Shown piece by piece: positions 1 through 29,360 of a DNA stretch of 29,360 nt; within the stretch, counting starts at the first letter, position 1; each line of letters begins with the position of its first letter. Origin of the DNA: a virus (lineage: Duplodnaviria; Caudoviricetes); IMG/VR virus record IMGVR_UViG_3300030329_003272, positions 1 through 29,360 of that record, one strand, 5' to 3'. Under the pieces are notes generated by a model, which saw only the letters and a program-made list of their open reading frames with translations, was not told where the DNA came from and did not search any database. Made by a program: the position numbers and the translations under genes.

Positions 1-697
1 TCTCATAGGACAGCTCCAGGTATTCATCAAACTTGCGCTGCACTGTGTCCCACCCGTAGTTGTCCCGGACAAAGACGGCGCGGTGATGGTCTGAGCGTAG
101 CCACCAATCCACAACCCGCAGCACATTCTCTCGCCCACCCTTCTTCCTGAGCCGAGCTTTGAGGAAACTGCGGCGCTTCTTGGTGAGAGTCAAATCACGG
201 GTGCTGCCTGTCTCCTTGCGGGCCTTGTTGATCTCGTTCCACAGGTCCGCTGCTGAATCTGACATGTCTTCTTTAGAAGACAGAGTAGAGGTGTGTTCTT
301 GTGTCTTTGTGTTCTTGTGTAGATCCGCGCGTGTGGAGGTGGGCTGGAGGTGAGTTGGAGGCGGGCTGGAGGCTGGCTCTTGTGATTTCGGTGGTTTAGG
401 TGTTGTATTCTGGATGGCGGCTGGAGGTGAGTTGGAGGCGGGCTGGAGGTGGCCTTTCCAAGCGGGCTCGTCCTTCATGGTTGCCCTGGCCTGCCAGTCA
501 CTCCATCCCCACCGCCTACAGAGGGCCGGTCTACCTGGGCGCTTCTTGCGGCCCATGCGCTCCTGGTCAGCCCACCAGCGCAGGTCCATCAGCACCGCCG
601 AACGTGGCCAAGGTTTGGGCAGCTCAATCGCGATGTTTGGCCACCAAGCCGAGTCAATAGGCAGCCAGGGCGCAACCGCGTCTTTTTTCTCTTTCAC
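1..697 (-). CDS. Phage replication initiator / replisome organizer (lambda O-like), 5' part; continues across the circular junction to 29116 (about 280 aa)
   Basis: Manual translation from GTG 697 (GGAGAGG SD upstream): VKEKKDAVAPWLPID...ALCRRWGWSDWQARATM (HTH-like, WGWS motif), a Pro/Ser/Thr linker containing DNA repeats, then LTKKRRSFLKARL...WDTVQRKFDEYL. It is in frame with ORF 29116..29304 and followed by a helicase-loader-like gene. The ORF track misses this part. Confidence 0.82.
   Translation of the reverse strand, partial: MKEKKDAVAPWLPIDSAWWPNIAIELPKPWPRSAVLMDLRWWADQERMGRKKRPGRPALCRRWGWSDWQARATMKDEPAWKGHLQPASNSPPAAIQNTTPKPPKSQEPASSPPPTHLQPTSTRADLHKNTKTQEHTSTLSSKEDMSDSAADLWNEINKARKETGSTRDLTLTKKRRSFLKARLRKKGGRENVLRVVDWWLRSDHHRAVFVRDNYGWDTVQRKFDEYLELSYE
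2..99. repeat. Terminal direct repeat, left copy (circular assembly overlap)
   Basis: Bases 2-99 are identical to 29263-29360 (98 bp). Base 1 (T) differs from 29262 (C). Confidence 0.97.
265..449. other. Putative replication origin inside the initiator gene (iterons, T-rich tandem repeat, dyad)
   Basis: TGGAGG at 334, 345, 356, 367, 422, 433, 444 (TGGATG at 411), all in 11-bp phase. A 31-bp direct repeat lies at 342-372 and 419-449, an 8-bp period TGTGTTCT-like repeat at 292-320, and an inverted repeat TGTCTTCT/AGAAGACA at 265-282. Confidence 0.7.
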
Positions 698-717
698 TTC
701 CTCTCCCACGTATCAAA

Positions 718-789
718 GGCTCTTTCGACTGCTGCCTCCCTGGAGCTACCAGGGAGGTGGCCCGAAGGCCGCGCAATCGTGAAAGAGCC
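718..789 (-). ncRNA. Predicted three-way-junction structured RNA in the leader of the replication initiator
   Basis: Outer stem GGCUCUUUC/GAAAGAGCC plus GAUUGC/GCAGUC (a G-U pair only on the minus strand), a GGCC-UUCG-GGCC hairpin, and a 9-bp CCUCCCUGG/CCAGGGAGG hairpin. Confidence 0.55.
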
Positions 790-805
790 GGTTACCCCGG
801 CAAAC

Positions 806-1237
806 TCAGTCTAACACGTTTGAACAACTTACCACCTCGATGGTGGTAGACCCCTTTTCACCCCGTGCCCCCCAGAAGTCTCTGGCCTCCAACATCACCA
901 CCTGATTATCGTCAGCAATCACGCCAGCCTGCACGATGCAGTCGATAGCGAGCTTGCAGAGGTTGTCGATGTCGGGCTTGGTGGTCTTCCACATTCTCCC
1001 ATCTGGATCCTTCTTCCGGCCCAGCCTCAAGGGGCGCGGGTGTACGAAGATGAGGTAGACAGCCACCGGCCCGGCGTATGGCTCCTCCTTCCATTGTGAG
1101 CGAAGGACCATCGTGCAGGTGTCGAGATACTCCTTCGTCTTCTTGGGTAGGTAGGCGTGGGCGTGGCGGCCTCTAACGGTCACCCTGGGGCGGCCCATGG
1201 CAACTGGCGTGAAGTGGAGCACGGTTTCAAACATCAT
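806..1237 (-). CDS. rusA: RusA family Holliday junction resolvase
   Basis: PVAMGRPRV N-terminus and catalytic TTKPDIDNLCKLAIDCI...ADDNQVV motif. Start placed at ATG 1237 (ATGA overlap with the HTH gene stop). Confidence 0.93.
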   Translation of the reverse strand: MMFETVLHFTPVAMGRPRVTVRGRHAHAYLPKKTKEYLDTCTMVLRSQWKEEPYAGPVAVYLIFVHPRPLRLGRKKDPDGRMWKTTKPDIDNLCKLAIDCIVQAGVIADDNQVVMLEARDFWGARGEKGSTTIEVVSCSNVLD

Positions 1238-1473
1238 CTTCTGAGCGCATCGATCCAGACGTGACGCTGGGAGTCGCTCACCTGGAGCACCTCGAACAGG
1301 TCCGCCATGATGCGGACGTGCGGCGGGTTCTTGCCTTGCTCCCACAGGCAGACGGTCTTGCCCGTGACCTCAAGCAGCTCGCCAAGCTGCTCCTGTGACA
1401 TCCCTGCCTGGGCTCGTGCCCGTCTGAGCTTGTCGCCAAACTGGCTGGTCGGGTTGGTTTGTTCTGCTGTCAT
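1234..1473 (-). CDS. XRE/Cro-like helix-turn-helix regulator
   Basis: FGDKLRRARAQAGMSQEQLGELLEVTGKTVCLWEQGKNPP is an HTH_3 signature. AGGAGG SD. First gene of the leftward operon. Confidence 0.92.
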   Translation of the reverse strand: MTAEQTNPTSQFGDKLRRARAQAGMSQEQLGELLEVTGKTVCLWEQGKNPPHVRIMADLFEVLQVSDSQRHVWIDALRR

Positions 1474-1504
1474 GTTCCCTCCTGGGTAGTGGGTCTCTCC
1501 TCCA

Positions 1505-1533
1505 CTAATGGCACGTTATCGGGCTGTGGTCAA
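1505..1533 (-). promoter_or_regulatory. Putative leftward sigma70-type promoter
   Basis: TTGACC-N17-CATTAG on the minus strand upstream of the HTH gene. The -10 element is weak. Confidence 0.4.
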
Positions 1534-1546
1534 ATATATCGACATG

Positions 1547-1580
1547 TTACCTTGACCGTAGTTTACCCATGCTGTATAAG
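1547..1580 (+). promoter_or_regulatory. Rightward early promoter P1 with two degenerate operator sites
   Basis: TTGACC(1552)-N17-TATAAG(1575). TTACC-N5-CGTAG at 1547-1561 and TTACC-N5-TGTAT at 1563-1577. Confidence 0.65.
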
Positions 1581-1609
1581 AGAGGGGTAACTAACGAACA
1601 GGAGCGACC

Positions 1610-1834
1610 ATGACCACCTCAAGCACTAACTGGATTCACATCGGGATTGAGATAGCGCACCTTTCTTCCAAAAAGCGGAAGTGGCGCGTTGTCGGCAGAG
1701 CCAGCAGTATCGGCGACTGGCTACTTGAGCTTGTCGGTGATGAGGGCAAGCAGCGGTATCTCTCACAGCATCAAGCAGACCGATATTGGATCAACGCCAA
1801 GTATCTCACCACCCCCTCGAAGGAGACCCCATGA
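1610..1834 (+). CDS. Hypothetical early protein (74 aa)
   Basis: AGGAG SD, first gene after P1, ATGA-coupled to the next gene. Confidence 0.75.
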   Translation: MTTSSTNWIHIGIEIAHLSSKKRKWRVVGRASSIGDWLLELVGDEGKQRYLSQHQADRYWINAKYLTTPSKETP

Positions 1835-2151
1835 CCCCTTCCACCTTTCTCGATGCCACAGCGCTTGCTATGGCCGACCTACAAGAGCGCTTCCCAGGCA
1901 TGACCATCGAGCCCGATGGCGTGATGGTTCTGGCGCTGGACCGGCGAGCCCTTGACCGGCTCCAGATCACTATCAACGTACCCGCCGACACATTCCGCGA
2001 GATGTTCCAAGGCGTGGAGGTCGAGGTTGAGCACACCAGCCGCTTCAAGACCTACTCAATTGTCTTTGATATCGGGAAGCATACGGTACAGTACAAGACC
2101 CGGATTTTTCGTCGAGAGGAATCCTTCACCACCACAACCACCACCCTCTGA
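1831..2151 (+). CDS. Hypothetical early protein (106 aa)
   Basis: AAGGAG SD before ATG 1831 and ATGA overlap. Confidence 0.75.
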   Translation: MTPSTFLDATALAMADLQERFPGMTIEPDGVMVLALDRRALDRLQITINVPADTFREMFQGVEVEVEHTSRFKTYSIVFDIGKHTVQYKTRIFRREESFTTTTTTL

Positions 2152-2160
2152 GGAGGAACC

Positions 2161-2901
2161 ATGACCACCAACGATCAATCAATGACTGTCCAAGAGGACG
2201 CCAACACCATCCACTTCGATGGCGATGTGACGGCACTGGCCGCAGCTCTTGCGAGGGCTCAGGCAGCAATGCCGGCAGCGCTCAAGAAACAATTAAACGA
2301 ATACTTCGGCTCCGAGTATGCGGACCTAAACGCGGTGTTTGAAAGTGTCCTACCAGCATTGAATGCTGAGGGCTGCTTGCTGATGCTTCATGTGGACTGC
2401 AACGAAGCCACCGGCTTTTCCCACTGCAACATCGTCATCATGGGCCACGGTGCTCAGATGGTGTTTTCTTCATCCTGTCCAATGGGCAAGGGTGGCGGCC
2501 CACAGGGCTGGGCGGCTACGACGACCTACCACAAGCGGATCTCGCTGAAGAGCCTTTTCTGCCTGAACGAAGCCCCACCGGAAAAGGGCCAAAAGCTCGA
2601 CACAGCCGACGACGACGGAAACAGGGCGCAGGGCTACTACAACAAAGCAGCGCCAGCCAGAAAGGCAGCAGCGCCCACCAATGGGCCAGGATGCCCGGTG
2701 TGCGGCGGCGCCATGTGGGACAACAGAGCAACGCGGACAGGAAAGCAACCCGACTATCGATGCAAGGACAGGGCTTGTGCCAGCGACAAGGGCGTGCTCT
2801 GGCTCACCGATGACGAGCGGGCAGCATTCAAGGCACAGCTTGAGAACGTGGAAGATTTCAACCGGCCAGATCGTGATGACTACCAGGGAGGGCCGTTCTA
2901 A
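2161..2901 (+). CDS. ERF-family single-strand annealing protein with C-terminal zinc ribbon
   Basis: ALAAALARAQ...EYADL...PQGWAATTTYHKRISL...DDDGN matches the ERF pattern (GSAxTYARRYAL...DDDG). C-terminal CPVC...C..DRAC. GAGGAGG SD. Confidence 0.85.
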   Translation: MTTNDQSMTVQEDANTIHFDGDVTALAAALARAQAAMPAALKKQLNEYFGSEYADLNAVFESVLPALNAEGCLLMLHVDCNEATGFSHCNIVIMGHGAQMVFSSSCPMGKGGGPQGWAATTTYHKRISLKSLFCLNEAPPEKGQKLDTADDDGNRAQGYYNKAAPARKAAAPTNGPGCPVCGGAMWDNRATRTGKQPDYRCKDRACASDKGVLWLTDDERAAFKAQLENVEDFNRPDRDDYQGGPF

Positions 2902-3398
2902 TGAACACCTACGAACTGCTGACCGCTGCCGGGCACATCCTTGCAGACATTGAGGATGAGAACGGAGAGATCACCGAGGCCACCCTGGCCGCTCTTGACG
3001 AATGGATCGGATCCTCAGAGGATGAGCTTGCTTTCATCCGAGCTGTCATCACCCGCACCAAGAACGAGCAGGCTCTGCTTCGCGAGGAGGAGACACGTCT
3101 GGCTGACCGGCGCAAGCGCCTGAATGTTGTGCTTGACCGGATGACCGACAAGGCCACCTCACTGCTTCAGGCTCAAGAAGCCCTGGGCAATGAGCCCAAG
3201 GTCAAGACGGACACCTACACCGTATCGTTGACCCGCAGTCAGAGTGTCCACGTTGACCACCTGGAGACTGTGGCCAATGACTGGCTCATCTACCCCGAGC
3301 CCAAGGTAGACAAGGCAGGAGCCCGGAAGGCCATGCTGGCCGGTGAGGAGATCCGTGGACTGTCCCTCCAGCCTTCCTACTCGCTGAGGTGGAAGTGA
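2901..3398 (+). CDS. Siphovirus Gp157 family protein
   Basis: Coiled coil EEETRLADRRKRL and C-terminal PKVDKAGARKAMLAGEEIRGLSL...SLRWK. Typical neighbour of annealing proteins. TAATG coupling. Confidence 0.85.
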   Translation: MNTYELLTAAGHILADIEDENGEITEATLAALDEWIGSSEDELAFIRAVITRTKNEQALLREEETRLADRRKRLNVVLDRMTDKATSLLQAQEALGNEPKVKTDTYTVSLTRSQSVHVDHLETVANDWLIYPEPKVDKAGARKAMLAGEEIRGLSLQPSYSLRWK

Positions 3399-3574
3399 TG
3401 CAGCTACCACCCGGATACGACACCTGGAAGACCGCCAGCCCAGAGGATGACGCCCCCTACCTCATCGAATGCGAGGAGTGTGATGCGATGGTGCCAGAGG
3501 AAGAACTGATCCCCGTGAATGACACTACAATCGACTACATACCCAAGGTATGCCGGGAGTGTGCTGGCCGATGA
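3398..3574 (+). CDS. Small zinc-finger protein (58 aa)
   Basis: GYDTWKTASP, CEEC...CREC. TGATG and ATGA coupling on both sides. Confidence 0.75.
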   Translation: MQLPPGYDTWKTASPEDDAPYLIECEECDAMVPEEELIPVNDTTIDYIPKVCRECAGR

Positions 3575-3909
3575 AAGCTCAACTACGCCCCACCATCTGG
3601 CTCGACCGCGATGGGTCACCATTGGACGACCTACGCGCAGGCGTGGAGCGCATGGTCAACCTTCACTGTGAGACACCACAGAAGCAGGTGGCCATGTGCC
3701 GGGTCTTCATCTGTCGCCAGTTACAACGCATCCACAAGCATCCGATCCGCTTCCAGTTCCGGCGCGTGTTCCGAGAGAACACCCTGACCCAGCTTGGCCT
3801 GTGGCAGGCAGCCCATGTGCAGCTCACAGGGCGAATCTACGAGCCTGATGATGAGGCCATTGAGGAGCTTGCGGCGCTGTGCAACCAATCAATCAGGAGG
3901 AACCCATGA
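3571..3909 (+). CDS. Hypothetical protein (112 aa)
   Basis: ATGA coupling at both ends. Confidence 0.7.
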   Translation: MKAQLRPTIWLDRDGSPLDDLRAGVERMVNLHCETPQKQVAMCRVFICRQLQRIHKHPIRFQFRRVFRENTLTQLGLWQAAHVQLTGRIYEPDDEAIEELAALCNQSIRRNP

Positions 3910-4007
3910 CCCAGCTCATAGACAGCGCCATAGCCATCGCATTCATCGCTGCCTGCCTCGTCTTCATGATGGGGCTGGAGAGCCTCACGATGTGGCTGGT
4001 GCGGTGA
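3906..4007 (+). CDS. Small single-pass membrane protein (33 aa)
   Basis: AGGAGG at 3895-3900 and ATGA overlap. Translation MTQLIDSAIAIAFIAACLVFMMGLESLTMWLVR. Below the ORF-track cutoff. Confidence 0.7.
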   Translation: MTQLIDSAIAIAFIAACLVFMMGLESLTMWLVR

Positions 4008-4014
4008 AGGAATA

Positions 4015-4072
4015 GGGCGCCGGTTGGGGAAAGGACAACCCCACGGTCCAGCAGGAAACCTGACCGGCGCCC
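4015..4072. ncRNA. Branched stem-loop at the convergence of early and late transcripts (terminator or structured RNA)
   Basis: A 10-bp stem GGGCGCCGGT/ACCGGCGCCC encloses TGGGG/CCCCA and CAGG/CCTG hairpins. No clear U tract. Confidence 0.55.
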
Positions 4073-4077
4073 AAACC

Positions 4078-4296
4078 CTACCTGCTCTTGTTGATCACCA
4101 AGTCCACAACCACGTCCACAAGCAGCGCAAGCATGCGCTCCTCCATTCCCTCACCGATGCCGGGAATGTTGATCTTGTCGTTGAGAAACTCAACTACCCA
4201 CTTCCGCTTCTTGGCTCCCGTTCCAGGCTCAGGAAACAGCTCCTCAGCCATCTCCACAGCACGAGCCGCCAACCGTCCAATCTTCCGGCGTCTCAT
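4078..4296 (-). CDS. Hypothetical lysis-module protein, similar in pattern to the soluble part of LL-H-type holins
   Basis: AVEMAEELFPEPGTGAKKRKWV motif. ATGA-coupled. Last gene of the late operon. Confidence 0.6.
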   Translation of the reverse strand: MRRRKIGRLAARAVEMAEELFPEPGTGAKKRKWVVEFLNDKINIPGIGEGMEERMLALLVDVVVDLVINKSR

Positions 4297-4538
4297 TCGC
4301 TCTCTTCCTTGGCCGGTTCTTCCTCTTTGCTGGGCTCAGGTGCCTCCTCCTCGGCGACTGGCTCTTCCTCCGCCTCAGCGGGCGCCGGCTCCTCTACGGG
4401 CGATTCTACGGCCTCCTCTGCGCTCGGCAGCTCCGGCTTGAACTGGCAGGTCCCAAAGATGGACGACACCACCACGGCACCTCCAACGAAACCGACCTTC
4501 AGTTTATGTGCTTCTGCAAGCTCTTTGATTTTGCTCAT
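4293..4538 (-). CDS. Small membrane-anchored or lipoprotein-like protein with Glu/Pro-rich tail
   Basis: Hydrophobic VGFVGGAVVVSSIFGTC followed by an acidic low-complexity region. GGAGGAG SD and ATGA overlap. Confidence 0.65.
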   Translation of the reverse strand: MSKIKELAEAHKLKVGFVGGAVVVSSIFGTCQFKPELPSAEEAVESPVEEPAPAEAEEEPVAEEEAPEPSKEEEPAKEESE

Positions 4539-5329
4539 CTCATCTCCTCCTCTGTGATCAATGTGTAGGTGAACACCTCGGCCCCACTGGCCTCGCAGAT
4601 GTCCATAGCCTCAGCCCAGTCTGACTTCCTGGCGAACACCTGACAGCCCGCAGACCAGCGGCCCACTATGGTCGAGTCTTCCCCGGCGTGATGGATGTTG
4701 ATCCCGAACCAACCCTCATCGATGGAGTCGTGGTTTAAATCCAGTATGGCATCACCATCATCGTCTCTGTAAACCTTCACGCTGCCTGCCCGCTGGCATA
4801 GCGTGCGGTAGCCGACGCGCCCCTGGTGGTTGTCAAACTTGTACACGGGCCAGGAGCCAGGACACAGGATCGCCGTGCCCTTGTCCGGGCCATCCTCCAG
4901 CCAGGGCAAGCCGGGGTCAGTGGTCGCCGGGTAGGTCCGATGGGACCACAACCCATCCTCCACCCAGGCGAGGTGTATGTGGTCGTCAAACTTCCCTGCC
5001 TCCGAATTGGAGCTACGCACGCCTATCAGGTTGATCTGCCCGTCCAGGTGGATGGGGTGACCGAGGCGCTCACATGCCAGGACCACCGCCGGATACTTGG
5101 CCGAAGGCTTCTCCTGGTTCATGGCCTCACGCTTGCCCAGGGCGGCGAGGGTGCGCGGGCCTACCACGCCATCAACGTCGAGCTTCTCCGCAGCTTGGAA
5201 CAGGCGCACGGCTGCCTGGGTGGCTGGGCCAAAGATGCCATCAGCAACGAGCGAGCCATAGCCCGCAGCGTTCAGCCGCTTCTGCAAGTCACGCACGCCC
5301 GGACCACGGGCGCCGATGCGGATGATCAT
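4535..5329 (-). CDS. Endolysin: PG_binding_1 domain plus a His/Cys (YkuD-like) catalytic domain
   Basis: VRDLQKRL...ADGIFGPATQAAVRLFQ...VDGVVGPRT peptidoglycan-binding repeat, and GINIHHAG...WSAGCQV. Confidence 0.88.
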   Translation of the reverse strand: MIIRIGARGPGVRDLQKRLNAAGYGSLVADGIFGPATQAAVRLFQAAEKLDVDGVVGPRTLAALGKREAMNQEKPSAKYPAVVLACERLGHPIHLDGQINLIGVRSSNSEAGKFDDHIHLAWVEDGLWSHRTYPATTDPGLPWLEDGPDKGTAILCPGSWPVYKFDNHQGRVGYRTLCQRAGSVKVYRDDDGDAILDLNHDSIDEGWFGINIHHAGEDSTIVGRWSAGCQVFARKSDWAEAMDICEASGAEVFTYTLITEEEMR

Positions 5330-5613
5330 GCGTCTACCTTGTCCGCAATGCTTTCGAGCTTGCCGGAGATATCCACCAGCAGCCTATCGATCCGCGCGTC
5401 ATATTTGACAATGACCTCATCGTATCGGTCACGTATCTTGTCGAAGCCTTCTTCCCGCTCCTTCTCGATGGTGGCGAGCGTTTCAAGCAACCGATCCACA
5501 TAGGCATCAAGCCTCTTCTGTGTTTCGCGGTGCTGCCAAACCAAGAAGATAATGAAGGCACCAGCCATGCCTGCATCGCTCATTATGCTGGACCAGGAAG
5601 TCAGGTCTTCCAT
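5326..5613 (-). CDS. Putative holin (single TM plus coiled coil, BhlA/UviB-like)
   Basis: AGMAGAFIIFLVWQH TM segment directly upstream of the endolysin, ATGA-coupled. Confidence 0.65.
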   Translation of the reverse strand: MEDLTSWSSIMSDAGMAGAFIIFLVWQHRETQKRLDAYVDRLLETLATIEKEREEGFDKIRDRYDEVIVKYDARIDRLLVDISGKLESIADKVDA

Positions 5614-5885
5614 CAGTCACACCGTGCGCCGGTTGCCTGACAGATGGCCGCGATGCTGCGCCCCTGAGCTGTGACCTCATCACGAAGCGCTCTCTGCTCA
5701 GTCATCACCGTCTCGATGCGCTCAAGCCCGACCGGGTGCCCAGGCTTGTCTGCGTGCCTCTCGATCTTCTCCGCCGCATCTGCTGCCATGTCATGGGCTC
5801 CGACCATCTGCGCAGCGATGCCACCAGCACCGAACAGAACAGCCGAAGCCCACAACCCGATCTTGACCAATGTGTCTGCGTTCAT
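5613..5885 (-). CDS. Membrane protein with coiled coil and C-terminal Cys pair (lysis accessory)
   Basis: IGLWASAVLFGAGGIAA TM segment and ...SIAAICQATGARCD. Start is 5885 or 5897. Confidence 0.6.
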   Translation of the reverse strand: MNADTLVKIGLWASAVLFGAGGIAAQMVGAHDMAADAAEKIERHADKPGHPVGLERIETVMTEQRALRDEVTAQGRSIAAICQATGARCD

Positions 5886-5902
5886 GATTGCCCCCATGAT
5901 GC

Positions 5903-7021
5903 TCAGAAAGACCGGCGGCCCACGATGGGTTGAACCAACACGGAGACCTTCTCGATCACAATCTGCACCCTCTCAGGCGAGGTATACCCAGAGTTACCAC
6001 GTTGATCCACCAAGATGATGGGATGAGCGTAGGAGCCGACATGGCGCATCTGCTCGGTGTGCTGGATGTTGGTGTCAATGAGTGGGCCGGTAGCATGGGC
6101 AGGAAGCCCATCCAACGAATCCACAGCCGAACTGGCAAGCCACATCACCACAGAGCCCTCATTCTGGGAGTCGTTGTTCGCGCCAGAATTTGCGTCTGAG
6201 ACAGTTGGAAACCCGCCGATCTGCATGTGCATCTGGTCAAAGCCAGCGGTGTCTGCTGTGCTCTCTCGGAGGTGAACTTGCCCACCTTGGAGGAAATTCA
6301 AATCACTGTTGACGCCGCTGTGGACTGTGTTGTCCCTCAGTGCTGGGCTGGCGCCATCGTTCGGTGCCAGGGTCAAGAACTCCAAGCTGCAATCACCATC
6401 TGGCTGATTGTCTTGCTTGTCCACCCGGAACACCTGCGCGTAGTTGTTCAGGCTGTCGCACTTCGGCGGCGCTGTCGGGTTGCCGCTTTGATCTGTCGAA
6501 TAGAAGGCCCACCCGATACCGCACCGCGTAGCGCTCCCCTTGGCACCGGTTCCGAATGGATCCGTGTCGGTGGCTTGATTACCTCCAATCCCATATCCAC
6601 AGCCCGAGGTGCCAGCACCGAGTTGCCCGAATTGCAGCCGCACATTGATGATCGCATACTCGGAATAGAACGTGTCAGCGGTCACACCCGTTGGTGCCCC
6701 GGCAGGCGTGCAGTCAATGTGATCCTTGTAGATCAAACCGAATCCAGGAATGACGGGATCACCCACGGTGGGGTTGTACTCAATTTTATTGCCCGCAGCT
6801 TTCACGTCCTCAATGCCAGCCGTGATGATCAGCTTTCCGCCGCTGTTGGTGGCGGCCCAGGCGTTTGCGTAGGTTTCCCCTGTCCCGTTGTTCCCTACGA
6901 CCGCCCACTTGGCGGTGGTCAGATCCAGGTCCACCCACTCAGCATAGAGCTTTGCATTGCCACCACCGCCGGGGTTGGGGCGCTGCTTCCATCCGTGTGA
7001 TTTTGGTATTGAGTAGCCCAT
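5903..7021 (-). CDS. Putative virion / receptor-binding protein (about 372 aa)
   Basis: Gly/Asn/Thr/Asp-rich beta-type composition at the end of the tail module. Function inferred from position only. Confidence 0.55.
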   Translation of the reverse strand: MGYSIPKSHGWKQRPNPGGGGNAKLYAEWVDLDLTTAKWAVVGNNGTGETYANAWAATNSGGKLIITAGIEDVKAAGNKIEYNPTVGDPVIPGFGLIYKDHIDCTPAGAPTGVTADTFYSEYAIINVRLQFGQLGAGTSGCGYGIGGNQATDTDPFGTGAKGSATRCGIGWAFYSTDQSGNPTAPPKCDSLNNYAQVFRVDKQDNQPDGDCSLEFLTLAPNDGASPALRDNTVHSGVNSDLNFLQGGQVHLRESTADTAGFDQMHMQIGGFPTVSDANSGANNDSQNEGSVVMWLASSAVDSLDGLPAHATGPLIDTNIQHTEQMRHVGSYAHPIILVDQRGNSGYTSPERVQIVIEKVSVLVQPIVGRRSF

Positions 7022-7023
7022 GC

Positions 7024-7416
7024 TTACCACCCCGTCGCAGGCGTAGAGCCACTGATGTAGTACAGCGTGGTGACGCTGTTGTCAGACCCAGCATTGCACA
7101 CCGAACGATGGTACAGGGTGCCCGTGCTTGAGACGTAGGGCACGGCGGGAGAACTCACGTTATCCACGGTGGCGGCTGCCGTGTCATTTTCCACTATAAT
7201 TGAAGCGGCAGCGGCGGTTGGGTTTGCAGCGTTGCCCAGAATCGGATCGATGGTGGCAGCAGAGCCAGCGGTCTTGGTTGCCTGCTGGCGCAGAATGCGC
7301 CCACGGATGGGAGCCTGGAAGGAGCACTCTGTGGCGGCTCCGGCTTCCGTTTCCGTGATTTGTACGAGGTAATCGTTTCCTTTGCGTGTGATATTAATTG
7401 TGGCGCTGTAGGCCAT
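7024..7416 (-). CDS. Small virion structural protein (130 aa)
   Basis: AGGAG SD, Ala/Thr-rich beta composition, located in the tail module. Confidence 0.6.
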   Translation of the reverse strand: MAYSATINITRKGNDYLVQITETEAGAATECSFQAPIRGRILRQQATKTAGSAATIDPILGNAANPTAAAASIIVENDTAAATVDNVSSPAVPYVSSTGTLYHRSVCNAGSDNSVTTLYYISGSTPATGW

Positions 7417-7426
7417 GATGGGGCTC

Positions 7427-9172
7427 CTATGGTGTTGCGTTGGTGTCTTTGATTGGGTCTTCGATAAGTAGCAGCTCGACCACCGGCGTCACATCTGACC
7501 ACTCAATGGTGCGGACAAGGGCGACGGAATCAATCGAGATCGATGGGTCATTGATTGTCACGACATCCCCCGCTGTCAGCCACGCCAGCTTCCTATCTAT
7601 TGCGTATTGTACCACCCTGGGCGGGGTACACTTGGCTCTGCTCATCCATTGAGCCACGAAGGAGGCTGTGGCGGTGTCGTAGATGAACGGCGCCTCAACC
7701 GTGATAGCTCTTGTGCCGTGCCGCAGATACGATAGCCGGGCGTATGCGTTGGGCCATCCAGTGGCCGCCGCGTTCGTATAGCCTGCCAGACCGCTCTTGG
7801 CTGAGTTGGGATTCATCACCCGCCAGCCTGGAAAGGTGGCCTGCTTGATCGGTTGCTCTGGGTTTCCGTCCAAGGTCGTGCTGGCTGCATAGTCATCGTT
7901 TATGGTGTCCCAGGCATACCGCACGACGATCTCGTTGGCTAGCTCGATATCCTCATACATCACAGCCGAGATGCGAGAACAGTTGCCACCACTCATGCTC
8001 ATCTCAACCAGACTTTCCACCGCATCACTTCTGGTTGCGTCCATGTCCCAGAGGATCGGGTAGACTCCTTCGGAGCCTGAGACCGCCATTGACATAGGCA
8101 ACAGGGGCGCGATGTTGTCAAGTATCCACCGATACGGTGATACCCTCTCGGTAATCTGGCCGCTGGTCTTCATAAACCGCACACGATCCGAAACCGCCGT
8201 AATGCGCCCAATGTCACTTGTGACGGTTGATGCTTTAAAGAGATAGCTCATCAATTCACCAATGTCGTTTAAAGGCTTCCCGTTGCGATCTGGGCGTTGA
8301 CTTTCTATTCCTCCCTCTGTGGTTGCTGATGCGTTGTACCAGGAAACCTGCCAGTCATCATCGGACCATGTGCCACCACCACCGATCCGCAAAACAGTGA
8401 CGACGCGGCCTAATCCGTCTGTTGCCAGCTCTGGCTGTATTGATGAAACAGCCACAGGCGAGGCGGATGCGTTCCACAAAGAAACCCAGTCAGCCATGAC
8501 CGCATGACCCGCAATAAGCAGCTCAGTGTTTGATACCTTGTAGGCCGGCGTTCCAGCCAAACTATTATTTTCTACAATCCCGCCAGAGGCACCGGTGGAT
8601 ATTTGGTTTGGCAGCCTGCCCGGTGTGCCCCAGATGAATGGGTAAGATTTCCCCATCACCGACGTGGACGCCATGGGCCACGTCTCAGCATTAATAACGG
8701 CGGACGGGTCAGGAAACAGCGCCTCATCATCTAAGGTTCTGCTTTTGATTGTGCCGTTGACGGGCTCACCCACATCGCCATAGCTGGCGCTGGTGAATGC
8801 CCCTTTGATGAGCACATACCTATCGTCTCTATTCGTGCCCTTGATCCACAGAGACAGCTCTGCTGTAGCTGCTGCCAAACTCGCCCCATTGGCTACCTTC
8901 TGCGCGATGCTTCCAGGAAACAGAAACTCAACAGACGCTGATGGCAGATCGGTCGCATTTGAGAACAGCGCAAAGGTGGTGCTCAAGGAGGGCGGCACCA
9001 GAGACGGATCATATTGATAGCTGACATTGCTGACGTCTGTGACGGTCACAGCCTCGGACGCAAACAGATAATCTGCGCCCTGAAGATTGAACGTTAGAAG
9101 CCAAACAAGCTCGCCTGTCTGGAGCGCCTCACGATCCAGCAGTGATCCGATATCGCCACGAACACCACCCAT
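7427..9172 (-). CDS. Tail tip / baseplate hub protein
   Basis: Second gene after the tape measure. C-terminal LAWLTAGDVVTINDP...ALVRTIEW resembles tail hub (GD-V-I) domains. Confidence 0.7.
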   Translation of the reverse strand: MGGVRGDIGSLLDREALQTGELVWLLTFNLQGADYLFASEAVTVTDVSNVSYQYDPSLVPPSLSTTFALFSNATDLPSASVEFLFPGSIAQKVANGASLAAATAELSLWIKGTNRDDRYVLIKGAFTSASYGDVGEPVNGTIKSRTLDDEALFPDPSAVINAETWPMASTSVMGKSYPFIWGTPGRLPNQISTGASGGIVENNSLAGTPAYKVSNTELLIAGHAVMADWVSLWNASASPVAVSSIQPELATDGLGRVVTVLRIGGGGTWSDDDWQVSWYNASATTEGGIESQRPDRNGKPLNDIGELMSYLFKASTVTSDIGRITAVSDRVRFMKTSGQITERVSPYRWILDNIAPLLPMSMAVSGSEGVYPILWDMDATRSDAVESLVEMSMSGGNCSRISAVMYEDIELANEIVVRYAWDTINDDYAASTTLDGNPEQPIKQATFPGWRVMNPNSAKSGLAGYTNAAATGWPNAYARLSYLRHGTRAITVEAPFIYDTATASFVAQWMSRAKCTPPRVVQYAIDRKLAWLTAGDVVTINDPSISIDSVALVRTIEWSDVTPVVELLLIEDPIKDTNATP

Positions 9173-12100
9173 CAGACCTCTTCCTCAATGGTGAGAGCCC
9201 CGATGGTCATCAGCTCACCCGCGTCTGGGTCGTCCTCTTCACCCAGCACCGTGTCAAGCTCCACGTTCCCAAGGACGCGGCCATATAGGAACCGGTCCTG
9301 ACTGGTGGTCTGGTATACGCCGTTGGCAATGTCTGAGCCTGGACCGTATCCAGGCGCATCATCTGCAAAGGTCACGTTGGTCGCTGTGAGGTTCTTGGGG
9401 TTCGATCCGGAGTCCGTCAGCGTTGGCAGCGTGTCGCCGTCGCCCATCTTCCAATGGTGGAGCGGCGTGGCCCCGTTGAGGTTGGCGCTCGCGCTACCTG
9501 GAAGCCCATGGTTGAACAGGCGCCGAACCTCGGACACATCAAGCGCCTTACCCCAAATGGTGATGTCGTCGATGTTTGCCAACAGACCACCCGAGGAACC
9601 ACCAACACGAAACACGGTTCCACTCTGAATGGTGGAGGCTATGGTGGTGCCGTTGCTGGTGTGAGATTGCGCGATGCCATCAACGTAAATCTCCAGACCA
9701 TTCACCGAGGACAGCCCGTCGTAGGTGCAAACGACGTGATGCCATGCGTCATCATCGAAGGTGTCTATGTTGGTGTTGATTCGGATTTCGTTGGTGGAAC
9801 TATCCTCGATTCTCCAGGACACCTCTCCAGGGTCTGCCCCATAGAAGGAGAGGCTGTATCCGGTCGCGGTGGTTGAAACCTGTTTGTCGATAATGCGGTG
9901 CCAGATGGTGCTGACCGTTGTGCGCCTGAACCACAGGGATATTGAGAACGCATCGGTTCGGTCGAAGTTGGCACACGTCGCATCTGCTGACGAGGCATAA
10001 GCCGAGCCATTAAAGGCGGCGCTCTTTGACGATGAAGAGGTGGGCTCAAACCTGGGTACGTTCGCCAGATACACCACCGGCACCGCCGAGCCATCTATCC
10101 CCTCAACGATACCGCGCATCGTGGCGGGCGTATTGCCCTTAGAAGCGACGACAGCCGCGCCGGCACCTCCTGACACCTTGTAGTAGTCGGGGAAGGGATA
10201 GAGGCCCGATATGGGCGTCACGTCCACAGGCTCAGACCAACCGAATGCCACGCTTCGGCGGGATGGTCCCAGCACGCGGGCGCTTCTGGTTCCGTCTCGT
10301 GTTGTTGTGAGCTGCGTGTTGGTTGCTGTCGCGAGGTTTCGAGACCAGGAATAGTCATGGGCTAAGAGGTGCGCCTGACCAATCACAACAGAGCCAATCT
10401 TGAAGTACCCGTCTGGCGTGGTCTGCGCGTCAATGACGAGCTTGAGCTTGGTGTATTTGTTCGCCACCCCGGAAGCGATACCCAGCAGGCGCGGTGCCCA
10501 GATGTTGCACAGCCCGTTGGCAGGCTCTGTGCCGTCGGCTCCAGCTATCCGCAGAGACGGAAGTTGCACCGTGTCCTGGGTGCGCCAGATGCCTGCCGCG
10601 TTGTCTGTGATGGTGCGAAACTTGGAGGAGCCCAGGTCCACCACCCCATCGCGCATCTCGTTCTCGTGTAAGTACCGCGTACCGCTGGCCGCCTCTCCGT
10701 CTGTCTTGACGGTGATGGTATCATCTACCCGGTTGTAGGGAAGCTCTAAGAACTCAGCCGCAGCATCCAGGCTCATCAATGTCGTCCAGGTAGATCCCGA
10801 CTCATTCCAGCCTGACAGCGTAGCCGTGCGCCAGTTGATACCCTCAAGCAGAATACCCAGGGTGTCATAGGCAATCAGGGATTGCAGATCCCACTCCAAC
10901 GTCTCAGAGGTCACTCCAGTCGAGCGCCACTCCGTGCGCGGGCTTGGGTATGTCCTGGGATGACACCGCCCAACCTCATAGCTGTATCTGGTCACCACCT
11001 TCCATGAATCCGCCGGCCACGCTGGACCATCCACAGCCGCCAGCCGAACCCCATCATTGATGTATGTGGGAAGCGCCCCAATGGCTTTGGCGTTAAGGTC
11101 GGTGGGGTTGGTAAATCCGGCAGCCTTGCTTGTGCCTGCGTTCGATAAATGTGCCACGCCGTTCACTGAATACCACGTGCTATCCCGCGCATCAGCGCCC
11201 ACCCCGGCAATGCCCCATCTGACAAAGCTGTCAGCCGCCACAGCGCTCACGGTGAGGGTGCGAACAATCGGTACAGCGGTCCAGGCTCGGTCATCGGAGA
11301 AGGTGCCATGGGTATATGTCCGATACCAGATGGATACCTTGGCCAGAGATGGCTCAGTCTCACGCGCTGCTATCAAGAGCTGGATGCCATTTGTTGTGTC
11401 AAGGCTTCCAATGGTGGCATAGTCTGACGAGCCGTGTTCATCGCGACACACAATCTTGGTTGTCCCTACGTATACAGAAACCTTGTATTGTCTCGCAGCG
11501 CCGCCGGTCCCATCTCCCAGAAGCACCTGAACATATGGCCCATACTTGGCCGAGCTTGGGTCTGGGGCGGCTGTCACTTTAAAGTCAGCCAGTGCCATCA
11601 CACCATTCTCTATTTCGCAATTCCAGTTAGCCGAATAGTATTTGCTGCCACCGCCCGCGTTGGATTGCACCCGGAAGGAGCCGGCGCCCAATGTCATCGT
11701 CTGACCGGAGCCCGCCGATGTTGCGGTCCAACCAAGCCGGGTGGGCTCGTCGACGGGAATATATGTAGCATCCCAACCAACACGCCGCGTCGATCTAGAC
11801 TCAGCCAAGACGCCGGGCATGTTGATGTTTGAATACCCACCCAGGTACGCACAGAACAAGCTGCCCTTGTATGTGTTCGTACCTCCTGGCTTGCCCATGT
11901 TGTGAATAAGCACCGTGCGCCCGTGTTGGGCTGTAGCGGTCCACTCATTCAGATATTCACTTGCCGCAGCCCCCGTTACGCCCGTGACGATGGTGGTGCC
12001 TTGGCTGTCTTGGGCTCCCGCGTTGTAACCCATCACCGACCAGTTGCCGCCGTAGTCATACGAGACCGCTTCGTAGACTTCTCCATATGTGGTGCTGGAG

Positions 12101-13335
12101 CCTTGATACCAGCCCTGGCCTATTACAAATATGGCCCCGGTTCCATCCGTCCATATCGCGGTATCGCCCTGCACAAATGTGTCTGGATTTGTGGCCGCGT
12201 TGAGATATCCGTTGGTGTTGTTGCCCGCTGCTGCCTCGTCTGCTGGGTCAGTAAATACGGTTGTGGCTGTATCAGCTCTGAAAGGCTGGAAGGCATTGGC
12301 TGTGCGCTTGCTCCGCGCATAGATTCGGTAGTTGTTCGTCGCGTATTCCCGAAGCCCCAGGTAGACCATGACGAACATGTTGCCCGCAAACACAACATCA
12401 GGCTTGGCGCCATAAGTATCTGGGAATGCTTTAGGGCTCCAGCTATCCGTGATGGGCCAGAGGTCCACCTTGGCGAAGGAGTTGCCAAAGTCATCACTTG
12501 CATATTGCAGGATCGCGTCCCCGTAGTCACTGCTGGATGATGCGTTTGCAACATGGAACACCATGCAGAGCTGACCATTGCCATAAGCAACCCGCATCTT
12601 GTGCACCGTCTGTGCGGTGAGGCTGATGGACTCCAGCAAGATATCCGCAGCGCCCGCTGTCCAGGTCGCACCCTGGTCGTCTGAGTACCACATATCCACC
12701 TGGACGGCTGTGCTCTGTTGCTCCTTGGCATAACAACCGAACAACAGCACGCGGCCAGACGGAAGCTCCACAAGAGAGGGCTTCATGCTGGCAGCAGCGG
12801 CGCCCGCTCCGATGGTCGGACGGCCATAGACAACAACGGGCGTCCCCCACTGATTGGTGGTTTCACTGAGAGCTACTACCTCAAACCGGTTGTCTGTCGC
12901 TGTGCCCGCCGCATATTCTGCGTTGTAGGCCACCAGAACGCGCCCAGAATCGAGGGTGATGGCGTGCGGGTGCTCGCAGTCGTTTGGGGCGCTAAAGTCG
13001 GACGTGCCGCTATCTGCGGAAACGGCAACTTGCCAGCCGTTCAGTTGGTTGTATTCGTCGAAGCCCCGGTATGCGGTGGCGGCGTCGGCCTCATTCTTCC
13101 ATGCGATCCCCGCCTGACCCAACGTAGGAAACCCGCCACGCTTGGCAATGACGCGCAGGTCTTTGGCGGCGCTCTGGCTGCCCGAACTCTTGAGCACCAT
13201 GTCTGTATTGTTCAGAGGCTCAGGCACGCCCGGTGCTGGGCCTGCCTGGGATGGCACCGTTGTCATTGCCTCCGGCGTCACGCGGGCGTCAGGGATGAGC
13301 AGACCACGGAAGCTTGATTTGATAATCTCGGCCAT
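9172..13335 (-). CDS. Large tail protein (1387 aa): Asp-box/BNR propeller, Dit-like C-terminal region, inserted LamG/ConA lectin domain
   Basis: Asp boxes YSDDQGATW, ASDDFGNSF and VSYDYGGNW. LamG motifs FSISLWFR, WHHVVCTYDG, LEIYVDG and IDDITIWGKAL. Directly follows the tape measure. Confidence 0.8.
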   Translation of the reverse strand: MAEIIKSSFRGLLIPDARVTPEAMTTVPSQAGPAPGVPEPLNNTDMVLKSSGSQSAAKDLRVIAKRGGFPTLGQAGIAWKNEADAATAYRGFDEYNQLNGWQVAVSADSGTSDFSAPNDCEHPHAITLDSGRVLVAYNAEYAAGTATDNRFEVVALSETTNQWGTPVVVYGRPTIGAGAAAASMKPSLVELPSGRVLLFGCYAKEQQSTAVQVDMWYSDDQGATWTAGAADILLESISLTAQTVHKMRVAYGNGQLCMVFHVANASSSSDYGDAILQYASDDFGNSFAKVDLWPITDSWSPKAFPDTYGAKPDVVFAGNMFVMVYLGLREYATNNYRIYARSKRTANAFQPFRADTATTVFTDPADEAAAGNNTNGYLNAATNPDTFVQGDTAIWTDGTGAIFVIGQGWYQGSSTTYGEVYEAVSYDYGGNWSVMGYNAGAQDSQGTTIVTGVTGAAASEYLNEWTATAQHGRTVLIHNMGKPGGTNTYKGSLFCAYLGGYSNINMPGVLAESRSTRRVGWDATYIPVDEPTRLGWTATSAGSGQTMTLGAGSFRVQSNAGGGSKYYSANWNCEIENGVMALADFKVTAAPDPSSAKYGPYVQVLLGDGTGGAARQYKVSVYVGTTKIVCRDEHGSSDYATIGSLDTTNGIQLLIAARETEPSLAKVSIWYRTYTHGTFSDDRAWTAVPIVRTLTVSAVAADSFVRWGIAGVGADARDSTWYSVNGVAHLSNAGTSKAAGFTNPTDLNAKAIGALPTYINDGVRLAAVDGPAWPADSWKVVTRYSYEVGRCHPRTYPSPRTEWRSTGVTSETLEWDLQSLIAYDTLGILLEGINWRTATLSGWNESGSTWTTLMSLDAAAEFLELPYNRVDDTITVKTDGEAASGTRYLHENEMRDGVVDLGSSKFRTITDNAAGIWRTQDTVQLPSLRIAGADGTEPANGLCNIWAPRLLGIASGVANKYTKLKLVIDAQTTPDGYFKIGSVVIGQAHLLAHDYSWSRNLATATNTQLTTTRDGTRSARVLGPSRRSVAFGWSEPVDVTPISGLYPFPDYYKVSGGAGAAVVASKGNTPATMRGIVEGIDGSAVPVVYLANVPRFEPTSSSSKSAAFNGSAYASSADATCANFDRTDAFSISLWFRRTTVSTIWHRIIDKQVSTTATGYSLSFYGADPGEVSWRIEDSSTNEIRINTNIDTFDDDAWHHVVCTYDGLSSVNGLEIYVDGIAQSHTSNGTTIASTIQSGTVFRVGGSSGGLLANIDDITIWGKALDVSEVRRLFNHGLPGSASANLNGATPLHHWKMGDGDTLPTLTDSGSNPKNLTATNVTFADDAPGYGPGSDIANGVYQTTSQDRFLYGRVLGNVELDTVLGEEDDPDAGELMTIGALTIEEEV

Positions 13336-15302
13336 TAGCTGTTTCGTCCTCTTGTGCGCCCGGCGGTCTTGGCGGCGCTGGAGATGTAGTCTCTAAGCGG
13401 TGACTTCGGGCGCTTGATGTTGTCGATGATGAACCGGTCAAAGACTCGGTGGTTGTAGGTCATCTCAACCACAACCGGCTGAGAACGAATCGCGCCAACT
13501 ACCTGCTCAGTTGTGCCTATTAGTTGTGACAATTGCCCGCTGATGTCTCCGCTGTTGAGCGCATCAATACCAGCCTTGCCACCAAGGGATGCTGTTGTGC
13601 TTGCGGTGAGAACACCCTCACCACCGTGCGCCGTGATGGGTACAGGCCCGGAACCTGGGACCATACCACCCACCTCGAAAGAGGGCATAGGGGTCGCGGT
13701 GATGGCGGCCACCTGGACGCCTGTAGCAGCAATAGCAGCAGCGGCCAGAGGCACACCAGCAGGGAAGCCATAGGTTGCCATGGTCTTGGCTGCTGCGGCA
13801 TACCCGTCAATCACAGCCTGAGCGACCGATGCGGCCTGGACGATACCGAACTGTATGATGGCTCGCTTCTTTTGGCCCTCGGTCATCTTCTCTTCATTTG
13901 CCGTCAGCGCCTCGATCCGTGCTGTTGACATGTCGATAAGAGTGGTGCTCATTTCTGAGCCATACGAAATCGCCTTGTCCCTTTCCTCTTGTTTCGCGGC
14001 AAGTATCTTTTCGCTTGCTGCTTTTGCATCGGCGGCCATCTGTTCTTGTGCGGCAAGATTACGAGCCACCATCTGCTGGTAGATCTCTTCCTCTTGGGCT
14101 TGGTAGGCCGCACGAATGTCGAACATTTCCGAATACATCTTGTCTTCGGCAGCTACAAAGCGCGCGCTCTTCTCCTCCGCTGCAAGGCCAAGATTCGCGA
14201 TAGCCTCCATCTCATCCACAAAGGCTTCCTCACGCGCCGCTATCGCCGCATCGCGGGCCTGCTGTACCTTCTCTAAGGCTGTGGGTTCAGCCTCGATGGA
14301 TTGCATCAATGCGGCAGACGCCTCCTGAGCTGCAAGCAATGACGCGGCCCAGTCCTGCGTGGCAACCTCTGCCTCTTTGGTGGCTCTGGTGCTTTCCTTT
14401 TGGGTTTTGTTTGTTTTGGCAAGACCTTCGTTTACTTGAATAAAGGCGCCTGTCTTTTTGTCGAGTGTTTCGATTTCCCGCTCAATGCTCGCCACAAGCT
14501 GCTCTGCGTTCGCCAGACGCTCTTCTGCTGCGTCCTTTGAGAGCTTTCGAATACCAGCAGCAAGAGGCAAGATGGGCAGCGCTGCGGCCAGAGCCGCCTT
14601 CTCCACCAGCGTCATCTCTTTAGCCACGGCAAGCTCTTCGCGAGCCAGCGCAAGTCGCTCCTGTGCTGCTTGCTTCAAAGGCCCAAACTGCTGGAGGGAT
14701 TGCTGCCGGATGAGTTGCGACTCCATCTCCTCCTGGGTCATCGTGCCTTGTGCAACCGCCAGCTTCATGGTTGCATTTTTGAGCATCTGATACTTAGGCA
14801 ACAGCGCGGCCATCCTGGCGTCTTGCGCTTCGATCTTCTCGTTGGCTTCTCGGATCTCCTTGGTGAGCAGGAAGTAGGCGCCACCCATCGCACCGACGGC
14901 AGCAGTCACAGCCAACACACCAGGATGCAGTACGGCAGACAACGCACCGCCCTGGAGCTTGGTCATCCTGACGGCACCCTCAGCGGCGCCAGCCATGTCG
15001 CCCAAGCCACGGGCAGCAGCACCCAGGCGCGGGTCAATGAAGTCCAGGGCGGCACCCAGCGCGGCAGCACTGGAGGACATCTCGCCGAACTCGTCTTTGG
15101 TGTTCTCGGCTGATTCGGACAGCTTCTTCATCCGGCGCGAGTTGGCAACCATCTTGGTGCCAGCCTTGTCGACACCCTTGCCGGCTTTGGCCGCGCTTCC
15201 GCCTACGTCTCCAAGAGCTTTGGCGGCGCGGGCTGATGCGTTCTCAAGGTCGGAGGAGTCACCCGCAATCTTGATTTTGATTTCGCCGCCGTCTCTTGCC
15301 AT
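13335..15302 (-). CDS. Tail tape measure protein (655 aa)
   Basis: N-terminal EIKIKIAGDSSDL, Ala-rich helical body, hydrophobic segments, C-terminal FEVGGMVPG...AHGGEGVL. Follows the chaperone pair. Confidence 0.9.
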   Translation of the reverse strand: MARDGGEIKIKIAGDSSDLENASARAAKALGDVGGSAAKAGKGVDKAGTKMVANSRRMKKLSESAENTKDEFGEMSSSAAALGAALDFIDPRLGAAARGLGDMAGAAEGAVRMTKLQGGALSAVLHPGVLAVTAAVGAMGGAYFLLTKEIREANEKIEAQDARMAALLPKYQMLKNATMKLAVAQGTMTQEEMESQLIRQQSLQQFGPLKQAAQERLALAREELAVAKEMTLVEKAALAAALPILPLAAGIRKLSKDAAEERLANAEQLVASIEREIETLDKKTGAFIQVNEGLAKTNKTQKESTRATKEAEVATQDWAASLLAAQEASAALMQSIEAEPTALEKVQQARDAAIAAREEAFVDEMEAIANLGLAAEEKSARFVAAEDKMYSEMFDIRAAYQAQEEEIYQQMVARNLAAQEQMAADAKAASEKILAAKQEERDKAISYGSEMSTTLIDMSTARIEALTANEEKMTEGQKKRAIIQFGIVQAASVAQAVIDGYAAAAKTMATYGFPAGVPLAAAAIAATGVQVAAITATPMPSFEVGGMVPGSGPVPITAHGGEGVLTASTTASLGGKAGIDALNSGDISGQLSQLIGTTEQVVGAIRSQPVVVEMTYNHRVFDRFIIDNIKRPKSPLRDYISSAAKTAGRTRGRNS

Positions 15303-15303
15303 C

Positions 15304-15533
15304 TTAGTGCCCGTATTGCTTCAAATAGTTTTGCTTTCGCCTGTCCAGTTCTCGCTGCTGTGCCTTCCTTGCCTGCTTCTTGGCCTGTTCGGGTGTCTCC
15401 AATGTCAGATACAAGTCGGCGAGGAGCATGGTTTGTGTGTGCTTTGGTTGGGTCGCAAACCATCCAGGCTCACGACCCCACCTCCGCTCAACTTCCATGA
15501 TGTTGCGCTCTATCCATCCGCGCCGACTTCGGA
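15304..15533 (-). CDS. Tail assembly chaperone, -1 frame extension (gpT analogue)
   Basis: The -1 frame after the slippery site reads FRSRRGWIERNI into MEVERRWG... with no stop until 15304. Confidence 0.75.
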
Positions 15534-15890
15534 AAAATCCTTGGCCTGTTCCACCTCGTCATTGGAGGGCAGCATCTTCGCCACCTCGCTAATGAAGTTG
15601 TGGCCTAACAGATAGATCGGCTCAACCGGCGTTTGCTGCTTCGCAAGCCAGTCCATGATCTCACCGCCATATGCGATTGGATCACACGCTGCGATGTTGT
15701 ACCTGGGTGGCTTCTTCCCTTCGTTGTCTTCACTCCAACACATCCCAACGGCGGCGCACACTAAGCGCCCCAATTTGTTGGGCTGGTCCAAGCTGTTGTG
15801 GTAGCAGTTCATCAGGTCGTAGACAGCCGCGAATGACTTTGGCCTCTGGATCTGAATCTGCCCCAAGGGCGGAAGGTTGATCGGTTCCAT
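15510..15890 (-). CDS. Tail assembly chaperone (gpG analogue)
   Basis: Position between tail tube and tape measure, AGGAG SD, frameshift site. Confidence 0.78.
   Translation of the reverse strand: MEPINLPPLGQIQIQRPKSFAAVYDLMNCYHNSLDQPNKLGRLVCAAVGMCWSEDNEGKKPPRYNIAACDPIAYGGEIMDWLAKQQTPVEPIYLLGHNFISEVAKMLPSNDEVEQAKDFSEVGADG
15534..15540 (-). other. Programmed -1 frameshift slippery heptamer G-GAT-TTT
   Basis: AAG GAT TTT TCC near the end of the chaperone gene, in the canonical position between tail tube and tape measure. Confidence 0.75.
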
Positions 15891-15917
15891 GTTTGCTCCT
15901 GCTGAAAGCTAAATGGT

Positions 15918-16400
15918 TCAGGAAATGCCGGTGTATGTGATGCCACCATAGACTTCGCCTTGCACGTTGATTACGTTCGGATCTCCTTCGGCAAAGTCCC
16001 AACGGAAAAGCACGCGACTGAAGGTGGCGACCGCATCAGCGGCTGCCCCGTGAGCTGTGGCCTCGACGGTGATTTTGCAGTCGAGCATGTACGGCTCATA
16101 GCCACTGCCACCGGTAGAGGTCCAGCCTGCTTGGTTGTTCAGCACAGTGGTCAGCGTGGAGGCTGTGCCGTTGGTGAACTCGCGCATGTGAACGCTGAAG
16201 CTCAGGCTCCCCACCGGGTCGTCCGTCTTGCGGAGGCCCACGATGGTTCCACGGTCGCGGATGACGACGGTTTCTGCCTGCTCGGCTCCATTGTCAAAGG
16301 TGAAGTTCCCATCTTCATAATCCACGTCCATACTGGACCCGCCTGCGAAGATTGAGATTGTTCCGTCCCTGCGGACTTTGACTACATTGTCTGCGGCCAT
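15918..16400 (-). CDS. Major tail (tube) protein
   Basis: 160 aa beta-rich protein (GSLSFSVHMREF, INVQGEVYG) upstream of the chaperone and tape measure. AGGAG SD. Confidence 0.75.
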   Translation of the reverse strand: MAADNVVKVRRDGTISIFAGGSSMDVDYEDGNFTFDNGAEQAETVVIRDRGTIVGLRKTDDPVGSLSFSVHMREFTNGTASTLTTVLNNQAGWTSTGGSGYEPYMLDCKITVEATAHGAAADAVATFSRVLFRWDFAEGDPNVINVQGEVYGGITYTGIS

Positions 16401-16409
16401 GTTTGACTC

Positions 16410-16898
16410 CTAGTCTGTGATTTGTCGGAAGACTGCTTCTGAAGTGATGTTCTGTCTGAGGGTTTTGCGGGTGCCATCATTGGCGAGAGCTTCAAGCGCG
16501 GCCTCTGCCATACGCTCACGAAGAAGGGGCAGGCTGTCCAGCACACCAGCTAAGACCTCGTGCCAAGCGGGCGTTCCCTTCTTGCCTACTCGATGCACAA
16601 AGCCAGCGTACATGTCACCGCTGCGTGGGTCGCGTGCTTTGTTGAACACTTCCAGAAGTTGACCATCTGCGGCGCCAGTTACGGCTGCACGCCAGCCGGC
16701 CTGGGACGTGCCTTTCCTTCCGTAATACTTGCGGGCGGGTGTGTACTGTTTGCCATATGCCCAGCCAACCCACTTGTCAGACGCCATATCGGCGAGGTCT
16801 TTGGCGTGCTCCTCAAGCACCGCACGCTCCTCCGCAAAGAAGTCTTGGCCAAGCTCCAGGTTGATACCGTCCAGTGTGATCTCTACGCTTGAGCCCAT
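16410..16898 (-). CDS. HK97 gp10-like tail completion protein, copy 2
   Basis: KGTSQAGW...EVFNKA...YAGFVH parallels the upstream gene. TGATG coupling at 16898. Confidence 0.55.
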   Translation of the reverse strand: MGSSVEITLDGINLELGQDFFAEERAVLEEHAKDLADMASDKWVGWAYGKQYTPARKYYGRKGTSQAGWRAAVTGAADGQLLEVFNKARDPRSGDMYAGFVHRVGKKGTPAWHEVLAGVLDSLPLLRERMAEAALEALANDGTRKTLRQNITSEAVFRQITD

Positions 16899-17389
16899 CA
16901 GAGCACCGCCTGCCACGGATGGAAGATATCCTCAAAGGTCTGAGCGACTTGCACAAGGCCCATCCTCTGGCGCTTCGCCAGCTCTGCCTCAGTGCGGTCG
17001 ATCTCCTTCAACATATCGCCGTACAATCGGTCCCTGAAGCTGTTCCAGGCTTGGGGCACAAGAGTCTCATAAACGGCGGGCGTGAGCCATCTGCCGTGCC
17101 TTCCTGGCGCTTTCCTGCTGCCCCTGTAGTGCACATATGATGAGTACCACATGCGGTTCTCAAGATTGATGGCATAGTTGCCCTCAAGAGCCTCTACGCC
17201 ATAGGTCCACGCTGCCCGGCTGGTGCCTGTGTCGACGGGCCACTGATCCTGGATGTAGGAGACAATATCGCGGGCGTATCTTCGCAAAAGCTGAACCTCT
17301 CTGGGCGCAAGGCGGCGCGAAGTTTTGTGCTTGAGCTTGACCATGCCCTCAAGGCGTTGGAGCTTGATGCGGTAGTTGATGGCTGACAT
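16898..17389 (-). CDS. HK97 gp10-like tail completion protein
   Basis: WPVDTGTSRAAW...LENRMWYSSYVHY matches the PVDTG/YAxYV pattern. Confidence 0.75.
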   Translation of the reverse strand: MSAINYRIKLQRLEGMVKLKHKTSRRLAPREVQLLRRYARDIVSYIQDQWPVDTGTSRAAWTYGVEALEGNYAINLENRMWYSSYVHYRGSRKAPGRHGRWLTPAVYETLVPQAWNSFRDRLYGDMLKEIDRTEAELAKRQRMGLVQVAQTFEDIFHPWQAVL

Positions 17390-17826
17390 CAGGGCACCAA
17401 GGTCAGGTTGTAGGTGACCAGGAAGTTGAAGCTTGTCACCAGGAAGGCGCCGTTGCCCTCATACGCCAGCGTGCTGGGGCCGAACTCAATAGCGCCCTCA
17501 GTGGTCAGGCTCGTCGCGTTGGCGGCCAAATATTTCATTGCAGTATGCGTGTCCGTGAGCGCGGTCGTGGGAGCGTCCTGCCCATCTCCAGGCTTGACCC
17601 TGTGGCCAAGCTCGATGCGGAAGGTCTGAACGACGCGAACGCCAGCCACCGTAGGTTGTGACCTGCCAGGGGAAGAAGACGGCGCCACCGACATGGGCGT
17701 GACCGCGAACGATTGATGGATCCGCTGGTTTGACTCATTGCGGACCCCCAACGGGCTCAGGCTCTTGGTGAGCCCAGCCGCCACAAGGCGAGCCATCACG
17801 GCAGCATGTGCGGTTGCGGGTGTCAT
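17389..17826 (-). CDS. Neck / tail-terminator-like protein
   Basis: 145 aa in the head-tail joining position, with C-terminal beta strands (FLVTSFNFLVTY). Coupled on both sides. Confidence 0.55.
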   Translation of the reverse strand: MTPATAHAAVMARLVAAGLTKSLSPLGVRNESNQRIHQSFAVTPMSVAPSSSPGRSQPTVAGVRVVQTFRIELGHRVKPGDGQDAPTTALTDTHTAMKYLAANATSLTTEGAIEFGPSTLAYEGNGAFLVTSFNFLVTYNLTLVP

Positions 17827-18578
17827 TTGCTCGAATCATACCAACGCCGACGCGGGCCACTGGACAGCATGATCACCGCGCTTGCTGGCTTGTTGTCTGT
17901 TGAAATGGTGTTGTCTTCCAGACCATCCACCCGTGAGCGCATCTGGGTGTACTCCCGCTCGTAGCTCTCCGCGTACATCTCGGACAGCTCAGAGTATCGG
18001 TCGTCCGGGTCAAGGAGCGTGCTGTAGTCCCGGAACAGGATCTCAAACGCACGCGCAAACAGCACCGCCCTGGTGGCCGAGGCTGTGCGCCAACGCCAGA
18101 AGGCAACCCCATCCGAATACATCCGGTTGAGGATGTCGTGCCACGCCTGCGCGATGTACTGCTGAAGCCCGGTTGTGATGCCGGACTTGAGCAGGTTGGC
18201 GCACTCACTGTGCCTCTCCACCAAGTCAGTCTGGCCGATGGGCGGGCGTAGTCGAGCCAGGACCAGAGCTGCGTCTGTGTAGAACGTCTCAGTGGCCCCA
18301 GAAATGACGATATCAAACTGGACTAGCCACCTATCCCCAAGACTCTCATCGGCGGTTGTGGCGGCCAGGATGGTCGCTGACGTGAACTTCCCAGCCCCTA
18401 CCGAGCCCGCGACCGCGTCCACCAGCTTTTCCCCCGATGGCCGGTAGACCGTCAGGGTGCCAGAGGTGAGCGTGGCTGCCGCCCCATCCTTCTCGATATC
18501 CAGCGTCAAGACGTTGTCTTTGTTCTGCTCGATCAGGATAGGCCCGGCTATCCGGGCTTGGTAGAGAGTGGCGCTCAT
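17823..18578 (-). CDS. Head-tail adaptor with N-terminal Ig-like domain
   Basis: Beta-rich N-half and helical C-half (LQQYIAQAWHDILNRM...RYSELSEMYAESY) in the connector position. Confidence 0.55.
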   Translation of the reverse strand: MSATLYQARIAGPILIEQNKDNVLTLDIEKDGAAATLTSGTLTVYRPSGEKLVDAVAGSVGAGKFTSATILAATTADESLGDRWLVQFDIVISGATETFYTDAALVLARLRPPIGQTDLVERHSECANLLKSGITTGLQQYIAQAWHDILNRMYSDGVAFWRWRTASATRAVLFARAFEILFRDYSTLLDPDDRYSELSEMYAESYEREYTQMRSRVDGLEDNTISTDNKPASAVIMLSSGPRRRWYDSSK

Positions 18579-18949
18579 TAGGTGAGGCTCGTGCTAAAGA
18601 TGCAGGCAACGGACCAGCCAGCAGTGCCAGCGCCCGCGCCGTCAGCGGTACAGCACACAAGCGCCGCTTTGTCTTGCCCCAGGGTGAGCAGGGTAGTCGA
18701 TGCGTCCGGCTGCTGGAGAACGAGGTTCTCTGCTGCGTTTGCCCGGTTCACAATCAGAAACCAAGCACCCGCACGAGCACCAACGGCAGGCATCGCCACG
18801 TCACGATTTGAGCCGTTTGGGTCAAGAGCTTGGATCTGTGAGTCGCCGAAGGTGAGCACCTTGGCGCCCGCGAGTGCCTCGATGTTAAATCCACCCACGC
18901 TGAACAGTGGGCGAAGAATCTTGAAGGGGTTTTTCCCGGTGAAAGCCAT
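18578..18949 (-). CDS. Putative head decoration / minor structural protein
   Basis: AAGGAG SD, small beta protein (VAMPA...GAWFLIVN) downstream of the capsid. Confidence 0.55.
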   Translation of the reverse strand: MAFTGKNPFKILRPLFSVGGFNIEALAGAKVLTFGDSQIQALDPNGSNRDVAMPAVGARAGAWFLIVNRANAAENLVLQQPDASTTLLTLGQDKAALVCCTADGAGAGTAGWSVACIFSTSLT

Positions 18950-18973
18950 TTCAACTCCTTTGATGATGTGAGG

Positions 18974-19171
18974 CTATTTGTTTCTCTTGGATTCCTCTCT
19001 GCGGTCTTTGCGAATGGCGCACTGTCGCGCCCGCTTTGCTGCCTGCTCGTGGCTCATGCCATTGGAGACAAGCTGGCCTGTCATGCGCTCGATTCCCTCA
19101 CGCCTTCCTTGCCGCTCACCAGATGACTCTGGGCGGTTCCAGGTTTCGCGGTTGCGTCTGTGATCGCTCAT
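18974..19171 (-). CDS. Small Arg-rich hypothetical protein
   Basis: ATGA overlap with the upstream gene. Confidence 0.65.
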   Translation of the reverse strand: MSDHRRNRETWNRPESSGERQGRREGIERMTGQLVSNGMSHEQAAKRARQCAIRKDRREESKRNK

Positions 19172-19389
19172 TTGTCCGCCTTCTTGGCGGGTGCCTTCTT
19201 CTTGGCTGGCGCTTTGTATCCGAGGAGCTTTGCCGCGTCGGCTGCAATCTCAGCGGCTACCTTCTTAGCTGCCTTGGTTTCTTTGCCTGTCTCGCCGGGC
19301 TGCTGTTCCAAGAGCTGCGCGTGCCTCAGCATGGCAAGAGCTCGTTTCAACACGGGCATGGCGTCCACCATTTTTTGATCGCGTGCCAT
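19168..19389 (-). CDS. Small protein with histone-like KAPAKK tail
   Basis: Ends KAPAKKKAPAKKADK. TGATG coupling. Confidence 0.7.
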   Translation of the reverse strand: MARDQKMVDAMPVLKRALAMLRHAQLLEQQPGETGKETKAAKKVAAEIAADAAKLLGYKAPAKKKAPAKKADK

Positions 19390-20081
19390 CAGTCCTCCAT
19401 CACAAAGGTGTCAACGTTCCCTTTCGGGGTGGCCTTGGCCATCTGGTTGATGATCTTCTCAAACTCTTGGTCCATCGCCTCAAGCCGAGCCTCTGCTGCC
19501 TGGGCCTTCTTCAAAAGATGGGGATTGCGGTCTGCGCGTCCATGGAGGGAGTTGGCGCGCCGTTCTGCCTTGACCTTCAGCGCCACATAGACCTCCTCGT
19601 GCATGGGCTCGATGATGCCCGAGTCACGGATAGCAGCTCTGAACTTGCGGAAGGCTTTGGCGGACTCGCTCTTGTTCCAGAGCACCTTTCCGTTAGGGAG
19701 CACGGTGGCTTCGTCGCTGAAGTCGCAGTAGTGCTTCTGGCCGGATTCGGTTTCGTAATACCGAACGTAATTCTGGTATTCGCCCAGGCGGGTGTCCTTG
19801 GGGTCAATGAAGGTTCCACCCTGCTCACTGACCCAGGCAAGCGACCGGTTGAGCTTGCGATCTGCACCCACGCCATTGACGCCGGGCTTTGCCATCACCT
19901 TGTTGAGCCGTGGCACGAACCCATGCTCATCGTCATACTCCCAGTTGGTGGGGTAGTGCGTATAGACAAACCGGTCAGCGCAGACAAAGCGCCCATTGGC
20001 TGGGAGGCCACGGCGTGCTGTGACCACCTCCTCTTCTACCTGGGGTGTGCTGAGTCTGATGGTCTTCTGGGTTCCTGACAT
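19389..20081 (-). CDS. Hypothetical protein directly downstream of the capsid (230 aa)
   Basis: CAGGAG SD and a natural-looking sequence. Family not recognised. Confidence 0.8.
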   Translation of the reverse strand: MSGTQKTIRLSTPQVEEEVVTARRGLPANGRFVCADRFVYTHYPTNWEYDDEHGFVPRLNKVMAKPGVNGVGADRKLNRSLAWVSEQGGTFIDPKDTRLGEYQNYVRYYETESGQKHYCDFSDEATVLPNGKVLWNKSESAKAFRKFRAAIRDSGIIEPMHEEVYVALKVKAERRANSLHGRADRNPHLLKKAQAAEARLEAMDQEFEKIINQMAKATPKGNVDTFVMED

Positions 20082-20108
20082 GTGTTCTCCTGCTGAGGAA
20101 GTGAGGGT

Positions 20109-20158
20109 GGGACCGGACAGACCACCTCTGCCCGGCCCCGAGTGACCCCGGAGGGTCA
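20109..20158 (-). terminator. Tandem hairpins after the capsid gene (attenuator or mRNA stabiliser)
   Basis: UGACCC-UCCG-GGGUCA (UNCG loop) and a 12-bp GGGGCCGGGCAG/CUGUCCGGUCCC stem with G-U pairs on the minus strand. No U tract. Confidence 0.55.
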
Positions 20159-20165
20159 GCGTACG

Positions 20166-21074
20166 CTAAGCGTCAGTGATGATCTCGCATCCGCGTGCGT
20201 TCTCTGCGATAGCCACTGCGGGATAGTAGTGAGCCAGGGCTGCCGTCTCACCGTGGGTGGCGTCACGGATAAGCTCTACAAGCAACTCACCAGCATCGAG
20301 CATCACGCGGTCTGCGGGGATGTGTCCCTGCAACAGCGAGACGGGCGCTTCGGAATATGCAAAGCAGCCATCGGCAAACATGCAACCAAGACGGTTGCCG
20401 CCAGAGGTCGCCACCTGATCCGATTGCCAGAAGTTGATCCCATTCCAGGAACCCTGGAAGCCCGGACCCTTCGTGGCAAGCTGCTCCGCCGTGGCTGGGT
20501 TGAACTGCATAGCTCCGGCCTCACCTCTGAGCGAGCTACGGAAGTCGTTCATCTGAACGGGCGCAAGCACGCAGGAGTATGGACCCTGAGCAGCGTTGTC
20601 GTTGAGCGCAAATTGGGCGTCGTATATGTCGTCCACAGACAGGTCGACACCTGTAGTTCCCACGGCATCGGTGATGCTTGTGAACAGTGACGCGATCAGA
20701 TTGCTGATGGTGATGGACATACCGTTGACCAAGTTGCCAGCGAGCACCTGCAAGTCGACCGGAGAACCGGCCACAGGCACGAGATCGGTGATCTCATACT
20801 GACGGGCATACCGGGCAGCGGTCAGGGTGTATTCGCTCGTGGTGAAGACGCTATTGGAGGATGCGCTTCCCTCTGCTACAGCGGCATAGGCAGCCGGTGC
20901 GGGCAGCGATGTCACAGCCATCACGGTCGAACCACCAGCGGTCCAGGGGATGCGGGTGCAGACAGCACGAAGGTCTGTGGGATCGTAGATTTGCTCATGC
21001 ACAAGAGCTGCGAGGATTTCAGCTACCAAACCACCGTTGGAAACCAAATTAGCGGTGACGACTTCATTTGCCAT
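20166..21074 (-). CDS. Major capsid protein (HK97 fold)
   Basis: 302 aa with AAVAEG..., YTLTAARYARQYEITD, GSWNGINFWQSDQV and VELIRD. Position after portal and scaffold. AAGGAG SD. Confidence 0.88.
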   Translation of the reverse strand: MANEVVTANLVSNGGLVAEILAALVHEQIYDPTDLRAVCTRIPWTAGGSTVMAVTSLPAPAAYAAVAEGSASSNSVFTTSEYTLTAARYARQYEITDLVPVAGSPVDLQVLAGNLVNGMSITISNLIASLFTSITDAVGTTGVDLSVDDIYDAQFALNDNAAQGPYSCVLAPVQMNDFRSSLRGEAGAMQFNPATAEQLATKGPGFQGSWNGINFWQSDQVATSGGNRLGCMFADGCFAYSEAPVSLLQGHIPADRVMLDAGELLVELIRDATHGETAALAHYYPAVAIAENARGCEIITDA

Positions 21075-21079
21075 TTCGA

Positions 21080-21166
21080 CTCCTTGCCTGCACGCAAGGC
21101 AGGCGGATCACGTTTCGTTGATTGAGATCCACCTACGACTCTATCGGGGCCGGTCCCGTGGCAGAT
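21080..21166 (-). promoter_or_regulatory. Structured capsid mRNA leader with mutually exclusive pairings over the SD
   Basis: Segments 21160-21166, 21126-21136, 21099-21109, 21094-21099 and 21082-21091 are complementary in two alternative sets (see findings). Confidence 0.5.
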
Positions 21167-21172
21167 GTTCTA

Positions 21173-21202
21173 TCCGTACCGCGTTTGCCTGGGCGCTGTC
21201 AA
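21173..21202 (-). promoter_or_regulatory. Putative capsid promoter
   Basis: Perfect TTGACA, then N18, then TACGGA. Back-to-back with P2. Confidence 0.45.
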
Positions 21203-21246
21203 CACTTCCCTTGATCGGGTTTGTTTTGAAAAGGTGTTGATTGTGC

Positions 21247-21275
21247 TTGACCCCTTACCCTGTGGGTAGTATAAG
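21247..21275 (+). promoter_or_regulatory. Early promoter P2 with operator in the spacer
   Basis: TTGACC-N17-TATAAG, the same hexamers as P1 and likewise followed by AGAG. Palindrome TACCC-TGT-GGGTA at 21256-21268. Confidence 0.7.
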
Positions 21276-21298
21276 AGAGTATACCAACGAGGATCACC

Positions 21299-21772
21299 AT
21301 GACGACCACCACCCCCACCCCCCGATACTTTGCAGTAGCAGGCGGCCACTTGCACCAGGAAACCTGCGCACACCGCTCCGGCGCTTGGAACAGGCGCACG
21401 GCACAACATGGCAGATCCTTCAATGCTCACATGAGAGAGCTTGACGGCATGAGTCGCGAGGATGTGGTTGCGAAATACGGCGCAGCCTGTTGCTCACACT
21501 GCATGCCCTCCGCACCATCAGGCACCAAACTCACCCAGGCGCAGATCGAAGACCTCGACGGCACAACCGCACGCCGCGCCGCCCTGCTGAATGAGATCGA
21601 AACCATGCAGTCAGCCCACAGTGACGAACTGGACGCAGCCATCGTGGCATTTCATACGGCAGACGAGGCTGGCGACCATGAGGCAGCCGCCCCCCTGTAC
21701 CGCACCATGAAAGCACTGGTTCCTAACCGGGAGTATTCAACTCATCAGCGCTGGCAAACATTGAAATCCTAA
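21299..21772 (+). CDS. Hypothetical protein with putative His/Cys metal-binding N-domain
   Basis: GHLHQETC...ACCSHCMP followed by a helical C-terminus. GAGG SD downstream of P2. Confidence 0.75.
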   Translation: MTTTTPTPRYFAVAGGHLHQETCAHRSGAWNRRTAQHGRSFNAHMRELDGMSREDVVAKYGAACCSHCMPSAPSGTKLTQAQIEDLDGTTARRAALLNEIETMQSAHSDELDAAIVAFHTADEAGDHEAAAPLYRTMKALVPNREYSTHQRWQTLKS

Positions 21773-21780
21773 ACCACCAA

Positions 21781-21803
21781 GGGCTGGGCATCCCTCACTG
21801 CCC
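21781..21803 (+). repeat. Island repeat copy 1 (GGGCTGGGCATCCCT...TGCCC hairpin)
   Basis: 15 bp identical to 22171-22185, with a GGGCA/TGCCC stem. Confidence 0.75.
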
Positions 21804-21824
21804 ACCAACCACCAAGGAGACCCC

Positions 21825-22157
21825 ATGGCCATCATCACCCTCTCTCTTTCTTCCCTATGCGATCTTTCCCTCGACCAACTTGAACGAAACGCCTCGCGGC
21901 GGGCTCCCAAGGGCACCAACGTTTCGGAGCCGTGCGCCATCTGCCAGCGACCACTGAACGTTGAGTCACCGTCGTGCTGGGCTATCGCTACCCTTGACAT
22001 GGATGAAGCCGTCCCAGTCGCCTTGGTAGACGAGCGTGAGTTTTGCGCCGAATTTGATCAGTACTGTGAAATCGCTCGAATCGGACCCGCCTGCGCGAAG
22101 AAGTATCTGTCCAAGGATGAGCGAGACGCCTTTTTGTTTGGCCACCGCAAGGCATAG
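21825..22157 (+). CDS. Zinc-finger protein, DUF6011-like
   Basis: CAICQRPL...IGPACAKK. AAGGAG SD. Confidence 0.7.
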   Translation: MAIITLSLSSLCDLSLDQLERNASRRAPKGTNVSEPCAICQRPLNVESPSCWAIATLDMDEAVPVALVDEREFCAEFDQYCEIARIGPACAKKYLSKDERDAFLFGHRKA

Positions 22158-22170
22158 ACCACCACCCGCC

Positions 22171-22192
22171 GGGCTGGGCATCCCTTCTGCCC
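22171..22192 (+). repeat. Island repeat copy 2
   Basis: GGGCTGGGCATCCCTTCTGCCC, abutting the scaffold stop codon. Confidence 0.75.
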
Positions 22193-22848
22193 TACTTGAT
22201 GACGCCCTGAGCCCTGAGCGCGGCCATGATGTTGTCTTTCTGGTCGCCCAGGGATCCGCCATTCTTGGCTCGCACCTTGCGTATCTCATCGGCCCCGTAC
22301 TCCTTGGAGTGATGGACGGGAGGCGTACCCGTGCCTCGCTCCGGGTTGCCGTTGAGCGTATCGCGCACAGCCGCCAGAAGGGCTTCTGTTGGGTCTTGGG
22401 TCTGCTCTGGGGCGGTAGGGGTCTCGACGGGCGCACCCTGGCTTAGACGGTCAAAGTGAGGCGAGTAGAGTGGATCCTCGCGGTTGGCCTCCAGCCAGTC
22501 CGCAAAGCTGGCAGCGTTCTCGCCTGCCTCACTCGCAGCACTGGCATACTCGCGCCGCAGGAAGCGCCGGATTGATGGAGCCTTGAAACCCATCTCCACC
22601 AGATGCAGCTCTTGAGTGTGCGTGCTCTGAAGGGTGGAAAGCTCAGAGGTCACGGCCTCAAGCTGTGCCTTCATCTTTTCCATCGCCTTTTGTGCTGCGG
22701 CTGCCTGGGCCAAGGCATCGTCACGGCGTGCCCGCTCCTCGGTCAGTCGGTGGCTGGGCACGGTGGCCTCCATCTTGGTGTTGCCCATGGGTGCGCTTGC
22801 TCCGTTGGTGGTTGGTGGGGTGACTGTTGCCTGCTGTTCGTCCATCAA
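22192..22848 (-). CDS. Capsid scaffolding protein
   Basis: TVPSHRLTEE followed by a coiled coil and a Pro/Gly C-terminal linker. Follows the portal. Confidence 0.78.
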   Translation of the reverse strand: MMDEQQATVTPPTTNGASAPMGNTKMEATVPSHRLTEERARRDDALAQAAAAQKAMEKMKAQLEAVTSELSTLQSTHTQELHLVEMGFKAPSIRRFLRREYASAASEAGENAASFADWLEANREDPLYSPHFDRLSQGAPVETPTAPEQTQDPTEALLAAVRDTLNGNPERGTGTPPVHHSKEYGADEIRKVRAKNGGSLGDQKDNIMAALRAQGVIK

Positions 22849-22849
22849 T

Positions 22850-24286
22850 CTATGCCTCGATATCGGGTGTTTGGGTCATGGTGTCCTCTGTGGCCATCAA
22901 CTGAGCCTGGATGGCATCCGCCCGCAGCAGACGCTCAAGCGCGTCCTCGTCCGACTCGATAGCCGGGTTGAGCATGCGGATAGCATCGAGCCTGCTGATA
23001 AGCCCCATCTCAAGCTCTGCCTTGATGGCCTCGGTCATCTCCTTGCGCTCTGATGGCATGGGCTCCAGGGAGCGATAGGTGATCCGGTATTCGCGTGGGT
23101 CTTCTGGCAGGTTGTGCCCACCGTAGGCGTTGGCGAGCTTGGCAGCGGTTGCCAGTAGCTCTTGGTCAGCCACCCGCAGCGATGGCTCAAGCAGCTTCTG
23201 CGCCCGTCGTTGGCCTGCCCGGCTAACGACGATGGCATAGCCAGACTGCCCGCCTGTCACCTGGAGGTCTGACGGGTTGAGCCCGGCGTAGACTGCCAGC
23301 CCATGCTCGTACATGCGGAGAGCTTCAGCCGCCCGCAGTGGGTCCATCGCTGGGTTGAACTGGCCAAGGCTTCCGCCGGTCGGGCCTTTGCTGCCGAACT
23401 TCAAGATGGACTTGCGGTCAGTCGGCACCACGTCTACCTGCACGCCGCCGATCTGCCGGGTCACGCCTGCCTGGGACTCCACGTCCAACGCCCAGCGCTG
23501 AGGGTGCGAGGCAGACACAAACGCATCAGACCACTGCGACCACAGTGCTGCAAGGCGCAAGGCGCCCCGGCTGATCTCAACGCCCTCGTGCCAGTTCCAC
23601 ATGTTGGGCGTCACCCGTGCATGGTAGAGCACGTAGGGCAGGATGGGCGCACCATCCCGTGAGCGGTACGGGTACGTGCCCACGAACTCAGGCGCCCAGG
23701 TCGCCGTGGCGTCATAGGTCCGGCCCTTGCCATCAACCTCCAGAATCTGGAAGACGGGCGCCGCCGGATCGCGCACATCCCAGATCTCCCAGGTCCAGGT
23801 GCCGTCTCGATACCTGACCTCCTCCACCCTGCCCGGTATGTTGGGCTCGTTGGGCATCGGCAGAATCACCACCACGTCTGGCGAGATAGGCCGATAGCTG
23901 CACTCGGTGGCTCCCATCCAGTGCTTCCAGTCCAGACGCACCAGGGATTCCTGGATTGCGAGGGTATACAGCGCCGTCTGTTGCTGCTGTGCCCAGAGCA
24001 GTGGGGTCACAATGGGGCTTAGGTCTTCCGCGCCTTCTGAGGCAACCTCCGGCGGTTCCAGGTATGCCACGTTGAGCTGCTGGTAGATGAGGCGCAGGGC
24101 GTTGCGGGAGAGGTCCGGGTTGATGGTGATGTCTGCCGCGATCTCCTGGCTGAACATTCCCTCAATCTCATCACGCACGTCTGATAGCTGCTTCCCTGTG
24201 AGGAGCCGATAGCGCAGGCTCTGCTCCCGCCAACGGGCCTTGTCGCTTGGGTCTTTGGGCTGAATGGAGCTTGGGATGTAGAGCAT
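22850..24286 (-). CDS. Portal protein
   Basis: 478 aa between terL and scaffold. PILPYVLYH, QSGYAIVV and MGLISRLDAIRMLNP resemble SPP1 gp6-type portal motifs. Confidence 0.85.
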   Translation of the reverse strand: MLYIPSSIQPKDPSDKARWREQSLRYRLLTGKQLSDVRDEIEGMFSQEIAADITINPDLSRNALRLIYQQLNVAYLEPPEVASEGAEDLSPIVTPLLWAQQQQTALYTLAIQESLVRLDWKHWMGATECSYRPISPDVVVILPMPNEPNIPGRVEEVRYRDGTWTWEIWDVRDPAAPVFQILEVDGKGRTYDATATWAPEFVGTYPYRSRDGAPILPYVLYHARVTPNMWNWHEGVEISRGALRLAALWSQWSDAFVSASHPQRWALDVESQAGVTRQIGGVQVDVVPTDRKSILKFGSKGPTGGSLGQFNPAMDPLRAAEALRMYEHGLAVYAGLNPSDLQVTGGQSGYAIVVSRAGQRRAQKLLEPSLRVADQELLATAAKLANAYGGHNLPEDPREYRITYRSLEPMPSERKEMTEAIKAELEMGLISRLDAIRMLNPAIESDEDALERLLRADAIQAQLMATEDTMTQTPDIEA

Positions 24287-24504
24287 CAGTCAGCGTCCTG
24301 TTCGATAGGCTGGATAGGTTCCCCAGACGGCTGGTCGCATTCAGGGCAGTAGATATCTCCCACAAAGAGATGATCGCATTGCAGACATGCCCGAGGTATC
24401 TCCCTCGGTTCACCGTCTCTTGTGACCCTGCGGTAAACCGCCCGATATCCATCCTCGGCGTATAGGTGCTCAATGGTGAAATATACGGGTTGAGCGTCCA
24501 TCAT
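24286..24504 (-). CDS. Small zinc-ribbon protein
   Basis: CLQC...CPEC. Coupled to both neighbours. Confidence 0.7.
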   Translation of the reverse strand: MMDAQPVYFTIEHLYAEDGYRAVYRRVTRDGEPREIPRACLQCDHLFVGDIYCPECDQPSGEPIQPIEQDAD

Positions 24505-24746
24505 TTCCTCCGAATCCAGCCAAGGTCATACATCGCAGACGTGGAGATGTGAGCTACTGCGTAACGGTCGCCGCCCTCGGTCTTCTCCTCGCCTTGGAGG
24601 TGCCAGATGTGGACGCCATCTTTGGCGGGCGCCTTCTTGACTTTGCCAATCACAACCAGGACATCGCCGCGCTCGGCTTTGTCCATCTCGCTCTTCACTG
24701 CTGGTTTCTTTCGGGCTCGCTTCTTGGGCGCAGATTCTTCAGACAT
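24501..24746 (-). CDS. Small basic hypothetical protein
   Basis: APKKRARKKPAVK N-terminus. GGGG SD-like sequence. ATGA coupling downstream. Confidence 0.7.
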   Translation of the reverse strand: MSEESAPKKRARKKPAVKSEMDKAERGDVLVVIGKVKKAPAKDGVHIWHLQGEEKTEGGDRYAVAHISTSAMYDLGWIRRK

Positions 24747-24786
24747 GGATCACCCCAGTTGAGAATAGTTATTCATCGCGTATCGG

Positions 24787-26175
24787 TCAACCTATGATCA
24801 TCCGGCCAGGAGTCTCGATGCCCTCCTGCAACCAGTGCTCTGAGATGTAGGATACAGCATCGTAGCTGTGTTTGAGGTCGCTATTTTCCCCTCGCCAGTG
24901 CCTCAAGCTCTTGACGAGGTTTGGGCAGCGTTCAGCATGGACCATGAACCGGCCATCAATGCAGGCAGCCGAGAGCATCCGGGCACGGGTACGCACCGAG
25001 CCCCGGCCCTTGTAGGGCACACCAATCTCGAACGGCGGACGGGCTGACCCAACCATGTGAGCGAACGCACGCTCAAGCAGCTCATTGACGCGCAAGCCCA
25101 GACCCAGCCGGCCCGCGCTGTTGCTGTCTCCCACTGCCTTGTCAATCATCTTGGGCGAGATGCCCCAACGCTTGAGCATCTCCACAATCTCACGCGCCTC
25201 GATGGCTGGCGTATTGCGCTCCTGGCTCACGTACTCGTCCAGCACCCACAGCCGCGCCCCATCCCAAGCCACGAGGTAGCACACGCTGTTACCTGGGCGC
25301 TCTCCATGGTCCCAGCCAAGCCCTATAGCCTCGACCTTCTCAGGCGGGTCTGTGAAGGTGTTGTCCTCGCTGAAGGCGATCCACCTGTCAACGCTCACAC
25401 CCTCCCAGGCACCCTCCACGCGCTGGGCATATTCCCACGGTCCATAGCCCGCTATCTGCCTCTCTATAGATTCTATAGAGCGGTGCGGGCAGTTCTCAGG
25501 ACTGAGCGTGATACGCTGGATGTCCCACTCCTCAACCGGTGGCTTGCCCGTGTCCGGGTTGCCCTCGACGTGGTGCCTGAGCCAGTCGCATGGCCTGCCT
25601 ATAGGCGTGAAGCTCATCACCACCGGGCCATTGTTCACAGCCACGCGGGTCAGGGCTTCAGCGAAGTGTGCCTGCTTGGGTAGCTCGTCAATGATGAGAT
25701 AGTCGATGGTCGCACCCGTCAGGGCCATCACCTCCTGCGTGCCTGACTTGCCCACGATGAGGGCGCCGTTGCTCAGGCGCAGCATCTTGACAGAGCGATG
25801 TGTGTAGCCTCTGGAGCTGTCATAGGTCACCGAGGGATGCAGCACGCCCGGCGGCTCTATCTCGCGCAGCTTGGCCGAGAAGTTGACCCAGCCACCCTTG
25901 AGGTCAGCGCACATGATCCACCCTATCGAGTGCTCTCCAGGCGCCTCCCTGAATGGGTGTGTGCCCAGCGCCATCCACCACGTCTCGGCGGCCAGGGCTC
26001 GCGTCTTGCCTACCTGATTCCCTGCCACCAGAAGACGGCGCGGATGCTGCGACTGGTGGACGGTGCGCTGCCCTGGTGACATACCCCCAAAGCCTGGAGG
26101 CTCCTGCTCGTATTGGGCGAGCAAGTCCGCCTCGTATCTGTCCGCGTATGCGGTGAGCTTGCCTATATCGATCAC
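24787..26175 (-). CDS. terL: Terminase large subunit
   Basis: Walker A AGNQVGKT, Walker B YLIIDE, coupling motif SFTP, nuclease GLGWDHG...HSYDAVSY. Confidence 0.95.
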   Translation of the reverse strand: MIDIGKLTAYADRYEADLLAQYEQEPPGFGGMSPGQRTVHQSQHPRRLLVAGNQVGKTRALAAETWWMALGTHPFREAPGEHSIGWIMCADLKGGWVNFSAKLREIEPPGVLHPSVTYDSSRGYTHRSVKMLRLSNGALIVGKSGTQEVMALTGATIDYLIIDELPKQAHFAEALTRVAVNNGPVVMSFTPIGRPCDWLRHHVEGNPDTGKPPVEEWDIQRITLSPENCPHRSIESIERQIAGYGPWEYAQRVEGAWEGVSVDRWIAFSEDNTFTDPPEKVEAIGLGWDHGERPGNSVCYLVAWDGARLWVLDEYVSQERNTPAIEAREIVEMLKRWGISPKMIDKAVGDSNSAGRLGLGLRVNELLERAFAHMVGSARPPFEIGVPYKGRGSVRTRARMLSAACIDGRFMVHAERCPNLVKSLRHWRGENSDLKHSYDAVSYISEHWLQEGIETPGRMIIG

Positions 26176-26642
26176 TTGCCTACGTTGGCCTGCTTGCGGT
26201 TCAGTGCTGCCAGGATCATGTCCTCGGGTAGCCGGGCAACCTCACCGATGATCGTCTCTCGCCCATCCTCGCTATCCATCTCCACCATGCGCGGCTGTGC
26301 TTGCGCGTCATTGATGATGGCCTCCACCACTGGCGCCGAGTCCCTGCGATAGCAGTGCCTGCGCTCCAGAAGCCACGCGCTTGCCTGCCAGCTACCCTCC
26401 TCCGCTGCCCGGCGGATGACCACGAGCGAATGCGCCGCCCCTGTGGCTTCAGCGGCTTTTATGGCTTCCCGAAACTCCCGCTGTGCGGTGTGCCCCTGGT
26501 CGGCTTCTTGGAGCCATCGGTAAAAGGTGGTCTCACCAATCCCCACATACCCGCACGCCAGCCTGTAGGTCATACCCAGCGAGATACCCTCGCAGAACTT
26601 CTCTTGCAGCTCAGGTGTGAGCTTGCTCTTGCGTCCCGTCAT
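26172..26642 (-). CDS. terS: Terminase small subunit (HTH)
   Basis: GRKSKLTPE...ACGYVGIGETTFYRW...WQASAWLLERR. GTGA overlap with terL. Start placed at ATG 26642. Confidence 0.8.
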   Translation of the reverse strand: MTGRKSKLTPELQEKFCEGISLGMTYRLACGYVGIGETTFYRWLQEADQGHTAQREFREAIKAAEATGAAHSLVVIRRAAEEGSWQASAWLLERRHCYRRDSAPVVEAIINDAQAQPRMVEMDSEDGRETIIGEVARLPEDMILAALNRKQANVGK

Positions 26643-27663
26643 GCTTGCCCTCTGAGGCCACCATAACACCCAAAGTGAGCCACGCGGAAACAACACAAGC
26701 TGGCACCTGCCCGTTCCCTATCGCTCTGAGGCGCTTTGTGCGGTTCGTCTTGTCTGTGGTGATGCGGGGCACAGGCTCCCCGTCCCACCACGTCCCATCG
26801 AACCACGAGCCAAGCTCAGTCATGGGCTCCAGGCTCGTCCAGCCAACCGGCCAGCCCATGAGCCACTCCACCCAATCGGGCGAGAGGTGGCCGCCTGTTT
26901 CACGGCGAACGATGGAGCAGAGGGAGCCATCGTGGGATTGTCTGCCAGGGCTATTCAATCTGTACGTATCAACATCGCTTGCGTAGGGCGTCGGCCATAC
27001 CCTCACCGCGACATCCAACGGCACTCCATTCTTTCTGTTCCTCCTGTCCTGTCTCTTCAAGAATGTTTCAATGGAGCCGTCTTGTACCCATGCTGTAGGG
27101 GTGGGCCGCATCCTACGGCATCCTGGGTGCTTCATCATCGAGGGAGAAAGCTGGTTCGCGGTCGCGGTTGGCGTGGCAAACAATCCAGAGCCTGCCTCTT
27201 CTGTGGGGCGCACCGACCGACTCAGCCGATATGCACTCCCACCGGCAATCATACCCGCTTTCGGCCAAGTCTCCGAGAATGGTGTGCATGTACCCATGGG
27301 AAGCAGCAAGGAGGCCTGGGACGTTCTCCAGCAGTAGCCATCGGGGTCGAACTTCGCGAACGATCCTAATGGTTTGGGGCCACATGTTGCGCTCATCGTC
27401 TGCGGCTTGCTGTTGACCGGCAACGGAGAAGGGCTGACATGGGAATCCCGCAGAGATGATATCCACGCATCCACGCCAGGGTCGCCCGTCGAAGGTCTGC
27501 ACATCGTCCCAGATGGGGAAGTGCTCAAGGAGTCCGTCTCGCTGTCGCTGCTGGAGGGATTCGATGCAGTAGGGCTCGCGCTCAACGGCGCAGACGGTTC
27601 GCCATCCAAGAAGTCTGGAGCCAAGGAGGCCTCCGCCAGCCCCGGTAAATAGTGAAAGCTCAT
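26611..27663 (-). CDS. C5 cytosine methyltransferase chain beta (xxTP repeats, motifs IX and X) in an overlapping frame
   Basis: FSETWPKAGM, LFATPTA/MRPTPTA/VWPTPYASD, LSPDWVEWLMGWPVGWT (IX) and RLRAIGNGQVP (X). Confidence 0.8.
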   Translation of the reverse strand: MSFHYLPGLAEASLAPDFLDGEPSAPLSASPTASNPSSSDSETDSLSTSPSGTMCRPSTGDPGVDAWISSLRDSHVSPSPLPVNSKPQTMSATCGPKPLGSFAKFDPDGYCWRTSQASLLLPMGTCTPFSETWPKAGMIAGGSAYRLSRSVRPTEEAGSGLFATPTATANQLSPSMMKHPGCRRMRPTPTAWVQDGSIETFLKRQDRRNRKNGVPLDVAVRVWPTPYASDVDTYRLNSPGRQSHDGSLCSIVRRETGGHLSPDWVEWLMGWPVGWTSLEPMTELGSWFDGTWWDGEPVPRITTDKTNRTKRLRAIGNGQVPACVVSAWLTLGVMVASEGKHDGTQEQAHT

Positions 27664-27667
27664 TCAT
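27113..27667 (-). CDS. C5 cytosine methyltransferase chain alpha (motifs I-VIII)
   Basis: LSLFTGAGG (I), AGFPCQPFS (IV), LLENVPG (VI) and PHRRGRLWIV (VIII). GAGG SD before ATG 27667. Confidence 0.92.
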   Translation of the reverse strand: MNELSLFTGAGGGLLGSRLLGWRTVCAVEREPYCIESLQQRQRDGLLEHFPIWDDVQTFDGRPWRGCVDIISAGFPCQPFSVAGQQQAADDERNMWPQTIRIVREVRPRWLLLENVPGLLAASHGYMHTILGDLAESGYDCRWECISAESVGAPHRRGRLWIVCHANRDREPAFSLDDEAPRMP

Positions 27668-27682
27668 TCTGTCCTCTGGGTG

Positions 27683-27754
27683 TGACACCGTGCGCCGGGT
27701 TGATGAGAGCCCGGCACGACTTCCCACTTCACCCAAGTATGGCGCACGGCGTCA
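27683..27754 (-). ncRNA. Predicted three-way-junction structured RNA in the methyltransferase leader
   Basis: An 11-bp outer stem UGACGCCGUGC/GCACGGUGUCA (G-U only on the minus strand) encloses ACUU/AAGU and GCCGGG/CCCGGC hairpins. Confidence 0.5.
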
Positions 27755-27768
27755 GATGGTTACTCGGA

Positions 27769-28134
27769 TCATGTTGTGGTTTCGCAGAAGACGGCTCGCG
27801 CCCGTTCTTTGTCGCACCACTCATGACCCGGCGTGTAACTCTTTGCCATTGGGTGGTATGACTCGATGGACCAGTGGGGCCTGATCAGTTCTTGAATGGA
27901 GAACTTGTAGGTAGCCACGAGTTCCCGGTGCTCCCATTGATCCCCATCACCACGCTCGTATACTTTGATCGGTGCTTCCCTTTGCCAAGATAGGAGCGCT
28001 GCCTTTCTGGCGATGTACAGGGCTACAAGGTACGGCTCGTATTCGCCATATTTCTCTTCAAACCGATCCTTCTCGACACTGAAACATGTGCCCCCATCTG
28101 GGCAAGGAACGACAACTTCAAATATAACTTTCAT
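27769..28134 (-). CDS. Hypothetical protein (121 aa)
   Basis: A/C-rich leader with GAGAG like other early genes, and a natural-looking sequence. Confidence 0.7.
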   Translation of the reverse strand: MKVIFEVVVPCPDGGTCFSVEKDRFEEKYGEYEPYLVALYIARKAALLSWQREAPIKVYERGDGDQWEHRELVATYKFSIQELIRPHWSIESYHPMAKSYTPGHEWCDKERARAVFCETTT

Positions 28135-28224
28135 GGTGGTTCTCTCGGTTGGTGGTGGGTGCCTCCGTGGATACAGCCGGAGGCGGGCTGGGCGGGCTTG
28201 GCTCCCGCTCTCCCCTGTTGGTGG

Positions 28225-28431
28225 TTACTGAACGTTTGAGTCGCCGTGGTGGAGGATTTCGATCCGGGGAGCCTTGGCCTCAAGTTGCGCGAGCAGTCCA
28301 AGGTATTGGTCTCGGCCCTCTGAACAGACCCATGTGGTGATGGAGGGCATGCCCTGATTCGGGGTTTCGGTGTTTCGGAAGGTGATGGTAAGCACTGTTT
28401 CAAAGATGCTGGTTTCGATGTACTTGGTCAT
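28225..28431 (-). CDS. Hypothetical protein (68 aa)
   Basis: ACAGGAGCCACCATG start at 28431 downstream of promoter P3. Confidence 0.72.
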   Translation of the reverse strand: MTKYIETSIFETVLTITFRNTETPNQGMPSITTWVCSEGRDQYLGLLAQLEAKAPRIEILHHGDSNVQ

Positions 28432-28460
28432 GGTGGCTCCTGTTATTTGGTTACTCTCCA

Positions 28461-28489
28461 TACTTACCGTACGGGTAAGACCATTGCAA
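28461..28489 (-). promoter_or_regulatory. Early promoter P3 with operator palindrome
   Basis: TTGCAA-N17-TAAGTA. CTTACC-N5-GGTAAG at 28463-28479. Confidence 0.6.
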
Positions 28490-28521
28490 CCACTATTTTG
28501 CATTGAGCCAAACTTTTCAGC

Positions 28522-28545
28522 GGACATATATAATTATATATCTCC
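28522..28545. repeat. AT-only palindrome ATATATAATTATATAT with GGA/TCC flanks
   Basis: A perfect 16-bp palindrome at 28526-28541, extending to 24 bp with one mismatched pair. Confidence 0.85.
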
Positions 28546-28562
28546 CAAGTGGTTGGAATCGT

Positions 28563-29129
28563 TCAGGAATCCTTCAACATCAGCCTGGGCGAAAACTCAA
28601 GCAACTTGGCCACCTCCTCACGGCTTGTGGTGAGCTTCTTGCGCTCCTTGTTGGCGCGGTATGCCGCCCTAAAGCTCGCACGGTTGGCGGTGTTGGAGCT
28701 TACATCCGACCGGCACAGCACCGACCATCCACCACAGGCACTGAGGCCCGCCATCATCGCGGCGTTCGTGGCTGGGTCTTCGTCAAGCTGCCAGCCTCCC
28801 TCCTTCCCCGGCGGGTCCATGTAGCCAAAGCGCCCAACGCTCTGAAGCAGAACGCCCCACTTCTCATCGGAGTCGTCTACCTGACTCAGACTTACCTGGG
28901 GCGCGTGGGCTTTCAGTTCTCCCGGTGTCGGCCAGAAGCGCTTGTCGGCGCTGAGAAAGCTCACAGCCGCTGCCATGGCGTCCTCGTCGGTCATGTCCCT
29001 GAACACCATCTGGAAGACAAGGATGGCGCTCTCCATGCGCCCTGGCTCGCTCCAGTTGGCGGGAGGCTTGAGCCCTGCCGTCTCCAGAAGGTGAAAGATG
29101 GTTTCGATGGTGGTGTCACTTGTTGCCAT
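28563..29129 (-). CDS. Putative helicase loader/inhibitor (G39P-like N-domain plus DUF6475-like C-domain)
   Basis: KRFWPTPGEL and EKWGVLLQSVGRFGY...DPATNAAM...GGWSVLC...ASFRAAY. Directly follows the initiator. Confidence 0.72.
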   Translation of the reverse strand: MATSDTTIETIFHLLETAGLKPPANWSEPGRMESAILVFQMVFRDMTDEDAMAAAVSFLSADKRFWPTPGELKAHAPQVSLSQVDDSDEKWGVLLQSVGRFGYMDPPGKEGGWQLDEDPATNAAMMAGLSACGGWSVLCRSDVSSNTANRASFRAAYRANKERKKLTTSREEVAKLLEFSPRLMLKDS

Positions 29130-29360
29130 TGGTGGTCTCTCGGCTTGGGGTGAATGGGAAGGTTACGACGTTCAGATTCTCACGCTCTCGGTTTCGTCTG
29201 GCAAGCATCTCAGTGATGCCCTCCCGCTTTGGTGTGCGGTGGTCATGCACGCGCTTGGCGTCCTCATAGGACAGCTCCAGGTATTCATCAAACTTGCGCT
29301 GCACTGTGTCCCACCCGTAGTTGTCCCGGACAAAGACGGCGCGGTGATGGTCTGAGCGTA
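29116..29360 (-). CDS. Replication initiator, 3' part
   Basis: Same frame as 1..697 through the terminal repeat. It ends ...SRETTNGNK* and overlaps the start of the next gene at 29129. Confidence 0.82.
   Translation of the reverse strand, partial: RSDHHRAVFVRDNYGWDTVQRKFDEYLELSYEDAKRVHDHRTPKREGITEMLARRNRERENLNVVTFPFTPSRETTNGNK
29263..29360. repeat. Terminal direct repeat, right copy
   Basis: Identical to bases 2-99. A reading frame continues cleanly across the join. Confidence 0.97.

Follow-up and report, generated by a model that had tools for sequence, protein, structure and literature searches.

In tailed phages, the matching and timing of capsid and scaffold synthesis are mostly ascribed to promoters. 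The mom leader of Mu carries a 5′ structure beside one that hides the ribosome-binding site (RBS); a small zinc-finger protein, Com, recognizes a GAG-N2-CC type motif in a hairpin there and so exposes the start signals of this DNA-modification gene (PMC6483171). The gene 32 leaders of T4, T2 and RB69 contain an H-type pseudoknot some 60–85 nt upstream of the start codon and a weakly structured spacer; translation is repressed when SSB cooperatively coats an A+U-rich tract that bears UUAA(A) repeats, and a 2010 review names gene 32 as possibly the sole viral pseudoknot in translational autoregulation (PMC3014915). A preprint describes translational autoregulation by the P22 scaffolding protein of its own synthesis (bioRxiv 10.1101/2022.12.13.520362). 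Riboswitches of the preQ1-I kind and other small H-type examples combine a small pseudoknot with Shine–Dalgarno (SD) accessibility logic (PMC11625349), and predicted cis-RNAs directly upstream of phage head genes include GP20-a, GP20-b and capsid-linked csRNAs (Fremin et al. 2023, PMC10690425).

The window analysed here (the whole stretch of DNA, 29,360 nt) is the record of an aquatic tailed phage with terminase, tape-measure, tail and recombination genes identified by profile searches. The leader lies upstream of a gene that the first-pass annotation took to encode the major capsid protein; the protein model (pLDDT 80.5) bears this out, with phage capsids as the best Foldseek matches (E 8e-15), and its PHROG and Pfam capsid matches are weak. 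We consider this leader to be, with a probability of about 55%, a protein-stabilized translational on-switch for capsid synthesis. Positions of its elements are collected in Table 1.

In this leader, as in that of mom, a structure at the 5′ end adjoins another that hides the RBS, and protein binding is proposed here as well; the present leader differs in that a pseudoknot sits inside a closing helix, before a major capsid gene, and the 43 window proteins contain no match to the Com or Mom families, which places it outside the Com/mom system. It shares with the gene 32 operator an H-type pseudoknot upstream of a phage start codon, a weakly structured spacer and proposed translational control, but does not belong with it: the gene encodes capsid, the leader is without UUAA(A) repeats, and there are a closing helix, alternative RBS pairings and a probably positive sign of control. 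The resemblance to preQ1-I-type riboswitches stops at pseudoknot and SD logic, as there are too few conserved bases, no Rfam match and no metabolic gene context. As in P22, a scaffolding protein could control head-gene translation; the P22 protein acts on its own synthesis, whereas the leader here is that of the capsid gene. GP20-a and GP20-b are Rfam families, neither of which the window leader matches. The 14 capsid-linked rows in the tables of Fremin et al. refer to different capsid families (HK97 Pfam, N4, Podo, PHA00201), and six motif strings and four contig identifiers had no match in the searchable supplement text; the leader may still coincide with one of the other csRNAs of that study (PMC10690425). 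Rfam 15 gave no window match at the gathering threshold and no match at E ≤ 10 over the leader, in agreement with the earlier remark that no known RNA family was recognized, and 11 related loci gave only two sub-threshold minus-strand matches. PMC-CC and bioRxiv full text, a scope that excludes subscription journals, yielded no description of the motif.

Table 1. Positions of the capsid leader elements and associated genes in the window
Feature	Position	Strand	Remarks
Small basic two-helix protein, capsid operon	18974–19171	−	Candidate ligand; helix-loop-helix model
Major capsid protein	20166–21074	−	302 aa; HK97-type fold
Shine–Dalgarno AAGGAG	21080–21085	−	5 nt before AUG (21074)
Two alternative hairpins	21082–21104	−	ON, 21104–21099 with 21091–21086; OFF, 21099–21094 with 21087–21082; 0/30 columns vary
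Segment 3, GAUCCGCCUGC	21099–21109	−	Subclade-specific competitor of segment 1; helix 2:3 has 11 bp, 2 G-U
Variable linker/loop, 16 nt	21110–21125	−	4/16 columns vary in subclade
Segment 2, GUAGGUGGAUC	21126–21136	−	Switching strand; 3′ strand of P0 (21133–21127) or 5′ strand of helix 2:3
Mini H-type pseudoknot, 23 nt	21136–21158	−	Enclosed by helix 1:2
Segment 1, AUCUGCC	21160–21166	−	5′ strand of closing helix P0; predicted pairing with start-codon region in OFF fold
−10-like hexamer TACGGA	21173–21178	−	18-nt spacer; without last T; predicted +1 at 21166
−35 box TTGACA, predicted capsid promoter	21197–21202	−	Invariant in four subclade genomes
Lineage-specific insertion	21203–22189	+	Separates capsid promoter from scaffold stop codon; carries two ORFs on the plus strand; outside switch
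Probable scaffolding protein	22192–22848	−	Candidate ligand; between predicted portal and capsid genes; weak Pfam Phage_scaffold match (E 0.0085)

The conserved core of the leader is the mini H-type pseudoknot, which the first-pass annotation overlooked although it named all of the surrounding helices. Stem S1 pairs 21158–21156 with 21147–21145, and S2 pairs 21152–21149 with 21139–21136, plus 21148–21141; loops L1 and L3 read GAC and AUA in the window. The family consensus consists of a 3-bp S1 (CGG/CCG, CGC/GCG or CGU/ACG), an L1 of 1–4 nt and an S2 of 4–7 bp and free sequence. The CG/CG of S1 is invariant and position 3 of L3 is A in 63 of 66 copies, yet the motif holds only about five near-invariant bases. 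Relatives were drawn from metagenomic and viral contig collections, and 168 loci provided 102 distinct ATG-start capsid leaders (110 with GTG allowed), from which 54 representatives at <75% identity were taken. The capsid family comprises 202 clusters at E ≤ 1e-30; matches include two short MAG contigs and one annotated phage (28% identity), in which the scaffold–capsid gene gap is only 29 nt. In a sequence-only alignment of 18 leaders selected from the window's wider clade, all 144 pseudoknot cells are paired, 19 of them with double changes, and three pairs show double changes; slid controls on the same alignment are 17–44% paired. The two interleaved stems with their compensatory changes are those of an H-type pseudoknot.

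Descriptors of the motif, composed after inspecting the leaders, match 89 of the 102 leaders, against 0–8 in 20 rounds of shuffling, 7 of 102 coding stretches and 25 on the reverse strand. The strict form finds 42/54 representatives and 0/54 on the reverse strand, with 15 matches in 247 kb of flanks; the sole intergenic one of its four matches in the window is at 21158. A DNA pattern blind to the capsid gene retrieved 25 IMG/VR stretches, 24 of them directly before a capsid homologue and the other cut by a contig end at the capsid start. In the leader of L182, a locus at 33% identity that took no part in building the descriptor, the motif is visible by eye. The exact descriptor fails in 112 distant leaders (5 matches versus 0–2 in shuffles), in which a variant with a 3-bp S2, fitted afterwards, finds 79 (10–15 shuffled) and a looser one 100 (27–40 shuffled). 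The motif or a variant is present in most leaders examined, and these comparisons, made at the level of sequence, identify a real structured leader RNA that is absent from the catalogues searched. More than one match occurs in 30/102 leaders. Tandem copies typify one clade; the leaders of L161, L149, L021 and L037 carry two or three, the last usually of the CGC/GCG form. A second, degenerate match in the window at 21105–21085 is without the L3 adenine and is of low confidence. In one distant clade (L321 and relatives), the promoter region immediately upstream of the variant pseudoknot is covered by a long inverted repeat rich in GC, about 110–70 nt ahead of the capsid start codon.

The pseudoknot module also lies in register with a predicted promoter. 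A TTGAC/TTGCG box followed by a 17–19 nt spacer and a YA-type −10 precedes it in 26/54 representatives, against one match in control stretches, and the spacer is 18 nt in 20 of the 26; the final T of the −10 is present in 11 and absent in 15. The 21173–21178 hexamer itself escapes a strict consensus promoter scan. This conserved register upholds the earlier suggestion of a TTGACA promoter with a transcript starting at about 21166; the predicted +1, placed by register, would be the first base of segment 1. Strong TTGACA boxes, mostly 18-nt spacers and a −10 without its final T may hint at the host group or at an activator.

Helix 1:2 forms a closing helix (P0) around the pseudoknot that is conserved in the family. 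In the nearest outgroup, L094, P0 is kept with G-U replaced by G-C and U-G by U-A, segment 1 and the pseudoknot are the same, and segment 3 is lacking. Shuffling of the 5′ flank gives P0 weak support (score at least 10 in 89% versus 58%), with p<0.05 in 6/51 leaders and a positive swap test in 18/51; statistical support for P0 alone is moderate. Segment 3 and the two hairpins downstream are limited to a subclade of four genomes (the window, L001, L007 and L014), and the segment-3 19-mer has matches in only four IMG/VR stretches. Within this subclade the structured blocks are invariant (0/41 and 0/30 columns vary; 71 nt, four genomes), whereas 13/51 columns vary in the spacer, −10 region, loop and post-SD positions, as do 75/104 four-fold codon sites. 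If sites are independent, 30 invariant columns at the non-helical rate have a chance near 1.5e-4. Such invariance offers no covariation, yet it fits bases that would be obliged to pair in two folds.

Segments 1–3, the CCUUGC/GCAAGG and GCCUGC/GCAGGC pairs and the SD all lie on the minus strand where the first-pass annotation placed them. Its OFF fold contains the proposed helices, but C21099 was counted in both 2:3 and the SD hairpin; the OFF state therefore has 10+6 or 11+5 bp. In isolation, helix 1:2 is predicted at −5.2 kcal/mol, helix 2:3 at −18.2, the SD hairpin at −10.1 and the ON hairpin at −10.6. When the 3′ region is shuffled, none of 300 permutations equals the 2:3 duplex, scored there at −19.9 kcal/mol (p=0.003). 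Overall stability is unexceptional, with z of −0.23 for 151 nt and −1.7 for the 92-nt leader. The two folds exclude each other, as had been proposed, with different predicted access to the RBS. The GAGUCG repeat that had also been pointed out is incidental: its SD copy varies in all three close relatives, and its first copy is the 3′ strand of the pseudoknot.

Energies were computed with ViennaRNA with the pseudoknot held, its own energy lying outside the score. The window is then predicted at −35.4 kcal/mol in the OFF fold and −23.8 in the 1:2 state, so one fold dominates at equilibrium, an outcome that the earlier proposal had regarded as counting against a switch. The gap of 11.6 kcal/mol means that these folds are not near in energy; it is 9.7–12.2 across the subclade and 0–2 kcal/mol in 20 of 22 other-clade leaders tested. 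In this model the gap exceeds what equilibrium binding could bridge, and control in the window must therefore be kinetic or ligand-driven. Opening SD through AUG would cost 10.7 kcal/mol in the OFF fold versus 3.5 with 1:2 held, a drop of 7.2 that was reached by 0/200 shuffles of 21125–21086. Even so, the 1:2 state is predicted to free the SD only in part, its six bases being unpaired with probabilities of 0.84, 0.84, 0.09, 0.08, 0.37 and 0.36. The pairing of freed segment 1 with the start-codon region, predicted in the OFF fold, lies within 1 kcal/mol of P0 in L094. Folding at increasing length predicts 1:2 at 92–95% up to 21106 and 2:3 at 100% from 21100. A drop of at least 2 kcal/mol with 1:2 held is found in 6 of 26 leaders with a usable P0, and four of these six are the subclade. 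Two leaders that appeared by eye to carry the same relay (L109 and L003) show drops of only 0.6 and 1.0 kcal/mol and were rejected.

Alternative pairings that would hide the RBS extend well beyond this subclade. A downstream rival of the strand that follows the knot is significant (p<0.05) in 14/51 representatives versus 1/51 for a control strand, three representatives having been dropped for short 3′ regions. Duplexes between the module and its own RBS reach p<0.05 in 15/54 (controls 6/54), and in a swap test the own RBS comes within the best 10% of exchanged RBSs in 17/54 (controls 5/54). Replacing the module by a shuffled one is predicted to make the SD easier to open in 41/54 leaders; the window is flat in this test (8.3 versus 8.6), where the tested interval included the 3′ arm of the ON hairpin. 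The hiding strand differs by clade, being the 3′ strand of P0, the 5′ strand of S1 or S1′-L3-S2, and module:RBS pairing extends to 14 contiguous pairs in L142. For the tandem clade, 19 sequences share an anti-SD helix that is 91% paired; three of its pairs carry double changes, most of which go back to a single divergence of two subclades. Of the three alternative-pairing tests, one or more are passed by 32/54 representatives, across all large clades on a quick tree of 53 capsids, and none by 22/54. The representatives are kin, so these counts overstate the independent evidence. In held-out clades the duplex test replicates (12/39 versus 2/38), the swap test is weak (9/39 versus 6/38) and a 2:3-type rival is not enriched (2/39). 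RBS-hiding alternatives are enriched in the family, with strands other than those first proposed for the window and more weakly in the held-out clades, and the 2:3/SD-hairpin relay is restricted to the subclade. A translational switch is likely, because bases of the pseudoknot module are also predicted to refold and bury the RBS; its relay form would be local to the window's subclade.

We propose that, as the RNA emerges, the 5′ module (helix 1:2 around the mini pseudoknot) would be the first part to fold, and that a factor bound to it would preserve this fold for as long as the SD needs to stay open. Unbound RNA would relax to the much more stable 2:3 fold, with SD and start codon buried. The naked full-length RNA is predicted to be OFF and the gene needs heavy translation, so the ON state would be reached only if 1:2 lasts until the ON hairpin traps segment 3, by co-transcriptional capture, probably by a protein. 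Comparison of sequences among relatives establishes the predicted pseudoknot and its constant position ahead of the capsid start and behind the promoter; it likewise shows that the 3′ platform is constrained and that RBS-hiding alternatives are in excess. That control is kinetic and the ligand a protein we infer. The sign of control would be activation, because the OFF helix in several clades uses pseudoknot strands, so that a binder of the knot would favour ON there; we assume the same sign for the window. Few invariant bases, a fixed shape and tandem copies would suit a protein better than a metabolite.

Two phage proteins are candidate ligands. The scaffold gene is found in 91/97 loci. The small basic protein is found in 38/54 representatives (12 of the 16 misses end too early) and in 72/87 long distant loci, and has no Pfam family and no significant fold match. 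Its family (47–65 aa, 102 database relatives) is near-universal in the phage group, 1.5–2.0 kb after the capsid start. Co-occurrence of the motif with either protein is confounded by shared ancestry. Our judgement on the ligand is divided between the free scaffolding protein (35%), the small basic hairpin protein (30%), the host ribosome or S1 (20%) and others (15%). More tentatively, and with appreciable doubt, a widespread aquatic tailed-phage group may meter its capsid through this RNA switch, in which free scaffold or a dedicated 47–65 aa basic helical hairpin protein would bind a mini-pseudoknot aptamer and turn capsid translation on; as in riboswitches, the aptamer would have been kept and the RBS-hiding platform rebuilt many times. 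If free scaffold were the activator, capsid output would be matched to scaffold supply. Kept ahead of the capsid gene in a large family, such a 23-nt pseudoknot would define a new RNA family. With its natural single, tandem and relay versions, it would allow translational control of virion assembly to be tested directly, suggest a role for a family of small proteins that has no annotation and offer synthetic biology a compact protein-responsive part.

Several other readings would account for parts of these observations. The module could act without a ligand, stabilizing the 5′ end and timing the folding: its paired 5′ bases, together with the pseudoknot, would protect the capsid mRNA and keep a G-poor spacer open while ribosomes load co-transcriptionally, and the later OFF fold would only cap output per message. 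P0 does begin close to the predicted +1 in many leaders, the spacer has a median G fraction of 5% (49 leaders), and P0 is dominant in many leaders with no clear OFF state. A stabilizer, however, needs no fixed 3-bp S1 with invariant CG/CG, no L3 adenine (63/66) and no internal tandem copies, and stability alone leaves the excess anti-RBS pairing unexplained; we regard it as unlikely. We give less credence to negative autoregulation, in which a late protein, capsid or the small basic one, would bind the leader or chaperone the exchange from 1:2 to 2:3 and stop translation as T4 gp32 does. The window pseudoknot persists in the OFF fold, the small basic gene shares an operon with capsid, and the gene 32 pseudoknot nucleates repression (PMC3014915). 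Against this, binding of the knot would oppose OFF in the several clades whose OFF helix uses pseudoknot strands, and the naked window RNA is already predicted to be OFF.

The position of the module at the extreme 5′ end of a transcript that would run about 17 kb through tail and lysis genes would also suit an antiterminator which, like put of HK022, acts from the nascent RNA and alters RNA polymerase for transcription of the long late operon. HK022 put binds RNA polymerase and suppresses downstream terminators; it consists of two stem-loops, not a mini pseudoknot. Such an element would leave the RBS complementarity unexplained, the leader has no terminator-like site (no intrinsic terminator or attenuator hairpin with a U-tract occurs within 21075–21202), and we find this reading improbable. 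It is, if anything, a little harder to credit that the pseudoknot serves as the aptamer of a riboswitch for a small molecule or an ion. Riboswitch-like traits are the compactness of the H-type fold, its occurrence in tandem and the interchangeability of the expression platforms, but the S2 sequence is free, the motif precedes only one structural gene family, and neither many invariant contact nucleotides nor ligand-related genes are found. Antisense-RNA or temperature control we consider very improbable indeed. The exposed 16-nt loop could be a toehold for an antisense RNA, the kind of control that had been entertained at first; this loop is the variable part of the leader, and a genome scan for a partner gave only one exact 11-mer and two 15-mers with two mismatches, all coding. 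The RBS fold is not predicted to melt as in a thermometer, the OFF–ON gap staying at 11.4–12.0 kcal/mol between 4 and 37 °C.

Other features of the locus lie outside the leader. In relatives, the distance from the upstream stop codon to the pseudoknot has a median of 40 nt and is ≤80 nt in 87/92; in the window an insertion of ~1 kb separates the scaffold gene from the capsid promoter. Its ORFs (21299–21772 and 21825–22157) both match L013 only, a divergent TTGACC-17-TATAAG promoter-like site lies near 21247–21275, and an identical 15-nt repeat (21781–21795 and 22171–22185) forms a small hairpin behind each ORF, so that the insertion looks like a cassette array. The insert carried by L014 is a different one; its flanks are shared. 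Directly behind the capsid gene, a 230-aa protein (19389–20081, minus strand) is present in 75/97 loci and gave no match in the family and Atlas searches. A 72-aa CxxC..CxxC protein (24286–24504, minus strand), between terminase and predicted portal genes, is matched in only three loci, many loci ending before that position. An exact prefix/suffix repeat between the record ends was not found; the peptide that ends ORF 2–709 reappears at the start of ORF 29116–29358 (window 1–110 and about 29260–29358), which suggests that the record ends overlap within a replication-initiator-like gene.
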